From: a virus
Reading direction: 5' to 3' (one strand)
DNA: 64,000 bases
Virus record (IMG/VR): IMGVR_UViG_3300020463_003399
Coordinates: 25,561 to 89,560 of that record
Shown here piece by piece: positions 1-64,000 of this stretch. The notes under the pieces are model-generated. The model had not been told where the DNA came from. It did not search any database and was given only the letters and a program-made list of their open reading frames with translations. The translations under genes were made by a program, and so were the position numbers. Positions within the stretch are counted from its first letter, which is position 1, and each line of letters opens with the position of its first letter.

Positions 1-4
1 TTCC

Positions 5-12
5 GATAAATA
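5..12 (+). promoter_or_regulatory. T4-late-like promoter GATAAATA (representative of a recurring motif)
   Basis: NNTAAATA recurs upstream of genes at 5, 2842, 5874, 6436, 8319, 8847, 10434, 15747, 31491, 34720, 42055, 44924, 45345, 48237, 50623, 52176, 56597, 63146 (+) and 19988, 31510, 34687, 59013 (-); resembles T4 TATAAATA. Confidence 0.8.
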
Positions 13-74
13 GTAGTAGCAATTACATTAATTGTAATATAGTAATTAAGTAATTAAGAAAAAGGAGAAACAGA

Positions 75-2756
75 ATGCCTACATTAGTATCACCGGGCGT
101 GTCAGTTACAGTAGTCGATGAATCGCAATATGCGGCGGCTACTCAAGGTACACTTCCACTAATAGTTGTTGCAACGGCAACAAACAAAACAGACGCATCT
201 GGTTCAGCTATCGCTTCTGGAACATTGGCCGCAAATGCCGGTGTTGCATATCTTGTTTCTTCACAACGAGAATTAGTTGAGACTTTCGGAGAACCTAAGT
301 TCTACGAAGTTGGCGGATCGGTTGTGCAAGGAGCAGAAACGAGTGAATATGGTTTATTATCCGCTTATCAATATCTAGGTGTATCAAACAACGCCTATGT
401 TATGAGAGCAAATGTAGACTTAGCACAGTTAGAAGCAACTACAACTGAACCTGCAGGAGCAATCGCGGCTGGAACATATTGGCACGACACATCTAAATCT
501 TCTTTTGGAATCTTTAGGCACGACGGTACAGACTGGGTTGCTTATACTCCAAAAGTTTTGACAGATGCACCTGGAACAGGTGATGTCGAAGCCATCAACG
601 CAGACGGATTTGCTTCACCAACAAACACATATGGAGCGGCAGGCGAGATTGCAATCGTAGCCTCAACCGCAAAAATCACTTACTGGGAAAAAGTTGGTGT
701 AAACTGGGTCGTATTAGGCGACACCGGTTCAGCCGATTTCCAATTTTCAAGATTTGCACCTACAACACAGTCAGACGGATCAACACCATTATCAACTGGT
801 AATGTTTATGTACGTTTAACAAAACAAGGTGGAGGTATTGACTTTGGAGTTTCAGTATATGATGCAACATCAGGATTATTTACGGCGGTTCAAGCACCAA
901 TGTATTCTACAGATGACTTAGCAAGTGCAGATTTAATCGACACAGGCGATGTATATGCTAGATACAATGCTACACAAGGTTTTGTAGAACTACGTAGACA
1001 CACTGGTAAAGCACAAACACAAATTACATCAGGTGTTATTCCAAGCACTACATCTATCACTGCTGACTTTACAGTAGAAGGTGTACAGTTTCAACCAAAT
1101 GCATCTACACTTGATGCACTAATCATTTCAATGCAATCAAATTCATCTTTGAATGCGGCAAATGTAAATGTTGAAAAAGTTGGATCTAACAAAATCAGAA
1201 TGACTAAATCAGATGGTAAAGAACTTAATGTTAACTTTACATCAGGCTTTGGTGCATTAGGATTTGCACAATCTGATAATGTAGATAGTGTTTGGGGTGA
1301 CTTATCATATGAAGCCAAATCTACACAACCAACAGGTGTTGTAAGTGACGGTACTCTATGGTACAATCCAGACTTAAAAATTGAGATTTTGAAAAATACA
1401 TTTGACGGTACAAACATGGTATGGAATAGATACACATGGTCAGAAGACGCAGATGGTTTACTAGGTACAGAACTACAGTTACGTACAGGTATGCCAACAG
1501 CCCGTAAAGATGGAACAAGTCCATTACAAGCGGGTGATATATGGGTCGATGGCGATGAGTTACCATATCCAGCAATCTATCTATATGATGGTACAAAGTT
1601 TGTTAAACTAGATAATGCTGACCAATCATCACTTAACGGTGTTGTATTTGGACATTATCATGATGAGGCACCGTACGATGCAAACGGTAATTTCGTATCA
1701 CGTACACCTCACTCATTAACACCAAACGCAGAATTACACCCAGAAGGCATGTTACTAGTTAACATGGATTACTCTACATACAATGTTAAAAAATATGTAA
1801 GTAACAAATGGGAATGGGCATCAGGTCTAAACTTAGATGGCTCAGGTAAATTCGGCGCACATGCACAACGTCACATGGTTGTAGAAGCTATGCAGGCGGC
1901 AGTTTCAAGCAATGATGGTATACGTTCAGAAGCCGTATACTTTAACTTGATTGCGGCACCAGGCTACTACGAACTAATGGATGAAATGATTGCACTAAAC
2001 AAAGATAAGAAAGAAATCGCATTTGTAATCGGTGACACACCGTTACATCTAAAATCAGATTCTTCTTCTCTTAAGAATTGGGCAACAGATAACGTTCCTG
2101 CAGAAACATATGCAGGTGTTTATTACCCACATGGTCTATCTACAGACTTATCAGGTAATGATGTTGTTATCCCTTCATCAGCGGTAGCATTACGTACTAT
2201 TGCATTTTCAGACCAAGTATCATTCCCATGGTTCGCACCAGCAGGCTTGACACGTGGTGTTGTAACTAACGCAAGTAGAGTTGGTTATGTAAACGATGAA
2301 AATGAGTTTACACAAGTTAAACTAAGCAATGGTCAAAGAGATGTTCTTTACACAAGTCGTGTGAATCCAATCGCAGACCTTCCAAATCAAGGTCTAGTAG
2401 TTTATGGTCAAAAGACAACACAGGCATTTGCATCAGCACTTGACCGTATCAATGTTGCAAGACTTACAAACTACATGCGTTTCAACTTGGATCAATTATC
2501 TCGTGGTTTCTTATTTGAAATGAATGATAAAATCACACGTGATAATATGCGTGATGCAGTAGAACGTTTCTGTGGTGAGTTAGTCACACAAAGAGGTCTA
2601 TTTGACTTCTTAGTAGTTTGTGACGAATCAAACAACACACCAGCACGTATCGATAGAAATGAATTATATGTTGATGTAGCTATTCAACCAGCTAAAGCAG
2701 TAGAATTCATCTATATCCCGCTACGTATCAGAAATACTGGCGAATCTCTAGCATAA
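75..2756 (+). CDS. Contractile tail sheath protein (T4 gp18-like)
   Basis: N-terminal MPTLVSPGVSVTVVDES; C-terminal PWFAPAGLTRG, LDRINVARL and IQPAKAVEFIYIP sheath motifs; late promoter and SD upstream. Confidence 0.95.
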   Translation: MPTLVSPGVSVTVVDESQYAAATQGTLPLIVVATATNKTDASGSAIASGTLAANAGVAYLVSSQRELVETFGEPKFYEVGGSVVQGAETSEYGLLSAYQYLGVSNNAYVMRANVDLAQLEATTTEPAGAIAAGTYWHDTSKSSFGIFRHDGTDWVAYTPKVLTDAPGTGDVEAINADGFASPTNTYGAAGEIAIVASTAKITYWEKVGVNWVVLGDTGSADFQFSRFAPTTQSDGSTPLSTGNVYVRLTKQGGGIDFGVSVYDATSGLFTAVQAPMYSTDDLASADLIDTGDVYARYNATQGFVELRRHTGKAQTQITSGVIPSTTSITADFTVEGVQFQPNASTLDALIISMQSNSSLNAANVNVEKVGSNKIRMTKSDGKELNVNFTSGFGALGFAQSDNVDSVWGDLSYEAKSTQPTGVVSDGTLWYNPDLKIEILKNTFDGTNMVWNRYTWSEDADGLLGTELQLRTGMPTARKDGTSPLQAGDIWVDGDELPYPAIYLYDGTKFVKLDNADQSSLNGVVFGHYHDEAPYDANGNFVSRTPHSLTPNAELHPEGMLLVNMDYSTYNVKKYVSNKWEWASGLNLDGSGKFGAHAQRHMVVEAMQAAVSSNDGIRSEAVYFNLIAAPGYYELMDEMIALNKDKKEIAFVIGDTPLHLKSDSSSLKNWATDNVPAETYAGVYYPHGLSTDLSGNDVVIPSSAVALRTIAFSDQVSFPWFAPAGLTRGVVTNASRVGYVNDENEFTQVKLSNGQRDVLYTSRVNPIADLPNQGLVVYGQKTTQAFASALDRINVARLTNYMRFNLDQLSRGFLFEMNDKITRDNMRDAVERFCGELVTQRGLFDFLVVCDESNNTPARIDRNELYVDVAIQPAKAVEFIYIPLRIRNTGESLA

Positions 2757-2781
2757 TAATAGAGAAAATAACAAATTTATT

Positions 2782-2810
2782 AAAGCCCCTTAGAAATAAG
2801 GGGCTTTTTT
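2782..2810 (+). terminator. Rho-independent terminator after the sheath gene
   Basis: AAAGCCCCTTA-GAAA-TAAGGGGCTTT followed by a T run. Confidence 0.9.
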
Positions 2811-2894
2811 ATTAACTACAACTTTAATTCCAAACATATTTGATAAATACTCTTATAAACAAAGAAGTTTCGAAACTTTTTAGGAGACAAAAAA

Positions 2895-3494
2895 ATGGCA
2901 AGAACATTAAATACTTTCGGTGTACCTACAGATTCCGGTGATGGAGTTACTGGCTCAGGTATTCTACAGCCAAAACTGAATTATCGTTTCCGTGTACAAG
3001 TTGCAGGTTTCGGTGGTGTATCAACAAATACTACTGAATTCACAAGACAAGTTATGAACGTAACTAGACCTAAAATCACACACGAATCAATTCCAGTAGA
3101 TTCATACAATTCACGTATGTACATGATGGGTAAACATACTTGGGAACCTATCACAATTACTTTACGTGATGATATAGCTAACAACTTAACAAAACTAGTT
3201 GGTAGACAAGTACAGTCTCAGTTGAACCACAGAAATCAAGCTGGTCCGGCGGCAGGTACTAACTATAAGTTTTCTACACTAATTGAAATTTTAGATGGTA
3301 ACTCAGGTAACCCTAACGAACAATGGCAACTAGAAGGTTGTTTTGTTCAGAATGCAGATTATTCTCAATCAGACTACTCAGTTTCAGATCCTGTGACAAT
3401 CGCACTAACACTACAGTACGATAACGCAGTATTCACTGACACTGAAATTATGCCTGATATTGCTTTTACAAATAATTCAAGCATTCTTGGTTAA
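2895..3494 (+). CDS. Tail tube protein (gp19-like)
   Basis: Follows the sheath gene; PKLNYRFRV, GKHTWEPITITLRD, WQLEGCF and LTLQYDNA motifs; own late promoter. Confidence 0.9.
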   Translation: MARTLNTFGVPTDSGDGVTGSGILQPKLNYRFRVQVAGFGGVSTNTTEFTRQVMNVTRPKITHESIPVDSYNSRMYMMGKHTWEPITITLRDDIANNLTKLVGRQVQSQLNHRNQAGPAAGTNYKFSTLIEILDGNSGNPNEQWQLEGCFVQNADYSQSDYSVSDPVTIALTLQYDNAVFTDTEIMPDIAFTNNSSILG

Positions 3495-3512
3495 TCTTTG
3501 AGGTAGTCAACT

Positions 3513-5135
3513 ATGGCTAAATCTAAGCAAGGCGGTCAGAACAAGCAAGGCAATATTGTTTTTCAGGACAATAAAAATGCCGTAACAAGATTTGGGTTCG
3601 GCGGTGTCGGACCCATCACTCTTGCACCTAAAACAGGTGAGATGTTTTACATTGAGTTTCATGACTCAGCCGGCACCAATAAAAAACTTCCATACACTAG
3701 ATTTGCAAAAGGGGTAGGTGGTATTTCAGTTGTCACTCAATCTCAACCAGTCGATAGATATGGTAAACGTGTGTATGTTCCTACACGTGTAGATTTCCCT
3801 GAAGTTCAATTATCAATGTATGATGTTGTTGATGGACAGATGTTTGATTTCGCAAATCAGTTATATGAACAGTTCTTTAGAAATTCATCAATGCAAACTG
3901 ATTCAGCTAACATTGAAAATGCAATCGATTCAAATCCAGATACAAACATGGGTAGAAAGTTTTCTGAAAAAGGAAAACTCTTTCATCAAAGTTTAGAAAA
4001 GATAGTAGTATTTCATTTCTTTGGTAATCTTGATGGTTCAACTGGTGAAAGTCAATTTTCTCAAAATGAGAGAACAGTACCAAGAAGTGGTAGTTTACAA
4101 AAAATAGAAATAATAAATCCATTAGTAACTAATATCACATTCCCACCAAGTGACTATTCAGATGGTACTCTTAGAACTATAGAGATATCAGTACAACCAG
4201 AAAACGTTAAATTTGAAACAGTTAAGGATAGAGTAACATTCCCTGATTGGTTAATGAACGGTTTACCAGTTGAAATAGAAACTGCAATAAGTGATTTAGA
4301 AAGTGGACAATATTCTACATTCAAGACAAAGTTTTTAACAGATAAACTAAATCAGTTAATCAGTAAAAACGCATTTGATGGCGATGAGACTTTTGTACCA
4401 AATACAAATGAGGCATATCAAAGTGCGTTGAACAGTAGACAAAAATTTAATGCTCAAAATACCCTTATAAATCAACAAAAACACGATGAGTTAGCGAAAC
4501 TTTACAATGCTACACAACAAAATAATCTATCTACATTAGGTAGACAAGATGGCATCGATCCAAATCAACAATTTACACCAGAACAATTAGCAGGATTCTC
4601 TAGTGTATTAGATGCACAGAATGAAATAGCAGAAGCAGAGTTTGAGGAAGCAAAATCAAGACAAGGTTTCTTAGAAGTTCTTCCTACAGAACCTAGATTT
4701 AGTGATCCTTTTGTACCAGAAACCAAATATCCTCAAGTGGCAGATTTTGCAAACTTAGGAAATACATATGATGGTGGTACAGGAAGATACGGTGGAAGTA
4801 ACTTTGGTGGAGCAATAAAAAATGAATTAGTAAATGCTTTCTTCAATGGAAGAAGTATAAATTGGGGTAACATAAGAGATTCAGCGGCACAAGGTATTCT
4901 AGGAAATACTAATATAGGATCATTACAAAATTTAAGTAAAACATCTCAGAGTAAATTCGGTATCGCAGGAGATATTGTTAGAGATGGAATTCTTAGATCC
5001 TCAACTGCTAGTGGAGGACAGATACAAACCACAACTGTTCCTTCAAACATAAATGCTAATTCTTCCAGCACTGTTTTAAACAATGCACAATCAAGTATTG
5101 CTAATTTAAAAAACTTAACAAATGGGATTAGATAA
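3513..5135 (+). CDS. Tube-fold baseplate / tail-tube initiator protein (gp48/gp54-like) with long extension
   Basis: N-terminal region resembles the tube fold (YGKRVYVPTRVDFPEVQLSMYD); position after the tube gene. Confidence 0.5.
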   Translation: MAKSKQGGQNKQGNIVFQDNKNAVTRFGFGGVGPITLAPKTGEMFYIEFHDSAGTNKKLPYTRFAKGVGGISVVTQSQPVDRYGKRVYVPTRVDFPEVQLSMYDVVDGQMFDFANQLYEQFFRNSSMQTDSANIENAIDSNPDTNMGRKFSEKGKLFHQSLEKIVVFHFFGNLDGSTGESQFSQNERTVPRSGSLQKIEIINPLVTNITFPPSDYSDGTLRTIEISVQPENVKFETVKDRVTFPDWLMNGLPVEIETAISDLESGQYSTFKTKFLTDKLNQLISKNAFDGDETFVPNTNEAYQSALNSRQKFNAQNTLINQQKHDELAKLYNATQQNNLSTLGRQDGIDPNQQFTPEQLAGFSSVLDAQNEIAEAEFEEAKSRQGFLEVLPTEPRFSDPFVPETKYPQVADFANLGNTYDGGTGRYGGSNFGGAIKNELVNAFFNGRSINWGNIRDSAAQGILGNTNIGSLQNLSKTSQSKFGIAGDIVRDGILRSSTASGGQIQTTTVPSNINANSSSTVLNNAQSSIANLKNLTNGIR

Positions 5136-5404
5136 TGGCGTTTGACATTGATGTACTAAAAGCTAAACTAACAAAGAAAGGCTTCACAGATGAGAAGGCT
5201 AATATATTTGCTAGAGAGTTAGTCAATGTAGCAAGGTCCTATGGTTTAAGTCCATACAATTTAGTTGATGAAATCAGTTCAGATTTCAAACTCAATGACT
5301 TGGGTTCATTCATAATTAATAGCACTTTGCGATTTGGTTATCAAACAGGTAAAATAAAACCTCAAAAGCCAAATAAATATGTCGCAAGGGCTATAATTGA
5401 ATGA
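5135..5404 (+). CDS. Hypothetical protein
   Basis: ORF overlaps both neighbours (translational coupling). Confidence 0.6.
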   Translation: MAFDIDVLKAKLTKKGFTDEKANIFARELVNVARSYGLSPYNLVDEISSDFKLNDLGSFIINSTLRFGYQTGKIKPQKPNKYVARAIIE

Positions 5405-5862
5405 GACAAAAATATCATCAAGGAAAATACACTATAAAAAACCCACAGAAGTATTCTGGGAAGGGCGAACCTACCTTTAGAAGTAGTTGGGAATATACTT
5501 TTATGAATTTCTGTGACGATAACCCAAGTGTAGTAGCTTGGGCAAGTGAACCTTGCAAAATAACTTATCAAAATCCTTTAAATGGGAAAGTAACTGCATA
5601 TGTTCCTGATTTTGTAATAGTATATATGGACAAAAAAGGAAATAAGAATGCAGAGTTAGTAGAAATTAAGCCATCATCACAATCTAATCCAGAACTTGCA
5701 CGAAGACGTACTGATAAAATGGCAGTTGTACAGAATTATGCTAAATGGGATGCGGCAACTCATTGGGCAAGAAAAAGAGGTATGCGTTTTCGTGTACTTA
5801 ACGAAGGTGATATCTATCAAAACACTAGAAAACCGAAGCCTGTTAGAAGAAAGAAAAAGTAA
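5401..5862 (+). CDS. Head completion nuclease (T4 gp4 / TnsA-like PD-(D/E)XK)
   Basis: GKYTIKNPQKY, FRSSWE, WASEP, YVPDF, EIKP and KWDAA motifs. Confidence 0.85.
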   Translation: MRQKYHQGKYTIKNPQKYSGKGEPTFRSSWEYTFMNFCDDNPSVVAWASEPCKITYQNPLNGKVTAYVPDFVIVYMDKKGNKNAELVEIKPSSQSNPELARRRTDKMAVVQNYAKWDAATHWARKRGMRFRVLNEGDIYQNTRKPKPVRRKKK

Positions 5863-5902
5863 AGTTAGAAGTTAATAAATAGAGTAATGAAAGGCATTAC
5901 AT

Positions 5903-6421
5903 ATGACCAAAAAACTAGAAGAAACATTTAATATATCTGACGGAGAGGAAGAAGATAAGAATACTCCTACTATTGAAGAATCTCAAGAAATAACAGAATT
6001 ATTAAATACTGAAATCGAGAATACTGAAAAAATCGATGCCGCATTACCTATGGTGACTGACTTAAACGAGCATGATAGAGAAATGGATGATATTCATGCT
6101 AAAGCATTAAAGACATTTGAAGATTTACTACAATTAGGTATGAATGTCGAAGTACATGCAGGTGCAAAGATACTAGAAACTGCTAATCAACTGTTAAAAA
6201 CTGCAAAAGAGGCAAAAGACAGTAAAGTGGACAGAAAATTACGCATGATTAATCTACAACTACAAAAAGCTAAGTTGGATCATCAAAAAGATAGGGATAC
6301 TAGCAAATCAGACGATGAATTAGCTACTGAAGGCTCTTTAAATATCGATAGAAACGAATTATTGCGTAGAATTGCTTCTGCACAAGAACTATCAGATAAG
6401 GTAAAAGAACAAAATAAGTAA
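5903..6421 (+). CDS. Possible terminase small subunit
   Basis: Helical acidic protein with late promoter, near the large terminase. Confidence 0.4.
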   Translation: MTKKLEETFNISDGEEEDKNTPTIEESQEITELLNTEIENTEKIDAALPMVTDLNEHDREMDDIHAKALKTFEDLLQLGMNVEVHAGAKILETANQLLKTAKEAKDSKVDRKLRMINLQLQKAKLDHQKDRDTSKSDDELATEGSLNIDRNELLRRIASAQELSDKVKEQNK

Positions 6422-6465
6422 AATATGAATAAAATGATAAATAAGAGTATACGTTGGAGTACAAC

Positions 6466-7032
6466 ATGAAAAGTTTTAAAGAATTTTTAACAGAATCAGA
6501 AAAAGAGCATAAAATGACTCTACGTTTTTGTTGTAATATAGATGAAAACGCAGAAGATAGAATCGAACAGTTTTTAGGCAAATATGATTTAAGAAATATG
6601 TCAAAAACTTCAAAGACACCTATCTCTAAAAATCCTATGTTCTTTAAAGATGTAGAAAATTCAGAAGTGTCTAAGATTGATGTAGTTACAGGTTACCCTG
6701 TATCGGCAGATATATTACGTCAACAATTAGCAGACCAATTAGGAATGCATATCAAACATGTAACAGTACATCCTGAGGGATGGGAACCAAAAGAGGAAGA
6801 AGAAAAAGAAGATAAAGAGCCTTTACTTACTTCCGAAGAAAAATCAGAATCAGATGACGGAAAAACATACGGCAGAACGTTCATTGATGATTTCTTAAAA
6901 ACTTTAACACCAAAAGAAACAGAAACACATGAAAATGAATTAAGCCCAAAAGAAAAAAGAGACCCGGCACCTGAGCAAATGGATAAAGAAGAAAAATCAA
7001 GTCCTTCTGTTATCTCAGGAGATGAAAAATGA
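6466..7032 (+). CDS. Probable internal head protein (start revised to MKSFKEFLTE)
   Basis: SD GGAG at 6456-6459; N-terminus resembles the T4 IP capsid-targeting sequence; late promoter at 6436. Confidence 0.6.
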   Translation: MKSFKEFLTESEKEHKMTLRFCCNIDENAEDRIEQFLGKYDLRNMSKTSKTPISKNPMFFKDVENSEVSKIDVVTGYPVSADILRQQLADQLGMHIKHVTVHPEGWEPKEEEEKEDKEPLLTSEEKSESDDGKTYGRTFIDDFLKTLTPKETETHENELSPKEKRDPAPEQMDKEEKSSPSVISGDEK

Positions 7033-8306
7033 GTAAGCATTACAATTTAACTGTTACTGATGATAACGGCAAATCAGTTACTACTTCAAATACAAGCACA
7101 GAACATCCAGAAGAAGTTCTACGTATGATGCAACTTGCAGGTATGCAATCAGAACCACAATGTGGTATGGAAAGTGTTGAAGAAAATGAATATCAGCCTA
7201 CACCAGCTAACGATAAATTAGATTTAGAAGATTACTCTAAAAAGTCAGGCGAAAGCATTCCAAAGCAAAAGAAAAGTTTAGATAAAGCACCTTCAAGAGG
7301 TGATAACCCTCTAGAGTATTCTCTAGATGAAAATGAAATCTTTGAATCACTAATGAACGAATTTAAAGTCGATGTGGAAGAAGGTAAACTTAATCCAGGT
7401 CTTCAAGCATACTTAGATAAGAAAAAAGGCAAGAAAGACGATAAAGACGATAAAGAAAAAACTGATGAAAAAGCAAAACCAGATTTTGCTGACATTGATG
7501 GCGACGGTGATAAAAAAGAAACAATGAAAAAAGCCGCTAAAGACAAGTCTAAAAAAAAGGCTAACGAAGGCGTAGAAGAAATTTCCGAAAAAGTAATAAA
7601 GGAAGCGACTTGTGGTTGCAACCCTGAAGGTGATTGTTGTAAAGATAATCATTCTAAAGAAGAAATTGGTCAAGTTTGTGAGTGTTGCGGAAATGATATC
7701 GTAGCAGTTGCTAACGAAGAACAAATCAATGAAGAAAAATGTCGTTACTGCGGTGGCGATTGTCCAGATGATCCAAATCATGCATGTGATGGGTTCATAG
7801 GTGATATCGATAATTTATACGGATCATATGACAAAGACGATGAAGATGATATGGACGAAAATGCAGATTTAAACAGACTAAGAAAATTAGCAAATCTTCC
7901 AGAAAAAACTGACGAAGTACAAGAAGGCTCAGAAGTAGATGAAGTTAAAGCAATTCTAATGAGTTATCCAGAAGATGTTGAGAAAATGAAACAGATGGGT
8001 GATATAGATACTGGTTCACAACTTTACATGGATCTATTTGGATTCTATCAAGATGAAATGCCATACGGAACTCAAAAAGCTAGAGACGGTGACCCAGTAG
8101 AATGGATCATGAATAGACTAGATGATTTGGGTATGACGGAAGATAAACAAGTTGATGAAGTAGGACCATTAGCAGTGTTGGCACCAGTAGCGAAAGCAGT
8201 CGGTGGTGCATTGTTAAAGAAAGGCATCAAAGGAACGGCGGCACGTGCTGGAGCAAGTGCAGTTGCTAGTAAGATGATGTCTAAACCATCTTCAAACGTA
8301 CAATAA
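7029..8306 (+). CDS. Acidic modular protein, probable prohead core / internal polyprotein
   Basis: Short modules (EF-hand-like DIDGDGD, Cys clusters) separated by VEE/INE/IKE/MTE sites. Confidence 0.5.
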   Translation: MSKHYNLTVTDDNGKSVTTSNTSTEHPEEVLRMMQLAGMQSEPQCGMESVEENEYQPTPANDKLDLEDYSKKSGESIPKQKKSLDKAPSRGDNPLEYSLDENEIFESLMNEFKVDVEEGKLNPGLQAYLDKKKGKKDDKDDKEKTDEKAKPDFADIDGDGDKKETMKKAAKDKSKKKANEGVEEISEKVIKEATCGCNPEGDCCKDNHSKEEIGQVCECCGNDIVAVANEEQINEEKCRYCGGDCPDDPNHACDGFIGDIDNLYGSYDKDDEDDMDENADLNRLRKLANLPEKTDEVQEGSEVDEVKAILMSYPEDVEKMKQMGDIDTGSQLYMDLFGFYQDEMPYGTQKARDGDPVEWIMNRLDDLGMTEDKQVDEVGPLAVLAPVAKAVGGALLKKGIKGTAARAGASAVASKMMSKPSSNVQ

Positions 8307-8376
8307 TCCTTATAATCCAATAAATACTAGTGCAATAATGCACAACAAAACCACCTTAGGTAAAGAGGAGACAATC

Positions 8377-8793
8377 ATGTACGATAAAGAAATGATGATA
8401 CAAATGATGGAAGACCTTCAGCATCAAGCATCAGAAATGGAAAAGAACGTTAAAGATATGCTAGAAGCAGAAGGAAGAGCATGTGGTGTTGAACTTGATA
8501 AAAGAAAAAATGCACGTGACCTTATGGAAGAACTAGTAGAACACCAGGACAGTCAAGATGATGCACCAGCAATGACATGGGCATATGTACCAGAAGAACA
8601 GGTTAACTATGATACTCATGCAACAGATTGGACTACAGACATGCATACACAAGCACTATACGAAACAGGTGCAGATATGACACATCACGAAGATGATTGG
8701 GAGAACGATGATATGGAACCTGCAGAAGATATTCATGATACATTGCCTAGTGATGTAGAACCAATGGACGATGAAACTGAACATAAAGAATAA
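8377..8793 (+). CDS. Acidic protein with an HeH/Rho-N-like motif (start revised to MYDKE)
   Basis: SD GAGGAG; LEAEGRACGVELDKRKNARDLMEEL. Confidence 0.5.
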   Translation: MYDKEMMIQMMEDLQHQASEMEKNVKDMLEAEGRACGVELDKRKNARDLMEELVEHQDSQDDAPAMTWAYVPEEQVNYDTHATDWTTDMHTQALYETGADMTHHEDDWENDDMEPAEDIHDTLPSDVEPMDDETEHKE

Positions 8794-8812
8794 ATTCATC
8801 AAAAACTTAAAT

Positions 8813-8843
8813 AAGAGCAGGCATTTTCTTGTCTGCTTTTTTT
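8813..8843 (+). terminator. Probable intrinsic terminator
   Basis: AGCAGGCA...TGTCTGCT stem followed by a T run. Confidence 0.6.
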
Positions 8844-8875
8844 ATGCATAAATATAATTAAATGAGTATTTAATT

Positions 8876-10435
8876 ATGGCAGATTTAACTAAAAAAGCAT
8901 ATCAAAAAACACAGTTTAGCAATCAGCAATTACTAGATTTTAGTAAGTGTGCAAATAACCCTTTCTATTTTCTGAATAATTACTTTAAGATTCAGCATCC
9001 TACAAAAGGTAGTATGACATACGATGCATATGAATTTCAAAAAGGACTGTTACACTCTTATCACGATTACAGATTTTCTATTTCTATGTTAGGTAGACAG
9101 ATGGGAAAATCTACCTCTGCGGCTGGATATCTTTTATGGTTTGCAATGTTTAATCCTGACCAAACTATTTTAATTGCGGCTCACAAATATTCAGGTGCCC
9201 AAGAAATCATGCACAGAATTAGACATGCTTATGAATTATGCCCTGACCATATTAGAGCAGGTGTTACAAGTTATAATAAAGGTAGTTTAGAGTTTGACAA
9301 TGGTTCACGTATCATAGCACAAGCAACTACAGAAAATACAGGTCGTGGTCTTTCAATTTCTTTACTATATTGTGACGAGTTTGCATTCGTTAGACCTAAT
9401 ATTGCAAAAGAGTTCTGGACTTCAATATCTCCTACTCTAGCAACAGGTGGTAAAGCAATTATTACTTCAACACCAAACTTAGATGATGACCAATTTGCTC
9501 TCATATGGAGTGGTGCTAATAAAAATATAGATGAACATGGTAATGAAAAAGAAACAGGTATTAATGGCTTTAAACCATTCAAAGCTATATGGGACGAACA
9601 CCCTGATAGAGATAATGAATGGGCAAAAGAAGAAAGAACACGTGTAGGTGAAGAAAGATTTTTACGTGAACACGAATGTCAGTTCATTGCTTTTGATGAA
9701 ACTTTAGTAGATAGTATTAAACTATCTCATTTATCAGGCAAAGAACCTCTTATGAAAACAGGACAGGTCAGATGGTATGAAAAAATTAATAAAAATTCTA
9801 CTTACATTGTTGGTCTTGATCCTGCTATGGGTACTGGAGGAGATTATTCAGCAATCGAAGTTTGGAGTTTACCAGAACTAGTACAAGTTGCAGAATGGCA
9901 AAGTAATCGTACAGATGTTAGAGGTCAAGTAAAAACAATGCATGACATACTAACTATTCTGAAAGAAGAAATGGCTGAACTTGGAAATAATAGTCCAGAA
10001 ATATATTGGTCAGTTGAAAATAACTCATTAGGCGAAGCCTCTCTTATAGTAATTGAAGAAATGGACGAAGATAAATTCCCTGGTGAATTCTTACATGAAC
10101 CAAAGAAAAAAGGAATACAGAAAGCAATAAGAAAAGGCTTTACTACTTCATATAAAACAAAAATTACTGCATGTATGAAAATGAAGTCTTGGATAGAAAG
10201 CGATAAAATGGTTCCTCTGAGTAGAAATTTAATCAGAGAATTAAAAACATTTATAGCAAAGGGTAAAAGTTTTGAGGCAAAATTGGGGGAAACAGACGAT
10301 TTAGTATCTGCAACACTTTTATGTATACGACAAATACAAGTAATATCACGATTCGATGAAGAATTTATGGAGACATTAGGGGAATCATTGGATAGTGATG
10401 ATAATTACAATGACCCTCTTCCTGTGATAATTTGA
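8876..10435 (+). CDS. Terminase large subunit (gp17-like)
   Basis: RQMGKS Walker A, LLYCDEFAF Walker B, ITSTPN, nuclease motifs GLDPAMG and DDLV. Confidence 0.95.
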   Translation: MADLTKKAYQKTQFSNQQLLDFSKCANNPFYFLNNYFKIQHPTKGSMTYDAYEFQKGLLHSYHDYRFSISMLGRQMGKSTSAAGYLLWFAMFNPDQTILIAAHKYSGAQEIMHRIRHAYELCPDHIRAGVTSYNKGSLEFDNGSRIIAQATTENTGRGLSISLLYCDEFAFVRPNIAKEFWTSISPTLATGGKAIITSTPNLDDDQFALIWSGANKNIDEHGNEKETGINGFKPFKAIWDEHPDRDNEWAKEERTRVGEERFLREHECQFIAFDETLVDSIKLSHLSGKEPLMKTGQVRWYEKINKNSTYIVGLDPAMGTGGDYSAIEVWSLPELVQVAEWQSNRTDVRGQVKTMHDILTILKEEMAELGNNSPEIYWSVENNSLGEASLIVIEEMDEDKFPGEFLHEPKKKGIQKAIRKGFTTSYKTKITACMKMKSWIESDKMVPLSRNLIRELKTFIAKGKSFEAKLGETDDLVSATLLCIRQIQVISRFDEEFMETLGESLDSDDNYNDPLPVII

Positions 10436-10463
10436 TAAATACATCTATAAAGGAATTTATAAA

Positions 10464-11909
10464 ATGGCTGTTAATTATTCAACAATCGCAGAAAAAATTA
10501 TGCGTTTTATTCAAGGAAATGGTCTTTCTTTGAAAATGTTTGATTCGTCAAATGGTAAAAGTGTGTCTACTCCAGATGATGCACGATTTTTCTATATCGA
10601 TGAACCAAATATGATGGTAACAATAGACGAATCTTCAAAAGAGATAAAGTTACATTTAGGAGAAGGCGTTGATATTGATAAACCAAAAGCAGAAAAAATA
10701 ATGAACAGTCTTAAAAAACTTTCAAGTGAGTATATGTTAGATTTTGATGTTAGGTCTTTTGGCAAACACATCGAACCAAAAAACTATGCTTACAAATTAG
10801 ACAAAAATAAGGAGCAGACTATGAGTGATGTATTCAATGAAGGTATGTCCAAATTAGAAGGATCTTCACGTACTAGTCGCCAGACACTGGAAAATGTAAG
10901 ACTAATCGTCAAACACCGTGCGCCAGTAAACGAGGAGCAACGTGGAGCACGTTCTCGTAACATTTCATCAATCTTTGTTGAAAATGCAGACGGTGAACGT
11001 TTCAAGTATCCGTTTAAACATTTAAATGGTGCTAGAGCAATGGCGAGACACGTATCACATGGTGGTGTACCTAGCGACATGGTGGGCGAAGCAATTATAG
11101 AACTATCAACTAACTTATCAAAGTTAAAAGAATTTATGAATGTTGTTAATAAGCAATCTCTTATTAATGAAAACAATCGTTCAGTTGTACTAAATGTAAA
11201 ACGTAGAATGGAATCGATTAAAGAATCTATCAAACGTGTACAAGGTGCAAAAGGGTATCAAGCATTTGTTGAAAAACTAGCTATCAAAGAGCAAGAAGAA
11301 AACAAAGCTGAGATTACAGAAGATACAGTAGATAACTACGTTAAAAAATTTACTAAAACAACTTTTGAAGAATCATTAAGAGAAGTTTTACCATTAATTC
11401 ATCGTATCAATGAAGAAGAAATGGAAGATAATCGCATGAATCAAATTCAAACAGTAATGAGCATAATTACTGCAAAGGATAAAAAGACAGGCGACAAAAT
11501 GAATCGTATCTACTTCCCAGGTCGTACTGATGGTTTTGATTTTGATAAAATTAAAAAACAATACGCAGAACCTCGTTCTAAGGATGAAGCAGAAGAACAG
11601 AAGAAAATGAAACTTGCTTTACAGATTGATGATTTAGCACACCGTGTAGACGTTGATGCTAGAGATGACAAGAAACGTAAAAACAAAGGTCATGATAGAG
11701 CGGCTGAATTATCAAACTTCTTAGGTGATGTTGCAGATGATATTCGTGCAGGAACAAACTTAACACAAGACAAATTAAAACTTGCAGGTTATCTTATGAA
11801 GTTATCTAAATCTGCTACAGAAAACGAAGAAGTTCAAGCACAGAACATCGAAGAAAAATTCGATACAATGCTATCAGAAGCATTTTCGAAGTTTGAGATA
11901 CCGGCGTAA
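10464..11909 (+). CDS. Hypothetical protein, probably virion-associated
   Basis: Late promoter at 10434; FVENADGERFKYPFKHLNGARAMARH block; many x-x-E sites. Confidence 0.6.
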   Translation: MAVNYSTIAEKIMRFIQGNGLSLKMFDSSNGKSVSTPDDARFFYIDEPNMMVTIDESSKEIKLHLGEGVDIDKPKAEKIMNSLKKLSSEYMLDFDVRSFGKHIEPKNYAYKLDKNKEQTMSDVFNEGMSKLEGSSRTSRQTLENVRLIVKHRAPVNEEQRGARSRNISSIFVENADGERFKYPFKHLNGARAMARHVSHGGVPSDMVGEAIIELSTNLSKLKEFMNVVNKQSLINENNRSVVLNVKRRMESIKESIKRVQGAKGYQAFVEKLAIKEQEENKAEITEDTVDNYVKKFTKTTFEESLREVLPLIHRINEEEMEDNRMNQIQTVMSIITAKDKKTGDKMNRIYFPGRTDGFDFDKIKKQYAEPRSKDEAEEQKKMKLALQIDDLAHRVDVDARDDKKRKNKGHDRAAELSNFLGDVADDIRAGTNLTQDKLKLAGYLMKLSKSATENEEVQAQNIEEKFDTMLSEAFSKFEIPA

Positions 11910-11914
11910 TAGAT

Positions 11915-12220
11915 ATGATTATAACAATTATTGGTGAGCAAGAGTTTGTTAAAACTACAGAAACTACAGTAAGTGATGCTAAAAGAGTTTATATATCTTG
12001 GGCAAAAGAATCTGTAACTACTGAAGGTAAGTATATCGAACATAAAGAACTTACTGACAAAACTCAGCCATATGACGAATCTACAAATCCATATGTATCA
12101 ATTGGTAAAGTATACATGACTAAAGAGCAACCTATTGTTATAAGAAAGTATCCAACAGACGTTCTTATATCAAACGTAGGATCAAATGTCATATCAGCGA
12201 CACCGATTTTCGATAGATAA
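11915..12220 (+). CDS. Hypothetical protein
   Basis: ORF in the operon, followed by a terminator. Confidence 0.55.
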   Translation: MIITIIGEQEFVKTTETTVSDAKRVYISWAKESVTTEGKYIEHKELTDKTQPYDESTNPYVSIGKVYMTKEQPIVIRKYPTDVLISNVGSNVISATPIFDR

Positions 12221-12242
12221 TATTCAAAAAATTCAATAAAAT

Positions 12243-12268
12243 AGGGGCGTTTTGGCGCCCCTTTTTTT
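12243..12268 (+). terminator. Intrinsic terminator
   Basis: AGGGGCG-TTTTGG-CGCCCCT followed by a T run. Confidence 0.85.
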
Positions 12269-12305
12269 ACCCACAAAAAAATTTCAAAAAATTCGTATTT
12301 AATGC

Positions 12306-12334
12306 TTGACTTTGCATAAAAAGATAAGTATACT
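12306..12334 (+). promoter_or_regulatory. Sigma70-type promoter of the ssb-uvsX operon
   Basis: TTGACT-N17-TATACT. Confidence 0.75.
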
Positions 12335-12414
12335 TAGTACATGTTTGAATATATTTTTGTAATATGTACTCAGGCTAATATAAAACTAATACAGGCTAAT
12401 ATAGGAGAAATATA

Positions 12415-13440
12415 ATGGCAACTTTAGCAGAAATACGTGCAAAACTTCTTGCACAAGACTCTAAATCGGCAGACAATGCCAACGCAAATCGTGGGGTAGA
12501 CGCAATCTATCCTTTCTGGAATATGGATACTGATTCAACATCAGTTATTCGTTTTCTCCCAGATGCGGACAACTCAAATACATTTTTCTGGCGTGAACGT
12601 CAAATCATTAAGATGCAATTCCCTGGTGTAAAAGGTGGGGATACGTCTAAGCCAGTTACTGTACAAGTTCCGTGTGTGGAAATGTGGGGTGACACGTGTC
12701 CAGTTCATGCTGAGATACGTCCTTGGTTCAAAGATCCAGCAATGGAAGACATTGGAAGAAAGTATTGGAAAAAACGTTCATACATCTTTCAAGGTTTTGT
12801 TGTAACGGATCCTATGAATGAGGAAACTCCTGAAAATCCAATACGTAGATTTGTAATTGGACCTCAAATTTTTAAACTTCTTAAATCTGCTCTTATGGAT
12901 CCAGATATGGAAAATCTTCCAACTGACTATGATGCAGGTACAGATTTTCGTTTAACGAAAACTCAAAAAGGTCAATATGCTGACTACTCAACTTCAAATT
13001 GGGCACGTAAAGAACGTTCTCTAAATGAAGAAGAACGTAAAGCTATTGAAACTCATGGGTTATACGACTTAAACGAGTTCATGCCAAAACGTCCTAGTGA
13101 TGAAGACTTACGTATCATCATGGAGATGTTTGAATCATCAGTTGATGGTAACTTGTATGATCCAGAGAAGTTTGGTTCTTATTATAAACCATATGGTTTG
13201 GATTTGGGTAATACAAAATCAACTCCAAAAGCAGAGGCAACAACGAAAGTTGCTGAAACTACTACTGCTCCAGTTCAAGAAACTGCTCCAGTTCAAGAAA
13301 CTCCTGCTCCAAAGGCAGAAGTTAAGGCTGAACCAGCAATGGCTGAGGCAACAACTGCACCAGCAACTGCTAGTGTAAGTAATGGTAGTACAGACGCCGC
13401 TGATATCCTGGCGATGATTAGAAATCGTAAATCTGATTAA
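12415..13440 (+). CDS. Single-stranded DNA-binding protein (T4 gp32-like)
   Basis: IRFLPD, C-x7-CPVH Zn ligands, GTDFRLTK, YADYSTSNW; acidic/Ala-rich tail. Confidence 0.9.
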   Translation: MATLAEIRAKLLAQDSKSADNANANRGVDAIYPFWNMDTDSTSVIRFLPDADNSNTFFWRERQIIKMQFPGVKGGDTSKPVTVQVPCVEMWGDTCPVHAEIRPWFKDPAMEDIGRKYWKKRSYIFQGFVVTDPMNEETPENPIRRFVIGPQIFKLLKSALMDPDMENLPTDYDAGTDFRLTKTQKGQYADYSTSNWARKERSLNEEERKAIETHGLYDLNEFMPKRPSDEDLRIIMEMFESSVDGNLYDPEKFGSYYKPYGLDLGNTKSTPKAEATTKVAETTTAPVQETAPVQETPAPKAEVKAEPAMAEATTAPATASVSNGSTDAADILAMIRNRKSD

Positions 13441-13497
13441 ATCATCAATTAACTTAAGAGGGAGGGAAACCTCCCTCTACTATAAAAGGAGTAAAAG

Positions 13498-14589
13498 ATG
13501 CCAAGAGCATTTGATGTAAGTAAATTTAGAAAGAGCATAACAAAATCGGTACCCGGTGTTAGTGCAGGATTTCGTGATCCAGATACATGGGTATCAACAG
13601 GCAATTATTGTCTAAACAGATTAATTAGTGGAGACTTTCATAAAGGTGTTCCATTAGGAAAAGTAACAGTACTAGCAGGCGAAAGTGGTGCAGGTAAATC
13701 ATTTATTGCCGCAGGTAATGTTGTTAGAAATGCACAACAAAAAGGTATATACGTAATTCTTATCGATAGTGAGAATGCGTTAGATGAAAAATGGCTACAT
13801 GCGTTAGATGTAGATACAAGTGAAGATAAGTTATTGAAATTAAATGTAGCAATGATTGATGAAGTTGCTAAGATTATTAGTGATTTCATGAAAGGTTACA
13901 AAGACGATTACGCAGATGCAGATGATGAAGATAGACCAAAAGTACTCTTTGTACTTGATTCGCTTGGAATGATGTTAACACCAACAGATGTTGACCAATT
14001 CAATAAAGGTGATATGAAAGGTGATATGGGTCGTAAACCTAAGGCACTGGCGGCACTTGTAAGAAATTGTGTTAATATGTTTGGTGATTATAATGTAGGT
14101 ATGGTTGCAACAAATCATACATATGCATCACAAGATATGTTTGACCCTGATGATAAAATTTCAGGTGGTCAAGGATTTATCTATGCGAGTTCGATTGTTG
14201 TTGCAATGAAAAAACTAAAATTAAAAGAAGACGAGGCAGGTAATAAAATTTCAGAAGTACGTGGTATTAGAGCCGCTTGTAAAGTTATGAAAACTCGTTA
14301 TTCAAAACCTTTTGAAGGTGTGCAAGTAAAAATTCCATACGAAACAGGAATGGATCCGTATAGCGGTCTAGTTGATTTCTTTGAATCAAAAGGTGTTCTT
14401 GTAAAGTCTGGTAATAAACTTGCTTATACAACTTCATCAGGTGAGATAATGTCAGAGTTCAGAAAAAACTGGACAGGTGATAAACTTGATGTTATCATGA
14501 AAGAATGGGGAACAAAAGATTTCTACGATGAATCAGAAGAACTAGAGACTCTAGTAGAAGAAAAATTAGAAGTAAAAGAGGAAGCATAA
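13498..14589 (+). CDS. uvsX: RecA-like recombinase UvsX
   Basis: AGESGAGKS Walker A, IDSENA, VLDSLG, TNHTY, SGGQG. Confidence 0.93.
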   Translation: MPRAFDVSKFRKSITKSVPGVSAGFRDPDTWVSTGNYCLNRLISGDFHKGVPLGKVTVLAGESGAGKSFIAAGNVVRNAQQKGIYVILIDSENALDEKWLHALDVDTSEDKLLKLNVAMIDEVAKIISDFMKGYKDDYADADDEDRPKVLFVLDSLGMMLTPTDVDQFNKGDMKGDMGRKPKALAALVRNCVNMFGDYNVGMVATNHTYASQDMFDPDDKISGGQGFIYASSIVVAMKKLKLKEDEAGNKISEVRGIRAACKVMKTRYSKPFEGVQVKIPYETGMDPYSGLVDFFESKGVLVKSGNKLAYTTSSGEIMSEFRKNWTGDKLDVIMKEWGTKDFYDESEELETLVEEKLEVKEEA

Positions 14590-15035
14590 TGAGTAAATAT
14601 TTTTCGACTAAGTGTTATGGGCATAACATCGGACTAAGTGCGGTGTTTAGACAGCCATTAGCACACTCACATTGTAAACTATTACATGGATATAGTTTAT
14701 CATTTAAATTCACATTTGGTTGTGATGAACTTGATGAACGTAATTGGGTAGTAGATTTTGGTGGACTTAAGCCTCTTAAAGCATGGCTTGAAGATACTTT
14801 TGACCACAAGGTTGTAATTGATGTAAATGATCCTAAAAAAAATGATTTACTATTACTAGAGACTCAAGGTCTTGCAAGTATTGTACAACTTGATGGTGTG
14901 GGGGTCGAAAAGTTTTCTGAACATGCTTGGCGAAAGGCAGACGAGTTAGTAAGGAAAATGACAGATAATCGATGTAGATGTATTCGGGTTGAATGTGCAG
15001 AACATGGCGCAAACTCGGCAATTTATGAGGTGTAA
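14589..15035 (+). CDS. queD: 6-carboxy-5,6,7,8-tetrahydropterin synthase
   Basis: HCKLLHGY, VVDFGGLK, FDH and C-terminal ECAEHGANSA T-fold motifs. Confidence 0.85.
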   Translation: MSKYFSTKCYGHNIGLSAVFRQPLAHSHCKLLHGYSLSFKFTFGCDELDERNWVVDFGGLKPLKAWLEDTFDHKVVIDVNDPKKNDLLLLETQGLASIVQLDGVGVEKFSEHAWRKADELVRKMTDNRCRCIRVECAEHGANSAIYEV

Positions 15036-15260
15036 ATGTCTTCTATTGATATTGAAACAGTATTTGAATTATGGGAAAGAATAAAACCATGTGTACCAGC
15101 AAAAGACAAATTAGAAGTTGCAGAAATTTTTATTAAGGTAACAGACGAGGCTGGTGTACCAAAAGAAGATATAGAAGATTTAGTATCGCAAGATAAAATA
15201 TTAGAAGAGGCATTTGACCGATACTATGAAGATGATTATGAAGAAGAAGAGGAATGGTAG
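15036..15260 (+). CDS. Small acidic hypothetical protein
   Basis: SD GAGG; lies in the operon. Confidence 0.6.
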   Translation: MSSIDIETVFELWERIKPCVPAKDKLEVAEIFIKVTDEAGVPKEDIEDLVSQDKILEEAFDRYYEDDYEEEEEW

Positions 15261-15263
15261 TTT

Positions 15264-15731
15264 ATGAATTGGTATAGCGAAGTTGTAAAAAATTGGGGTA
15301 AGATTCCTGATATGGTTGATTTCTATGCTAATGAGTTATTAGAGGCTAGAAAAGAAGTCAAAATATATGGCAATGTGGAAAAGAACTCCACACAACTTCC
15401 TGCATATGTTGAACTACGATTTTCTCAATTACAAGAACTAGAGGCAGTACTAGAGCATCTTAATATTCAGTTACGAAAGAAAAGAAGTGAATACTTGAGA
15501 AAGTATCTAGAGAACTATAATAAGGCTCTCAGTTCACGTGATGCAGAGAAGTATGCAGATGGTGAGCAAGAAGTCGTAGCGATAAGTGAATTGATTAATC
15601 AAGTTGCTTATACAAGAAACCAATTCTTAGGTATAACTAAGGGATTTGAGATTAAACATTTTCAGTTAACCAACATAATTAAACTACGGGTTGCAGGAAT
15701 GGAAGATGCTGAAATAAACAATAGACATTAA
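15264..15731 (+). CDS. uvsY: Recombination mediator, UvsY-like
   Basis: Helical protein with ALSSRDAEKYADGE; located near uvsX. Confidence 0.7.
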   Translation: MNWYSEVVKNWGKIPDMVDFYANELLEARKEVKIYGNVEKNSTQLPAYVELRFSQLQELEAVLEHLNIQLRKKRSEYLRKYLENYNKALSSRDAEKYADGEQEVVAISELINQVAYTRNQFLGITKGFEIKHFQLTNIIKLRVAGMEDAEINNRH

Positions 15732-15788
15732 GAATCTTGTATCTTGGTTAAATACAAGACCATGATAGAAAGAGGATAGGGAGATAGA

Positions 15789-18092
15789 ATGACACAAATT
15801 CAAGTAGAAAAAAGGGACGGTAAAAGAGAACCGTTAGACTTGGAAAAAATGCACAAAGTGGTTATGTTTGCATGTGAAGACATTACTGGTGTTAGTGCAA
15901 GTGAAGTAGAATTAAAGTCTCATATACAATTTTATGATGGTATTAAAAGCGAAGAAGTACAAGAGACACTAATCAAAGCGGCATCCGATTTGATTTCAGA
16001 AGAAACACCCAACTATCAATGGGTCGCAGGAAATCTAGTTAATTATCATATTAGAAAAATGGTATATGGTGATTTTGAGCCTTGGCATATTCTAAAGGTT
16101 GTAGAAGCAAACGTCAAGGAAGGCTTTTATGATTCAGCATTACTAGAAGATTATTCTAAAGAAGAATGGGAAAAGATTAACGGATTTATTAAACATGAAA
16201 GAGATTTTGAAATTGCTTACGTAGGTATGGAGCAGTTTCGTGGTAAATATCTAGTACAAAATAGAGTTACTGGAAGATTATATGAAACTCCCCAAGTAAC
16301 ATATATTCTTATTGCGGCTACATTGTTTTGTTCTTATCCAAGAGAAATCAGATTGAAATATGTTAAAGATTACTATGATGCGATTAGTACCTTTGATATT
16401 TCTTTACCAACTCCTGTTATGGCAGGCGTCAGAACCCCTCAAAGACAATTTTCGTCTTGTGTTTTAATTGAGACAGATGACTCACTTGATTCTATAAATG
16501 CTACCGCAAGTTCAGTTGTTAAATATGTTTCACAAAAAGCAGGTATCGGTATTGGTGCAGGTAGTATTCGTGCTATCAATTCGCCAATTCGAAATGGTGA
16601 TGCCAGTCATACAGGAGTTATTCCTTTTTATAAACTATTTCAAGCAAGTGTAAAATCTTGCTCACAAGGTGGAGTACGTGGTGGTGCCGCTACTTTATAT
16701 TATCCAATTTGGCATTTGGAAGCAGAAGATTTACTTGTTCTAAAGAACAACAAAGGCACAGAAGATAATCGTGTACGTCATATGGATTATGGTGTACAGT
16801 TCAATAAACTTATGTACGAAAGATTGATTGCTGGTGAAGACATTACATTGTTTTCTCCAAGTGATGTTCCAGGTCTTTACACTGCTTTTTTTGAAGACCA
16901 AGATAAGTTTAGAGAATTATATGAAAAAGCAGAACGTAATAAAAAGTTAAGAAAGAAAGTTATACCTGCTATTGAATTGTTTTCAATCTTTATGAATGAA
17001 AGAAAGAATACAGGAAGAATTTATTTGATGAATGTAGACCATGCAAATGACCATGGTTCATTCTTACCAGAAGTTGCACCAATTAGACAATCAAATCTTT
17101 GTTGTGAAATTAATCTACCAACAAAACCATTAACACATATAGGTTGTGATGAAGGCGAGATTTCATTGTGTACATTGAGTGCTATTAATTGGGGTAATAT
17201 CAAAGATCCAGGTGATTTTAAAAAGCCATGTGATTTAGCAGTACGAGGACTTGATGCATTATTAGATTATCAAAAGTATCCTGTACTTGCGGCTGAGTTA
17301 TCTACTAATAACAGAAGACCTCTTGGTATTGGTATTATTAATTTTGCCTATTGGTTAGCTAAAAATGATACAAACTATTCAGATCCAGATTTACAATTAG
17401 TAGATGAATGGGCTGAGGCTTGGTCTTATTATCTGATTAAAGCATCTAATGAACTAGCAAGAGAAAAAGGTGCATGTCCTAAGACAAAAGAAACAAGATA
17501 TGGACAAGGCATCGTTCCTATGGATACACGTAAAGTTGAAGTAGATGAACTAGTAAAACACAAAGAAAGAAGAAAATGGAAAGAGTTACGCAAAAGTCTA
17601 GCAGACTATGGTATACGTAATTCAACTCTGATGGCTCTTATGCCTGCTGAAACATCAGCACAGATTTCAAATTCAACCAACGGTATAGAACCGCCAAGAA
17701 GCTATGTCAGTGTGAAGCAGTCAAAACACGGCGTTTTAAAGCAAGTTGTACCAGGGATTCACAAGTTAAAGAATAAATACGAGTTACTATGGGATCAAAA
17801 GTCTCCTGAAGGATACTTAAAGATTATGGCTGTTTTACAGAAATACATAGACCAAGGTATTAGTGTAAATACAAGTTATAACCCAATCTTTTATGAAGAC
17901 GAAAAGATTCCAATGAGTGTAATGTTACAACACCTTGTTATGTTTTACAAATACGGTGGTAAACAGTTATACTATTTTAATACTTTCGACGGACAAGGTG
18001 AAATTGATGTCAGTAAAGAAGGTATGAAAACAAGAGAAGAATTCGATACACAGGAGCAATATGATGATTATTGTGAAAGTTGTACGATTTAA
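15789..18092 (+). CDS. nrdA: Ribonucleotide reductase class Ia alpha subunit
   Basis: ATP cone VEKRDG, QFSSC, SNLCCEI, C-terminal CESC. Confidence 0.97.
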   Translation: MTQIQVEKRDGKREPLDLEKMHKVVMFACEDITGVSASEVELKSHIQFYDGIKSEEVQETLIKAASDLISEETPNYQWVAGNLVNYHIRKMVYGDFEPWHILKVVEANVKEGFYDSALLEDYSKEEWEKINGFIKHERDFEIAYVGMEQFRGKYLVQNRVTGRLYETPQVTYILIAATLFCSYPREIRLKYVKDYYDAISTFDISLPTPVMAGVRTPQRQFSSCVLIETDDSLDSINATASSVVKYVSQKAGIGIGAGSIRAINSPIRNGDASHTGVIPFYKLFQASVKSCSQGGVRGGAATLYYPIWHLEAEDLLVLKNNKGTEDNRVRHMDYGVQFNKLMYERLIAGEDITLFSPSDVPGLYTAFFEDQDKFRELYEKAERNKKLRKKVIPAIELFSIFMNERKNTGRIYLMNVDHANDHGSFLPEVAPIRQSNLCCEINLPTKPLTHIGCDEGEISLCTLSAINWGNIKDPGDFKKPCDLAVRGLDALLDYQKYPVLAAELSTNNRRPLGIGIINFAYWLAKNDTNYSDPDLQLVDEWAEAWSYYLIKASNELAREKGACPKTKETRYGQGIVPMDTRKVEVDELVKHKERRKWKELRKSLADYGIRNSTLMALMPAETSAQISNSTNGIEPPRSYVSVKQSKHGVLKQVVPGIHKLKNKYELLWDQKSPEGYLKIMAVLQKYIDQGISVNTSYNPIFYEDEKIPMSVMLQHLVMFYKYGGKQLYYFNTFDGQGEIDVSKEGMKTREEFDTQEQYDDYCESCTI

Positions 18093-18691
18093 TGAACGAA
18101 GAATGGAGAAAAGAAAGTAGACTTTGTTATAGACCTGTCTGGCACAATAGCAATCATCCATGGGCAAAACGTCCAGATTTAAGTCATAGATTAGGATGGT
18201 TTAAGACTTGTGAACATACAAATGAAGAAGAACATTTAGGAGACACGTTTTATAATAACTTAGATAAAGTTTTTAATTTTGTAGATTTAAAAGTATCTAA
18301 TAAAGTAAAATTTGAAAACTATGAAAAGTTTTTAAAAACATGGGTCAAAAGAGCAAATATAAGAGTATGCATGTTGCATATTTCAAATAATAACTTAGAC
18401 GAAGATTTACTTGATTGTACATACTGGAAAGAGATTGTAGAATACTTAACCAAAAATGTACGAAATAAATGGATGCTAGAAATAGCAAACAAAAGAACAG
18501 AATTAAGCTACAAGCCAGTGGATCCTGGTTTGTTGAAAATGTATAGAGATTGTGGAAACCTGATTTTCATGTCAGTTAGACAAGAAGTATATGATTTAAA
18601 AAGAGCGGTTGATAAGACTCCTTTCCAAATAACGGAATCAATAATCAACTTTAAAGATAGAGTACCCAAGGAGTTTTGGGGTAATTTTTGA
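18092..18691 (+). CDS. Hypothetical protein between nrdA and nrdB
   Basis: ~200 aa ORF; ATG overlaps the nrdA stop (TAATG). Confidence 0.6.
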   Translation: MNEEWRKESRLCYRPVWHNSNHPWAKRPDLSHRLGWFKTCEHTNEEEHLGDTFYNNLDKVFNFVDLKVSNKVKFENYEKFLKTWVKRANIRVCMLHISNNNLDEDLLDCTYWKEIVEYLTKNVRNKWMLEIANKRTELSYKPVDPGLLKMYRDCGNLIFMSVRQEVYDLKRAVDKTPFQITESIINFKDRVPKEFWGNF

Positions 18692-18719
18692 GAAAGAAGT
18701 AAAATAGGAAATAAAAAAA

Positions 18720-19850
18720 ATGTCAGTATTCAATTCAGAAAATAAAGCGGATCACACAAAGGCGTTAGCATTTTTGGATCCATCAGGTGGCGTAACTATT
18801 CAAAGATATGATATGCTAAAATATAAACAGTTCGATAAGCTAACTGATAAGCAGTTAGGTTTCTTTTGGAGACCAGAAGAAGTAGATGTTTTAAAAGATG
18901 CAAACGATTTTAAAAATCTAACAGAACATGAAAAACATATCTTTACTTCAAATCTAAAAAGACAAATTCTTTTAGATTCAGTACAAGGTAGAGCACCTGT
19001 TGAGGCATTTTCACCTATTGTTTCTATTCCAGAATTAGAGGCATGGATTCAAACTTGGACATTTAGTGAAACAATTCATTCACGTTCATACACACATATT
19101 ATTCGAAATGTATATGCTGACCCATCAAAAATCTTTGACGAAATGATGGACATTAACGAAATTATGGATTGTGCGGATGATATTTCTAAAAACTACGATG
19201 AATTGATTGAAATGACTAGTTACTTCAATTTATTAGGTGAAGGTACTCATACTGTAAATGGTAAAAAGGTAAAAATATCAAAATACGAAATTAAAAAATC
19301 TCTTTATAAAACTCTTATGAGTGTTAATATTCTTGAAGGTGTTCGTTTTTATGTTTCATTTGCTTGTAGTTGGGCGTTTGCTGAACTTAAGAAAATGGAA
19401 GGTAATGCAAAGATTATTAAACTTATTGCACGTGACGAAAACTTACACTTAGCAAGTACTCAAACACTCTTAAAACTACTTCCAAAAGATGATCCAGATT
19501 ACATCAAAATTGCAAAAGAAACAGAAGAAGAATGTATTAAAATGTTTGTAGATGCAGTAGAACAAGAAAAAGCATGGGCTGAATATCTATTTAAAGATGG
19601 CTCAATGATTGGTCTAAATACGGCACTTTTAAATGAATATATTGAATGGATTTGTTGTAAACGTATGACGGCAATTGGTCTAAAATGTCCATATAAAGTC
19701 ACACAAGCTAACCCATTACCTTGGACACAAAAGTGGATTGCAGGTGCAGAAGTACAAGTTGCTCCTCAAGAGACAGAAATTTCAAGTTATGTTATTGGTG
19801 GTGTAAAACAAGATGTTGATAAAAAGACATTTGGCGGTCTTTCTCTCTAA
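18720..19850 (+). CDS. nrdB: Ribonucleotide reductase class Ia beta subunit
   Basis: FFWRPEE, ETIHSRSY, LEGVRFY, RDENLH, VAPQETE. Confidence 0.97.
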   Translation: MSVFNSENKADHTKALAFLDPSGGVTIQRYDMLKYKQFDKLTDKQLGFFWRPEEVDVLKDANDFKNLTEHEKHIFTSNLKRQILLDSVQGRAPVEAFSPIVSIPELEAWIQTWTFSETIHSRSYTHIIRNVYADPSKIFDEMMDINEIMDCADDISKNYDELIEMTSYFNLLGEGTHTVNGKKVKISKYEIKKSLYKTLMSVNILEGVRFYVSFACSWAFAELKKMEGNAKIIKLIARDENLHLASTQTLLKLLPKDDPDYIKIAKETEEECIKMFVDAVEQEKAWAEYLFKDGSMIGLNTALLNEYIEWICCKRMTAIGLKCPYKVTQANPLPWTQKWIAGAEVQVAPQETEISSYVIGGVKQDVDKKTFGGLSL

Positions 19851-19966
19851 CGAGTCATCTTAATACACAACATTACAAATAAGATTAAACTTATTATTAC
19901 AAGTATTCCCATAGCCATTCCTATGACTAGGGAAAACTGGTCTAAGTGGTTAACAAGATTCGCCAT
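19847..19966 (-). CDS. Unannotated 39-aa single-TM peptide MANLVNHLDQFSLVIGMAMGILVIISLILFVMLCIKMTR
   Basis: Exact TATAAATA (19988-19995, -), SD GGAG, long hydrophobic stretch. Confidence 0.65.
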   Translation of the reverse strand: MANLVNHLDQFSLVIGMAMGILVIISLILFVMLCIKMTR

Positions 19967-20025
19967 ATCCAAGATTCTCCATATCCCTATTTATAAAAGC
20001 TAGGGATTCCAACGAAAATTAAAAC

Positions 20026-20054
20026 TTGACAGATCCTTTGATTTATGATATTCT
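20026..20054 (+). promoter_or_regulatory. Early sigma70 promoter, copy 1 of AAAACTTGACAGA
   Basis: TTGACA-N17-TATTCT with TG; related copies at 20729 and 22111. Confidence 0.75.
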
Positions 20055-20077
20055 ATACCATAAGAAAAGGAGGTACT

Positions 20078-20398
20078 ATGTTTAATTGGTTAAACTTGAG
20101 TACAAAAAAATCTTTTTCACAAGAAAAAGGAGAAACGATGAATACATCAAAACTAACAAAACAAGATAAACTTGTTAATGCTCTTAAAGATGGAGAGGCT
20201 TTAACGGAATCAGCAATGAAACACAGATTTTCTATTGCTAACCCTAGAGCGACAGTATCCGCATTGAGAATGAAAGGATACGCCGTATATGCTAACAAAA
20301 GCAAAAACGGTAAGACTATCTATAGATTAGGAGCTCCTTTAAGAAGAGTCGTAGCCGCAGGTTACAGGGCTCTTGCTGACGAAAAGGTGTTTGGGTAA
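20078..20398 (+). CDS. Winged-HTH DNA-binding protein (starts at 20078 or 20138)
   Basis: LVNALKDGEALT...NPRATVSALRMKGYAVY...YRLG; two SD-ATG pairs. Confidence 0.65.
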   Translation: MFNWLNLSTKKSFSQEKGETMNTSKLTKQDKLVNALKDGEALTESAMKHRFSIANPRATVSALRMKGYAVYANKSKNGKTIYRLGAPLRRVVAAGYRALADEKVFG

Positions 20399-20422
20399 TA
20401 AACATTAACTAAATGAGTCCCT

Positions 20423-20509
20423 GGCCCGGAGACGATATGCCGGATTGGCCTGATTGTCCAATATGCGGTATATCAATCGATGAATGCGAATGTCTCTGGG
20501 CCGGAGACA
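20423..20509 (+). ncRNA. Putative cis-regulatory structured RNA
   Basis: Nested 11-, 9- and 5-bp stems with G.U pairs; alternative hairpin over the SD; GC-rich within an AT-rich genome. Confidence 0.5.
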
Positions 20510-20712
20510 ATTATATGACTAGAAAAATTAAAGTAAAAATTACAGACGATAAAGAGTTCACAGAAGAAAAAGAAGGTTTAGGATTAAAGAAAATATTCAA
20601 ATCTGTATCAGGTTCTGCACCTAAGGGAACAACACACTTAAGAGTAGAATATACTAATAGAAAAGGTACTCCAATTAATCGTTTAGTAAAAATTCCAAAA
20701 AATAAAGACTAA
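20437..20712 (+). CDS. Small basic hypothetical protein; two in-frame starts (20437 with a Cys-rich extension, and 20515)
   Basis: GGAG SD precedes both ATGs. Confidence 0.6.
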   Translation: MPDWPDCPICGISIDECECLWAGDNYMTRKIKVKITDDKEFTEEKEGLGLKKIFKSVSGSAPKGTTHLRVEYTNRKGTPINRLVKIPKNKD

Positions 20713-20728
20713 AAAATAGGCGAAAAAC

Positions 20729-20759
20729 TTGACAGAATCAAGAATCGTGCTATTATAAT
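20729..20759 (+). promoter_or_regulatory. Early sigma70 promoter, copy 2
   Basis: GAAAAACTTGACAGA...GAATCGTGCTATTAT. Confidence 0.75.
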
Positions 20760-20786
20760 TAAGTAATCAAGAGAGAGGTACTTAAT

Positions 20787-21206
20787 ATGGCTTATATTTC
20801 AACTAACGAAGTTAAAGAAGTTCGTAAATCACTTAAAGAAAAGTTCGGTAAAAATCTAAAATTTTCAGTAACACGTGACCATCATTCAAGTGTCAGTGTT
20901 TCTCTCATGGAAGGTGTCATTGATTTCTTTGACGGATCAATGGACATGACCGACAAATATTCAGGGCGAGTTCAAAAGTTTGATGGACATGCTCAAATCA
21001 ATCATTATCATACACATTTCTATGGTAAGCATGAACAGTTATTTAATGACATTAAAGATATTTGTCATACTGCTCCTGCTAAAGCAGAAGGTGGACGAGC
21101 ATATTATAATAACTCAGATGCAATGATTGATTATTTTGATACTGCATTTTACGTGCATATCAATGTTGGTAAATGGAACAAGCCTTACGTTCTTAAGGCG
21201 GCTTAA
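20787..21206 (+). CDS. Early protein, LPD29-like domain
   Basis: VRKSLKEKF..KFSV, DAMIDYFDTAFYVHINVGKW. Confidence 0.55.
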   Translation: MAYISTNEVKEVRKSLKEKFGKNLKFSVTRDHHSSVSVSLMEGVIDFFDGSMDMTDKYSGRVQKFDGHAQINHYHTHFYGKHEQLFNDIKDICHTAPAKAEGGRAYYNNSDAMIDYFDTAFYVHINVGKWNKPYVLKAA

Positions 21207-21232
21207 TCTTAAATCAATAAGGGGATTCAAAA

Positions 21233-21493
21233 ATGAATCTAGCAGTAACTAATACCTTGGAAGGTGCCTTAAAACTCCGGCACCCTGTTTTCGTAACCTA
21301 CCGTGAAGATAATAAAGAAATCGTTGATTGGTATGCATTTGGTGAAGGTCTTGCAAAAGGCTCTGCCGATATGCGTAATGCCAAAGAAGGACCTGACAGT
21401 TATAACTTTACTAGTTGGGAAAAATATGTTATCATACGGGATAATTATAACAAACATATAATGCAATTAGAAGAAATTGAAAGACGTTTATAA
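21233..21493 (+). CDS. Hypothetical protein
   Basis: SD GGGG; ORF. Confidence 0.6.
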   Translation: MNLAVTNTLEGALKLRHPVFVTYREDNKEIVDWYAFGEGLAKGSADMRNAKEGPDSYNFTSWEKYVIIRDNYNKHIMQLEEIERRL

Positions 21494-22101
21494 TGCCAAC
21501 TTATAGAGGTGATACATACTCTAAACCCAGACCTGTTTGTCTGACAAAGGGGTGTACAAATTTAGCACATAATACTGCAAGTGCAGAAAATCCAAGATGG
21601 AGAAAATACTGCGGTACGTGTCATAATGTAAGAAGAAAGAATTTTCAAAGATTATCAGCAAATATAAAAAAGAGTAGTTATCCAACTTGTTGTATAAAAA
21701 ATTGTAGAAAGAAAGTAACTCTAATAGGAACAGACCATAACGGTAATTTGAAGTTTTCTCAATATTGTCAAAAACATGGAGGTACTCCTTATCATCTACA
21801 ATGGAGAAAAACTTATTGTGAGAATATAGATGGAAGACTTGGATTCGTATGCACAACAACTATTCCTTATGATCCGCCACTTCCTGAGAATATCAAATGG
21901 GTAGTAGATTATAGTTATCCACAACCCATGCTAGAAGTAGACCATATAGACGGGAACCCATTTAATGAACCTGTAGATGGCTCTAATTTCCAGACTTTAT
22001 GCTCATGTTGTCATAAGTATAAAACTTGGAAATCTGGTGATGGATTGACCGCAGGTAGAAAAAACATTAAACCAGCAAGTGTAATCGAGAAATTAAATTA
22101 G
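21493..22101 (+). CDS. HNH endonuclease with Cys-rich N-terminal repeats
   Basis: LEVDHIDGNPFN...NFQTLCSCCHKYKT. Confidence 0.8.
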   Translation: MPTYRGDTYSKPRPVCLTKGCTNLAHNTASAENPRWRKYCGTCHNVRRKNFQRLSANIKKSSYPTCCIKNCRKKVTLIGTDHNGNLKFSQYCQKHGGTPYHLQWRKTYCENIDGRLGFVCTTTIPYDPPLPENIKWVVDYSYPQPMLEVDHIDGNPFNEPVDGSNFQTLCSCCHKYKTWKSGDGLTAGRKNIKPASVIEKLN

Positions 22102-22110
22102 GTGAAAAAC

Positions 22111-22138
22111 TTGACAGATTACAGAATCATGATATAGT
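22111..22138 (+). promoter_or_regulatory. Early sigma70 promoter, copy 3
   Basis: GAAAAACTTGACAGA...GAATCATGATATAGT. Confidence 0.75.
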
Positions 22139-22147
22139 GTAAACATA

Positions 22148-23179
22148 ATGATTAAAACGAAAGGTGAGAATATGAGTGAGAATCAGTTCGTAGCACAAAT
22201 CAACAAAGGTTTGTATAGAAATCAAAAAGTAAAAGGTGCGTTTCCAGTTATTTCAGAAATGAAACAAGCTAAGGACGGTAGTTGGTTTATTACTGTCAAT
22301 GCACAGGAAAGCAAATTCAAAAAAGATAAAATTAGGGTTAAAGTAGATCCTGAAAATGTTACAGTTTCAGAAGGTACTGTCGAATCAGTAAATGAAACAG
22401 ATGAACAGGCAATGAATAGGATTGCTGAAAGATTTAAAATCTTAGATGAAATGACCGAGGCAACAATCGATGGTCTTGTTAGAGGCATGGTAGTTTCAGG
22501 CCCTCCAGGTGTTGGTAAAACATTTGGTGTTGAACAAGTTCTTGAAAAAGATTCGTTGTTTGATATGATGGCTGATAAGCCACTAAGGCATACATTCGTA
22601 AAAGGTACAATGTCTGCTATCGGTCTTTATTCAACTCTTTACAAATACTCTGATCCAAAGAGTATTGTGGTACTAGACGATTGTGATAGTATCTTGTTTA
22701 ATGAGGATGCTCTTAATATTCTTAAGGCGGCACTTGATAGTGGTAAGAAGAGGAAGATTTCTTGGAACTCTGACTCACACTTCTTGAGAAGGGAAGGTGT
22801 CCCTGATACTTTTGAGTTCAAAGGTTCAGTTATCTTCATTACAAACTTAAAGTTTGACTATATGAGAGCAACTAAAATCAAGGATCACTTAGAGGCGATT
22901 CTTTCAAGGTGTCACTATCTTGATTTGACAATGGATACTGCTAGAGATAAGATTTTGAGAATCAAGCAGATTGCTAGAGACGGTGGTCTATTTGATACTA
23001 AAGGTCTTACTAAGGATCAAGAAGTTGAAATTATCAACTTTATGGTTGACAATCAAAAGAGACTTAGAGAAGTTTCTTTGAGAATGGCTCAGAAAATTGC
23101 AGACCTTAGAAACATGTCTAAGATGGGTGACAGATGGAAGTCACTTGCAGAGTCAACTTGTATGAAAAGAACTGCATAA
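22148..23179 (+). CDS. AAA+ ATPase
   Basis: GPPGVGKT Walker A, VLDDCD Walker B, IFITN sensor, SRC. Confidence 0.85.
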   Translation: MIKTKGENMSENQFVAQINKGLYRNQKVKGAFPVISEMKQAKDGSWFITVNAQESKFKKDKIRVKVDPENVTVSEGTVESVNETDEQAMNRIAERFKILDEMTEATIDGLVRGMVVSGPPGVGKTFGVEQVLEKDSLFDMMADKPLRHTFVKGTMSAIGLYSTLYKYSDPKSIVVLDDCDSILFNEDALNILKAALDSGKKRKISWNSDSHFLRREGVPDTFEFKGSVIFITNLKFDYMRATKIKDHLEAILSRCHYLDLTMDTARDKILRIKQIARDGGLFDTKGLTKDQEVEIINFMVDNQKRLREVSLRMAQKIADLRNMSKMGDRWKSLAESTCMKRTA

Positions 23180-23221
23180 TAAGGTTAATAAGGTTAGGTA
23201 GGCCAAACGGCCTACTTACAT

Positions 23222-23266
23222 AAGACGGATTGGGTTTCTCTCACTCACCTAATCCGTCTTTTTTTT
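23222..23266 (+). terminator. Intrinsic terminator
   Basis: AAGACGGATTGGGT...ACCTAATCCGTCTT followed by a T run. Confidence 0.85.
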
Positions 23267-23314
23267 ATTTGTAGTGTTGCAATCCCATTTAAATTATGTT
23301 ATAATCTATATATT

Positions 23315-23656
23315 ATGAGTATTGAAGAAACAAAAGAAAAGATTATACAGAACCTTAAAGGCGTTCAAGACCCTGAAATGGGGTGTGACGTTTACAACTT
23401 AGGATTGATTTACGATATCAATGTAGGAGAAATGTCAGATGGCAAAAAGTATAGTAATATTACTATGTCTCTAACAAGTGCATTTTGTCCTGCGGCTGAT
23501 ATGATTGTAAATGACGTTAAAGGTGCGGCTCTAACTGTAGAGGATGTTATTGATTGTCAAGTCGAAGTAACATTTAACCCTCCTTGGGATCCCTCTAGAT
23601 TAACAGAAGAAGGTCATGCTTATTTAAATTACATGTATTCGGATCATATGGACTAA
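23315..23656 (+). CDS. DUF59 / SufT-PaaD-like Fe-S assembly protein
   Basis: VQDPEMGCDVYNLGLIYDI, MSLTSAFCPAA, FNPPW. Confidence 0.85.
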   Translation: MSIEETKEKIIQNLKGVQDPEMGCDVYNLGLIYDINVGEMSDGKKYSNITMSLTSAFCPAADMIVNDVKGAALTVEDVIDCQVEVTFNPPWDPSRLTEEGHAYLNYMYSDHMD

Positions 23657-25101
23657 TGAAAGATTGTATTATTAATATAAAAGATGAAGTCAATATCAAA
23701 CTAGAAGGATTAGATCCTGCTACACGTAGAAAGTGTTCTAATAAACTTAAGTATTTTCTTCCACATGCATATCACATGCCAGCTTATAAACTTGGTCGTT
23801 GGGATGGAACGGTTAGGTTCTGTGATGTTGGAGGTAGAACGTTCTTAAATTTACTAGATGATATTCTTCCAATAATCATGCAGGAAGGGTATGATATAAA
23901 AATTAATGATGCAAGAGAAAAACATGATTTAGTATTTGATAAGGTACAGGAAGATTATTGGGGTGATGCAGTATGGCCAGCAGGTCATGTATCAGAAGGC
24001 CAAAAGATACGTTTAAGAGACTATCAGGTAGATATAGTGAATAAGTTCATAGAACACCCTCAATGCTTACAAGAGGTCGCCACTGGCGCAGGAAAGACTA
24101 TAATAACTGCTACGTTATCTAGCTTAGTAGAAAAATATGGTAGAACTATTGTTATCGTACCAAACAAAGATTTAGTTAGGCAGACATTTGAGGATTACGA
24201 AAACTGTGGTCTAGATGTTGGTGTATATTTTGGTGACAAAAAAGATATTGGAAAGATGCATACAATATGTACTTGGCAGAGTTTAAATTCTTTATTGAAG
24301 AAAACTAAAAAAGGCGAAGATGATATTGATGCTTTTATCGAAGATGTAATTTGTGTTATGGTAGATGAAGTACATCAAGCCAAAGCAGAAGTATTAAAAG
24401 ATTTACTTACAGGTGTGTTTTCTTATATACCTATTCGATGGGGTCTAACAGGAACAATACCAAAGACAGATTGGGAGTCTGCATCTTTAAGAAGTTCATT
24501 AGGAGAAGTTATCAATAGATTGGCGGCAAAAGAATTACAAGACCAAGGAGTATTAGCAAAGTGTCATGTTAATGTTGTCCAAACTTGTGAAACTGCGGAC
24601 TATCCAAACTATCAAAGTGAATTAAAATTTTTATTAGAAGATAAGTCACGTATGAAGTATGTGGCAAATATGATTGAAGAAGTATCTAAGACAGGTAATA
24701 CTTTGGTACTTACAGGGAGAATTAGTAATGGTAATTTATTACAAGAGTTATTACCCGGTTCTGAGTTTGTTCAAGGCTCAATGAAAGTTGTAGATAGAAA
24801 AGAAACATACAACGATATTAATCATGCGACTAATTCTATAACTATTGCCACATATGGTGTGGCGGCAGTAGGGATTAACATTCCAAGAATATTTAATCTG
24901 GTACTACTTGAACCAGGTAAGAGTTTTGTCCGTGTTATACAATCAATAGGCAGAGGTGTTCGTATAGCTAAAGATAAAGATTTCGTACAAATATGGGACG
25001 TAACAAGTAGATGTAAATTCAGTAGGCGTCATTTAACAGAAAGAAAAAAGTATTATAAGGAAGCTGAATATCCTTTTACTATAGATAAGGTCAATTATTA
25101 A
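23656..25101 (+). CDS. uvsW: SF2 DNA helicase, UvsW-like
   Basis: LRDYQ, ATGAGKT, DEVH, GLTGT, QSIGRGVR. Confidence 0.9.
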   Translation: MKDCIINIKDEVNIKLEGLDPATRRKCSNKLKYFLPHAYHMPAYKLGRWDGTVRFCDVGGRTFLNLLDDILPIIMQEGYDIKINDAREKHDLVFDKVQEDYWGDAVWPAGHVSEGQKIRLRDYQVDIVNKFIEHPQCLQEVATGAGKTIITATLSSLVEKYGRTIVIVPNKDLVRQTFEDYENCGLDVGVYFGDKKDIGKMHTICTWQSLNSLLKKTKKGEDDIDAFIEDVICVMVDEVHQAKAEVLKDLLTGVFSYIPIRWGLTGTIPKTDWESASLRSSLGEVINRLAAKELQDQGVLAKCHVNVVQTCETADYPNYQSELKFLLEDKSRMKYVANMIEEVSKTGNTLVLTGRISNGNLLQELLPGSEFVQGSMKVVDRKETYNDINHATNSITIATYGVAAVGINIPRIFNLVLLEPGKSFVRVIQSIGRGVRIAKDKDFVQIWDVTSRCKFSRRHLTERKKYYKEAEYPFTIDKVNY

Positions 25102-25103
25102 AA

Positions 25104-25607
25104 ATGAAAATATTAACTCCAGAAAATCACTGTTATGAAATGAACAGTTTACCAGAGAATGAAATAGAAGACATAAGATATTGTGTAATGGATGTAACAG
25201 ATAAAGCAGAACCAGATTTCTTTTTTATTCCATTAGTATTCATCGAAACATTTAATGCACCAAGTATAAGTCTTAATATTGGAAAACATCAAATAGAAAT
25301 GCCAATAGATTGGAATATATTAATAGGAGATAGAGATATAGGTGAACTAGAATTTGTGCCTCTTACAAGCATAAATGAAAGAACTTTTCAAACTATCTTG
25401 ACAAATCCTCTAGGAGGATTTACAATGACATGGGAAGACATAAAAGTAAACAATGTATTTGCAGATGTAAAATGGTTTTTTCCAAAGTTAAAGTATGGAC
25501 ATATTTTAACAGTTCCTTTAGAACATGGACCAAAACCAAAGTGTGCATATTTCGTTAAAGACTTGAATAGAATTCCAGACGTATTACATAGTTATGACTT
25601 TTTTTAA
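25104..25607 (+). CDS. Hypothetical protein
   Basis: ORF directly after uvsW. Confidence 0.65.
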   Translation: MKILTPENHCYEMNSLPENEIEDIRYCVMDVTDKAEPDFFFIPLVFIETFNAPSISLNIGKHQIEMPIDWNILIGDRDIGELEFVPLTSINERTFQTILTNPLGGFTMTWEDIKVNNVFADVKWFFPKLKYGHILTVPLEHGPKPKCAYFVKDLNRIPDVLHSYDFF

Positions 25608-25616
25608 GGAACTAGA

Positions 25617-26099
25617 ATGGCTGAAAAGATACCACTAAAAGAAATCTTAGGTGCGATGGATCGCAAAGATTTTGATTGGTTTTCTAGATTAAGTGACGAA
25701 AAGAAAAAGCAATGGAGCAGTTGGTTGTTTCTTAGATATGCCAGTAGTGCAAAAGGAAAAGATAAAGAAGAATTATTATTAAACACAAATGAATTTGTAA
25801 ACAAGTATTATAAAGACTTGTTCAAATATCCTGAGTTGATGTGGAAGTTGTTTTGTTTAACTAGTACAGGAAGAAGTCAATTTCATGAGTATATAAAGCC
25901 ACCTAACTCAAGAGTTAAAACTGATACAGTTTCGCAGTTTATTTTACGCATGTTTCCGCATATGAAAAGCGATGAAATAGATTTGTTTAGAAACCTGAAC
26001 AGTATTGACGATATAAAACAGATGGCTGTAGATTTAGGTCTAACTGATAAAGAACTTGACGAAATTTTTGGTAAAACTAAAAAGAGGAAAAAGAAATGA
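25617..26099 (+). CDS. Possible clamp-loader small subunit (gp62-like)
   Basis: LSDEKKKQWSSWLFLRY...N...HEYIKPP pattern; size. Confidence 0.45.
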   Translation: MAEKIPLKEILGAMDRKDFDWFSRLSDEKKKQWSSWLFLRYASSAKGKDKEELLLNTNEFVNKYYKDLFKYPELMWKLFCLTSTGRSQFHEYIKPPNSRVKTDTVSQFILRMFPHMKSDEIDLFRNLNSIDDIKQMAVDLGLTDKELDEIFGKTKKRKKK

Positions 26100-26344
26100 T
26101 GGAACCATATCACAATAAAGGCTTTGGCTGGGCATTTTTTTGGATTGTAACTTTGGGATTTGTTTTCCCGGCAGTTATAATGTTATCAATAGATGATGGC
26201 TGGGCAAAATATAAAGCCATGAGAGGATTTAGTGGTGATTGTTGGGAGAATAGTAAACATGAAAGAGTATGTAAAGACGACAACACCTGTCTCATAGGAA
26301 GAAACTTTTGCATACCAGAAAAATACAGATGGAGGTCTGAATGA
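26096..26344 (+). CDS. Small membrane protein
   Basis: One TM helix and a Cys-rich C-terminus. Confidence 0.55.
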   Translation: MMEPYHNKGFGWAFFWIVTLGFVFPAVIMLSIDDGWAKYKAMRGFSGDCWENSKHERVCKDDNTCLIGRNFCIPEKYRWRSE

Positions 26345-26553
26345 CAAATGACGAACTTATAACACATATTAGAGTACTTGAAACTGAAATCAAAGTACAG
26401 AAATCAAGAATTGAACCGCATGATACTGGTCATATTCACACTACTATAGGTGTTCTAGAAGATAGAGTAGAAGAACTTTTAGTAGAAGTCAAGAATGGTC
26501 CAGTGCCAGGCACAGTAAGAGCAGGCACATGGGTACCAGACATGCCAATGTAG
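26341..26553 (+). CDS. Hypothetical protein
   Basis: SD GGAGG; ATGA overlap. Confidence 0.6.
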   Translation: MTNDELITHIRVLETEIKVQKSRIEPHDTGHIHTTIGVLEDRVEELLVEVKNGPVPGTVRAGTWVPDMPM

Positions 26554-26564
26554 TTCAACCGAAC

Positions 26565-26641
26565 GGACCCGTAACTCAGCTGGATAGAGTGCTTGTCTAC
26601 GAAACAAGATGTCGGGAGTTCGAATCTCTCCGGGTCCGCCA
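26565..26641 (+). tRNA. tRNA-Arg (anticodon ACG)
   Basis: GGACCCG/CGGGTCC acceptor stem, D arm, CTTGT-CT ACG AA-ACAAG, GTTCGAATC T loop, encoded CCA. Confidence 0.95.
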
Positions 26642-26654
26642 ATGAGTTTAATAT

Positions 26655-27326
26655 ATGTTTGATTGTAAATTTTGTGGGAAAACTTTTCAAAGAGAAAAGA
26701 CTCTTTCTGCCCATATGTGCGAACAAAAACGCAGATGGGTTAATAAAGATTCTAAGTATGTTAGATTAGGTTTTCTCGCATATAATCGTTTCTATGAATT
26801 GACTACACAAGGTAGTAAAAAAAGAACATATGAAGATTTTGCAAGAAGTAAATATTACACAGGCTTTACAAAGTTTGGTAAATATATGCTAGATGTAAAT
26901 GCAATCGACCCAGAAAAATTCGTTGACTTTGTTATAACAACAAGTGTAAAACTTGATAAATGGACAAGCGATGCAGTTTATGAAACATATATTAGAGAAC
27001 TTAATAAAAAAGAAACTGCCGAACGTGCAGTTGAAAGAGGCATCTTATTGATGCAACAATGGGCGAGGGAAAATGATAAACCGTATAATGTATTCTTTAG
27101 GGAGATTAGTAGGCCACGTGCTATACATTGGATCAAATCCGGACGCATTAGCCCTTGGATTATTTTTAATTCTGTATCTGGTAATGAACTTCTAAACAGT
27201 TTCAATGACCATGAATTAAATTTAATCAATGAATATCTTGAACCAACTTTTTGGACAAGAAAATTTGAAGTAAGAAAAGATGATGTATTATTTGTTAAAG
27301 ATATATTACAAAAGGCAGGTATTTAA
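26655..27326 (+). CDS. Zn-finger hypothetical protein
   Basis: FDCKFCGKTF...LSAHMC. Confidence 0.65.
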   Translation: MFDCKFCGKTFQREKTLSAHMCEQKRRWVNKDSKYVRLGFLAYNRFYELTTQGSKKRTYEDFARSKYYTGFTKFGKYMLDVNAIDPEKFVDFVITTSVKLDKWTSDAVYETYIRELNKKETAERAVERGILLMQQWARENDKPYNVFFREISRPRAIHWIKSGRISPWIIFNSVSGNELLNSFNDHELNLINEYLEPTFWTRKFEVRKDDVLFVKDILQKAGI

Positions 27327-27328
27327 AA

Positions 27329-27520
27329 ATGAAATTAACAAATCAAAGTGACAAAGCAATTCTTGATAAACTTGAAGAAGTCGAAGAAAAAATCGATATA
27401 GCATTAAAAAGAATAGACACTTTAAATGAAAAGCTAAGTAAACATATAGATTTTATAGGTAAGACATACGATGGATTAAGAAGTCCTATCGATGCGGCTA
27501 AAAGATTTTTAGGAAGATAA
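27329..27520 (+). CDS. Small coiled-coil protein
   Basis: ORF in the operon. Confidence 0.55.
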   Translation: MKLTNQSDKAILDKLEEVEEKIDIALKRIDTLNEKLSKHIDFIGKTYDGLRSPIDAAKRFLGR

Positions 27521-27521
27521 T

Positions 27522-27737
27522 ATGGGAACTAAAAAAGTATCAAGAGAAACAAGTAAAATGGTTCTAGTCAAGGAACATCCAGACACTAAAGAACTATATT
27601 TTGAATTGCCTCCTGGTATTTTAAGAAGTCTCGGTTGGACAGAAGACGATGAGTTAGAGTGGTATAAAACTCAAGACGATAATTGGGCTTTGAGAAAAGT
27701 CAAACTTTCGGAAGAACCTAAAATAAAAAAGGAATAA
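27522..27737 (+). CDS. AbrB/MazE-like DNA-binding protein
   Basis: ELYFELPPGILRSLGWTEDDELEW swapped-hairpin pattern. Confidence 0.6.
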   Translation: MGTKKVSRETSKMVLVKEHPDTKELYFELPPGILRSLGWTEDDELEWYKTQDDNWALRKVKLSEEPKIKKE

Positions 27738-27741
27738 TAAT

Positions 27742-28287
27742 ATGGGCTCAGATATGGATGATATTGATAATATGATTAAAAAGTATATTTACGAAAGTCC
27801 TGATGGCGGGAAAACAGTGTATCAAAGACCCTTTGGTGCACCTCATGAAGAAAGAGAACTTGTTCCAAGTCAAGAAGAAAGAGACAAAATGGACGACAAG
27901 GAACTTATGAGATTAGCACATGAGTATAAAGAGTTATGCGATGATGACGATGACATGACATTTGAATTAGATACATCAAATTCTCTATATGGTTTAGATA
28001 CAACAAATACTATAACAATGTCAAGTATGCCTTCAATGGGTATGACACATTCTTTTTCATCATCAGCGGCACATACTTTGACGATTGGTGATGGTTATAT
28101 GGATCCAGGCGATGATCCAATTGAAGAAATGGAAAAGAGATTAACTGCTATAGAAGATAGATTAAAGATACTAAAACCAGACCCTAACAAGCTAAAAGAA
28201 TATAAGATACTAGAAGGTCTATATGAACAGTATAAGGCGGCTGAGGCGCTTCTAAACGCACCAGGACCGGGCGATAAGAATGAATAA
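27742..28287 (+). CDS. Hypothetical protein
   Basis: IYESPDGGKTVY motif and coiled C-terminus. Confidence 0.6.
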   Translation: MGSDMDDIDNMIKKYIYESPDGGKTVYQRPFGAPHEERELVPSQEERDKMDDKELMRLAHEYKELCDDDDDMTFELDTSNSLYGLDTTNTITMSSMPSMGMTHSFSSSAAHTLTIGDGYMDPGDDPIEEMEKRLTAIEDRLKILKPDPNKLKEYKILEGLYEQYKAAEALLNAPGPGDKNE

Positions 28288-28744
28288 GACTATTACTTAC
28301 AGTTGGCAAAATGTAGACAAAGCAATACAAACTATTGCTATGCAAATGTATGAAAGTCAATGGAGACCTGATTACATAGTAGGTATTACACGTGGAGGAT
28401 TAGTTCCAGCAGTAATGTTGTCTCATATGACTAATATACCAATGCATACTCTTTGTGTTCAGTTAGGTGCAGAAGGTCTTGAAGAAAATATTGAAAGCAA
28501 TATTAAAATGGCAGGCGATGCCATTAATGGTAAAAACATTTTAATCATTGACGATATCAATAGAGGCGGTGATGCATTAGAATGGATTATAAATGATTGG
28601 GCTTTATCTGAGGAATCCTTACATGGAAATGTTAAATTTGCTTCACTAATTATAGATCCAAATTCTAAAGTTGATACAGATTTTTTCTATGAAGAATTAG
28701 ATAATGAAAATGAAATGTGGGTCAACTTTCCTTGGGAACAATGA
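28280..28744 (+). CDS. Purine phosphoribosyltransferase (Gpt-like)
   Basis: VGITRGGLVPA, ILIIDDINRGG PRPP loop, WVNFPWE. Confidence 0.85.
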   Translation: MNKTITYSWQNVDKAIQTIAMQMYESQWRPDYIVGITRGGLVPAVMLSHMTNIPMHTLCVQLGAEGLEENIESNIKMAGDAINGKNILIIDDINRGGDALEWIINDWALSEESLHGNVKFASLIIDPNSKVDTDFFYEELDNENEMWVNFPWEQ

Positions 28745-29529
28745 AACATATTATACCTGAACAACTTGAACAAGAAACACATCTATTAGAATATTTTGCA
28801 GGTACATATGGTGATTATGTATGTGGTATTATATCATATTCTATAGATGGTTACTATGATGATTATGTTGATTTAGAAGATGAAAGAAGATACTGGAAAG
28901 TAGAACATTCTCTAGTAAAGAGAAATAGATATTCATTAGGTCTCAGAGGCAACGGTTATGAGCATGTAGAAAACTATACAGATTTTATGTTGGCTCATAA
29001 AATATGGTTAGAATTTCAACCTCACTTTGATACAGTATCTCCAACAAAAGTATTATTCAATACACACCCAAGATTATACAATTCAAATTATAATGATCCT
29101 TTAATATATAGAACGATTACAAATAAATTTAAGAATACAAAAACAAAAATTATATCAATACCTTTAGAATTTGATGCTATATTTAAAGTTGCATGTAATG
29201 AATATTATACTAGTAGAATGCATAAGCTAGATGCTCCATCAGATTTAAAAGCATTTTATGGTATATTTAAATCACACGTAGATAAACAAAAAGGCATACT
29301 AAATCATATTCCAGAAGAACAACGTTTTGCTATAAATGATATAGATAAGCTATCACCAAAAGATATTGTATCATATGGCGATGTAGATAGAGAAAAGTTT
29401 GAACACTATCAGAAATTATACAACGATAAAAAGATGGATGTTTTAAACTGGCATACAAAAAGACTGTATGAAAAAACTAAAAAAAGTAGACCTGGATATA
29501 TTCTTGATTTAGAAAATTATCTAAAGTGA
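28741..29529 (+). CDS. Hypothetical protein, weakly sulfotransferase/P-loop-like
   Basis: ATGA overlap start; EYFAGTYGDY motif. Confidence 0.45.
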   Translation: MKHIIPEQLEQETHLLEYFAGTYGDYVCGIISYSIDGYYDDYVDLEDERRYWKVEHSLVKRNRYSLGLRGNGYEHVENYTDFMLAHKIWLEFQPHFDTVSPTKVLFNTHPRLYNSNYNDPLIYRTITNKFKNTKTKIISIPLEFDAIFKVACNEYYTSRMHKLDAPSDLKAFYGIFKSHVDKQKGILNHIPEEQRFAINDIDKLSPKDIVSYGDVDREKFEHYQKLYNDKKMDVLNWHTKRLYEKTKKSRPGYILDLENYLK

Positions 29530-30540
29530 TTCAATAAACTCTTTTAATATCTTTCTATCAACATAAGGTCTTATGTTGTGAGTTTGACTTTCTGATATCT
29601 TATAATCTATTTCTTTTATAGATAGATTTTCACATTCAAACTGTTTTATATAATGTAGAAAACTTACATAGTCAGTATCATATTTTCCATACAAATAGTC
29701 TACTTTGATATTTGGATAATCAGATAAAAATCTAAAAGGATCTATAATTTCATTATTAAGATTTAGCTTTTTAAATTTCCAACATCTTACTATATGCAAT
29801 ATTGCAGGATATATCATTGCTAACTGTTGGTCTTTTAAATGCTCTGGTCTATTATGCCATTTCATATATTGTTTAACCCAAGGAGAATGATTCCAAGAAA
29901 ATGTAGCTTGACCTCCTGTGAGAAATACATTTGTAACTATATCTTTTAAGTGATATGCAAGACTTAATGAACAAGCTACATGTTTTGAATCAGCATAGAT
30001 GACTACGTTTTTATATTCTTTTTTAATATACTCTCGTATTTGATTACAAGTTTTTTCTTGTGTATTGTTTTGTTCACTTACGCCTAACATCATTACACTA
30101 GGATATAATGATTCTGGATATCTAAATGGGTCTTCATTTACAATCAGTAAATCAGTATCTAAATTTATTATCTTATCACTTACATTTGTCAGTGGACTAG
30201 TTAATCTTCCTTCATGTCCTGCGTAACTAGTGAGTAATATAATTAGCTTATCATGTTCTTTGTTTGTCTTTTTCCAGCACATAGTAAAGTCTTTACTTAC
30301 ATTTTCAAAACGTTCTTCATCGTAAGTATGCACAATATCTTTATATGCGTCCCAACTTCCTGTATTGGCTCTACGCAGATAAGTGTCTGTTACATCTTTT
30401 TTGTATATTTTAGTATAGATATCTGTACTTGTTAAAGACTCAAGTTGTTTTATTTTGTCGTATATTAATGTTTCGTTCAAAAAGAAAAGGTCTACTTCAC
30501 TATCGAGGTCAACGTCTATACCACGTATATGTATTTTCAT
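29521..30540 (-). CDS. Hypothetical protein, possibly alpha/beta-hydrolase-like
   Basis: Coupled to the radical SAM stop (TAAATG); VVIYADSK, YLYGKYD and terminal H pattern. Confidence 0.5.
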   Translation of the reverse strand: MKIHIRGIDVDLDSEVDLFFLNETLIYDKIKQLESLTSTDIYTKIYKKDVTDTYLRRANTGSWDAYKDIVHTYDEERFENVSKDFTMCWKKTNKEHDKLIILLTSYAGHEGRLTSPLTNVSDKIINLDTDLLIVNEDPFRYPESLYPSVMMLGVSEQNNTQEKTCNQIREYIKKEYKNVVIYADSKHVACSLSLAYHLKDIVTNVFLTGGQATFSWNHSPWVKQYMKWHNRPEHLKDQQLAMIYPAILHIVRCWKFKKLNLNNEIIDPFRFLSDYPNIKVDYLYGKYDTDYVSFLHYIKQFECENLSIKEIDYKISESQTHNIRPYVDRKILKEFIESL

Positions 30541-31479
30541 TTAGTATATACCTTCGTTTTCTTTTGCATGTTCGTAGAATGGTGCAAGTTTGAAGTTTTC
30601 TGTTATTCTGCCTCTACGTTTACTTCCTGGATCTGGGATACCACCTTCGTTATCTGTGTCCCAATTAGTTATTTTTACCCATCTTCCTCTATTCAACATT
30701 TTGTTACCTTCTCTTAATGGAAATAGAATACTGTTCTGTTCATTAAACTTATTGTAGTAAGGCACCCCATGAAAACTCCATATATAGTCCTCTGATATGT
30801 TAAACTGGTCTGCACATAGTTTTACTAGTCCATTCAATTTAATGTTACCATCTTTGTCTTTTTGATATCTACCAAGTTGACCAACGTTTTTAATTCTCAT
30901 CATTATGTTTCTGATGTTTTCTTTTTCTACGAGTTCTTTTAATTTCGCAGGAGCCTCATAGTTTATTTCAGGAATAATAATTGTACCTGTATTTAAATTC
31001 ATCTTTCTATCTACAATGTTACGAAGTGCTTTTAGTTTCTTTTTAGCACAACGCATTTCATCAATTTGTTCATACCAGTCATCATTATCAACACCATTCA
31101 AACTTAAAGTCACACTACGTAATCCTGCTTGAATTAGTGAATCTAAATATTTTGCATGTGATAATCTTAGACCATTTGATACTAATGTACAACTGTGTTT
31201 TCTTCCATCGGTTCTGCCATGCTGATAAACTGCACGAATAAACTCTGCACAGTCCTTAGCCATAGTAGGCTCAGCACCGATAATACGAATAAATGCTCTA
31301 CCACCTAATCTATCCATAAAGTCTTTGAATTTATCTAAATCCATATCAGGTGGTTCTCTGTTTGGTATGTAACAATTCTTACAAGTCATGTTACATTTAT
31401 GCGTTATATCAGCACAAATATCCACAAAGGTATTATTCTCTGGTTCTGTAATTTCATAATTAAAGAGTTTTATGCTCAT
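30541..31479 (-). CDS. Radical SAM enzyme (MoaA/PqqE-like core, no SPASM domain)
   Basis: CNMTCKNC, IGAEPT, SNGLRL, SLNG. Confidence 0.88.
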   Translation of the reverse strand: MSIKLFNYEITEPENNTFVDICADITHKCNMTCKNCYIPNREPPDMDLDKFKDFMDRLGGRAFIRIIGAEPTMAKDCAEFIRAVYQHGRTDGRKHSCTLVSNGLRLSHAKYLDSLIQAGLRSVTLSLNGVDNDDWYEQIDEMRCAKKKLKALRNIVDRKMNLNTGTIIIPEINYEAPAKLKELVEKENIRNIMMRIKNVGQLGRYQKDKDGNIKLNGLVKLCADQFNISEDYIWSFHGVPYYNKFNEQNSILFPLREGNKMLNRGRWVKITNWDTDNEGGIPDPGSKRRGRITENFKLAPFYEHAKENEGIY

Positions 31480-31490
31480 TCATTCGCCTT

Positions 31491-31517
31491 AATAAATAGT
31501 GTATAGACGTATTTATC
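31491..31517. promoter_or_regulatory. Face-to-face bidirectional late promoter
   Basis: AATAAATA (+, 31491-31498) and GATAAATA (-, 31510-31517). Confidence 0.65.
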
Positions 31518-31535
31518 GTCCTAGGAGAAGCTAAA

Positions 31536-32141
31536 ATGTTAGAGCATTTATACAAATTTAACTATGATATTGATAGAGAGCAACTTGTAAAAGAGAACGA
31601 ATCAATGAGTGCAAGTGGCGATACTTCTTTACTTACAGTGAATACAGAACTAATAGAAAAAGTAAATGCAGGCAGAGAAACAGGAGAAGACATATTTCCG
31701 ACATATCATGATTTGAAAGATAAAGAGCAATGGGATAATATGGATACTCTAAAAATAAGAATGTTCGATGAATATAAATTTCAAAATGATTGTCCTGAGA
31801 TGAAAAGATTAACAATAGATTTTGGTAATATAATAGGAAGCAAAGATATAACTCCTTTCTTTGTACATCAAGAAAAAGATTCAGACTTTCCATTTCATAT
31901 AGATATGGGGTTTCAATGTGCTATAAATGTTATAGTAAAAGGTGGGGATACACCAATACTTTTTAGAGATAATGACGAAATACATGAGTATCATTACGAG
32001 AATGCTCTGCTAAATATATGTAATATTTTTCATAGTGTGCCTGTACAACAAGACACAAATCGCATGTTATTAAAATTTAGAATTAAAGATGTATCATATG
32101 AAGATGCATCAAAAAGAATGATGGAGCATTTTGGTGAGTAA
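31536..32141 (+). CDS. 2OG-Fe(II)/cupin-like oxygenase, paralog 1
   Basis: FPFHID (HxD), distal HSV, RMLLK. Confidence 0.55.
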   Translation: MLEHLYKFNYDIDREQLVKENESMSASGDTSLLTVNTELIEKVNAGRETGEDIFPTYHDLKDKEQWDNMDTLKIRMFDEYKFQNDCPEMKRLTIDFGNIIGSKDITPFFVHQEKDSDFPFHIDMGFQCAINVIVKGGDTPILFRDNDEIHEYHYENALLNICNIFHSVPVQQDTNRMLLKFRIKDVSYEDASKRMMEHFGE

Positions 32142-32700
32142 TTCGATACAAGATATAGACTTTACAATAAACAAAGAAATGCTAATCGAAGAAAGTAAAG
32201 TTTGTGATTACGTACCTATCAATCGTGTAACTCTGAGGCGTGTAAAGATGGGAAGTTATGCAGAAACAAAAGGTAAGAAGTTTTCTGATTTTCTAAATGA
32301 AGAAGACAAAGATTGGTGGTTAAAGCAAAATACATGGCAATCTAGTATGAATGCAGATGCAGAAATGTTATTTAAAATGCCAGAAACTACAAGAATACTT
32401 GCACACTTTAAAGAGAAATTACAAACAGAAAATATTGAGGCAAACTTCTTTACTCAAAAACAAGGCACAAGTGTAAAGATGCACGTAGATGTTGGAACAC
32501 CATGTGCTATTAATTTTATTATAAAAGGCGAAGAAACGCCTATCGTATTTGAAGATGAAGGTACTTTCTTTTATAAAAATGCTTTGCTTAATGTAAGTAA
32601 AAAACATATGGTACCAGAACAAGAAACAACTGATAGAATGCTTTTCAAGTTAAGAATATTAGACTTAACTTTTGACGAAGCAAAGGAAAGGCTATGCTAA
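32131..32700 (+). CDS. 2OG-Fe(II)/cupin-like oxygenase, paralog 2
   Basis: MHVD, CAINF, NALLNV..KHMV, RMLFK; visibly homologous to 31536. Confidence 0.55.
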   Translation: MVSNSIQDIDFTINKEMLIEESKVCDYVPINRVTLRRVKMGSYAETKGKKFSDFLNEEDKDWWLKQNTWQSSMNADAEMLFKMPETTRILAHFKEKLQTENIEANFFTQKQGTSVKMHVDVGTPCAINFIIKGEETPIVFEDEGTFFYKNALLNVSKKHMVPEQETTDRMLFKLRILDLTFDEAKERLC

Positions 32701-33371
32701 ACAAAAGTCAGATATTCATATTACTACATCACATATCTTTAGCTATTGGACTTGCTATGTATGGCTTTCAGTGGCAATGGGCTATTGTAGTATTTCTATT
32801 CAGTATGTTTTGGGCATGGATAGTAGGCAATAATATAAATCACTATTACTTTGCACATGCAACATACAAAGATAGCTTAAAAAGTTATTTCTATACTTTT
32901 CTTTGTTTAACATCTGGACTAGGTTCACCTTTATCTTTTAGTGCATCACATAGACAACATCACAAATATACAGATACAGAAAAAGATCCACACTCACCTC
33001 ATCATATAGGCTGGAAACGTGTTTACTTTTTAGATTGGGCACCACAGAATATCAGTCGTGGAATAATTAGAGATTTTGTTAGAAGTAAGTTTCAAATATG
33101 GGTTCACAAACACTGGTATCAATTACACATTGGTATCGTAATTATCATTGCTCTTATAGATTTAAGACTATTGTTTTTTGGTCTTTCTCCAGGAGTTCTT
33201 TATAGTTTTCATAGTGGAAGTCTAACAAACACACTTTCTCATATAGGTGGAGAACATAGAAACGTTTGGTATCTAAGACCTTTTATTTGGTGGGGTTGGG
33301 CACATGGTGACCATCATAGTGGTAAGTTTGACAGATATAAAAGCAGTAGAGTCTATTCAGATAACTATTGA
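32694..33371 (+). CDS. Membrane fatty-acid desaturase (delta9-like)
   Basis: Three His boxes HYYFAH, HRQHH and HGDHH; DPHSP; TM helices. Confidence 0.85.
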   Translation: MLNKSQIFILLHHISLAIGLAMYGFQWQWAIVVFLFSMFWAWIVGNNINHYYFAHATYKDSLKSYFYTFLCLTSGLGSPLSFSASHRQHHKYTDTEKDPHSPHHIGWKRVYFLDWAPQNISRGIIRDFVRSKFQIWVHKHWYQLHIGIVIIIALIDLRLLFFGLSPGVLYSFHSGSLTNTLSHIGGEHRNVWYLRPFIWWGWAHGDHHSGKFDRYKSSRVYSDNY

Positions 33372-33396
33372 CAATCAATATTAAAAAATGTATAAT
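33368..33396 (+). promoter_or_regulatory. Consensus sigma70 promoter
   Basis: TTGACA-N17-TATAAT. Confidence 0.8.
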
Positions 33397-33421
33397 ACAT
33401 ATATAATACGGAGTTGAAGCC

Positions 33422-33730
33422 ATGGCTGAAATGTTGAAACATTCAAATGTCAAAGAAAGATTAAAAAGACTTAGAGAAATAAGCGGTAAGGTAGAACATC
33501 TTAGAAGATTTCACAGTGACTTTGAAAACAAAGAATTTTTAAAATGGACACCAATAACTCATGAGGATATCAATTATGATAGACTTATTTTGTTTCAAAA
33601 AGCAGGATATGTTACTCAGTTAGTCGATTGGTGCAATACACATTGTCAAGACTATTATGTTGCGTATCAAGGAAAATTCTACTTTAAGAATGAAAATGAT
33701 GCCGCATACTTTACAATGTACTGGAAATAG
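33422..33730 (+). CDS. Hypothetical protein
   Basis: DWCNTHC...FYFKNENDAAYFTMYW. Confidence 0.6.
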   Translation: MAEMLKHSNVKERLKRLREISGKVEHLRRFHSDFENKEFLKWTPITHEDINYDRLILFQKAGYVTQLVDWCNTHCQDYYVAYQGKFYFKNENDAAYFTMYWK

Positions 33731-33744
33731 TATATAATAAAGAT

Positions 33745-34332
33745 ATGAAAGTACAAACAGATATTGATATTGATGTTGTCGATAGAGATAGTGTGCTAAC
33801 ACATTTTCGACACATAAATGCAAGTATTAAAAAAGGAAAAGAATATACAAAACATAACAGTGGTGTATATCTTCAACCTATTCCTTTTGATCCTATTTCT
33901 GAATTAGCAACTATAGAATACAAAGAGGCAGAAGAAAGAGGATATTTTAAATTAGATTTTCTCAATAATACTTTGTATGAAGGTATCAAAGATGAAAAGC
34001 ATTTAGATGAATTAATTGCAAGAGAACCTATCTGGGATTTATTGCAACACGAAGATGTGATTAAAAATCTAGTGCATGTACACAATCACTTAAATGTCTT
34101 ACAAGTAATGAAACCTAAAAGTGTTGAAGAATTAGCAGAAGTTCTAGCAGTGATTAGACCTGCTAAAAGACATTTACTTAATGAAAGTAAAGAAAAGATT
34201 AGTAGTGAAGTGTGGGTAAAACCCGATGATGGATCTTACTATTTCAAAAAAGCACATGCTATTGCATATGCATTAAGTATTGTAGTTCAGCTTAATCTAT
34301 TTTGCGAACAAGTTGAACAGAACGCCTCTTAA
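33745..34332 (+). CDS. Stand-alone minimal DNA polymerase III alpha (DnaE) core
   Basis: TDIDID, HNSGVY, GYFKLDFL, LAVIRPA, YFKKAHAIAYA. Confidence 0.8.
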   Translation: MKVQTDIDIDVVDRDSVLTHFRHINASIKKGKEYTKHNSGVYLQPIPFDPISELATIEYKEAEERGYFKLDFLNNTLYEGIKDEKHLDELIAREPIWDLLQHEDVIKNLVHVHNHLNVLQVMKPKSVEELAEVLAVIRPAKRHLLNESKEKISSEVWVKPDDGSYYFKKAHAIAYALSIVVQLNLFCEQVEQNAS

Positions 34333-34681
34333 TACGTTTCTTAATAATATTAGATAGACTTGTTTCAGGACCCCATAGTACTTGGGTGTCTTTTGAATTC
34401 ATATTAAGTATCCAATTTCTATATAAACTTATCTGACTGCCTAAGAATAAATTGATAGGCATAAGTCTATTTGATTCCCACCACCATTGTTCACCTAACT
34501 CAATGAACTTTTTTCTTAACTTAGGTGATGGTATTTCTTCAAAGTTATACATTGAAGTTATCACTTGGTCAGAATTTATTATTATACCTAGATACTCTTT
34601 ATACTCTTTCTTATTACCGTACCTGACATACGAAAAGAAAGGATAATTTTCTTGCATCCATTTGACTTTATCTTGCTCCAT
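34292..34681 (-). CDS. Hypothetical protein (start revised to MEQDK)
   Basis: GCTAAATA-N5-ATG late promoter. Confidence 0.65.
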   Translation of the reverse strand: MEQDKVKWMQENYPFFSYVRYGNKKEYKEYLGIIINSDQVITSMYNFEEIPSPKLRKKFIELGEQWWWESNRLMPINLFLGSQISLYRNWILNMNSKDTQVLWGPETSLSNIIKKRIKRRSVQLVRKID

Positions 34682-34732
34682 CGTTATATTTAGCATGGTT
34701 AGGAAAGTGGTCTCTGGGAGATAAATACATAT

Positions 34733-35533
34733 ATGATAAACGTCAATATGTATCAGTATGAAAGAGATATTGAAATTGCTTGTTTAGATGGTGACAATAC
34801 AAGCACTATGACAAACTACCTGGGGAATATGCCAATGTACGATGTAACACACAAACTTCATAAGGGTATTGATAATACTCTTAGATTTAAATTAAAAGAT
34901 ACAGATAGAAAACCTATCGATTTAACTAACAAAACTATTATATGGAAAATGTATGATAGGGAATCAAGAGAAAATGTACTATTCAAATACCTTACTGTCA
35001 CCAACGGAACCAAAGGTATGGCATCTTTAGTAGTTCCAACAACTGATACAATCATGCTTTCTCAGGGCTTTTATCAATTTGCAATGTATACAGTAGAAAA
35101 TGGTGTAGAACAAATCATCTATACAGACACAAATGACAACGCAAAGGGATCGATTGAATTAATTGACGATGTTTATCCAGAATTCGAACCATCACAAGAG
35201 TCAACTTCATTCTTTGATGATGGTAATTACTTTATATCTACTGCTTTTGATGGCTCAGGCAAGACATCAAAATCAAAATCAATACATACTTTAGCATTAT
35301 ACTTTGATGGTTTTACAGGTACAGTAGAAATACAAGGTGATTTAAGTGAACAACCAAGTAGTACTCATGACGATTGGTTCTTGATATCACCAAAACTATT
35401 TTCAAATCCATCGATTACTATCAATAACGAAACAGGCGTACAAGCATTTGTACTTGAAGCAAACGTAAATTGGATAAGAGTTCGATATACTGCGACAGCC
35501 GGAACAATTAAAAAAGTACTTTTAAGAAACTAA
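34733..35533 (+). CDS. Virion structural protein, BppU/Ig-like beta domains
   Basis: Late promoter; KPIDLT, GFYQFAM, WIRVRY. Confidence 0.5.
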   Translation: MINVNMYQYERDIEIACLDGDNTSTMTNYLGNMPMYDVTHKLHKGIDNTLRFKLKDTDRKPIDLTNKTIIWKMYDRESRENVLFKYLTVTNGTKGMASLVVPTTDTIMLSQGFYQFAMYTVENGVEQIIYTDTNDNAKGSIELIDDVYPEFEPSQESTSFFDDGNYFISTAFDGSGKTSKSKSIHTLALYFDGFTGTVEIQGDLSEQPSSTHDDWFLISPKLFSNPSITINNETGVQAFVLEANVNWIRVRYTATAGTIKKVLLRN

Positions 35534-35573
35534 TTCGCTTGACTTCCTGGTCCTAGTTTGCTATTATACTAGT

Positions 35574-36575
35574 ATGGACCTTCAGCAAAAAATATATCAG
35601 CATATACCTGGTAAGAATAGACAATCAAGTGGTGGTTGGCTTAGTTTCAACTGCCCTTGTTGTGTCGAGGAAGGCGAATCTCGACTAGATAATAGAATGC
35701 GTGGGGGTGTTCGAAGTGACGGTGACTCCATATCATACCACTGTTTTAACTGTGGATTCACTGCAAGTCATCGAAATGGCAGAATACTTAACAAGAAGTT
35801 TATAAAACTCATGCGTAATCTTAACATTTCTGAAAGTGATATAAAACGTTTACAGTTGGAAGCTATCCGTCAGAAAGAGTTATCTGAAGGTCCATACCTT
35901 TTTGCAAACAAAGTAAAGCAAATAAGAATACCAAAGTTTCAAGAAACTGAGTTGCCAGAAAACTCAGAAAAATTAGAAGTTCTTTTAGCACAAGACAATC
36001 CTTCAGAAGGTGCCATCTTTGCAGTTAAGTATTTGATTGATAGAGGTGTCTATGACCACATAGATAATGTCTATTGGTCTTCACATATGAATTTCAAAAA
36101 CAGAGTTATATTTCCGTTTATTCAAGGAGATGATATAGTTGGTTACACTGCACGTGATATAACTGGCAAGTCTTCTTCAAAATATATTACAAAATCTCCT
36201 AAAGCATTTTTGCACAACACAGACAAAATAAAAAGCAAGACTAAATATCTTATAGTATGTGAAGGCATTATAGATGCGTTAGCATTAGATTGTGTGGCTA
36301 TCACAAGTAACGAAGCCTCACAAGACCAAATTGATTATATCAATCAGTTTAGAGGCGAAGTGATTGTTTGTCCTGATAGGGATAAAGCAGGAGAGAAACT
36401 AATCAAACAAGCCCAGGAAAATGGCTGGAGTGTATCTTTTCCTATGTGGGAAGATGATATCAAAGATGCCGCTGATGCAATACAACGATATGGAAAGTTG
36501 TATACTTTAAAGAGTATCATAGATGCACGTATTAGCAACAACACTAAAATAAGTGTGAAAATGAGAATAGGATAA
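35574..36575 (+). CDS. DNA primase (Zn finger + TOPRIM)
   Basis: CPCC...HCFNCG, CEGIIDAL, PDRDKAG, KDAAD. Confidence 0.88.
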   Translation: MDLQQKIYQHIPGKNRQSSGGWLSFNCPCCVEEGESRLDNRMRGGVRSDGDSISYHCFNCGFTASHRNGRILNKKFIKLMRNLNISESDIKRLQLEAIRQKELSEGPYLFANKVKQIRIPKFQETELPENSEKLEVLLAQDNPSEGAIFAVKYLIDRGVYDHIDNVYWSSHMNFKNRVIFPFIQGDDIVGYTARDITGKSSSKYITKSPKAFLHNTDKIKSKTKYLIVCEGIIDALALDCVAITSNEASQDQIDYINQFRGEVIVCPDRDKAGEKLIKQAQENGWSVSFPMWEDDIKDAADAIQRYGKLYTLKSIIDARISNNTKISVKMRIG

Positions 36576-36578
36576 AAA

Positions 36579-37217
36579 ATGAAAAAGAAAATGACGATTA
36601 TTCCAGAGCCAAAAGAACAACCAAAACCAACTCCACCACCTCCAATGCCTCAACCGCCTGCTCCTCCAAAACTACCGGGAGAATACAGTAAAGACAATGG
36701 TGTTCTGTTTATGGACAAAGAGTTTAATCAAGAAAACTGCATGCCTTTGGTAAAAATGATTATTGAATATAATCTTATGCCAAAAGATAAAGCACCAAAT
36801 ACAATTCATCTGTATATTAATTCTCCAGGAGGGTTAGTAGATAGTTGTATGCATTTAATCGATACAATCAAGCAATCAAGAATTCCAGTTCATACATATG
36901 GTATGGGATCAATCGCTAGTTGTGGCGTCATGCTTATGATGTCTGGTGTAAAAGGTCATAGATATCTTACACACAATACTGCGGTCATGTCACACGAATT
37001 CAGTGGTGGGCAAAAAGGTCAGTATCATGATATGCTAGATAGTAAAAAGCATATGGATTGGACTAACGAAAAGCTATTAGAACATTATATCAAATGTACA
37101 GGTAAAACAAAAACTTACATTCGTAAGCATTTACTAGCACCAAAGACGGATCATTGGTTAACACCAGAAGAAGCGGTCAAACATGGTATCGCTGATAAAG
37201 TAATTAAGACTTATTAG
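36579..37217 (+). CDS. clpP: ClpP protease with Pro-rich N-terminus
   Basis: YINSPGG, ASCG (Ser), MSH (His), DHWLTPEEA (Asp). Confidence 0.88.
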   Translation: MKKKMTIIPEPKEQPKPTPPPPMPQPPAPPKLPGEYSKDNGVLFMDKEFNQENCMPLVKMIIEYNLMPKDKAPNTIHLYINSPGGLVDSCMHLIDTIKQSRIPVHTYGMGSIASCGVMLMMSGVKGHRYLTHNTAVMSHEFSGGQKGQYHDMLDSKKHMDWTNEKLLEHYIKCTGKTKTYIRKHLLAPKTDHWLTPEEAVKHGIADKVIKTY

Positions 37218-37237
37218 ACCTTTTTTCAAATTTATCA

Positions 37238-37266
37238 TTGACAATCGACAATAAATTTGCTATTCT
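37238..37266 (+). promoter_or_regulatory. Sigma70 promoter of prs-psiE-proX-proW
   Basis: TTGACA-N17-TATTCT. Confidence 0.7.
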
Positions 37267-37300
37267 AGTAGTATTAAACTAGTTCAGAGGTGTAAAGTGT

Positions 37301-38269
37301 ATGAAAATTATATCTGGTAACAGTAATAGAGAATTGGCTCAATCTATTGCTGAACATTGTTTCAGTGATTTAGTGCCGGCTAACATTACTACATTCGCAG
37401 ATGGCGAGTGTAACATAGAATTTCAAGAAAACATTAGAGGTGAAGATGTTTTTATAATTCAAAGTACAAGTAGTCCAGTAAATGATAATCTAATGGAACT
37501 TATGATTATGATTGATGCGGCAAAACGTAGTTCAGCAAAAAGAATTACGGCAGTTATTCCTTACTTTGGATATGCAAGACAAGACAGAAAGAGTGCATCA
37601 CGTACTCCTATCTCTGCAAAACTTGTCGCTAACTTAATTACTAAAGCAGGTGCTGATAGAATTTTAACTATGGACTTACATGCTGGTCAAATTCAGGGCT
37701 TCTTTGATATTCCCGTAGATGATTTAACGAGCAGGTTGGTCTTTGTCAAAGATATCAAAAAGACTATTGGTGTCATTGACGATCCAGCAGTAAATCAAGT
37801 AGAAACAGTATTCGTTTCACCAGATGCTGGTGGTACAGTAAGAGCAAGAAAATTTGCTGATATGTTTCATGCCAATTATGCTATCGTTGACAAACGTAGA
37901 CCTGAGGCAGGAAAAAGCGAAGTAATGAATCTTATAGGTGATGTTAAAGGAAAACATGCAATTCTTGTAGATGATATAATTGATAGTGGTGGAACTTTAT
38001 GTAATGCCGCCAAAGCAATTATGGATCAAGGTGCAATGAGTGTTAGAGCATATATTACACATGGTGTTTTAACAAATGGTGCTTGTAAGAAAATTGAAAA
38101 GAGTGTGTTGGATGAATGCATTATCACAGACAGTATAAAATTTAATTGTCCTGATGGTTGCAAAAAGACACGTGTAGTTAGTGTATGTAGTTTATTTGGC
38201 GAAGCTATACGTAGAGTAAGTAATGAGGAAAGTGTAAGTAGTTTGTTTACACATAAAGTTCCTAATTAA
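37301..38269 (+). CDS. prs: Ribose-phosphate pyrophosphokinase
   Basis: [44 protein letters not shown]. Confidence 0.95.
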
Positions 38270-38283
38270 TAGTAAGGGGTAAA

Positions 38284-38712
38284 ATGATTAGAGAGACAGA
38301 TTGGTCTAAGAAATTACATTGGACAACAACAGTAAGTGAAAAATTATTATTAGGTGTCGTAGGTACACTAACGATGGTTGCGGCTGGGTTAGACATTTAC
38401 GATATGATAATAGTAAAATTCAAAATTGAACTAGCAGATTTATTTCTGTTATTCATCTATGCAGAGATAGTTGGTATGGTAGGTGCCTTTTACGCAAGTA
38501 ATAGAATACCTGTCACGTTACCAATTATAATTGCAATAACGGCTTTATGTAGATTGATTGTTCTACACAGTAAAGAAGCCGAACCTCTCGTACTTGTTGC
38601 AGAGGCTGGTGCTATTTTAGTATTAGCTGGTGCGGCATATATGATGAGTCTTAAAGATAAACTAAGTCTAGAAAAAGCAGACTTACGAAAAAAGCAAAAG
38701 GTAAAACAATGA
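38284..38712 (+). CDS. psiE: Phosphate-starvation-inducible PsiE family membrane protein
   Basis: DLFLLFIYAEIVGMV, RIPVTLPIIIAITALCR; 4 TM helices. Confidence 0.85.
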   Translation: MIRETDWSKKLHWTTTVSEKLLLGVVGTLTMVAAGLDIYDMIIVKFKIELADLFLLFIYAEIVGMVGAFYASNRIPVTLPIIIAITALCRLIVLHSKEAEPLVLVAEAGAILVLAGAAYMMSLKDKLSLEKADLRKKQKVKQ

Positions 38713-39701
38713 AAAAACTACTAAGTGTTCTTACGTTAACCGTAATGTTTCCCATTATGGCGTTCGCAGGAACTGTAAAAATCGCTGAGTTAAATTGGCA
38801 ATCAGGTTCAATGTTAGCAAATATCGATGCTATTATCATTGAAAAAGGATACGGGCATGATGTAGAAATCATTCCTGGAGGAACAGAAGTAACTATTAAC
38901 AGTATGCTATCTAACAGTACACCAGATATTTTTAGTGAGGCATGGGTTAACTTACTAGGTGCAGAGGCAAATACTGCATTATCGTCAGGTACATTAGGAC
39001 TAGTTACTAAAGATATTATTGCTGGTGCAGGCGAAGGCTTTTATATTCCAAGTTATATCTTGGAAGCAAATCCAGAACTAACAAGTTTTGAAGCCGTTCT
39101 AGCAAGACCAGATTTATTTCCACACCCAGAAGATCCATCAAAAGGTGCAATGATGATTTGCCCAGGCGGTTGGTCTTGTCAAAATCAACATATCAATTTG
39201 TTTATTGCATTTGATATGGAAGCAAAAGGCTGGAAACTATTAGATCCAGGTTCAGGTGCAGGAATGGATTCTGCATGGCAAGGAGCAGTTGCTAAAGAAC
39301 AAGCATTGTTTGGTTACTATTGGTCACCAACTGCATTAGTAGGTTCTCTAGGTATTGTTAAACTTGCATGGGATACACCATATGCTGGTGATGATAACTG
39401 GCAGAATTGTATTGCTCAACCGGCTGACACATGTTCAGACCCATTAGCAACTGCAATGCCTGTTGCTGAAACAGGAACAGTTGTAGTACCTGAAAATCTT
39501 ACAACAGGTGTACTACTTTATCTTGCTAAAAGAAAGATGCCAGAAGGTGTAACAGAAACTATGCTAGTGTTTGGAACTGAAAATCAAGCATCGGCAGAAG
39601 ATATGGCTGTTGAGTTTTTACGTTCATACCCAGAAGTATGGGAAAGATGGGTATCATCAAAAGCCAAAGAAAATATTTGGGCAACAGTATTAGCTGACTA
39701 A
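38709..39701 (+). CDS. proX: Glycine betaine/proline-type ABC substrate-binding protein (ProX/OpuAC)
   Basis: Signal peptide; IAELNWQSG, CPGGWSC, GYYWSPT, PEVWERWV. Confidence 0.85.
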   Translation: MKKLLSVLTLTVMFPIMAFAGTVKIAELNWQSGSMLANIDAIIIEKGYGHDVEIIPGGTEVTINSMLSNSTPDIFSEAWVNLLGAEANTALSSGTLGLVTKDIIAGAGEGFYIPSYILEANPELTSFEAVLARPDLFPHPEDPSKGAMMICPGGWSCQNQHINLFIAFDMEAKGWKLLDPGSGAGMDSAWQGAVAKEQALFGYYWSPTALVGSLGIVKLAWDTPYAGDDNWQNCIAQPADTCSDPLATAMPVAETGTVVVPENLTTGVLLYLAKRKMPEGVTETMLVFGTENQASAEDMAVEFLRSYPEVWERWVSSKAKENIWATVLAD

Positions 39702-39710
39702 GGAAACAAC

Positions 39711-40586
39711 GTGTCAAACTTTCCGCAGTTAGACAAGAGTACTATTGTCGAAATAAAGAAAGCAATAGACACGGCTTTTCGTAATTTTGCGAGTAGTTGG
39801 GGAGAGACTCTTACAGATGTTCTCTCTCCAATTCACTGGTTACTAGTTTACCTAGAAAAACTTTTACTTTTTACTCCATGGTATTTGTTTCTATTGCTTG
39901 TTTCTATATTGATATGGTATGTATCTAGAAATTATAAATTAGTAATAGGTTCTATATTAAGTCTTATATGCATAGGATTACTAGGCATGTGGGACGATAC
40001 TATGAGAACACTAAGCATAATTGTTGTTGCTACAACGATTTGTGTTCTTATTGGTATTCCAATTGGCGTATTGATGTATTATAAAAAGAAAGCAGAGAAA
40101 GTTATAACTCCTGTTCTTGATTTAATGCAGACGATACCTAGTTTTGTATATCTAATTCCAGTAGTAATGTTATTTGGTCTTGGAAAGATTCCAGGACTAA
40201 TTGCTATATGTGTATTCTCTATACCTCCAGTAATTAGATTTACAAACCTAGGACTAAAAGAAGTAGACCATGAATTAACAGAATCGGCAGATGCATTGGG
40301 AATGAAATGGTATCAGAAGTTAATTACTATTGAATTGCCTTTAGCAAAGCCTACAATATTTGGTGGCATCAATCAAACAGTTATGATGTCATTAGCAATG
40401 GTTATCATTGCATCAATGATAGGAGTTAGAGGATTAGGTTCACAAGTAATGACAGCCGTAGGAAATGGTTACTTGGGATTAGGACTGATAAGTGGATTGA
40501 GTATAGTTGCATTAGCAATTATAATAGATAGAACGATACAAGAATATAACAAAAGAAAAGATTGGCGAAAGTATGATAGGTCTTGA
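39711..40586 (+). CDS. proW: Glycine betaine ABC permease (ProW)
   Basis: LDLMQTIPSFVYLIP, EAA-like loop ESADALG, GINQTVMMSLAMV. Confidence 0.9.
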   Translation: MSNFPQLDKSTIVEIKKAIDTAFRNFASSWGETLTDVLSPIHWLLVYLEKLLLFTPWYLFLLLVSILIWYVSRNYKLVIGSILSLICIGLLGMWDDTMRTLSIIVVATTICVLIGIPIGVLMYYKKKAEKVITPVLDLMQTIPSFVYLIPVVMLFGLGKIPGLIAICVFSIPPVIRFTNLGLKEVDHELTESADALGMKWYQKLITIELPLAKPTIFGGINQTVMMSLAMVIIASMIGVRGLGSQVMTAVGNGYLGLGLISGLSIVALAIIIDRTIQEYNKRKDWRKYDRS

Positions 40587-40611
40587 CATTTGTATCGAAA
40601 GGAAATATAAT
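40583..40611 (+). promoter_or_regulatory. Consensus sigma70 promoter
   Basis: TTGACA-N17-TATAAT. Confidence 0.8.
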
Positions 40612-40622
40612 TAAAGGAATAT

Positions 40623-42056
40623 ATGAGAGAAAACATGTCAGAAATAAAAGAATATAGTCCAGATTTACAAAAGCTATTTGTTCAGTTTATGATAACTGAT
40701 CCAGAACTTTATTCAAGAGTTCGTAGTATTGTACAGCCTAGTTACTTTGATAGAAGTATGAGAAAGGTTGTAGATGTATTAGTAAATCACAGTGAAGAAT
40801 ATTCAACAGTTCCTACTCCTGATATTATCAAAGCACAAACAGGACAAGACATAGAAAAACTAGATAACATCAATCAACATACAGATTGGTTTATTGATGA
40901 ATTTGAAACTTTCTGTAGACATAAAGCAATCGAAAAAGCAATCATTGATAGTGCAGACTTACTTGAAACAGGTAAGTATGGTGAAGTAGAAACAAGAATT
41001 AAAAGTGCAGTACAAATTGGACTAGCACGTTCTCTTGGTACTGATTACTTTGAAAATCCTAGAGCAAGACTTGAAAAATTAAAAGATAACAATGGTCAGA
41101 TATCAACAGGCTGGAAAGTGTTAGATGATAAACTCTATGGTGGTATCAATAGAGGTGAGATTACAATCTTTGCAGGTGGTTCTGGTGCAGGTAAATCTTT
41201 GTTCATGCAAAACATGAGTTTGAATTGGGCACAACTTGGAATGAATGTTGTATACTTTACTCTTGAACTTTCAGAAGAACTATCAAGTATGCGTATGGAT
41301 GCGATGCTTACAGATAGAAGTACAAAAAGAATTTTTAAAGAACTAGATGATGTAGAGTTAACAGTTAAAACAAAAGGTAAACAATCAGGAATGCTTAGAG
41401 TTAAGTATCTTCCTTCAGGTTCTACAGTAAATGATTTACGTTCATATATAAAAGAATTACAAATACAAACAGGCAAACGAATAGATTGTATGTGTGTTGA
41501 TTATCTTGATTTGTTAATGCCAGCAACTAAAAAAGTTTCTGCAGGAGACTTGTTTATTAAAGACAAGTATGTAACAGAAGAAATTCGTAACTTTGCAATG
41601 GAAACTGAAACTGTTTTGGTAACTGCGTCACAGTTAAACAGAAGTGCAGTAGAAGAAATTGAGTTTGACCATTCACATATCGCAGGTGGTATTTCAAAAA
41701 TTCAAACTGCGGATAATGTTATCGGTATCTTTACAAGTCAAGCAATGAGAGAACGTGGTCAGTATCAGTTACAATTACTTAAAACACGTTCATCAAGTGG
41801 TGTAGGAAGTAAAATTAATCTAGTATTTGATAGAGATAGTTTGAAAATTACAGACGATAATTCAGAAGGATTTGATGATGGCGATGGCGCACAACTTTCA
41901 AGTACATTAAACATTGTTGACCAACTTAAGAAAAAGACTACAATAACCGCAGAAAACGTACAAAAAATAGAACAATCAGAAGAACAAACCGATGTTGCAA
42001 AGAATCTAAGAGCAATGCTAAAGACCAAAACACGTTCTCCTTTTGATGAAAACTGA
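40623..42056 (+). CDS. Replicative helicase (gp41/DnaB-like)
   Basis: GGSGAGKS, TLELSE, VDYLDL, TASQLNR, KTR. Confidence 0.92.
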   Translation: MRENMSEIKEYSPDLQKLFVQFMITDPELYSRVRSIVQPSYFDRSMRKVVDVLVNHSEEYSTVPTPDIIKAQTGQDIEKLDNINQHTDWFIDEFETFCRHKAIEKAIIDSADLLETGKYGEVETRIKSAVQIGLARSLGTDYFENPRARLEKLKDNNGQISTGWKVLDDKLYGGINRGEITIFAGGSGAGKSLFMQNMSLNWAQLGMNVVYFTLELSEELSSMRMDAMLTDRSTKRIFKELDDVELTVKTKGKQSGMLRVKYLPSGSTVNDLRSYIKELQIQTGKRIDCMCVDYLDLLMPATKKVSAGDLFIKDKYVTEEIRNFAMETETVLVTASQLNRSAVEEIEFDHSHIAGGISKIQTADNVIGIFTSQAMRERGQYQLQLLKTRSSSGVGSKINLVFDRDSLKITDDNSEGFDDGDGAQLSSTLNIVDQLKKKTTITAENVQKIEQSEEQTDVAKNLRAMLKTKTRSPFDEN

Positions 42057-42083
42057 TAAATACAGTAGAACGGAGAAATACCC

Positions 42084-42332
42084 ATGGATAAACCACGTAA
42101 GAGTCTTTTTGAAGAATTAAACTCTCTTGCATATACAAATGAAAGAGAAAGATTCGTAGAACAAAAGGCTGAACATATTATTTCCGGTGCAATAAATCTA
42201 CTAGAATTCATTAATCGTGAGTTCGATGAAGAGGTTGCATCAGACTTATCTAAAAGATTAGTCAATAGTATACGTTCAAAAGATCCAAGAAAATTTCAAA
42301 GGGGTATAAAAAGTGTTAAGGTCAAGAAGTAA
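42084..42332 (+). CDS. Hypothetical late protein
   Basis: Late promoter at 42055; SD GGAG. Confidence 0.65.
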   Translation: MDKPRKSLFEELNSLAYTNERERFVEQKAEHIISGAINLLEFINREFDEEVASDLSKRLVNSIRSKDPRKFQRGIKSVKVKK

Positions 42333-42553
42333 TGGATTTAGAGCAACAACTAAAAAGATTAAAAGTTTTATCTGGTATATATAAGCCATATCAACCTGAG
42401 GAAACTCAGCAAGAAAATATATCTTATACTGGTACTGAAAAATCTCAACTTCAAAAGAAACATAATATACAACCTGGTACAGATGAATGGTTTAAATTAT
42501 GGTTTGCTAAGCCTTATCTAACTGGCGAAAGACCTTTTGGGGACAAAAAATGA
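42332..42553 (+). CDS. Hypothetical protein
   Basis: IQPGTDEWFKLWF; coupled to neighbours. Confidence 0.6.
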   Translation: MDLEQQLKRLKVLSGIYKPYQPEETQQENISYTGTEKSQLQKKHNIQPGTDEWFKLWFAKPYLTGERPFGDKK

Positions 42554-43899
42554 AGATAAGAGATATTATAGGCAAAGGCAGGGAACGAAGATTTAGAGGC
42601 CCAAGAAAGCCACGTTTGAAACAAATAGGCTTTCATAAAAAGATGAAAAGCCTGTTAGATGCAGAATTACAAGAAGAAGACAAGAATACACACTTAGACC
42701 ACGCAGAAGAACTTGTGTTTATACAAGGCTCAGAAGGTATAAAAAGAGTAGTAGGAACGTTTACTAAACTTCTTAATACACTAGATGGTCAAGGCGGAGG
42801 CGATGCTATCACTACAAAATGGGATGGGTCTCCAGCCGTATTTGCAGGAACTGATCCAGAAGATGGAAAATTCTTTGTGGGTACTAAAGGTGTGTTTGCT
42901 CAGAAGGCAAAATTAAATAAAACATCAGACGATATAGAAACAAATCACCCTGATACAACTAAGAATGATGAACCTGTAAGTAAAGAAGGTCTACGTAATA
43001 AATTAAACGTATCATTAGACAGTTTAAAAGACTTAGGTATTGATGGTGTCTTGCAAGGTGACTTACTTTTCACTAAAGGCGATTTGAAACAAGTTAATAT
43101 CGAAGGCAAATCTCATATAGCATTCAAACCAAATACAATTACGTATGTTGTACCAGCAGATAGTGAAACTGCAAAAGAAATGATGGCGGCTGATATTGGT
43201 ATTGTATTCCATACAAGTTATTCAGGTAATAGTATGGAAGAAATGAAAGCAACATTTGGATTTGATGCTAGTAAACTAAGACCATCTTCAAAAGTTTGGT
43301 TTACAGATGCAAGAATTAAAGATGTTACAGGTCAAGTACAGTTATCTAAAGAGAACAGTGCAAAGATACGTTCAGCAATTAAAGAATTAAGTTCAATGTC
43401 AGTTGATGCTAATACATTCAAAGCATTAAATCAAAAAATTGGAGGCATTGAACTAGTAGATGCAATTAAGGCACATGCAAATAAACCAATTCGTTCAGGT
43501 CAAGCACTAGAACAAGATTCAAATAAATTTGCACAAGACTTTTTAGTTGCATTAGAACAAAAATTTGACGATGCAGTTGCTAAATTAAAAACAGGACCAG
43601 AAGGTAAAGCAGGTCAGGCAAAATTAACGGCTAAATCACAAGTATCAGAAATTATAAATAACAATAAGAAGCAAATCGCTAATATGTACAAAGCATATCT
43701 AAAAACTGAGGCAATTAAGATGATGTTTCAGCAAAAGATGAGAAACATAAAAGCGATAGACAGTTTTATTGAGCAACCAGACGGTTCACTTAAAGTTACA
43801 GATCCAGAAGGCTTTGTAATTGTTGACCATATTGGTAGAGCAATGAAGATTGTCGATAGATTAGAATTCAGTGCGGCTAATTTCGCACCAAGAGATTAA
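42550..43899 (+). CDS. DUF6267-like protein with an RNA-ligase/nucleotidyltransferase-like core
   Basis: KNTHLDHAEE, TTKWDGSPA (KxDG), QGDLLF, EGFV, KIVDRLEFS. Confidence 0.7.
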   Translation: MKIRDIIGKGRERRFRGPRKPRLKQIGFHKKMKSLLDAELQEEDKNTHLDHAEELVFIQGSEGIKRVVGTFTKLLNTLDGQGGGDAITTKWDGSPAVFAGTDPEDGKFFVGTKGVFAQKAKLNKTSDDIETNHPDTTKNDEPVSKEGLRNKLNVSLDSLKDLGIDGVLQGDLLFTKGDLKQVNIEGKSHIAFKPNTITYVVPADSETAKEMMAADIGIVFHTSYSGNSMEEMKATFGFDASKLRPSSKVWFTDARIKDVTGQVQLSKENSAKIRSAIKELSSMSVDANTFKALNQKIGGIELVDAIKAHANKPIRSGQALEQDSNKFAQDFLVALEQKFDDAVAKLKTGPEGKAGQAKLTAKSQVSEIINNNKKQIANMYKAYLKTEAIKMMFQQKMRNIKAIDSFIEQPDGSLKVTDPEGFVIVDHIGRAMKIVDRLEFSAANFAPRD

Positions 43900-43910
43900 G
43901 AGTTAGAACA

Positions 43911-44111
43911 ATGTTTAGTAAGAAATGCAAATTACACTTAGAACAAGTAGGCGAGACACGTTGGCAACACTTTAAACATGCAATGTGGGTATCGTGGCAG
44001 TTAGAAAAGTCGGCTTATGCATGTGCAATTCATGCCTTTGCTCCTCGTTGGTTTTCATCATATGCAAGTGGTAAATGTAACGAAGTATTACAATCAAGGA
44101 ATACAAAATAA
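43911..44111 (+). CDS. DUF6356-like small protein
   Basis: HLEQVGETRWQHF...IHAFAP. Confidence 0.6.
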   Translation: MFSKKCKLHLEQVGETRWQHFKHAMWVSWQLEKSAYACAIHAFAPRWFSSYASGKCNEVLQSRNTK

Positions 44112-44899
44112 TGAAACAGTATAAACACGAAAGCGAATTAAAGTTAGTAAATCAATTAACAGAGAGTAGATTATTCAGAACAAAACAAACTATGAATGCT
44201 CTTAACGTAAGTGATGCTGGTGAACTTGCATTTGCTTATATTATGCAGTTAAACATGATGAACAAAGATTATGAATTTGCACCATTGGCAAAAGACTATG
44301 CTAATAGAACAATCGCATATAGAAATTTTGACTACTTTAGAACAAGCGGAACTGATTTATATGCAACACTGCATCGTTTAATGGGTAAGAAGATAGAATA
44401 TACAGATCCAAGAGACCAGATTGCTATTTCAAGAATTAATTTAAAGAAACAGGATTTGTTAAGATACATGCAACATATAGGTGCAGGCAAATCAGATTCA
44501 GGATTTGAACAAAGAATGCTATTAAGATTTCAACGTGATTTAAACGTACAAGATGGTATGTTAAAGTCAATGAGAAGACTTATAGGTGATTGGGATAATC
44601 TAAATCAAAATCAAAAAGCACTAGTTACTACTAGAATGATGCAATATACACGTTCAAAAGCTATGCGTAGTGAGTTAATGCCAGCGTTAAAGGCGTTCCA
44701 AAAGCGTGGAAACTACATATATAAAGACACTAAGACTACAAAAGGTATCGTAAAAGACATTTGGGACAAGCCAATCACTAAAATTGCCGCTTTTGGCGGT
44801 GCAATGGTAGCCGCAAACAAAGTAGGTAAGGCTTTAGGTAAGACTTCATATCAAACTGGTAGAGGATCAGGACCAAGATATAAGAAATCTGGTCGCTAA
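44111..44899 (+). CDS. Hypothetical virion protein
   Basis: LTE-SRLFR; FDYFRTSGTDLY. Confidence 0.55.
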   Translation: MKQYKHESELKLVNQLTESRLFRTKQTMNALNVSDAGELAFAYIMQLNMMNKDYEFAPLAKDYANRTIAYRNFDYFRTSGTDLYATLHRLMGKKIEYTDPRDQIAISRINLKKQDLLRYMQHIGAGKSDSGFEQRMLLRFQRDLNVQDGMLKSMRRLIGDWDNLNQNQKALVTTRMMQYTRSKAMRSELMPALKAFQKRGNYIYKDTKTTKGIVKDIWDKPITKIAAFGGAMVAANKVGKALGKTSYQTGRGSGPRYKKSGR

Positions 44900-44985
44900 T
44901 ATACCCAATTTTTTAACAAAAATGATAAATAAACGTATAGAGCAATACTTTTATAATGCTCAAGTAATTATTTAGGAGAACTAAA

Positions 44986-45249
44986 ATGGCAAAAGTACAT
45001 GAATCATATGATGCAGGTCAGTTTTTAACAGGTAACTTAAATCACTTTACAGTTACAAAAACTGGTATGGCATCTGGCGACATGAAAGCAATCGTAGAAA
45101 CAACTGGAACAAAAGCAACAGTTGTAATACTAGGTGCTATTGACGGTAACGATGTAAGAATTGCAGTAGAAAACAACGGCGCATGGGATGCCGCTGGTTT
45201 AGACGCGGCTCTAGGCGCTGACTTTACAGTAGCCGATTTCGCATACTAA
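44986..45249 (+). CDS. Small, probably abundant virion protein (decoration-like)
   Basis: Own late promoter, strong SD and terminator; paralogous to 45530. Confidence 0.55.
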   Translation: MAKVHESYDAGQFLTGNLNHFTVTKTGMASGDMKAIVETTGTKATVVILGAIDGNDVRIAVENNGAWDAAGLDAALGADFTVADFAY

Positions 45250-45293
45250 TTTACCCCCCTGGACGTTAGTCCAACCCACACTTTGCGTGTATT

Positions 45294-45322
45294 AAAAGAC
45301 CCTCTAACGAGGGTCTTTTTTT
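45294..45322 (+). terminator. Intrinsic terminator
   Basis: AAAAGACCCTC-TAAC-GAGGGTCTTTT followed by further Ts. Confidence 0.9.
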
Positions 45323-45350
45323 GGCTCCATATCCATATATAAATGATAAA

Positions 45351-45524
45351 TACATATAACTATTTGGAGAAATTAAATGGTAAAAATTAAATTAGACATA
45401 CCTAGTGAAGTAAAACTTGCGACTAGCTTTAAATATTCTTCTTTTAACCCTTTAAGGATTGTATTTGCTGGTAACAAACGACCAAAGAATCAAAGTAAGA
45501 GATACTTATAACTATTTGGAGAAA
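45351..45524 (+). repeat. 22-nt direct repeat TACWTATAACTATTTGGAGAAA (45351-45372, 45503-45524)
   Basis: 21/22 identity, read directly. Confidence 0.85.
45377..45511 (+). CDS. Unannotated 44-aa basic peptide MVKIKLDIPSEVKLATSFKYSSFNPLRIVFAGNKRPKNQSKRYL
   Basis: Late promoter at 45345; SD GGAG. Confidence 0.55.
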   Translation: MVKIKLDIPSEVKLATSFKYSSFNPLRIVFAGNKRPKNQSKRYL

Positions 45525-45529
45525 AGAAA

Positions 45530-45922
45530 ATGGCAAGAATACATGGAGCGGCATCGGCTGGTGAAAATTTATCAGGCAATATAAACTTCTACACTATGTA
45601 TGTAAGTGGTCTTGATATTACTACAACAGGAAACGTTGCAGACCAGACTCAACAAAACTTTGATGATGTTGTAAACATTATCAATCTTGTAGCACAGCCA
45701 ATCATAATGAATAACCCTATAGCAGTAACATTAAACGGACTAGCGCCATCATTAACAGGTGCAGGTTTCTTGTTTAAGTTTGCAGTAGAACATGGTAGGG
45801 TGTTCGAAAGAAACAATGATACAGTTTCTATTCTAAAAGAATTATTTGAAGGTATAACAATAGACGGTGTAACATTATCTATTCCAGCTAATACGGAATT
45901 TGTAATGTCCGATATACTATAA
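45530..45922 (+). CDS. Virion protein, paralog of 44986
   Basis: MARIHGAASAGENLSGNINFYT vs MAKVHESYDAGQFLTGNLNHFT. Confidence 0.55.
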   Translation: MARIHGAASAGENLSGNINFYTMYVSGLDITTTGNVADQTQQNFDDVVNIINLVAQPIIMNNPIAVTLNGLAPSLTGAGFLFKFAVEHGRVFERNNDTVSILKELFEGITIDGVTLSIPANTEFVMSDIL

Positions 45923-45935
45923 GGAAATATAAACA

Positions 45936-46184
45936 ATGCCTGATATTGAAACAAAACTAGCACAATTAGAAACAGAGAGTTTAGAAACTCATGTTGCAGT
46001 TGCACATGAAAGATTTAAAAATCTAGACACAAGCATTCATAGATTAGAAGGTCTTATTGAAAAGAATCAAGTTGAGACTAAAGAAGGTCTTTCTGAACTT
46101 AAGAAAATTATTATATGGGCTAGTTCAACATTATTTGCTACAATGCTATTAGCATTACTGACTTCCGTTTTTGGAGGTCTATAA
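45936..46184 (+). CDS. Coiled-coil protein with C-terminal TM helix
   Basis: Heptad pattern followed by a hydrophobic tail. Confidence 0.6.
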   Translation: MPDIETKLAQLETESLETHVAVAHERFKNLDTSIHRLEGLIEKNQVETKEGLSELKKIIIWASSTLFATMLLALLTSVFGGL

Positions 46185-46462
46185 TGCAAGTTGCAGAAGT
46201 ATATGATGATATCTTTGAGGCAAAATTAGTTTATGCACGTAAAGGTAAACAAATTGTACGTAAGTACAGATGTGGTAGCGGAAGACTAAAAGGTAAAACA
46301 GTTACTACACCAAGTGCGTGTTTTAAACCAGTTGATATTAAGAAAAGATTTACACTTGCAAGAACTAAAGCTAAAATGGGTGCAAGACTGGCAAGAAAGT
46401 CAAGAATGACTAAAAGAATGAACCCAGCAAGTAGACGATTAAAATCGTTAAATAGAAGATGA
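46184..46462 (+). CDS. Highly basic protein
   Basis: K/R-rich after an acidic leader ending IFE. Confidence 0.6.
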   Translation: MQVAEVYDDIFEAKLVYARKGKQIVRKYRCGSGRLKGKTVTTPSACFKPVDIKKRFTLARTKAKMGARLARKSRMTKRMNPASRRLKSLNRR

Positions 46463-46472
46463 GGATAATATT

Positions 46473-47381
46473 ATGGAAATTAAAAAACAATTAATAGATA
46501 ATATGAATGAAAGTTTCGATGATAAAGTTGCAGATATTTCCGATTTAGTTGGCGAGAAAGGTGAAGTTGTCAGAGACAGATTGAAAACTTTAAATTTCCG
46601 TGAATATATCGAATTATCAAAAGCAGTAAAACAAAACGATATGGAAGATGCAAGACGTATACTTGGTCTTGGTATCGAAGAAGCAGAAGAATATTCAGAC
46701 CAACAAATTAAGATGGCATTTGGAATTTTAAATGATCCAAGATACAAACAAGGCAACTACTCAGGTGCACATGCGGCTATTGAAAAAGTTGCAAAAGGAT
46801 TAGCAAGTCACCCAAGTGTAGCAAATGCACTTAGACGAGCAAACGAATCAGAAGAACAAATTGCAGAAGCAGAATATGAGTATGATGGTAAAGTTGCACA
46901 TATATCTCAAGATGAATTTAAAAAAGTACATAGTGATTTTAAAAATGATACACCAGGCGAAGAACGTATGGTTATTCTAGATCCTGAATCAGGTGCTACA
47001 ATTTCAGTACCAGTTAAGTTTATGAATGAAGACGAAGTACAAGAGTATAACACAGGCGGAACAATGTCACCCGGAGAAATGAGAGCCCAATCTGCAGGCG
47101 CACAACAGGCTCAACAACAACCAGGTCAAGAAATGAATCCACAAAATAAAACTAAAAAAGCACAAGCAATGATGCGTTTAGGTAAAAAGAATTTAGGTGG
47201 TGCAACTGCACAACAGGCCGCAGATGCATTAGATAAAGCAGGACAAGGTAAAGCACTTACACCAATTCAACGTAAGGCAATGGCTCAACAGGCGGCATCA
47301 GTTGACCAATTAGCGGCTGACCCAAAAACTGCAACACAGTTTAGAAATCTATTAAATAAACTAAACAATCAAGGAAAATAG
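46473..47381 (+). CDS. Modular probable internal head protein
   Basis: Modules bounded by MNE/IEE/ANE/IAE/VQE. Confidence 0.5.
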   Translation: MEIKKQLIDNMNESFDDKVADISDLVGEKGEVVRDRLKTLNFREYIELSKAVKQNDMEDARRILGLGIEEAEEYSDQQIKMAFGILNDPRYKQGNYSGAHAAIEKVAKGLASHPSVANALRRANESEEQIAEAEYEYDGKVAHISQDEFKKVHSDFKNDTPGEERMVILDPESGATISVPVKFMNEDEVQEYNTGGTMSPGEMRAQSAGAQQAQQQPGQEMNPQNKTKKAQAMMRLGKKNLGGATAQQAADALDKAGQGKALTPIQRKAMAQQAASVDQLAADPKTATQFRNLLNKLNNQGK

Positions 47382-47385
47382 TTTT

Positions 47386-47586
47386 ATGAGAGTAAGAGAA
47401 GTCTTAGGCGGAATTTATGTAATTATTACAGAAGAAGAAAATGAACTAGTTTCAAAATACTTCTCAGTAGATAATAAGTACGTGAGTGAAAGTCAATTAT
47501 CAGATAGGGAAACGATAGTAGCTGATAGATTGACACATAAAGGTGTTCTTATACCAACACTAAGAGGATATAAGACAGTTACATAG
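47386..47586 (+). CDS. Hypothetical protein
   Basis: ORF in the late operon. Confidence 0.55.
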   Translation: MRVREVLGGIYVIITEEENELVSKYFSVDNKYVSESQLSDRETIVADRLTHKGVLIPTLRGYKTVT

Positions 47587-47595
47587 GAGGACATT

Positions 47596-48222
47596 ATGAC
47601 GGCACCAACTAGAGCAGACGTAGGAGTGATGGCAAACATTCTTAAAGCTATGAAAGGCGATAAGACTAGCTTACGTGAATCTACAGAAGCTAATACTCAA
47701 GGCGGACAGGTAGATATATCACCTGGAGTAAAACAAGCTGATATCAAAGCAATGGAAAATATCATGAAAAATTTTTCCAGTGCTACATCAAACGTAGCTA
47801 AAAAGATTGCTACAACAATCAATGAATCCAAAAGAACTGAAAAAGGCGTACAAGTAGGATTTTACTCAGTAGATAAGAATTCTGATGAGGCACATGATAT
47901 TACGGATAGCAGAACAAATGATACTCTATTTGAAGGTATCCGTCTCTATGAAACTGCATATATCATAGTAAAACACTTAAATGAAGGTAAGAAAATCAAT
48001 TCAGAAGAGGTTACTAAGATAATTTCAGCAAATGCAGTCTTTGAAAAGTTCTATTATGATGCATTACAATTTAGAAATACATACAGGTCTGCTAAGAAAA
48101 GAGAAGATTTTGGTAGAATGGACATCTCAGAGGCTCGTTTCAGTAGAGCAAAATCAGAGGCCAACACTGCTAGAAAGCAAATTTTCGCTATATTTGAAAA
48201 AGTAGAATCCAAAAAATCATAG
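47596..48222 (+). CDS. Hypothetical protein
   Basis: SD GGAGG. Confidence 0.65.
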   Translation: MTAPTRADVGVMANILKAMKGDKTSLRESTEANTQGGQVDISPGVKQADIKAMENIMKNFSSATSNVAKKIATTINESKRTEKGVQVGFYSVDKNSDEAHDITDSRTNDTLFEGIRLYETAYIIVKHLNEGKKINSEEVTKIISANAVFEKFYYDALQFRNTYRSAKKREDFGRMDISEARFSRAKSEANTARKQIFAIFEKVESKKS

Positions 48223-48283
48223 AATTAATCTAAAAAGATAAATACATAATATAACTATATTATTATGTAATGGGGCAATAACC

Positions 48284-49129
48284 ATGAGAAGTACAAATTT
48301 TTTTAAAACAGATACAATATCAGTATCTACACGATTGAATGAATATCTAAGGTCTAACTTTGGTTACGAAGTTGAAGGCGATTTAGATTCATTACGTGAG
48401 GCTAAAGCTAATCTTGAAGCCAAAAAACGTGAGATGAATGCTGATTATCAGAGCAAAGATTATGTAGAAACAATGCTTATGTTAGAAACAGTAAAAGCAT
48501 TATTGAAAGCACATCTTCCTGAAGGCGGCAAACATAAGTATGTTTCAGATGCACAACGCAAGGCAGTTCATGCCAAAAAAGCTGAGGAAACAAAGGAACC
48601 AAAAATGAAAAAAGAAGAAACTAAAGTTGAAGAAACCAAGGCTGAAAAGAAAAAGCCAGTGCAATGGCCTTCACAACCGTTAGAAGAATCACTTCTGGAT
48701 CAGTTAAACAAATTACTTGAAGGTGATGCGGCTGAGGCAGAAATCACAATGGCGGCACGTGGTATCGTAGACGAACTACAAGACGTTGTTGAGAAACTAG
48801 GTAAGATTCAAAACGACCAGTTAGGACCACTTGCAGATGAAATGGCTTACACACATGGACCTGAACAAGCTGAACAATTTAAATCTTCTGTTGACCAAGC
48901 GATTGCGGGTCTTTTAGACTCTGCACGTTCAACAAAAGATGCAGTAAATAATGCGGCTCTAGTAATTTCCGGTGAAGCACCAGCAGGCGACATGGAACCA
49001 GCACAAACAGAAATTGGCGGTGACATGGAAGACGATATGAAAGATGACATTGCGGCTGATTTATCAGGCGGAGATGAAGCATCTTCTGGTGAAGTTGATG
49101 AGCCTCTTGGCCGTTCAAAAAGAGACTAA
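48284..49129 (+). CDS. Probable prohead core / scaffold-like protein
   Basis: Late promoter; acidic helical protein with LEE/LLE sites; C-terminal LGRSKR. Confidence 0.5.
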   Translation: MRSTNFFKTDTISVSTRLNEYLRSNFGYEVEGDLDSLREAKANLEAKKREMNADYQSKDYVETMLMLETVKALLKAHLPEGGKHKYVSDAQRKAVHAKKAEETKEPKMKKEETKVEETKAEKKKPVQWPSQPLEESLLDQLNKLLEGDAAEAEITMAARGIVDELQDVVEKLGKIQNDQLGPLADEMAYTHGPEQAEQFKSSVDQAIAGLLDSARSTKDAVNNAALVISGEAPAGDMEPAQTEIGGDMEDDMKDDIAADLSGGDEASSGEVDEPLGRSKRD

Positions 49130-49131
49130 AG

Positions 49132-49458
49132 ATGAAGTTGCTTAGTCTTTTAAATGAAGACAATAATTATCAAGCACAACTACGCAATGATTTAAATGCG
49201 TATCTTGTTCGCTTGAAAGCAAATGATATTGGTACAGTAGGTACCGAAATGATGGTTGACGAACTAAACGATATGGGCTACAGTGTTACTCCAGAAAGTT
49301 TAGTTGATATGTTAGCCAATAGTAAGTACATTAGTAAAGTTACTCTTGATACTATTGACTTGAAGGGAGCCCCATCCGTTCAAGGACAAGATGCAGATAA
49401 AGAAAAAGAGAAAGTTTCTAAACTTGCTATAAAAACTGCACAGAAGAGGATAAAATAA
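49132..49458 (+). CDS. Hypothetical protein, probable internal head protein
   Basis: MKLLSLLNE leader. Confidence 0.55.
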   Translation: MKLLSLLNEDNNYQAQLRNDLNAYLVRLKANDIGTVGTEMMVDELNDMGYSVTPESLVDMLANSKYISKVTLDTIDLKGAPSVQGQDADKEKEKVSKLAIKTAQKRIK

Positions 49459-49901
49459 TGGCGTTAATAATTAAAGGCGATACAAAAATCGTTTCAAAAA
49501 AAGAGGCAAAAGAGAAAGTTATAATTGAATCTGAAAAACAAAAGTCAAATGGATTAGAAGGACTGACTCCTGCAAGAAGGGAATTACGTCAAGAAATTCT
49601 AAACGCCAAAAGACATCGTGAATTTATGGCAAAAATTGCACATAACGAAGCAGTCAAAACTAAAGTCAACAACGAAGATGTAAAAGTAGTAATAAGTACA
49701 CCAGAGGTTGTTGTTGAGGCAAAACCAGTAGAAGAAAATATTATTCAAGATGCTAAAGCAGTATCTTTAGCTGGTAGACCAAATTTTGAATCTATGACTA
49801 AAAAAGAATTAGATTTATGGGCAGAAGAAAATCTAGGATTAACACTAGATAGAAGAAAGACAAAAGCCACATTGATTGAAGAAATCAATCAAAATATGTA
49901 A
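49458..49901 (+). CDS. Protein with C-terminal HeH/Rho-N-like domain
   Basis: FESMTKKELDLWAEENLGLTLDRRKTKATLIEEI. Confidence 0.55.
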   Translation: MALIIKGDTKIVSKKEAKEKVIIESEKQKSNGLEGLTPARRELRQEILNAKRHREFMAKIAHNEAVKTKVNNEDVKVVISTPEVVVEAKPVEENIIQDAKAVSLAGRPNFESMTKKELDLWAEENLGLTLDRRKTKATLIEEINQNM

Positions 49902-49947
49902 TTTTACACTTGCAATCTCTTTAAAAATGTAGTATACTAGTTGTACT

Positions 49948-50637
49948 ATGCTTAAAGAACAATACAAATACGAATCCCTAAAAAGAGTTGAAGTAGATGG
50001 TGTTAGACATTATCAGACACCTGATGGCAAACCCTTGCCAAGTGTTACTACTGTACTTGATGCTCTTAAAGACAAAACTGCATTACATGAATGGCGTAAG
50101 AGAGTAGGCGATGAGGAAGCAAATCGTATTATGAAACTTGCTACTGGTATAGGAACTCAAGTACACTTACATATTGAAAAGTATATTCTTGAAGAAGATA
50201 GACCAGGTGGCACAAATCTTATACATCAAATGTCAAAAGAGTTATCTGATATTGTCATTGAAAAAGGACTTTCAAATGTAGATGAAGTTTGGGGTACAGA
50301 AGTTCCATTATATTATCCTGGTTTATATGCAGGAACTACAGATTGTGTTGGAGTATGGAAAGGCAAACCAGCTATTATAGATTTTAAAACATCACGTAAA
50401 CCAAAAAAGAAAGAATGGATCTCAGACTATTTCTTACAAGGCTCAGCATATGCGGCCGCTCATAACGAAGTTTATGGAACTGACATAAAAACTACTGTAA
50501 TTATGATGATTGGTTGGGACAAGGAAGCAGACAATATGGGCAATTATCAAGAATTTGTTGTTGAAGACGATGAATTTGATAAGTTTAGTCTTGATTGGGC
50601 AGGCAAGGTTCAAGAGTATTTTGATAAATACAAGTAG
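49948..50637 (+). CDS. PD-(D/E)XK exonuclease
   Basis: LPSVTTVL, GTQVH, YAGTTD, IIDFKTS, LQGSAYA; promoter TTGCAA-N17-TATACT. Confidence 0.88.
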   Translation: MLKEQYKYESLKRVEVDGVRHYQTPDGKPLPSVTTVLDALKDKTALHEWRKRVGDEEANRIMKLATGIGTQVHLHIEKYILEEDRPGGTNLIHQMSKELSDIVIEKGLSNVDEVWGTEVPLYYPGLYAGTTDCVGVWKGKPAIIDFKTSRKPKKKEWISDYFLQGSAYAAAHNEVYGTDIKTTVIMMIGWDKEADNMGNYQEFVVEDDEFDKFSLDWAGKVQEYFDKYK

Positions 50638-50653
50638 AATTTAGGAGTTTTAA

Positions 50654-51736
50654 ATGTCCACAACGAATAATGTTAAAATTTTACTAAGACGAGGTCTACG
50701 AAAAGACATAAGTGCAGATACACTGGAAACAGGTGAGTTAGGATTTACAAATGATACTAACCAACTATTTGTAGGTATTGATGATGCAGTTAACGAAGTT
50801 CAGTTTGACCCATTTGCAAATGCACAAGCAGTAATTCAATCTTGGTTAAACTCAGCGGATAACCCAGAGGCAGGCTTAACAGTTGACGAAGACTTAGTTA
50901 TTAGAAATGTTAGCGATGTAGATGCATTATTAAATGCAATGCATTATTATACACAAACTTTAGTATTTGATGGACAAGTAAATTTCACTTTAGGTGAAAC
51001 CCTAATTCAATATGAAGAAGATGATCCTGCTCCAAATCAAACTTGGAAGAAATTTACAGAAGGTGAAATCTTAACTTCAACAATCGATACAGTAAATAAC
51101 ACAACAACAATTACGGCAAAAGTTTCAGAGCAAGAACCTTTAGGTTTTTATAGTGAAACAGTATCAGACGAAGACGAGTATTATTTCTCTACTACAACAA
51201 CAGGCTCTATAGAACCTGTGAAAGCTACAAGTGTTAGCGGAGCAAGTGAGTTCATAGCGAGTTTATTTGGTAGAGCAAGAAAGAATGTAGAAGTTGTAAC
51301 AGAGAATACATTTAATCAAATGTTTACTGACCAACATCTTCAAGCATTAGATACATCTACAGGTTTACGTTCAAGTCTATACAAAAAAGAATTATCTGGG
51401 ACTGCTGGAACATTTTTATCTTATGATAAAAATATATGTACTACATTTTTTATTGATTACTCTTTAAAACAAGTAGGTAGTTCAGCTACTTTTGTCCGTG
51501 TTGGAACAATGAAAGTCATTAATGGAGTCCCTCAAGGTATAACTCAAGTTAAACTTACAGATGATAATACTGAAATTTGGCAAGATATTAATACAAACAA
51601 TACGGCAGATGTAGACGAATTTTCAAATATTGAATTCGTATCTGCGATTGATGGTGATAATGTCAAATTCAACTATACACAAGATGCAGGTTTTACTACA
51701 GAAATAAGTTATACTGTTAAACGATGGACAATGTAA
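50654..51736 (+). CDS. Tail/baseplate-associated structural protein
   Basis: N-terminal KILLRRG...LETGELGFTNDTNQLFVG, typical of fibre/baseplate proteins; late promoter. Confidence 0.6.
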   Translation: MSTTNNVKILLRRGLRKDISADTLETGELGFTNDTNQLFVGIDDAVNEVQFDPFANAQAVIQSWLNSADNPEAGLTVDEDLVIRNVSDVDALLNAMHYYTQTLVFDGQVNFTLGETLIQYEEDDPAPNQTWKKFTEGEILTSTIDTVNNTTTITAKVSEQEPLGFYSETVSDEDEYYFSTTTTGSIEPVKATSVSGASEFIASLFGRARKNVEVVTENTFNQMFTDQHLQALDTSTGLRSSLYKKELSGTAGTFLSYDKNICTTFFIDYSLKQVGSSATFVRVGTMKVINGVPQGITQVKLTDDNTEIWQDINTNNTADVDEFSNIEFVSAIDGDNVKFNYTQDAGFTTEISYTVKRWTM

Positions 51737-52180
51737 ATGCGTGATAAAGCTACTTTGCTTTATGAGTGGCGTCAAATTAGATTAAACTTACAAAAAGAAT
51801 TCTCTCAAAAGCAACTTCAAGAATTAATAGATTGGCTAGCAAGACTAGATCCTGCAGTCCACGGTTTTAATTTTGATGACATGACTACTTGGCCTGATAT
51901 CTGGGAATATATAAACGAAGGATATTATACTAGAAGTGGAAATGGACTTGCTTGTTTATATACATTACATCATGCACAACCAGAGAAAGACAATCAGTTA
52001 TGGCTAGTTCATGATATGTATTATGGTGATATGTATTTGGTTGCGTACAGTGAAGGATACATACTAAATAGAGCGAACAATGAAATATGTGTTTATGAAG
52101 AAGTAAAAAAAGACTTGGATATTATAAAGAAATATGATGCAAGTGATATTATTACTACACTGAAATATAGTAGGGAATAA
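51737..52180 (+). CDS. Hypothetical protein
   Basis: Coupled ORF; WPDIWE. Confidence 0.6.
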
Positions 52181-52188
52181 ATATAATT

Positions 52189-53625
52189 ATGGAAGCAATA
52201 GATAAACATTTAGAAAAAAGATACGAACAAGGTTTTGTAACAGAAGTAGAAGCCTATACATTGCCACCTGGATTAAACGAAGATGTGGTAACAAAGATAT
52301 CACAGTTTAAAAAAGAACCACAATGGTTATTAGACTGGAGACTTAAAGCATATAACAGATGGCTTAAAATGGAAGAACCCAAATGGTCTGAATTAGATAT
52401 TGAACCAATAGATTATCAATCTATATCATATTACTCTACACCAAAGCCTAAACTTAATTCTATAGATGAAGTTGATCCAGAAGTATTAGCAACATTTGAA
52501 AAATTAGGTATACCAACACAAGAACAAGCGGCTTTGGCAGGTGTGGCAGTGGATGCCGTGTTTGACAGTGTTTCAGTTGCAACAACATTTAAAGAAGAAT
52601 TATCAAAGCAAGGTATTATATTTGGTTCGTTTGGCGATGCAGTACAAGAGCATCCTGAACTAGTAAAAAAATATCTTGGTTCAGTAATACCAATTTCTGA
52701 TAATTATTTTGCTTGTTTAAATTCAGCAGTATTTACAGATGGTTCATTTTGTTATATTCCAAAAGGTGTAAGATGTCCTATGGAACTTTCAACATATTTT
52801 AGAATCAATCAAGCAAATACAGGACAGTTCGAAAGAACATTAATTATAGCAGAAGATGATAGCTACGTATCATATCTTGAAGGGTGTACTGCACCTGCTA
52901 GAGATGAAAACCAACTACATGCCGCATGTGTTGAAATTGTAGCAAAAGATAGAGCGGAAGTAAAATATTCAACTGTACAAAACTGGTATCCAGGTGATCC
53001 TGTAACTGGTAAAGGCGGAGTTTATAACTTTGTTACTAAAAGAGCATTGTGCAAAGGATTTAAAAGTAGGGTGACTTGGACTCAAGTTGAAACAGGTTCA
53101 GCACTTACTTGGAAGTATCCAAGTTGTATATTAAAAGGAGATGAGTCTCAAGGAGAATTTTATAGTGTAGCGATATCAACCGGAAGACAACAGGCTGATA
53201 CAGGAACAAAAATGATACACTTAGGTAAGAATACTACTTCAACAATAATATCAAAAGGCATTTCTGCAAAATATGGAAAACAAGTATATAGAGGAAGAGT
53301 CAAATTAAACAAACGTGCAGGAAGTAGTGCTTCCAAAAACTTTACACAATGCGATAGTATGTTGATTGGTAATAAATGTGCGGCAATTACTATTCCTTAT
53401 ATAGAGAATCAAGGCGCTGGTGCATCTATAAATCATGAGGCAACAACATCAAAAGTATCAGAGGAAATGATATTTTATCTTAGAAGTCGTGGTTTGGATG
53501 AAGAACAAGCAACCAATTTAATTGTTAATGGCTTTGTAAAAGACGTAATTCAAAGATTACCTATGGAATTTGCCGTTGAGGCTAATAAGTTATTAGAAGT
53601 AACACTTGAAGGCTCAGTTGGTTAA
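52189..53625 (+). CDS. sufB: Fe-S cluster assembly scaffold SufB
   Basis: [50 protein letters not shown]. Confidence 0.96.
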
Positions 53626-53669
53626 AGAATAAATACGTATATAATTAACGAGATAAATACGAGAAGGAT

Positions 53670-53978
53670 ATGTTAAAACAAAAAAGATACGAAGAAAACG
53701 ATATTGTCACAGTTGTATTAACTGGTGGACAAGAATTATTAGGGAAGTTTGTTAGTGAAAGTGGAGAATATTTTATTCTAAAAAAACCATTAACATTAGT
53801 ATATGGAAAGCAAATTTCATTTCAACCATTCACTGTAACAGGTGATAGTAACAATGAAGTAGTTTTATATTCTGATAAGATAGTTTCAGTTTTACAAACA
53901 AACGAAGAAACAACAAAAGCATACACGGCCGCAACTGCAGGCGTGATTGCACCAGAGAAAAAAGGACTAATTACATAA
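53670..53978 (+). CDS. Small Sm-like-fold protein
   Basis: IVTVVLTGGQELLGKF...LKKP pattern. Confidence 0.45.
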   Translation: MLKQKRYEENDIVTVVLTGGQELLGKFVSESGEYFILKKPLTLVYGKQISFQPFTVTGDSNNEVVLYSDKIVSVLQTNEETTKAYTAATAGVIAPEKKGLIT

Positions 53979-54268
53979 TGCCTTTAACTGCTAGAACTAC
54001 AGATAAAACAACTGCACATACACCATGTGCTCCTGGAGAATGTAGTGCAGGATCAAACAATGTGTTTGTAAATAATTTGCCTGCATTTAGAGTTACAGAT
54101 AAAGATACACCTCACGGTTTTATTTTATGTGTGCCTCACGTTACTCCATTATCAGAAGGCTCACCAAACGTTTTTGTAAACAATTTACCTTTAGGTAGAT
54201 TAGGTGATGCGTTTAGTTGTGGGATCAAAGTTGCTAGTGGATCGCCAAATGTAATTACCAACGGATAA
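53978..54268 (+). CDS. PAAR-repeat spike tip protein (gp5.4-like)
   Basis: Repeated GSxNVFVNNLP..R..D; His/Cys ligands. Confidence 0.9.
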   Translation: MPLTARTTDKTTAHTPCAPGECSAGSNNVFVNNLPAFRVTDKDTPHGFILCVPHVTPLSEGSPNVFVNNLPLGRLGDAFSCGIKVASGSPNVITNG

Positions 54269-54272
54269 CACA

Positions 54273-56012
54273 ATGGCAAGTGAAGCGGAACTAGAGAGAC
54301 TTTATCAAGAGTTTGTTTTAAGAGGTGGCGGAGCATTTACTTTTTCTAACGTAAATCAAACTCCTGCACAATTTTATAGCAGTACTGCTGGTAATACTTT
54401 AACTCCAACTCAACAAGCATTTCTTGAACAACAACAATTACAATTCAATAGACAATCAGCATTAAGTACTATTGCAAACGAACTTTCAGGCAATAACTTT
54501 ACTAATCCATATATTTCACGTGCAGATAATAGTATAGGATTAGTAGGTACGTTTGCTAATACTTTAGGACTTGTAGGTGGTATAGGTGCTATCGGTACTG
54601 CATTAGGAAACTTTAGTGATTTAGAAAAGGCGGCAATCTTTGCAGGTGTTTTATCAGCAACAGGTATTGACTTAGATAAAGTGCTAAAAATAGGAACTAT
54701 AGGTGCATTAGCTATAGCAATGTTCAATAGTTTAAAAAATCATACTGCAGGTCAGATGGGTAATTTACCTCAGACATTATCAGATGCTAGTGCGTTAGCA
54801 GGTATGAATGCACAGTTTGGTGAACAACGTGAAAGTTGTTCATTCTTCAATGAAATACTAGGAGTTCTAAGTGGTGCGTTTGATGGTTCAATGGATTTTA
54901 TTGATAAAGCATTTGAAAAATTAAATGGATTTATGAAAGATACTGGCATAACTGGTGTACTAGATGATATAGCAAGTGCAATAGGAAGTGCAGGAAGTGT
55001 TATTGGTGATGTTATAAGTGCGATTGGAGATGTAATAGGACAAGTAACAAATGCAATAAGTTCAGCATTGGGTGAAGTGGGTAGTTTAGTTGGTAAAGTT
55101 ATAAATGCAGTAGCAGATATAACAAATCAAATTGCAAACGAGGCGGCAAAGTTATTAAATCTTGCTACAGAATTAGCAAGTAAGGCATTAGCATTAGCAA
55201 TGGCGGCCGCGGCATTAGACCCATGTCAAATGGCAGTTATTCTTAATACTGGTAGTCAAGATATGAAGAACGCAGTAAACAAATTGAATACAAATATGAG
55301 TAATGATTCTGCTATACCTACACAGATAGATTCAAGAGCAAACGCAGACACAGTAATAAAAACTATGGATCAAGCAAAACAAGAAGCATCACAATCAAAA
55401 GGTGTTCCTCAATCTCCATTTACAGAAACTGGAAAAACTCATTTACCTTTAGATGCATACATACATAATCTGTTCGAAGAAATTACAGGAATATTCGGAG
55501 ATACTTTTGAAGCACTTGAAAATGCAGTAGGTGGTACAAAGATTGCCCCTATAGCAAATACAGGTTCATCAGCATCTTCATCTACACCTAATCCTCATAA
55601 AGATAAAACTACTACAACAATATCAAGTGATGCATGGAAGCAATGGCAGACAAGTTATTCAAATGGTCTATTTGCTTTAAAGAGAGATTTGAAATCATTG
55701 AAAGTTACAATTTCAGATGCAGTAGCGAATAAGTCTTTTTCTACAGAAGACTTAAAAAAACAAGCAGTTATTTTAGCAGAACAATTATCGACAAACGAGT
55801 TAAGAGTTTCTTCTGAATTAAAAAGAGCAAACAAGCAATTAACATATGAGTCAGAAGGAAATAAATTTAGAATTCAAACTAGAGAAGATGAAAAAATGGC
55901 ATTGTTAAATTCTAATATTGGACCTGCTACAGAGAGATTAATCATAAGACTTAATAGAGAATTAGCATCAGCAAGAACTAGCTGGAATTCTATTGACCAG
56001 AATGTGCGATAA
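54273..56012 (+). CDS. Ala/Gly-rich helical protein, probably virion-associated
   Basis: Hydrophobic and amphipathic helices; directly follows PAAR. Confidence 0.55.
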   Translation: MASEAELERLYQEFVLRGGGAFTFSNVNQTPAQFYSSTAGNTLTPTQQAFLEQQQLQFNRQSALSTIANELSGNNFTNPYISRADNSIGLVGTFANTLGLVGGIGAIGTALGNFSDLEKAAIFAGVLSATGIDLDKVLKIGTIGALAIAMFNSLKNHTAGQMGNLPQTLSDASALAGMNAQFGEQRESCSFFNEILGVLSGAFDGSMDFIDKAFEKLNGFMKDTGITGVLDDIASAIGSAGSVIGDVISAIGDVIGQVTNAISSALGEVGSLVGKVINAVADITNQIANEAAKLLNLATELASKALALAMAAAALDPCQMAVILNTGSQDMKNAVNKLNTNMSNDSAIPTQIDSRANADTVIKTMDQAKQEASQSKGVPQSPFTETGKTHLPLDAYIHNLFEEITGIFGDTFEALENAVGGTKIAPIANTGSSASSSTPNPHKDKTTTTISSDAWKQWQTSYSNGLFALKRDLKSLKVTISDAVANKSFSTEDLKKQAVILAEQLSTNELRVSSELKRANKQLTYESEGNKFRIQTREDEKMALLNSNIGPATERLIIRLNRELASARTSWNSIDQNVR

Positions 56013-56605
56013 TGATTTGGCTATTTGGTGAAACATCAGATTTTTCTAAATCTTTACTAAACGAACTAAAAAAGAAAAACGATGATATTGAAACGTTTGG
56101 TAGACGAAACATATCGTATATTGAATACGTAAGGTCAGAGATTAATCTAAATGAAACTCTCCCAGACAAAGTAATCGTAAATATAAATCTAAACCCACAA
56201 CTTTCGTTAATGAAAGGTGATAAGTGGGTCAAGCCTTTACAAGTTATATATTTTATTTCAGATTTACTTCAGGCTTTTTATGAGTCAGGTAAAGATATAA
56301 CAGTTGTATACATTACAAGTTCAATAGCAGTAAATCGTTCACCTGAAAAATATTTTCTAAAACATAAAGATTATATTTCTATTCGACAAACACAACAAGC
56401 TATGTGGTCTTCATATGATTTAAATAAACTTAAAGTATTAGGAGTTAGCCCTTCAAATATTGATGGTAAGAATATGCAAAAGTATTCTGAAAGAATAGTA
56501 GGGTTTCTCTATGATACGCCTCCTGTAAGAAAATCACTAATAGATTTAAGCTGGCACAATGGCACCAAAGATGAGTGGGTTGAATTGTACAAAGTTGATA
56601 AATAG
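56012..56605 (+). CDS. Degenerate SDR/Rossmann-like protein
   Basis: IWLFGETSDFS, VYITSS, Y-x3-R. Confidence 0.45.
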   Translation: MIWLFGETSDFSKSLLNELKKKNDDIETFGRRNISYIEYVRSEINLNETLPDKVIVNINLNPQLSLMKGDKWVKPLQVIYFISDLLQAFYESGKDITVVYITSSIAVNRSPEKYFLKHKDYISIRQTQQAMWSSYDLNKLKVLGVSPSNIDGKNMQKYSERIVGFLYDTPPVRKSLIDLSWHNGTKDEWVELYKVDK

Positions 56606-56609
56606 ATAT

Positions 56610-57290
56610 ATGCGTATAGAAGAAATCATACAATCATTTGAAGAAGGTATTAACGACCCTCACATTTTTAAAGCAGTATTCATGGCTGGCGGACCTGGTT
56701 CTGGTAAGTCATTTGTTGCTGATAAGATGTTGAAAGGTACTGGCTTGAAAATGGTAAACTCAGACCAAGTCTTTGAACTTATGATGAACAAAGACGGAAT
56801 TGAAATGACTCCAGATAATGTTGGTAGTGAAGAAGGTCAAGAAAGACGAGAAAGAGCAAAAAAACTTACAGTTAAAAGAAAAGATATTTTCTTAGATGGT
56901 AAACTTGGTGTCGTTATCGATGGTACTGGTAAAGACGTTATGAAGATTGGTAAGATTAAAGAAAGTCTTGAAAAGCTAGGTTATGATAGTATGATGCTTT
57001 TTGTTAATACTAGTTTAGATGTTGCACTACAAAGAAATCAAAAAAGAGATAGAAGTGTACCTGAAGACATGGTAAAAGACATGTGGAAACAAGTACAAGA
57101 CAACATTATGAAATTTCAACAAATGTTTGGTGCTCCAAACTTCTATGTTGTCGATAATTCAGGCGGACTAGAAGATCCAAATAGACAGAAAAACTTTGTT
57201 AAAGTAGATAGAGCGATTGATAAATTCTTAGTTCAACCTCCAACAAAACGTGTCGCTAGAGATTGGATTCAAGCAAATACCCGAAAATAA
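56610..57290 (+). CDS. P-loop kinase (zeta-toxin/AAA_33-like), start revised
   Basis: AGGPGSGKS, VNSD, VIDGTG, RNQKRDRSVP; GATAAATA-N5-ATG. Confidence 0.8.
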   Translation: MRIEEIIQSFEEGINDPHIFKAVFMAGGPGSGKSFVADKMLKGTGLKMVNSDQVFELMMNKDGIEMTPDNVGSEEGQERRERAKKLTVKRKDIFLDGKLGVVIDGTGKDVMKIGKIKESLEKLGYDSMMLFVNTSLDVALQRNQKRDRSVPEDMVKDMWKQVQDNIMKFQQMFGAPNFYVVDNSGGLEDPNRQKNFVKVDRAIDKFLVQPPTKRVARDWIQANTRK

Positions 57291-57345
57291 GCATTGACAA
57301 CCACACATAAATATTGTATTCTTATAGAAAGAATATAGGTGAAAA

Positions 57346-58215
57346 GTGTCAGAAATCATAGAACAATTTAAAAAGTATAGAAAGCAGATAGACTTAGAGT
57401 TTCTATCAGATACCCATGTGCATTATTGTACGCCTTGTTATGGTGGACAAATATCAGAAGGATTTTTTCGTTCTTGGTCAAAAGCACATATGACGTATAC
57501 AAAATACGGCATTCCATATTCAGTAACTACATCAGCAAATGAATCTTTAGTAACAAGAGCAAGATGTCATATGGTTGCGTATATGATGGCAAATCCAAAA
57601 GCTACACACTTAATGTTTATTGATGCAGATATTAACTTTGATTGTATTGATATTTTACATATGGTACAACATGATAAAGATATTATTGTAGGTGCATATC
57701 CAAAGAAAGATTTAGATTGGCGTGAGTTTGAAAGAAAAGTACTTCAAGGTAAACAACGTAGTGTTGAAGAATTGAAATCATTAGGTTCTAAGTATGCATT
57801 AAATTTTGATTGGATTGTAAACGAAGAAACTAATGAAAGAGAAATTGACGTAAAAGACGGATTGATAAAACTAAAAGATGCGGCTACAGGATTTATGTTA
57901 ATCAAACGTGAAGTATTTCTTAAAATGATGGACGCATATCCTGACTTATATTTTCATAATGATTTAGAATTACCAGAAAACGAAGCCAAATACACTTATC
58001 TATTTTTTGATGCTATGCATGAAAAAGAAACAAAAAGATATCTATCAGAAGATTATGCTTTTTGTAGAAGATGGCAAGCATTAGGTGGCGAGGTTTGGTT
58101 AGATCCACTTATTAAACTGGATCATATAGGTCACTTTACGTTTCCTGGTGAAATCAGTAAATTGTTTATGTCAACAAATAGTACTAACTCACCCTCAGAT
58201 GAGTTAGATACTTAA
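57346..58215 (+). CDS. GT-A-fold glycosyltransferase-like protein
   Basis: TPCYGG, ESLVTRAR, LMFIDAD, TGFMLIKR, SEDYAFC, LDHIG; promoter TTGACA-N17-TATTCT at 57294. Confidence 0.75.
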   Translation: MSEIIEQFKKYRKQIDLEFLSDTHVHYCTPCYGGQISEGFFRSWSKAHMTYTKYGIPYSVTTSANESLVTRARCHMVAYMMANPKATHLMFIDADINFDCIDILHMVQHDKDIIVGAYPKKDLDWREFERKVLQGKQRSVEELKSLGSKYALNFDWIVNEETNEREIDVKDGLIKLKDAATGFMLIKREVFLKMMDAYPDLYFHNDLELPENEAKYTYLFFDAMHEKETKRYLSEDYAFCRRWQALGGEVWLDPLIKLDHIGHFTFPGEISKLFMSTNSTNSPSDELDT

Positions 58216-58216
58216 G

Positions 58217-58264
58217 TTATTTTCCGTTAATAAAGTCTAGTTCGTCATCAGTGTAAGGCCACAT
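58217..58264 (-). CDS. 15-aa micro-ORF MWPYTDDELDFINGK
   Basis: SD GAGGAG 7 nt before the ATG. Confidence 0.55.
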   Translation of the reverse strand: MWPYTDDELDFINGK

Positions 58265-58358
58265 GATGCATCTCCTCTTTTCTTTTATTTTTTTTATCTA
58301 AAATACCTCTTCCAGCATCACTAGATATTATTATACTTGATACTAAACCTAGTATCAT
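58248..58358 (-). CDS. Possible 36-aa ORF MILGLVSSIIISSDAGRGILDKKNKRKEEMHHVALH
   Basis: Open frame filling the gap; no adjacent SD. Confidence 0.3.
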   Translation of the reverse strand: MILGLVSSIIISSDAGRGILDKKNKRKEEMHHVALH

Positions 58359-58374
58359 AAAGATGCGAATGAAT

Positions 58375-58497
58375 TTAGGCTATCTCCTTGCCACACATTA
58401 AGTCTTTCGCTTTTTTGTGATGGCCTTGTCTTGCTAATTCAGTCGCCGCTCTCATACGTCCAATATGTTCAAACCATGCAAGTAATCTTTTAACCAT
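58375..58497 (-). CDS. 40-aa micro-ORF MVKRLLAWFEHIGRMRAATELARQGHHKKAKDLMCGKEIA
   Basis: Starts 3 nt after the upstream stop; basic amphipathic helix. Confidence 0.65.
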   Translation of the reverse strand: MVKRLLAWFEHIGRMRAATELARQGHHKKAKDLMCGKEIA

Positions 58498-58500
58498 ATA

Positions 58501-58662
58501 CTAGATCCAACCTTTCAGATTTGGATTTACGTTACCGTATGTTAAATTCTTTTGTCTTTGTTCTAAGTCAACCAAATCTACAGAATTGCTTAGATAGACA
58601 TCAACTGGTGTAGTTGATTCCCAACCCCATTTAAAAGTAAAAAGTCTTTTTATAAAGTTCAT
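58501..58662 (-). CDS. 53-aa DUF3563-like small protein
   Basis: SD AGGAG; YLSNSVDLVDLEQRQKNL motif. Confidence 0.65.
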   Translation of the reverse strand: MNFIKRLFTFKWGWESTTPVDVYLSNSVDLVDLEQRQKNLTYGNVNPNLKGWI

Positions 58663-58676
58663 TATTAGTTCTCCTA

Positions 58677-58859
58677 TTAGTTTTTAATTCTATTCGTTTT
58701 ATGCCAAGTTGGTGCTTTCCCTGTCAAACACATTTGTTCGTAGGCATACTTCCAATCTTTTTTGTATTCTGTTTTCGCCCATATCAAAAACTCTCTGTGG
58801 CGTGGCTTTTCACTATCCGCAAAGACATTAAGTAGGGCATCGAAAAAATTCGTTACCAT
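58677..58859 (-). CDS. 60-aa small protein
   Basis: SD GGAG; WAKTEYKKDWKYAY. Confidence 0.7.
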   Translation of the reverse strand: MVTNFFDALLNVFADSEKPRHREFLIWAKTEYKKDWKYAYEQMCLTGKAPTWHKTNRIKN

Positions 58860-59007
58860 TCTCTAACTCCGTTCCAAATTGTAGATGCTTAAGGTAAGCA
58901 ATACCCCGGTCTCTCCCGGCGCCGCTCTTGTAAGGCATGGGTTATGCCACGGTCTTTCCCTGTCGCCAACACAGTGTAAACTTTTGGGAAGTATCGCAAC
59001 TGTGTCC
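58860..59007 (-). ncRNA. Putative structured leader / sRNA with five hairpins
   Basis: GC-rich; hairpins at 59006-58968, 58962-58948, 58948-58934, 58919-58906 and 58900-58886; CTAAATA promoter at 59013-59019. Confidence 0.6.
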
Positions 59008-59186
59008 ACTTCTATTTAGTCTAAATATGTTTGAAAAGTGACAGAATTACTGTTTTTTTTCGACAATCCCGGTATGTCATAAACGCAGGGCTAAAGCATA
59101 GCTTGTATAACTTATGAACATATCAATTTATCTATTGCTTTTTGTTTCAGAATGTGATATTATAGATATAATAATACGAGAAAACC

Positions 59187-59483
59187 ATGGAATATAAAAC
59201 AGTACATTGCGTAAAATATAACAAGGAACTACGTGCCTTAGATAAAGCACCTTTTCCAGGACCTGCAGGTAAAGAAATATTTGAAAAAGTTTCTGAACAA
59301 GCATGGAATGATTGGCTAAATTTTCAAACAATTCTTATTAATGAAAATAGATTAAATCTTATGGAAGAGAATGCAAGAGATTTTTTAACAAAACAAAGAA
59401 ATAAGTTTTTCTTTGAGCCAGGAGAATTAGATATGCCAGAACAATTTGTAGATCCTAACAAAGTGCCTGATTTGAAATCGTGA
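59187..59483 (+). CDS. yggX: Fe(II)-trafficking / oxidative damage protection protein YggX
   Basis: [38 protein letters not shown]; promoter TTGCTT-N17-TATTAT at 59135. Confidence 0.9.
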
Positions 59484-60094
59484 CACTTACAGTTATTAAC
59501 AATGAGTATCCAGTATGGGAAGTACAAGGGTTTCATCTACCCGTATTAGATATAGAATGGCCAGAAGAAAACTTAACTGCTAGTAACCTGCCAGTGAATA
59601 AAAGGAGAGTACCTGCATCGTTAGATGAAAACAGTGACAATCATAGAAACTTTGCAAGACATTGGGATTCACATACGAAAGATATCTGGGAGCATTTGTG
59701 TTTAGATAACACTATAAAGAATGAACAACCAGAAATACTAGGTGCTTGGCCTAGAGGATTTAAAAATTTCAAATGGGGAGGTGCAATGCATTCTCTACAT
59801 GTTATAAAAGACAAAAACGAATTTAAAATGACTGGACATATGGATAATAGAGAAGTAGTAGGAGTATTGATTATCAATTTACAAGACAATCCTCCAGGTA
59901 CTGGAACTACTTTTCATACAAAACCATATTCAAAAAACGATGAAAATGTATGGTATGAAGGACCAACAGAGCAATTTTCTGGTATATTCATGATTAATAA
60001 TTGGAATACATGGCATAGTGTACGAAACATGAGTGGTAAAGATAGATATATTGGTTATCAGACTTTAAACATTGCCAGCTTTTTTAGAGGATAA
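59480..60094 (+). CDS. 2OG-Fe(II) oxygenase-like protein
   Basis: HMD (HxD), GTTF, WHSV, distal R. Confidence 0.65.
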
Positions 60095-60095
60095 A

Positions 60096-60494
60096 ATGGA
60101 ACTTTACTTAAAAGAACACATATCAGAAGATTGCGTAAATTCAAATGGAACTGTTAGAGGTGCTAAGTTATTTCAAATGGCAGACGAAACTGCATTTTCA
60201 TTAATCAATGAAAAGTTCTCAAAATATAGAGAAAATATAATGGCAGTTACTAACTATGCAGATATGAAGTTTATTGCACCTATGTATAGATATGGGTTTG
60301 TTTTAGGATATGGTGAAGTAATAGATGTCAATCCAGCAAGGATAAATATAGGAATAGAACTAATGTTTAGAAAACCAAAAGACGTTGATTGGGTTAAGTG
60401 TCTAACTGGTACATTTAGTTTTTCTTGTATCAGTAGAGATACAAAAACCCTAAAACGATTGTCGAAAGAGGACATAAATGAAATTCAAGGCTAA
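60096..60494 (+). CDS. Hotdog-fold acyl-CoA thioesterase-like protein
   Basis: NSNGTVRGAKLFQMADE, AVT...MKFIAP. Confidence 0.75.
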   Translation: MELYLKEHISEDCVNSNGTVRGAKLFQMADETAFSLINEKFSKYRENIMAVTNYADMKFIAPMYRYGFVLGYGEVIDVNPARINIGIELMFRKPKDVDWVKCLTGTFSFSCISRDTKTLKRLSKEDINEIQG

Positions 60495-61389
60495 AGTCTT
60501 AGTTACAGGCGGTGCAGGATATATAGGGAAAGAAGTTGTAAATGAGTTGATAACCTCTGGATATGAGGTAACAGTTTTAGATAAAAAAGAAAATCCATTT
60601 GACCAAAAAGTAAGATACATACAGGGCGATTTACAAAATCCTGCTCGTTGTGTTATGGCAAGTGCAAATCAAGACTACGTAATTCATCTAGCGGCAAAAC
60701 CACGTATACCTGAAAGTTTTCATAATCCAGATGAATACTTTGAAAACAATGTAGACGGGACTAGAAATATTTTAACTGCCGCAAGTGCAGTAGGGGTAAG
60801 AAAGTTTGTATATGCAAGTAGTAGTTCAGTATATGGAAATAACCCTACTCCTCACAAACCATATCATAAACCAGATCCATTAAACTACTATGCAATGACA
60901 AAATTGTTTGGTGAGCATATGTGTAAACAATATAAGATTATGTTTAATCTTACGTTTACTATATTAAGATTCTTTACAGTTTATTCAGAAAATCAACCTA
61001 ATACAAATACAGGTGGATTAATGATTGGTAAGTTTGCAAGATTGGCTAAAGAAGGTAAGCCATTAACAGTACATGGTGACGGAAAATATCTGAGAGACTA
61101 TATTCATGTATCAGACGTAGCTAAAGCAGTAGTATGTTCTTTAGAATCAAAAGTAAGAAACGAAACTTTTAATGTAGGTACAGGACAAAATATATCAGTG
61201 AATGAAGTTGTTGATATGATAAAAGAAATCAAACCAGATGTTGAAGTAGAATACGAAGCACATCCTAAAGGATATGCAAAAGATACTCTAGCAGATATAG
61301 TAAAAGTCAAAAAGTTACTAGGCTGGAGTCCAACTATTATGCCACAAGAAGGTATCAAAGAAACACTTAAAAAATTATTACAAGAATGA
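60478..61389 (+). CDS. NAD-dependent epimerase/dehydratase
   Basis: TGGAGYIG, HLAA, SSSSVYG, YAMTK, RDYIHV. Confidence 0.92.
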   Translation: MKFKAKVLVTGGAGYIGKEVVNELITSGYEVTVLDKKENPFDQKVRYIQGDLQNPARCVMASANQDYVIHLAAKPRIPESFHNPDEYFENNVDGTRNILTAASAVGVRKFVYASSSSVYGNNPTPHKPYHKPDPLNYYAMTKLFGEHMCKQYKIMFNLTFTILRFFTVYSENQPNTNTGGLMIGKFARLAKEGKPLTVHGDGKYLRDYIHVSDVAKAVVCSLESKVRNETFNVGTGQNISVNEVVDMIKEIKPDVEVEYEAHPKGYAKDTLADIVKVKKLLGWSPTIMPQEGIKETLKKLLQE

Positions 61390-61496
61390 CATTTTTTCAA
61401 GGATTAGGTTTGCTATTTATAGGACTAACAGTAATGTTAATTGCAGGTATAATCTTTTCAATAATAGTATCAAAACAACAAAAGAAGGACAAATGA
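61386..61496 (+). CDS. Unannotated 36-aa single-TM peptide
   Basis: ATGA overlaps at both ends; MTFFQGLGLLFIGLTVMLIAGIIFSIIVSKQQKKDK. Confidence 0.65.
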   Translation: MTFFQGLGLLFIGLTVMLIAGIIFSIIVSKQQKKDK

Positions 61497-61801
61497 ACGA
61501 GTACGTAAAAAAACTAGATGAAAAAATAAAAGAATTGAATTCTACAAGAGTATTCAAGAAAGTTACTCCTAAGGGAGACTTATCTTGGTATGTCAAGTGG
61601 GTAGCAAGTTTTCTGATATTGTTAGCAGTAGTCTTTAGAAGTATTGGTGTTCATGAACTAGATATGTGGTTCAGTATACTTGGGACTTTAGGTTGGTTTT
61701 GGGTTGGAATGCTTTGGCACGATAGAGCATTAATTATGTTAAACGGTACATTGACTACTTTGTTAGCAATGGGATTAGTAAAATTATACTTTGGAGCGTA
61801 A
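61493..61801 (+). CDS. DUF6552-like membrane protein
   Basis: SWYVKW...GWFWVGMLWHDRALIMLN. Confidence 0.6.
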   Translation: MNEYVKKLDEKIKELNSTRVFKKVTPKGDLSWYVKWVASFLILLAVVFRSIGVHELDMWFSILGTLGWFWVGMLWHDRALIMLNGTLTTLLAMGLVKLYFGA

Positions 61802-62311
61802 ATGAAATATAAACTGATAGATGAACAAGATCCAAGATTAAGACAAAGATGTGAGCCTCATAACATTACTAAAGAGACAGAGCAATTAGTATATGATATG
61901 ATTGTGACAATGGAAGAACACGATGGTATTGGACTAGCGGCACCTCAAGTTGGTGTAATGGAAAGAATATTTGTTATAGGTCACAAAGATACTGGATATG
62001 TAGTTTGTATAAATCCAACATGGAAAGCTATAGATGATGCAGAAAGAGAGTCATTTTTAGAAGGTTGTTTAAGTTTCCCTTTGTTAGAAATGAATGTATT
62101 AAGATATAATAAAGTACAATGTACATTTACTAATCTAAAAGGCGAAACATCAACTAAACAATTTACTGGTGTATGGGCTCAAGCAATACAACATGAACAT
62201 GACCACTTAGAAGGTATAACATTTGATACTAGAGTTCCAGAGAATATATTAAGTACTGCAAAAGCATTACGTAAAGAGAAATTAAAAAACATTAAAGATA
62301 GTGATGCATAA
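61802..62311 (+). CDS. def: Peptide deformylase
   Basis: GIGLAAPQVG, EGCLS, QHEHDHLEG. Confidence 0.95.
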   Translation: MKYKLIDEQDPRLRQRCEPHNITKETEQLVYDMIVTMEEHDGIGLAAPQVGVMERIFVIGHKDTGYVVCINPTWKAIDDAERESFLEGCLSFPLLEMNVLRYNKVQCTFTNLKGETSTKQFTGVWAQAIQHEHDHLEGITFDTRVPENILSTAKALRKEKLKNIKDSDA

Positions 62312-63150
62312 TGAACTTTTCAGAGTATACATTACTCAGTGTTGGCGATAGTTTCGCATTTGGACAAGGAACTGTTCAACACCCTACTTTCATACAAGGA
62401 ATAAGTGCAGACTCAGATGATGAACAACGTCAAGAGTGGAAGAAAGTGTGCAACAGTAATTCTTATGTCAAGCATATAGAGACAGAACTAAACTTCAAAC
62501 AATCAGTAAATCTTGCACTACCAGGGTGTAGTGATGAATTGTCATTAATAAATCTAGAAGTTTGGTTAAAGAAAAATCCGAAAGAAAAAGTATTTCTACT
62601 TTTTAGTCTGACAGACCCACAACGACAAATATATTTCGATAAAGAAAAACAAGTAGACTTTCTCAATACATTTAAGTACACAAGTGAGATAGCTAAAGGA
62701 GGTGGGTTAGATTACTATTATGGTGTACTGAATAATGATATTAGTTTAACTTTTAAAACTTATCAGTTTAGAAAAACATTGAAACGTTTTCTTGATATAT
62801 CTAATATCGAACATTATATATTTTATCCTCGTGATAATATGGACGAAAGAATAGTAAAAAGAAGAAAGCACTGGAATAAAACAATAGATACAGGTATTGA
62901 CCATTGGAACAAACTTGGAATAGCAGAAGATTTTAAAGACTGGTTAAACAACATCGAAGATGAAAAAACGTTAGGTAATAACTATCTAACTATCAATAAA
63001 CTCTTATCCATAACAAAAGAAGTAACGATATTTGACTGGCTCAAAAAGTCAGGGAATCCGCTATCTTCTTACGATAATCATTACAATAAGTACGCACATA
63101 ATCAGATAGGAACGTTCATTTCCACACAAATAAGACAAATTAACGCATAA
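62311..63150 (+). CDS. SGNH/GDSL-like protein
   Basis: GDSFAFG, NLALPGCSD, DNH. Confidence 0.6.
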   Translation: MNFSEYTLLSVGDSFAFGQGTVQHPTFIQGISADSDDEQRQEWKKVCNSNSYVKHIETELNFKQSVNLALPGCSDELSLINLEVWLKKNPKEKVFLLFSLTDPQRQIYFDKEKQVDFLNTFKYTSEIAKGGGLDYYYGVLNNDISLTFKTYQFRKTLKRFLDISNIEHYIFYPRDNMDERIVKRRKHWNKTIDTGIDHWNKLGIAEDFKDWLNNIEDEKTLGNNYLTINKLLSITKEVTIFDWLKKSGNPLSSYDNHYNKYAHNQIGTFISTQIRQINA

Positions 63151-63194
63151 ATATATAACAGGGTAGAACAACTCTTCCCTGGAAGGAGAATACT

Positions 63195-63356
63195 ATGATT
63201 AAATGGATTAAGAATAGAAGTAAAGAAAGAACAACTTGGGACGGTGCAGTATGTATCGCTCTAGGTCTCATGATTTTATTTATGGCTCCATTGGCAAAAA
63301 TAGCGGCAGGTATTGCTATTGCCTGGGGTGCGTGGACTATCTGGAAATCAGAGTAA
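63195..63356 (+). CDS. Unannotated 53-aa two-TM protein
   Basis: Late promoter at 63146, 5' hairpin, SD AAGGAG; MIKWIKNRSKERTTWDGAVCIALG...WTIWKSE. Confidence 0.75.
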   Translation: MIKWIKNRSKERTTWDGAVCIALGLMILFMAPLAKIAAGIAIAWGAWTIWKSE

Positions 63357-63382
63357 ACACTAACTAAGGGAATGACACCCTG

Positions 63383-63607
63383 ATGACTGACGAATTCAGG
63401 AAAGAAGCATACAGACTCTTTTGGCTTGTTAAGGGCCATTTAGGGTGTCATACATGGTCAGATAAAGAAATTATCAAAATGGAAGATAGTTATTTTAGAA
63501 GGCTATGGATATCAGGAGGCAACGGAGCTCCGTTGTATGAGTATGAAGAAGGATTTGAAGAAGCATATGAGGCCCTGGAGTGGAAGAAAAACGAACACCA
63601 AGACTAA
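63383..63607 (+). CDS. Hypothetical protein
   Basis: ORF. Confidence 0.55.
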   Translation: MTDEFRKEAYRLFWLVKGHLGCHTWSDKEIIKMEDSYFRRLWISGGNGAPLYEYEEGFEEAYEALEWKKNEHQD

Positions 63608-63840
63608 TTCTTTTATCTGAATTTCTAGACCAGAGTAAAAGAAAAGAACAAGAGATTACTTTTTACGAGAAAGAGTTAAAAGTAATAGAACAAAAGCTAT
63701 ATTGGCTACGCCGAGAAAAAGACTTAACAGAAACTATCATATCAATAATTTCACAAGAAAAAGTTTTAGATATCAAAGAAGAAATGGAAAAGAGACTATT
63801 AGATAATAAAGGCGCACCTGAAGATGAAGAACATATTTAA
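63580..63840 (+). CDS. Coiled-coil hypothetical protein
   Basis: ORF. Confidence 0.55.
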   Translation: MEEKRTPRLILLSEFLDQSKRKEQEITFYEKELKVIEQKLYWLRREKDLTETIISIISQEKVLDIKEEMEKRLLDNKGAPEDEEHI

Positions 63841-64000
63841 AATTTTCAAAAAAGAAGAAAAAGTAGAAAAGAAAGAAATCAAAAAGAAATTCAATCACAG
63901 AACTAGAATTAATAGTGAAGACATGACAGACAAAGAAAAAATGGATAAAGGGTTTAACGGAAAATCCTATGTCATAAATGGAATAGAATATGATTTCTAA
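63824..64000 (+). CDS. Unannotated 58-aa protein MKNIFKIFKK...NGIEYDF
   Basis: Open frame overlapping the previous gene and ending TAA at 64000. Confidence 0.5.
   Translation: MKNIFKIFKKEEKVEKKEIKKKFNHRTRINSEDMTDKEKMDKGFNGKSYVINGIEYDF

Follow-up and report, generated by a model that had tools for sequence, protein, structure and literature searches.

A coding hairpin around a Cys4 micro-gene of uncultured marine jumbo phages: a candidate translational gate

Which start codons are used, and what does the RNA structure do, where two start sites of one reading frame lie within the reach of a single strong hairpin? The question arises in a stretch of 64 kb (the window) taken from an 89.6-kb IMG/VR virus record. 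By its genes for a tail sheath protein, a terminase, NrdAB and helicases, the window can be assigned to an AT-rich (34% GC) marine jumbo myovirus. Its largest relative is a complete 342.6-kb genome with terminal repeats. The sites CCGGAGACGAT+ATG at 20426-20439 and CCGGAGACAATTAT+ATG at 20501-20517 are present, 78 nt apart and in one frame, and the 26 codons between them encode MPDWPDCPICGISIDECECLWAGDNY, as an earlier note on this DNA had described. That note proposed an isoform switch of the riboswitch or attenuator type, choosing between the two starts by means of two alternative folds (Fold A and Fold B) and possibly sensing cysteine or a metal.

All genes in the neighbourhood of 20413-20712 lie on the + strand. 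A sigma70-like promoter is predicted at 20026-20054 (TTGACA, 17 nt, TATTCT, with TG; 10 of 12 consensus positions) and would serve a small early-type operon. The upstream neighbour is a winged-HTH gene (wHTH, HTH_39; 20079-20398), highly conserved in the relatives and ending with TAA TAA, 14 nt upstream of an ATG at 20413. A second sigma70-like promoter is predicted at 20729-20756 (TTGACA, 16 nt, TATTAT; 11 of 12 positions). Its motif occurs in the relatives as well, and it would mark the end of the 20413-20712 unit. It is followed by an LPD29-domain gene, an HNH gene and an AAA ATPase gene.

The wHTH gene itself has two in-frame starts with strong Shine-Dalgarno boxes, AAGGAGG+ATG at 20079 and AAGGAG+ATG at 20138, separated by 20 codons, and this double layout is kept in the relatives (MFNWLNLSTKKSFS.EKGETM...). 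In a cDNA contig of a relative, derived from a poly(A) library, the template-switch oligonucleotide directly precedes the position equivalent to 20078, one nucleotide before ATG 20079. Possibly an RNA begins at this junction, which lies 24 nt past the predicted -10 box. The A-tail of the same contig (X4 record 9) sits at an internal A-run near 20571.

Relatives of the locus were collected in three scans (21, 34 and 17 loci, about 70 in total) and fall into clades A, B, C and E in addition to the window. The sample is small, as the approximately 70 loci reduce to about 14 distinct versions of the junction in five clades. A blastn search of 19000-22500 against phage GenBank produced matches to nrdB only. 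In the nearest relatives the wHTH gene is almost 100% identical to that of the window, as against only 72-80% identity in the hairpin region.

The open frame at 20413-20712 (+ strand, 99 aa) consists of a micro-gene and a 65-aa gene (MTRKIKVKITDDKEF..., 20515-20712), with no stop codon in between. Its first codon, at 20413-20415, lacks a Shine-Dalgarno box and is directly preceded by an in-frame TAA. The equivalent of this start is conserved, being ATG in the window and in clades A, C and E, and TTG in clade B. The earlier note overlooked it and took ATG 20437 for the first start. However, the combination of SD1 (GGAG) and AUG1 (20428-20439) is specific to the window: at the position of AUG1 the relatives have CTT, TTA, CTC, TTG or GCA, coding for leucine or alanine, and none of them has the GGAG. 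Since 20413 is conserved and 20437 is not, the former is the start of the micro-gene and the latter a private accident of the window.

The second start proved to be real. ATG 20515 is preceded, 8 nt upstream, by SD2 (GGAG, 20503-20506), and many other phages, as well as clades C and E, have the protein of 63-65 aa that begins there as a cistron of its own. Thus ATG 20515 is a genuine ancestral start. The downstream family is widespread in other contexts, as a stand-alone protein of 63-70 aa or 86 aa accompanied by neither the peptide nor the hairpin. Clades A and B share the fused frame of 98-100 aa with the window, and the junction of the two parts spans only about five codons. In clade C the Cys peptide is encoded by a separate 48-aa ORF in a frame different from that of the downstream 63-aa gene; the two overlap by about 30 nt, with a TGA one codon before the downstream ATG. 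On this arrangement of frames, a long product from 20413 and a short one from 20515 are at least anatomically possible.

Several unusual members of these families were observed. In a protein of 141 aa (P0042), an N-terminus similar to GATase (PF00117) precedes the C-terminal two thirds of the 65-aa family. A micro-ORF of 44 aa (P0043) resembles that of clade A, with PHV in place of PWP, and is unfused by a 2-nt change of frame. In a 242-kb phage of the IMGVR_UViG_3300020477_000008 type, the intergenic region ahead of the stand-alone 65-aa gene (L074:600-800) has a structured GC-rich element of a different kind, GACCCC...GGGGTG...CCCCC followed by TTTTT.

The micro-gene is enclosed in a hairpin at 20417-20508. 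Its predicted folding energy is -47.4 kcal/mol (126 nt folded; z -5.24), and none of 200 dinucleotide shuffles was as stable. It is the most stable 120-nt segment of the 64 kb, the mean of such segments being -19.6 and the standard deviation 5.8. The minimum free energy structure coincides with Fold A, pairing 20421-20433 with 20492-20504 and 20434-20442 with 20466-20474, all at pair probabilities of 0.99-1.0. SD1 and AUG1 are completely buried in it (probability of being unpaired 0.00), as had been predicted. On the other hand, Fold A does not free SD2, contrary to the earlier note: G20503, G20504 and G20506-C20508 are paired, and the mean probability of being unpaired over the GGAG is 0.25. 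AUG2 at 20515 remains open (0.84-0.90). The inner helix of 9 bp (20434-20474) is in its longer form specific to the window, and in the relatives its place is taken by a shorter CCA/UGG helix. Compared with its nearest relatives, the window has one extra glycine codon and several other changes, which together lengthen the helix to approximately 25 bp.

The two-state switch between ATG 20437 and ATG 20515, sensing cysteine or a metal, is a natural reading of the window taken alone, as both GGAGAC-ATG sites and both folds are indeed there. The Fold B hairpin, UGUCUC/GAGACA, exists and has an energy of -8.8 kcal/mol by itself. However, any structure that contains it lies at least 14.3 kcal/mol above the minimum, its pair probability is 0.0, and clades A and C either lack it or form it only weakly. 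SD1 and AUG 20437 are missing from all relatives, the interior of the hairpin evolves as a protein, and the Rfam scan of the window at the gathering threshold yielded only a tRNA at 26565. Nothing points to sensing of cysteine or metal by the RNA, whose interior codes for a peptide. The riboswitch or attenuator interpretation is therefore scarcely credible.

The two near-identical start sites can be explained otherwise. Since the region of the 3' arm is a near-palindrome whose left half has to pair with the 5' arm, the 5' arm resembles the right half, including the GGAGAC. A 20-nt direct repeat follows from the same constraint on the arms. This locus serves as a caution that neat "switches" with two Shine-Dalgarno boxes can be by-products of a near-palindromic arm. 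A motif search of the window and four related genomes found no further copies of the arms. As these are single-copy, a repeated mobile element was rejected. Programmed bypass of the kind known from T4 gene 60 was also considered and rejected. The GGA...GGA pair, 75 nt apart, is found in the window only and no stop codon follows, and the would-be gap is under purifying selection at the protein level.

The closing stem is common to all variants folded, with energies from -35 to -47 kcal/mol. In each of them, 0-4 nt separate the start codon of the micro-gene from the stem, which ends 5 nt before the downstream ATG in the fused clades and 22 nt before it in clades C and E. The 5' arm (20417-20433) codes for S-P-W-P-G-D with rare codons (CCC, CCC), and the 3' arm (20492-20508), which overlaps SD2, for (C)-L-W-A-G-D with rare CTC and GCC. 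The codons found in the arms are avoided by the phage elsewhere: CCC accounts for 3% of proline, GCC for 6% of alanine, AGG for 4% of arginine, GGG for 3% of glycine and CTC for 2% of leucine codons. The native fold is more stable than synonymous recodings, both with phage codon usage (z -2.3 to -6.4) and with matched GC content (z -1.4 to -4.5). In the window none of 300 recodings reached the native stability in either control.

The changes between clades also bear on the level of selection. The 3' arm is kept while encoding W-A-R-D in clades A and B and W-P-G-Q in clade C. The stem ends at its foot in two pairs, which in clade C read UG/CA; in clades A and B, as in the window, they read GU/AC. 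In one variant (L057) a C-G pair was replaced by G-U through a synonymous change of a proline codon together with loss of the otherwise invariant Trp29, and in the window an inner A-U pair became G-C via two synonymous changes. The G-U pairs point to the + strand RNA as the selected form. On the other hand, the stem is weakened by AGG>AGA in clade B and by CCA>CCU in two variants of clade C, and the independent compensatory events are few, given about 14 distinct sequences in five clades. Judged from its protein (MSPHV..., 44 aa), P0043 also seems to alter the 5' arm. The contest between covariation and codon conservation that the earlier note had proposed thus gave a few compensatory pairs and some weakening changes in the stem, and coding selection in the interior.

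The interior is coding sequence under purifying selection, as the pN/pS ratio of the peptide is 0.05-0.45 across clades (pN 0.11-0.25; pS 0.6-1.0, which is near saturation). A structured non-coding RNA that happens to be in frame, the fallback of the earlier note, does not agree with this. By these alignments, the arms of the hairpin are selected at the nucleotide level and its interior at the protein level, and both the closing stem and the Cys motif have been conserved. The absence of both from the relatives, which the earlier note had named as speaking against its reading, is not what the relatives display.

One possibility is that the inverted repeat acts in DNA, by recombination, deletion or cruciform formation, or that it is a by-product of the residues PWP ... 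W-A/P-R/G. The arms do share a core, TGGCCA/CCWGG, that is palindromic, they also form short direct repeats, and in clade E the interior is cleanly replaced. However, the G-U pairs and the C-G to G-U change of L057 are functional in + strand RNA only, and the element is single-copy in each genome. A purely protein-level cause is excluded by the rare codons and the synonymous-recoding test, and the 3' arm has been kept across the W-A-R-D and W-P-G-Q coding. This explanation is very unlikely. A DNA inversion cassette was rejected on the same evidence.

Clade E has only 6 nt where the others carry the 72-nt Cys-coding loop. It thus retains a plain GC stem-loop of 8 bp with the same start codon, and the frame stays open over 26 codons (at least 8 contigs, whose flanks are about 85% identical to clade C). 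It follows that the stem persists independently of the domain. This comparison suggests that the micro-domain could be gained or lost between the arms as a cassette, leaving the gate proposed below undisturbed. The state in clade E may be either a loss of the loop, which is the simplest by parsimony, or the older state, as these phages are mosaic.

A stem that is kept whatever the loop encodes, and that in clade E is a plain 8-bp stem-loop, might serve the mRNA and not its translation. The hairpin would then follow the wHTH gene as an element of stability, processing or insulation, by stopping exonucleases, by offering an RNase site, or as a weak pause site or terminator; the micro-gene would merely occupy its loop, and any effect on translation would be secondary. 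Distant relatives of the wHTH gene (L047-L056) indeed have a terminator, formed by a GC hairpin and a U-run, at the same place. However, no lineage has a U-run after the stem, although the phage uses U-run terminators elsewhere, and the RNA contigs described below read through the hairpin, which is weak evidence. Moreover, in most clades RNase III would need a longer stem than the 8-12 bp present, and the stem always lies 0-4 nt past a start codon, which a pure 3'-end element would not need. We regard this role as unlikely. An intrinsic terminator in the strict sense was rejected, as there is no U-run 3' of the stem in any clade.

The canonical terminators of the window are of a different type. 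At 23195-23270, after the AAA ATPase gene, there are GC hairpins in tandem, and eight U come after the second; a GACCCUC...GAGGGUC stem at 45295-45322 is followed by seven U. The L047-L056 loci, whose wHTH homologues are distant (40-46% identity), contain GAGGAGGC-GCAAT-GCCTCCTC and TCTTT about 30 nt past the wHTH stop, and then an unrelated gene. This terminator occupies the position that the hairpin has in the clade of the window.

A reading to which we assign an even chance is that the hairpin acts as a constitutive translational gate on a frame derived from two cistrons, and not as a ligand switch. The frame at 20413-20712 is built from two ancestral cistrons, a micro-gene of about 34 codons and a gene of 65 codons, and the first and last codons of the micro-gene themselves form the arms of the hairpin in the + strand mRNA. 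According to the model, at equilibrium the closed hairpin would shut the start of the micro-gene, which has no Shine-Dalgarno box, in all lineages, and the internal start (20515) in the fused lineages, including the window. Initiation of the micro-gene or the fusion would then be limited to the short interval before the 3' arm is transcribed. An alternative entry would be by ribosomes handed on from the wHTH gene, whose stop is 8-14 nt upstream. The output of the micro-gene would be low and tied to upstream expression.

The model of a gate derives from the high opening cost of the first start, its lack of a Shine-Dalgarno box and its position 8-14 nt past the wHTH stop. Opening the region from -13 to +15 of the first start is predicted to cost 13-22 kcal/mol in all lineages (21.8 kcal/mol for 20413 in the window). 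For the second start the cost is 10-16 kcal/mol in the fused lineages versus 3-6 kcal/mol in the unfused ones (9.7 kcal/mol for 20515 in the window). In clades C and E the downstream start is open, so that a gate on the second start is not part of the conserved function. Metatranscriptome contigs of a relative similar to clade B bridge the wHTH gene, the hairpin and the downstream gene, although these are assembled contigs only and therefore weak evidence.

The manner of entry deserves a comment. The wHTH frame halts 8-14 nt before the micro-gene start and never enters the stem, in which start 20413 is buried. A ribosome at the wHTH stop ends several nucleotides short of the stem, and thus simple coupling by unfolding is not applicable. 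Hand-over from the wHTH gene would need a scanning ribosome able to melt the GC stem. The micro-gene frame runs across the second start only in so far as both belong to the same ORF.

The fused lineages allow a more elaborate version, in which the hairpin blocks 20413 and leaves 20515 partly usable. Here translation of the wHTH gene, or the time spent as nascent RNA, would set the proportion of the 99-aa and 65-aa forms: ribosome traffic from the wHTH gene would open the stem and yield the long form, the ratio would follow upstream translation and not a ligand, and the coding loop would be a swappable cassette. Every fused variant keeps at its junction the ancestral methionine and a purine-rich run similar to a Shine-Dalgarno box, the best of these boxes being that of the window (GGAG with an 8-nt spacer). 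The openness of AUG 20515 and its lower opening cost compared to 20413 agree with this. However, 10-16 kcal/mol in the fused clades is still high. Further, an occupied 5' arm would leave the 3' arm free to fold on itself over SD2 as the Fold B hairpin, and the evidence from the junction, one retained methionine codon and five codons, is weak. We thus consider such setting of isoforms doubtful.

Control of this kind is already known in phages, both of the T4 gene 49 type and in the form of coupling hairpins. Gene 49 of T4 (endonuclease VII) reportedly produces nested in-frame proteins, a hairpin hiding the first ribosome site in the long early transcripts; the work is said to be that of Barth and co-authors in 1988. 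A late promoter inside the structure gives rise to transcripts without the 5' arm. The locus described here is similar in that there are two in-frame starts (20413 and 20515), the upstream one lies in a stable stem, and the proposed control is structural and not based on a ligand. It differs in that the two parts are separate genes in sister clades. On the + strand, no conserved internal promoter site was found within the hairpin, TATAAATG occurring only in some variants of clade A, and the T4-type late promoter motif TATAAATA is not enriched in the window.

Kinetic gating is also known at the start of the MS2 maturation gene. In the locus considered here, too, a buried start would be reached through ribosomes of the upstream frame or through unfolded nascent RNA. 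Coupling or occlusion by mRNA structure has been described for genes VII/IX of phage f1 and for the coat and lysis genes of MS2/fr, and the unfolding and scanning models of translational coupling have been reviewed (PMC12548453). With a distance of 8-14 nt from stop to start, the locus resembles these systems. However, the complementary arm lies outside the upstream wHTH gene, pairing is with a coding segment about 75-90 nt downstream, and the whole enclosed segment encodes a putative folded micro-domain. If either the gate or the setting of isoforms is true, structural control of nested proteins of the T4 type would extend to marine jumbo phages.

The micro-protein family itself is new. The core of the peptide is encoded at 20440-20499 (PDW.DC(15)P.C(18)G...DEC(25).C(27).W), with cysteine codons at 20455, 20464, 20485 and 20491. 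Fifteen residues are invariant in the alignment: P3, W4, P5, P10, D11, W12, D14, C15, C18, G19, D23, E24, C25, C27 and W29. The peptide ..LPDW.DCP(I/L)CG.., with its four invariant cysteines, aligns with the rubredoxin knuckle (CPxCG), and its profile has a weak, motif-level match (E 0.0025) to the knuckle EELPDDWVCPICGAPKSE. Rubredoxin, however, has two CxxCG knuckles in a fold of about 50 aa, whereas the peptide has one CPxCG and, six residues later, CxC; it has 34-48 aa and is very acidic. Identity with rubredoxin (PF00301) was rejected, as there is no Pfam match, the CPxCG is single and the second cysteine pair is CxC. The peptide (about 34 codons, similar to a rubredoxin knuckle) is probably metal-binding.

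The family is confined to this clade of uncultured marine phages of about 340 kb and is single-copy in each genome. Searches of Pfam (E<=0.01) and PHROGs with the 99-aa ORF gave no match. A profile search of 1.84 billion representatives retrieved two real relatives (P0001 and P0043) together with long repetitive proteins. In the ESM Atlas, residues 1-34 matched only unnamed small viral clusters, the best score being 0.90. The AlphaFold2 model of the 99-aa protein, based on an alignment of 33 rows, has a pLDDT of 59.7, which is too poor for a fold search.

The family has been caught both split from its neighbour gene and fused to it. As in Rosetta stone pairs, where fusion or fission links two proteins, the products are overlapping cistrons in clade C and share one frame in clades A and B and in the window. 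This suggests that the peptide and the 65-aa protein may act together. Prediction of their complex gave a score of 0.02, which was counted neither for nor against binding. One stretch of approximately 90 nt is under double selection, its loop as a micro-protein and its translated arms as an RNA stem, and in one lineage the stem is present without the coding loop.

Other structured regions were observed in the window. The segment 38400-38720 (320 nt, -89.9 kcal/mol), just upstream of an ORF starting at 38709, contains several long helices and is among the most structured parts of the window. The longest inverted repeat of the window is at 40137-40252 and has arms of 28 nt, 82% complementary, which are 60 nt apart.

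Follow-up and report, generated by a model that had tools for sequence, protein, structure and literature searches.

Do very short open reading frames, packed behind a structured RNA on the strand opposite to nearly all long genes of a marine phage, encode proteins, do they form one unit with that RNA, and what could such a unit do? These questions are raised by the 89.6-kb viral record IMGVR_UViG_3300020463_003399, which represents an AT-rich myophage with a CheckV completeness of 24%. A tail sheath, NrdA and a DnaB-like helicase are all encoded in this record, and the tail sheath is 39% identical to the sheaths of the Pseudomonas jumbo phage PA5oct and its kin. The stretch analysed here, referred to as the window, comprises 64,000 nucleotides (positions 25,561 to 89,560 of the record). 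With few exceptions, the long ORFs of the window occupy the plus strand, and the micro-ORF array lies on the minus strand, antisense between a 289-aa glycosyltransferase-like gene and a gene of the YggX (Fe2+-trafficking) type.

Organization of the micro-ORF cassette

A sequence-only reading of the window had described four or five tightly packed micro-ORFs that run against the main direction of the genome. All five were indeed found in such an array on the minus strand within 58217-58859, and all five are coding, which confirms that the number is five and not four. The ribosome-binding sites that had been named were present as well, namely GGAG before orf60, AGGAG before orf53 and GAGGAG before orf15, and the only Shine-Dalgarno (SD) sequence of orf40 is AAAGG, located inside the end of orf53. 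Upstream of the first micro-ORF, orf60, the DNA is rich in G+C (about 48%). This side of the array also contains a CTAAATA box from which, by T4 spacing, a transcript start at 59007 is predicted; as is characteristic of T4-type late units, a TATAAATA-like box thereby stands about 6 nt upstream of the start. At the other end the array is followed by an intrinsic terminator, and relatives carry other G+C-rich hairpins with T runs at this position. It is highly probable that the locus constitutes a self-contained late operon, which comprises a late promoter, a 148-nt leader, five packed and translationally coupled micro-cistrons and an intrinsic terminator (Table 1), and that it lies antisense among unrelated genes in a moron-like manner.

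Table 1. Positions of the cassette features within the window
Feature	Position	Strand	Remarks
Late promoter-like box (T4-type) CTAAATA	59013-59019	-	From the sequence; TATAAATA or CTAAATA at the same place in aligned relatives
Structured leader RNA	58860-59007	-	148 nt; from alignments of relatives; stems covary
Leader P1	58969-59005	-	
Leader hairpin H1	58949-58963	-	GAAAGA loop, bulged stem
Leader hairpin H2	58934-58948	-	
Leader hairpin H5	58906-58919	-	CCGG-GAGAGA-CCGG
Leader hairpin H6	58884-58905	-	Near-invariant (GGUAUUGCU..CCU.AAGCAUC)
SD GGAG of leader	58867-58870	-	
orf60, family A	58677-58859	-	60 aa; ..WAKTEYxxDWxYAY..; pI 9.4; dN/dS 0.28
orf53, slot-2 protein	58501-58662	-	DUF3563-like (YLSNSVDLVDLEQRQ); ends NLKGWI; dN/dS 0.32
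orf40, family C	58375-58497	-	40 aa; ..GRxRAAxELARQGYHxEAKxLM..; pI 10.2; dN/dS 0.25
orf36	58248-58358 (ORF, ATG at 58358); 58248-58373 (constrained frame)	-	dN/dS 0.25
orf15, family D	58217-58264	-	Acidic 15-mer MWPYTDDELDFINGK; own GAGGAG SD; dN/dS 0.11
Intrinsic terminator	58184-58207	-	Hairpin plus T-rich tail; 10 nt past orf15 stop

Transcription of the cassette was considered with the aid of RNA-library contigs, which match only 58301-58628 and 58710-59007 and none of the flanking plus-strand genes. One of these contigs spans 58762-59007 and ends at 59007, exactly the start predicted from the CTAAATA box, which is a weak hint that this start is used. The contigs, from four runs and at least three studies, derive from close relatives and may contain DNA; since the 90% likeness filter favours conserved parts, such as the leader and orf40, a stretch without cover was not taken as silent. 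The RNA-library contigs are thus supportive of cassette transcription, but they do not prove it.

The flanking genes may be described briefly. The 289-aa gene (57346-58215, plus strand) is convergent with the cassette, and its stop falls within the terminator region of the latter; across 17 viral contigs its identity is 67-87%, and its sole Pfam match is a weak one of the Anp1/glycosyltransferase-like kind. The YggX-type gene (59187-59483, plus strand; PF04362, E 4e-33) adjoins the cassette, is kept beside it in close relatives, and is annotated also in two Acinetobacter phage records.

Frame-specific purifying selection in all five micro-ORFs

When each peptide was searched with tblastn, all five turned up in related viral contigs, and the array was present in all contigs retrieved via either the neighbouring 289-aa gene or orf60. 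We then compared the micro-ORFs of 8 loci that share the same architecture. Purifying selection was observed only in the own frame of each of the five ORFs, with dN/dS values of 0.11-0.32, whereas the two shifted frames of orf60, orf53, orf40 and orf15 displayed values of 0.8-2.8. In the 15 codons of orf15, nine third positions, three first positions and no second positions were found to vary. The spacer between orf40 and orf15 had a dN/dS of 0.25 in the frame of orf36, compared to 0.86 and 1.28 in the shifted frames, and we therefore conclude that orf36, which had been listed in brackets by the sequence-only reading, is also coding. Furthermore, indels in the orf36 frame are multiples of 3, and one Arg codon switches among CGC, CGA and AGA. 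The notion that the ORFs are chance open frames in a non-coding region, to which their very small size and the lack of a conserved canonical start codon in orf36 might have lent some credit, retains practically no probability, as it is refuted by the frame-specific selection in all five frames and contradicted by hundreds of homologous clusters and a conserved gene order.

Uncatalogued protein families

The orf60 protein belongs to a family (A) of 316 clusters at 90% identity in a set of 5.8 billion proteins, and the orf40 protein to a family (C) of 1347 such clusters; both families come from marine metagenomes and have neither a Pfam domain nor a name. For orf60, AlphaFold2 predicted three helices with a pLDDT of 68, and Foldseek found no fold match for this model in the PDB. 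For orf40, a helical hairpin was predicted (helices 2-23 and 27-35; pLDDT 82). Comparison of families A and C with PDB sequence profiles gave nothing significant, the ESM Atlas returned unnamed or viral clusters only, and searches of the micro-ORFs against PHROGs and Pfam resulted in weak single matches only. A match of orf60 to Crl was seen in one of 62 family members and was dismissed as chance. The family of orf15 (D) comprises 28 distinct variants in which W2, P3 and E8 are invariant, with the consensus E-x-[DE]-[FW]-[LVI]-[SN]-G. The products of orf60, orf53, orf40 and orf15 are soluble and charged.

No homologue of orf60 was present among 50,697 records of cultured phages. A pattern scan for the orf60 family in one genome per species (185,579 prokaryotic species) gave a single match, which lies inside a 488-aa glycosyltransferase and is spurious. 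Families A, C and D, the orf36 type and the leader RNA are uncatalogued.

A covarying leader RNA with repeated hexaloop hairpins

In relatives, the leader follows a common order, in which the promoter box is succeeded by a variable first hairpin, one to four hexaloop hairpins, interspersed variable hairpins and a last hairpin. The hexaloop hairpins are defined by a closing G-C pair and the loop N-A-N-A-G-A. The last hairpin consists of GGUAUUGCU, a C/U-rich loop and AAGCAUCC, and is located 20-35 nt upstream of the first start codon. Among 55 distinct hexaloop hairpins, G5, A7, A9, G10, A11 and C12 are invariant, and five to six pair types occur at three stem positions. The covariation score of this set was 0.85 as compared to 0.18 in shuffles; 92% of the stem cells were paired, a figure that is partly built in because the hairpins were chosen for at least 4 paired positions. 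The leader of the window carries two hexaloop hairpins, one of them with a bulged stem, and elsewhere in the window hairpins of the GAWAGA type did not occur above chance.

Folding of the single leader sequence was no better than that of shuffles (z = -0.37). RNAalifold, applied to a MAFFT alignment of leaders, recovered only 7 invariant pairs, a low yield because gaps in this alignment misplace the stems. No Rfam family matched the leader, either at the gathering score or at E up to 10 for the window and up to 1 for 8 relatives.

The leader and the cassette genes occur together

In IMG/VR, marine myophages of the jumbo or T4-like kind carry the cassette on well over 100 contigs. An alignment-based scan of IMG/VR gave 144 confirmed loci, 80 of which were examined, 63 of these being distinct; one cassette-bearing relative is a complete 342.6-kb genome with terminal repeats. 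The common gene order is A (the orf60 type), slot 2, C (the orf40 type), optional extras and D (the orf15 type). The extras include a 44-aa protein termed C2, an 84-aa protein with a YEPGDHY tail, small hydrophobic proteins and a lysine-rich peptide of 20 aa. In most of the loci that were found via protein A, the RNA lies upstream.

The association was likewise approached from the RNA side, using a 20-nt pattern of the last hairpin as the sole query against IMG/VR. Cassette genes were present in 60 of the 66 usable distinct loci, and in 52 of them the start of an orf60-type gene lies 16-44 nt downstream of the motif. HMM searches were performed on the 53 RNA-anchored loci with at least 900 nt downstream, and these detected C in 48, A in 44, a slot-2 protein in 42 and D in 28. 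Three of the five loci without a C match have a divergent C-like protein of 56 aa, one has the last hairpin only, and the fifth is a chance-looking match that falls in a coding-looking stretch. Since C is found in 48 of 53 loci and a divergent C-like protein in three of the five others, the leader and the C-family protein form the invariant core, while A, the slot-2 protein and D are each absent from some RNA loci. In sum, the synteny of peptides and RNA motif extends to other genomes. The earlier proposal that RNA and peptides form one module was thus borne out as far as it concerns a syntenic and co-oriented unit, confirmed from the RNA side and from the protein side; its other part, post-transcriptional control by RNA and peptides, is something that we can only infer. 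The host mimicry suggested in the same proposal finds no support, given that the orf60 family gave a single spurious match among the 185,579 species, that families A and C lack a Pfam domain and a name, and that the RNA is a 5′ leader and not a 3′-derived sRNA. Taken jointly with the operon anatomy described above, we are highly confident that the cassette is a module of exchangeable parts that recurs in many ocean viral contigs.

Two further observations concern the genes carried with the cassette. The loci L156, L180 and L185 combine a short leader with a divergent 56-aa C-like protein and a secreted protein of 150 aa, that is, other cargo on the same core; the secreted protein may resemble curli-assembly proteins. 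Directly 3′ of the cassette, a copper protein of the pseudoazurin type (PF00127, E 1e-15), whose N-terminus is signal-like, is encoded in L044 (2256-2678), L047, L091, L099 and L100. Pseudoazurin follows the cassette in at least 6 loci, and either pseudoazurin or a 95-aa protein is often found there.

Two domain types alternate in slot 2

The sequence-only reading had noted a DUF3563-like motif in the array, and this motif is real. The orf53 protein itself matches DUF3563 (PF12086) with 18.8 bits (E 0.0017) at profile positions 27-45 only and stays below the cut-off of 26.9, whereas its same-slot relative in L055 exceeds the cut-off with 31.1 bits. The two proteins are 35% identical and have YLS.S.D..DLE.R in common. 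By transitivity through such relatives, orf53 can be placed in DUF3563.

It had also been noted that short basic DUF1127 proteins are co-regulated with small RNAs in alphaproteobacteria. The link to DUF1127 (PF06568) is real: none of the micro-ORFs of the window matches this family, but a true DUF1127 protein occupies the slot of orf53 in sister cassettes. In particular, the slot-2 protein of L044 is a bona fide member with 44.6 bits, the cut-off being 23.3. Among the examined loci, slot 2 was filled by DUF3563 in 26 and by DUF1127 in 29, about half each. Paralogy of C, DUF1127 and DUF3563 was considered and rejected, as hhalign finds no homology between them. Profile comparison showed that the DUF3563 and DUF1127 types share only a 9-residue tail that overlaps the next ribosome site, and the phage versions of DUF3563 have a common N.NLKGW[VI] tail that overlaps the ribosome site of the next gene. 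The two types are interchangeable by position and not demonstrably related. The library searched contained no paper on DUF3563, and the occupation of one slot by both types provides a natural context of interchange that makes their long-unclear function testable.

The start of orf36 and its coupling to orf15

Coding constraint in orf36 begins at 58373, directly after the stop of orf40 and upstream of the ATG at 58358. No canonical start is conserved in this region (58370 / 58377); five loci have an ATT two codons past the orf40 stop, and the other two have a TTG that overlaps the end of orf40. The start of orf36 is likely the ATT at 58370, which gives a product of 40 aa. From this arrangement we infer that orf36 would be translated by termination-reinitiation at a near-cognate start, resulting in a peptide of about 40 aa. 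Its sequence has a hydrophobic N-terminus (Kyte-Doolittle 15-residue maximum of 2.47), followed by ..GRGILDKKxKRKEE... In L037 (1971-2138, plus strand) the orf36-type frame enters orf15 in-frame and without a stop, so that 56 codons are read through. Since the one frame runs into the other in this locus, the hydrophobic peptide and the 15-mer are tied in function.

In L033 and the P0174 lineage, orf36 continues the frame of orf40 on the far side of a TAG. Recoding of TAG and natural fusions of B and C or of C and orf36 were rated artefacts of gene calling or assembly, with the exception of the orf36-D fusion in L037, which is in the DNA itself. The 'fused' database proteins have TAG read as Q on contigs of less than 1.2 kb, or they lie on contigs with several frame changes. 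For instance, P0122, P0131, P0142 and P0174 are public gene calls on very short contigs in which TAG is taken as Gln and neighbouring micro-genes are joined; these look like an artefact of alternative-code gene calling and not like evidence of recoding. In the window, TAG terminates 6 of the 59 long ORFs.

A tentative model and its rivals

What could this operon do? In the reading that we favour, the orf40 protein, a basic helical hairpin, would bind the repeated leader hairpins with their closing G-C pair and N-A-N-A-G-A loop, possibly acting together with the DUF3563/DUF1127 slot protein, and such binding would exert feedback on the operon mRNA, either on its translation or on its stability. 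The effectors would be the acidic 15-mer and the hydrophobic peptide of orf36, two products that are coupled and that some phages fuse; they would act at the membrane or on a conserved groove in which a host protein or a phage protein binds its partners. To the statement as a whole, namely the operon as described, orf40-leader autoregulation and the other products as effectors, we assign a probability of roughly one in three (about 0.35). Recognition of the leader hairpins is proposed for the C protein because it is the sole universal partner of the RNA, because it is strongly basic, and because identical loops vary in copy number; moreover, a leader with one to four hexaloop hairpins is more readily understood as a series of sites for a protein than as one ligand pocket. 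A precedent is provided by the DUF1127 protein CcaF1, which binds RNAs of the operon that encodes it (PMC8034643). RNA binding by orf40 is opposed by its content of only four Arg and its lack of a known RNA-binding motif, and autoregulation by the hydrophobic nature of several sister-cassette proteins. Complex prediction for orf60 plus orf40 gave a score of 0.00 and no verdict.

The main rival of orf40 autoregulation holds that the cassette encodes small membrane-associated modulators of a host sensor kinase or transporter, in the way that DUF1127 binds PhoR and SsrA and MgrB binds PhoQ, and that the role of the leader is limited to translation or stability, with a host factor or another phage factor reading it. 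Marine phages are known to manipulate phosphate regulation, which counts in its favour, and it would suit the alternation of DUF1127 and DUF3563 in slot 2. Proteins of the DUF1127 type have the sensor kinases PhoR and SsrA as binding partners at the membrane and control the uptake of phosphate, and YjiS associates with the inner membrane (PMC12501420, PMC11707872). Further support comes from the hydrophobic N-terminus of orf36, from sister cassettes in which C has a hydrophobic extension at its N-terminus and separate small hydrophobic proteins directly precede D, and from the pseudoazurin with its signal-like N-terminus that follows at least 6 cassettes. However, slot 2 of the window contains DUF3563 instead of DUF1127, it is C and not the slot-2 protein that invariably accompanies the RNA, and late expression would be an odd time to take over host signalling. 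Altogether, we regard such modulation of host signalling as unlikely, at about one chance in five or slightly better.

In a second alternative, the orf15 peptide is a free-standing mimic of a short linear motif, the best candidate being the clamp-binding tail of the T4 type, and would compete with the polymerase or late-transcription factors for the sliding clamp late in infection. T4 gp43 ends in ..EEKASLDFLFG and T4 gp55 in ..SLDFLYEAND, and orf15, the most constrained cistron (dN/dS 0.11), ends in ..YTDDELDFINGK, that is, an acidic run followed by L-D-F-I-x-G at the C-terminus. The lineage moreover has T4-type late promoters, a gp55 homologue and a T4-like PolB, and gp55 homologues were detected in three of the five related records searched, including the complete 342.6-kb record. 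Nevertheless, orf15 agrees with the T4 tails at only 5 of 7 residues of a short motif whose L position varies among the D variants. In the 342.6-kb relative, the PolB tail (..SEQFTNLFEF) and the gp55-like tail (..KEIYADND) are both not close to D, and neither BLAST nor a PF02916 search of this complete genome revealed a gp45 clamp homologue. The coupling or fusion of D to a hydrophobic peptide would also be better suited to a membrane setting. Clamp mimicry is, in our opinion, distinctly improbable. As to the 342.6-kb record, which contains L034, its gp55-like late sigma has 308 aa (L233, 958-1884) and its T4-like PolB is found at L235.

The leader could, alternatively, be a riboswitch-like element that senses a ligand or the temperature independently of the cassette proteins. 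Conserved unpaired stretches, covarying stems, a near-invariant 3′ hairpin near the SD and the absence of a match to a known family would be expected of such an element, but leaders differ in the order and number of their hairpins (2 to more than 5) and nevertheless have identical loops, which is atypical of a single pocket; the odds of this interpretation are low. Lower still is the likelihood that the cassette provides membrane peptides that act late, either to time lysis or to exclude superinfecting phages. The late promoter, the hydrophobic orf36 and the small hydrophobic proteins of sister cassettes would be in keeping with this role, yet orf60, orf53, orf40 and orf15 specify soluble, charged products, the hydrophobic stretch of orf36 amounts to only about 16 residues, and no endolysin or holin was seen among the neighbours of the cassette.

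Implications

The autoregulation model may be extended to a phage RNA-microprotein module, in which an undescribed 40-aa family reads an undescribed hexaloop in its own leader and drives swappable effectors, including an acidic peptide of 15 residues, and in which these effectors serve to adjust host RNA metabolism, signalling or the replication clamp late in marine jumbo phage infection. In this full and combined form the idea is speculative and rather unlikely to hold. Microproteins of less than 50 aa are mostly missed by phage annotation, and the cassette offers a clean and apparently ocean-widespread case, with five co-transcribed micro-genes, the 15-codon one being the most constrained, plus an uncatalogued structured RNA. 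Owing to their small size, the RNA motif and the basic 40-aa protein lend themselves to direct biochemical and structural study. Should the core prove to be an RNA-protein switch, it would represent a compact new regulatory part, and should the 15-mer prove to mimic a motif, few phage-encoded effectors known to us would be smaller.

Comparison with known systems

In lambda, the gene of the small, basic and helical N protein lies downstream of GNRA-like hairpin loops, rich in purines, in the leader of N itself, and N autoregulates. The likeness of lambda N/nutL to the phage module would be one of analogy only: the sequences are not similar, orf40 does not belong to the arginine-rich motif peptides, the hexaloops of the phage cassettes are closed by G-C, a boxA is missing, and the setting is a late unit of the T4 type. 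With regard to orf15, the clamp-binding tails of T4 gp43, gp55 and gp33 offer a resemblance in the acidic run and the subsequent L-D-F-[LI]-x-G at the C-terminus; these are, however, tails of enzymes and not a free 15-mer, and the polymerase and gp55 tails of the phage's own lineage differ.

The CcsR sRNAs of Rhodobacter are transcribed together with the DUF1127 protein CcaF1, and this protein binds them, that is to say RNAs from its own operon (PMC8034643). Like the phage cassettes, of which the sister versions hold DUF1127, this locus combines a tiny DUF1127-type protein with a multi-hairpin RNA that has C/U-rich loops, and the last hairpin of the phage leader has a loop of the UCCUC type. 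On the other hand, the phage RNA precedes the first cistron in every locus that was examined, whereas the CcsR RNAs are sRNAs derived from a 3′-UTR, and the dominant phage loops are N-A-N-A-G-A and not CCUCCUCCC. The Rfam families cuckoo/CcsR and AbcR gave no leader match (up to E 10 for the window and up to E 1 for 8 relatives). The phage cassette differs, in addition, by the DUF3563 protein of the window, by its four further protein families, and by being viral and driven from a late promoter. Of the known systems, small-protein-plus-RNA loci such as ccaF1-CcsR nonetheless come closest to the architecture of the cassette.

Follow-up and report, generated by a model that had tools for sequence, protein, structure and literature searches.

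A segment of about 150 nt on the minus strand, which runs from G59007 to the SD motif GGAG (58870-58867) and the ATG at 58859, is the single copy in the window of a family of uncatalogued 5' leader RNAs that are built as hairpin arrays. The window is the whole stretch of DNA that was analysed, with a length of 64,000 nucleotides, and it is contained in a viral record of 89.6 kb. The reading of this segment as a real, conserved and folded RNA is strongly backed by the covariation of its stems. A preliminary description of this DNA had proposed an undescribed regulatory RNA of a phage. This was right in kind, as the element is a conserved leader that has no entry in the catalogues, but it is read here as the 5' leader of a microprotein operon in preference to the particular forms that had been suggested (a small RNA, a sponge or an aptamer).

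The leader, its operon and its carriers

The features of the leader and of the operon behind it are given here in the order in which they follow each other on the minus strand.

59013..59019, minus strand: late-promoter-like box CTAAATA, an exact match; a less common form of the (T)ATAAATA found in the family
59007, minus strand: predicted +1 G, 5 nt (GAAGU) after the box
58968..59006, minus strand: H0, the 5'-terminal hairpin (hairpin I of the preliminary description); variable in sequence within the family, with the hairpin always there
58948..58967, minus strand: unit 1 (H1), GGCGACAGGGAAAGACCGUG, with the flank GGCGAC, a short stem and the loop GAAAGA (58958-58953), then C
58934..58948, minus strand: H2, GGCAU-AACCC-AUGCC, with its C-rich loop at 58943-58939
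58922..58933, minus strand: conserved single-stranded linker UUACAAGAGCGG, seen in the alignments; family form UUACAAG(U/C)GAUUGAC
58901..58923, minus strand: unit 2 repeat GGCGCCGGGAGAGACCGGGGUAU, from inspection of the sequence
58905..58921, minus strand: hairpin of unit 2 (H4, the last unit), with the loop GAGAGA (58915-58910) and G58920 bulged
58886..58904, minus strand: GUAU (58904-58901) and H5 (58900-58886), UGCUU-ACCUU-AAGCA, with its C-rich loop at 58895-58891
58860..58885, minus strand: G-poor spacer and SD GGAG (58870-58867); the spacing was measured across the family
58677..58859, minus strand: ORF1, 60 aa, of the L(T/I)(W/Y)AKTEYxxDWx(Y/F)AY family, with relatives in viral contigs
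58501..58662, minus strand: ORF2, 53 aa, DUF3563-like, with a C-terminal NPNLKGWI tail (profile and BLASTP)
58375..58497, minus strand: ORF3, 40 aa, of the GRxRAAxELxRQG..AKxLM family (BLASTP-type match and conserved gene order)
58248..58358, minus strand: putative fourth small ORF, 36 aa (from the ORF list)
58184..58207, minus strand: terminator-like hairpin past the operon (terminator scan)

Relatives of the leader were collected in two ways. A pattern of 26 nt, CCGGGGTATTGCTNNCCTNAAGCATC, was drawn from the 3' module and used for an exact-match scan of viral contigs, of which at least 119 contained it. A protein-anchored search, which does not depend on the RNA sequence, reached 218 loci by way of the downstream ORF1 protein, and the regions upstream of ORF1-like proteins in viral contigs align with the window RNA. 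The 113 distinct leaders to which we refer below were pooled from the pattern-matched and the protein-anchored sets. With a covariance model of the last unit and H5 (R1), the window reaches 59.8 bits (E = 3e-19); a model of this module locates one copy of the leader in the 89.6-kb record and a single copy per genome in three near-complete genomes of 306-343 kb.

The order of elements in the family is NTAAATA-N5-G(+1), a variable 5'-terminal hairpin, one to four N-A-N-A-G-A units (each then followed by C), an optional C-loop hairpin, the last unit, GGUAU, a C-rich-loop hairpin, a G-poor spacer of 10-21 nt and the SD. In the window, we see two units and the C-loop hairpin, the third unit being absent, and five adjacent hairpins in all. 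The number of adjacent hairpins per leader is three to eight in the relatives, and the smallest members (L150) consist of one unit and the last hairpin. The distance from H5 to the SD has a median of 15 nt, and G makes up 2% of the spacer (both values are family-wide). The GC content of the window at 58850-58999 is 50-54%, compared with about 33% in the flanks.

Hairpins of the form N-A-N-A-G-A, then C, occur 169 times in the 113 leaders, with one to four per leader. The most common loop is GAAAGA (50 hairpins), followed by GAUAGA (46), AAAAGA (22), GAGAGA (17) and CAAAGA (13), and variant units with the loops GGAAGUU or CCAAAGG exist beyond those 169. The sequence before the units is usually (U/A)GAC or GCAC. 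The tandem unit of the preliminary description is the core of the family; the stems of the units, which had been read as GG/CC stems of 2 bp, are longer, with 4-7 bp across the family and mostly 4-5 bp. The stem of unit 1 in the window is among the weaker ones, with two G-C pairs, a bulge or mismatch and two more pairs. The pairs of H4 are C58921-G58905, C58919-G58906, C58918-G58907, G58917-C58908 and G58916-C58909.

In H0, GACACAG (59006-59000) is paired with CUGUGUU (58974-58968), and there is an inner ACUU/AAGU stem with the loop CCCAA. The loop of H2 ends in CC in most relatives, and in many members a hairpin with such a loop comes right after unit 1 and is followed by the linker in its family form. 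At the 3' end, G58905 and the GUAU at 58904-58901 together make up the GGUAU of the family, and the module of GGUAU and H5 is invariant across most of it, with UUCCUC, UCCCUC and ACCUU as loops of H5. In summary, hairpin I, the tandem units, the C-rich-loop hairpins (AACCC and ACCUU) and the richness in GC are all found where the preliminary description had placed them.

The promoter had been described as CTAAATA with a spacing of N5 to a start near G59007, and this arrangement is present on the minus strand. The same place is occupied in 81 unique relatives by ATAAATA (73), CTAAATA (4, the window included), GTAAATA (2) or TTAAATA (2), and the nearest relatives, L001-L004, have TATAAATA at the position of the box. 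A T4-type late unit starts about 6 nt after a TATAAATA box, and we find this layout here, with the variant CTAAATA in the window. The start itself is supported by a G five bases past the box in 107 of the 113 unique leaders. When the first 75 nt of each leader are folded, pairing in the MFE structure begins exactly at the +1 G in 85 of the 113. Given this conservation and the flush pairing, the predicted transcript therefore opens with the 5'-terminal hairpin.

A second element near the promoter is the dyad CAG-N5-CTG, often followed by TACTAT, which is found in 47 of the 113 leaders, compared with a background of 0.02 per 120 nt. Its position is fixed at 20 nt from the late box, either on the upstream side or on the downstream side within H0. 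A copy in the window, at 59053-59041, has an intact CAG-N5-CTG core; it is located further upstream (-33), and the letters after it are CACTTT, not TACTAT.

All complete loci have the leader in front of a gene of the same cassette, which is the gene of the AKTEY protein (the ORF1 family) in nearly all cases; the exceptions are L019, where the first gene encodes DUF1127, and L087, where it encodes an ORF3-type protein. The conserved order of the cassette is the AKTEY protein, DUF1127 or DUF3563, and the GRxRAAxELxRQG protein, with further tiny genes after them. The ORF1 family takes the first slot with proteins of about 55-70 aa. We found nothing significant for it in Pfam and PHROGs, and a search of 185,579 species genomes gave only three matches, all of them in MAGs, which are probably mis-binned phage contigs. 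The AlphaFold model of ORF1 is a helical hairpin of low confidence (pLDDT 67).

The second slot encodes DUF1127 in most relatives (47.6 bits in type-A operons), and no DUF1127 gene was found in the 89.6-kb record. ORF2, which takes this slot in the window, scores 18.8 bits against DUF3563 (17.7 in a repeat run), below the cut-off. It is 37% identical to ORF2 of L035 in BLASTP (E = 2e-7), and that protein passes the DUF3563 cut-off at 34 bits. ORF3 shares 57% identity over 30 aa with the protein in third place in the L041 operon (E = 3e-11). The terminator-like hairpin at 58207-58184 would end the operon.

Four marine metatranscriptome runs hold contigs of close relatives that are about 93% identical to the window. 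One of these contigs, with a length of 251 nt, aligns with 58762-59007, has three further letters that do not align, its end coinciding with the predicted start; others lie over 58760-58973 and 58816-58942. The contigs extend from the leader about 100 nt into ORF1, and further contigs from the RNA libraries lie over ORF2 and ORF3, one of them at 58301-58565. These are assembled contigs, not 5' ends of raw reads, and with a possible carry-over of DNA they give a weak hint that the leader is co-transcribed with ORF1 from a start near 59007. The stretches 59008-59400 and 58100-58300 have no RNA-library contigs; no evidential weight was given to this.

A terminator scan between the leader and ORF1 gave no terminator-like site. 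Since there is no terminator before ORF1, since the RNA contigs enter ORF1 and since the SD always follows at 10-21 nt, the segment is a 5' leader that is continuous with the operon. As had been described, the element ends at the SD of the array of micro-ORFs, directly ahead of the first ATG. The proposal of a free small RNA finds no support in this continuity.

The relatives also tell us which phages carry the leader. The window encodes a T4-type tail sheath, a terminase and a ribonucleotide reductase, and in the 25 kb before it there are the T4 gp20 portal, the gp23 capsid, gp15 and baseplate genes. The large terminase of the window phage is 54% identical to that of the Pseudomonas jumbo phage PA5oct. 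Furthermore, the relatives that carry the leader include genomes of 306-343 kb that encode Gp23, and one of these is complete with terminal repeats. From the gp23/gp20-type genes and the size of these relatives, we therefore read the carriers as T4-like jumbo phages; they are uncultured and marine. The label "provirus" of the record was rejected: its 5' part consists of T4-like structural genes, and host DNA is absent.

A comparison with Rfam had been suggested as a check of novelty, and no described family of Rfam 15 matches the leader. At the gathering threshold, the sole match in the whole window is a tRNA, with none on the leader. Under permissive thresholds, there is no match at E <= 10 in the window region and none on the element at E <= 5 in 12 related loci. 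Searches of cultured phage genomes by blastn with the window region, with a 12-kb stretch and with a type-A leader gave no match.

Conserved base pairing

Taken as a single sequence, the window leader has an unexceptional fold (MFE z = -0.52). The fold energy of a single sequence is uninformative here rather than negative, and the case for structure therefore rests on the comparison with relatives. In the type-A alignment of 43 sequences, 98.3% of the cells are paired. The number of doubly changed cells is 124, compared with 41 in shuffled alignments, and none of 500 shuffles reaches 124. When the partners are slid by 1-3 columns, the covariation score of this alignment drops from 0.288 to 0.042 or less. 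The variation is carried by H1, H2 and H3. For example, the homologous H1 covaries at two pairs (UA/CG/GC/AU), and so does the homologous H2 (CG/GC/GU/AU). H4 and H5 are invariant in the type-A alignment because the pattern used for collecting its sequences covered both.

For H4, the protein-anchored alignment shows four pairs in which both partners change; this is so in 23 cells, compared with 5 in shuffles (0 of 500 shuffles reach this number). The variant stems of H4 include GCCGG/CCGGG, CUGAG/CUCAG, CCUAG/CUAGG, CCGUG/CACGG and GCCAG/CUGGC. Within the main class, the sequence of the H5 stem does not vary. One subgroup has GGAUG/CAUCC as its stem and CUUUCCCAAAAA as its loop instead, and another has the stem shifted to AUGCU/AGCAU; thus, the C-rich-loop hairpin is kept while its letters change. 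For H0, RNAalifold gives 15 pairs from the window and its three nearest relatives, six of them with compensatory changes.

The stems also contain many G-U pairs, with 34 and 43 cells at two pairs of the type-A alignment and 43 among the 796 unit pairs of the 113 leaders. From these frequent G-U pairs on the minus strand, it follows that the minus strand is the RNA strand. Covariation among homologs had been named as the test of the element, and we see it in the 43-sequence, the protein-anchored and the nearest-relative alignments alike. The claim of a conserved structured RNA on the minus strand behind a late-type promoter is thereby upheld by stems that covary across the family.

Contacts between the hairpins were considered as well. 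Pairing of GGAUA in H1 with UAUCC in H2 and pairing of GGGAAAG in H1 with CUUUCCC in H5, both read by eye, fit some subgroups, not others and not the window, and neither was adopted. A tabulation of the leaders gave no clean covariation among the motif of the first unit, the motif of the last unit and the loop of H5 (the loop of H2 was not included). RNAalifold pairs the H2 loop of the window, UAACCC, with GG(A)GUUA; one of the four sequences breaks the pairing and the others are invariant there. Finally, the H5 loop UUUCCU of the type-A leaders is able, by eye, to pair with the SD AGGAGA, whereas no pairing with the SD is possible for the H5 loop of the window.

Possible modes of action

Among known systems, the CIN1 loci (cuckoo/CcsR/NfeR; Rfam ar14 and RSs0680; CcaF1) are the nearest analogue of the leader. 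Both are modular: the adjacent hairpins vary in number and in their stems, and a single loop motif recurs. Both also have pyrimidine-rich hairpin loops and are co-transcribed with small arginine-rich proteins of the DUF1127 type. Cuckoo/CcsR RNAs have two to four adjacent hairpins with variable stems and with CCUCCUCCC in every loop, and the thermodynamic matcher that describes them is set to 9-27 nt for the loops and to a minimum of 6 bp for the helices (PMC4615179). The adjacent hairpins of the phage leader, without a multiloop, are similar in architecture, but the five hairpins of the window fall outside this range.

There are further differences. The reiterated loop of the phage leader is the purine-rich N-A-N-A-G-A, then C, and not CCUCCUCCC, which is absent from the loops of the window (GAAAGA, GAGAGA, AACCC and ACCUU) and of the family. 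Its C-rich loops have 5-7 nt and not 9-27 nt, and its unit stems are mostly shorter than the cuckoo helices. Unlike the CIN1 loci, the element is borne by phages, with a late promoter ahead of it and the cassette always on its 3' side. DUF1127 is adjacent to the leader in most relatives, whereas the window has a DUF3563-like protein in its place. The Rfam models ar14 and RSs0680 gave no match in the window region (E <= 10) or in 12 related loci (E <= 5). We conclude that the phage leader is an analogue, and not a member, of the cuckoo/CcsR-DUF1127 loci.

With regard to function, we think it fairly probable that the hairpin array heads a late-transcribed microprotein operon as a cis-acting leader, with a 5' hairpin that stabilises the mRNA and with reiterated sites for a trans-acting factor. 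The leader RNA would then act on the mRNA of its own operon, and the flush 5' hairpin may protect or stabilise the end of this mRNA; 5'-terminal stem-loops stabilise enterobacterial mRNAs. The reiterated loops are candidate binding sites for a factor that would set the translation, stability or processing of the operon mRNA. By analogy, the most economical candidate for this factor may be an arginine-rich microprotein of the cassette, either from the DUF1127/DUF3563 slot or the GRxRAA protein. DUF1127 proteins are rich in arginine, and one of them, CcaF1 of Rhodobacter, is an RNA-binding protein that shares its transcript with hairpin-array sRNAs (PMC8034643). Reiterated protein sites are favoured over a fixed aptamer because the copy number of the units varies. 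What counts against this explanation is that the operon of the window is without a DUF1127 gene and that its DUF3563 match is below the cut-off.

A phage system of this general kind is N-boxB (nut) of lambda and P22, where an arginine-rich phage peptide binds short hairpins of 5 bp with the loops GAAAA or GAAGA. The leader is like it in having short hairpins, purine-rich loops and a conserved single-stranded box ahead of them, and the partner of boxB is a small arginine-rich phage protein. Unlike N-boxB, the leader has loops of 6-7 nt with a conserved 3' AGA and a variable first base. Its hairpins are reiterated one to four times within the leader of a late operon, and no antitermination context is evident.

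Alternatively, the leader could be cut from the operon mRNA to give a stable trans-acting RNA, whose C-rich loops (H2 and H5) would pair with the SD regions of host or phage mRNAs as in CcsR/cuckoo. We consider this unlikely. It would agree with the conservation of the C-rich loops (UUCCUC, UCCCUC, CUUUCCC, and (U/A)AUCC or AACCC) and with the link of the element to DUF1127 genes, and CIN1 sRNAs are located in the 5' or 3' UTR of DUF1127 genes (PMC8034643). In addition, the k-mer depth of the RNA contigs is higher over the leader than over ORF2-3, a depth that is no measure of expression. However, no terminator was found and no conserved processing site is known, the RNA contigs carry on into ORF1, and the loops have just 5-7 nt and are without CCUCCUCCC. 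An anti-SD role of the C-rich loops had been suggested; many relatives could form such a pairing with the SD but the window could not, and it is not a conserved feature.

A broader version of such trans action, which we hold to be quite unlikely, is that the leader and the arginine-rich microproteins make up a self-contained viral RNA-protein module, as a phage counterpart of CcsR-CcaF1. In this case, binding of the reiterated NANAGA hairpins by one of the cassette proteins would free or stabilise an array RNA derived from the leader. This RNA would act in trans late in infection on host or phage translation by way of its C-rich loops, or a host RNA-binding protein would be sequestered.

That the leader is a riboswitch or tandem aptamer, with each unit or the H4-H5 module binding a small ligand and controlling the SD, seems to us distinctly improbable. 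The sequence of its loops and linkers is very highly conserved, the element lies just upstream of the SD, and many relatives could pair UUUCCU of the H5 loop with AGGAGA. On the other hand, this pairing is not conserved and is absent from the window, as are a multi-helix junction and a conserved pseudoknot from the element. The number of units ranges from one to four or more, and the minimal form has one unit and H5 (L150), which argues against a fixed tandem aptamer. No riboswitch model of Rfam matches, even at E <= 10. The guanidine-II (mini-ykkC) riboswitch has ACGR tetraloops and a number of hairpins that is fixed at two. The leader resembles it in that at least two small hairpins, whose conserved loops are identical, lie immediately before the SD, and differs from it in its NANAGA loops, in the variable number of hairpins and in the lack of a match in Rfam.

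Very improbable, in our opinion, is a sponge of the CsrB/RsmZ type that titrates a GGA-binding protein of the host (CsrA/RsmA), which had also been suggested. The leader shares with CsrB/RsmZ the reiterated hairpins that contain GGA, and in most units GGA is found at the 5' border of stem and loop (AGGAAAGAC, UGGAUAGAC, GGGAGAGAC). However, by straddling this border the GGA is half buried in the stem, and it is not presented as A-N-GGA-N in the loop; moreover, units without GGA exist (GCAAAGAC, CCAAAGG). We found no CsrA gene in the 89.6-kb phage record, and no CsrB/RsmZ model matches the element, the only hit being a weak CsrC match elsewhere in L035. Finally, the RNA is a leader and not free, and there is no terminator after the array.

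It is barely credible that the segment has no RNA structure and instead encodes a small peptide (a frame of 48 aa, 59009-58863) or has repeats that are DNA-level operator palindromes: an open frame spans the leader of the window, about half of the leaders are free of stops over at least 80% of their length, and part of the family has the conserved DNA dyad near the promoter, but indels of 1, 2 and 4 nt between relatives shift the open frame, no conserved start codon or SD lies ahead of it, the stems change in a compensatory way and G-U pairs are frequent on the minus strand only. Coding is rejected because of the indels and the compensatory changes, not because of stops.

Implications for marine phages

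A catalogue published in 2023 and derived from IMG/VR contains 10,006 unnamed candidate structured RNAs (PMC10690425). It is based on the same data source, and its cis-regulatory candidates lie within 25 nt upstream of phage genes, as does the leader described here. The leader family may be included among these unnamed candidates; the text of the catalogue paper makes no mention of DUF1127.

In summary, we see a structured RNA that is widespread, with a presence in hundreds of ocean viral contigs and a single copy per genome, and that has neither an Rfam entry nor an experimental study. The cassette linked to it has members of the little-understood DUF1127 and DUF3563 families, and the leader could be a tractable handle on the roles of such microproteins. 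Members of DUF1127 in bacteria bind RNA or sensor kinases. The modular design of the leader, with its reiterated loop, variable copy number and invariant 3' module, makes binding and reporter tests easier, and these do not require a cultured host. The leader could also give a handle on post-transcriptional control in giant marine phages.

Promoter region of the leader

Directly upstream of the leader, the hairpin-array RNA at the 5' end of the microprotein transcript, we find the late box CTAAATA back to back on both strands of the window, so that the two copies together make up the palindrome-like TATTTAG-A-CTAAATA (59013-59027). The relevant features are:

59019-59013, - strand, CTAAATA of the leader
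59021-59027, + strand, CTAAATA pointing toward a YggX-like Fe(2+)-trafficking gene (59187-59483)
59041-59053, - strand, dyad copy ACAGTAATTCTGT at -33, then CACTTT

The paired boxes look like a divergent late promoter pair; four relatives (L001-L004) have the back-to-back arrangement too. Across the whole AT-rich window, both TATAAATA (3 observed, 10.7 expected) and CTAAATA (9 observed, 20.6 expected) are rarer than expected, as they should be if a promoter signal is avoided outside promoters.

The third feature belongs to a DNA dyad, CAG-N5-CTG, that is conserved in the leader promoter regions of the related loci and is mostly extended as CTGTACTAT. Its distance from the late box is 20 nt, in some leaders on the upstream side and in others on the downstream side, where it falls inside the 5' hairpin. 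Of the 113 distinct leaders compared, 47 carry it, the background frequency being 0.02 per 120 nt. The dyad and its extension may combine a binding site for a regulator with a second promoter of the -10-like kind.

Alternative 5' end of the leader

In a subgroup of leaders (L014, L019, L022, L025, L110, L125, L150 and others) the simple 5' hairpin is replaced by GAGC-GAC-CUCA-GCUC-AGAAAAAA-UGAG. This stretch is able to fold into an H-type pseudoknot whose third loop is A-rich, and the putative CUCA/UGAG pairing becomes AUCA/UGAU in L023 and L114. The pseudoknot riboswitch models of Rfam gave no match to this subgroup.

Elsewhere in one of these related phage contigs, away from its leader, a segment that runs up to an ATG matches the ROSE_3 RNA thermometer below threshold (L025:2857-2921, + strand; E = 0.001, with 35.3 bits against a gathering score of 43).

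Cassette proteins and their surroundings

Downstream of the microprotein cassette there is often a gene of about 140 aa (L020, L023, L048, L071, L084, L104). Its product has a signal-peptide-like N-terminal start and the motif ...DMLNKRDDGAKMVYS...GDTITW.P.SKGHNV, and by eye it looks like a putative pseudoazurin/cupredoxin.

Among 185,579 bacterial species genomes, the AKTEY protein (ORF1 of the cassette) matched only the MAG contigs L212, L213 and L214, one of them 335 kb long. The MAGs are labelled Flavobacteriales and Neomarinimicrobiota; the contigs are probably jumbo-phage DNA binned into them.

Three otherwise dissimilar cassette proteins have in common the C-terminal tail N-x-N-L-(K/R/Q)-G-W-(V/I):

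Window 58501-58524, C-terminus of the DUF3563-like ORF2
L041:11124-11384, L020:779-1039 and L038:6352-6570, relatives, DUF1127 proteins and one AKTEY-type protein

Such a tail may serve these proteins as a common docking or sorting motif.
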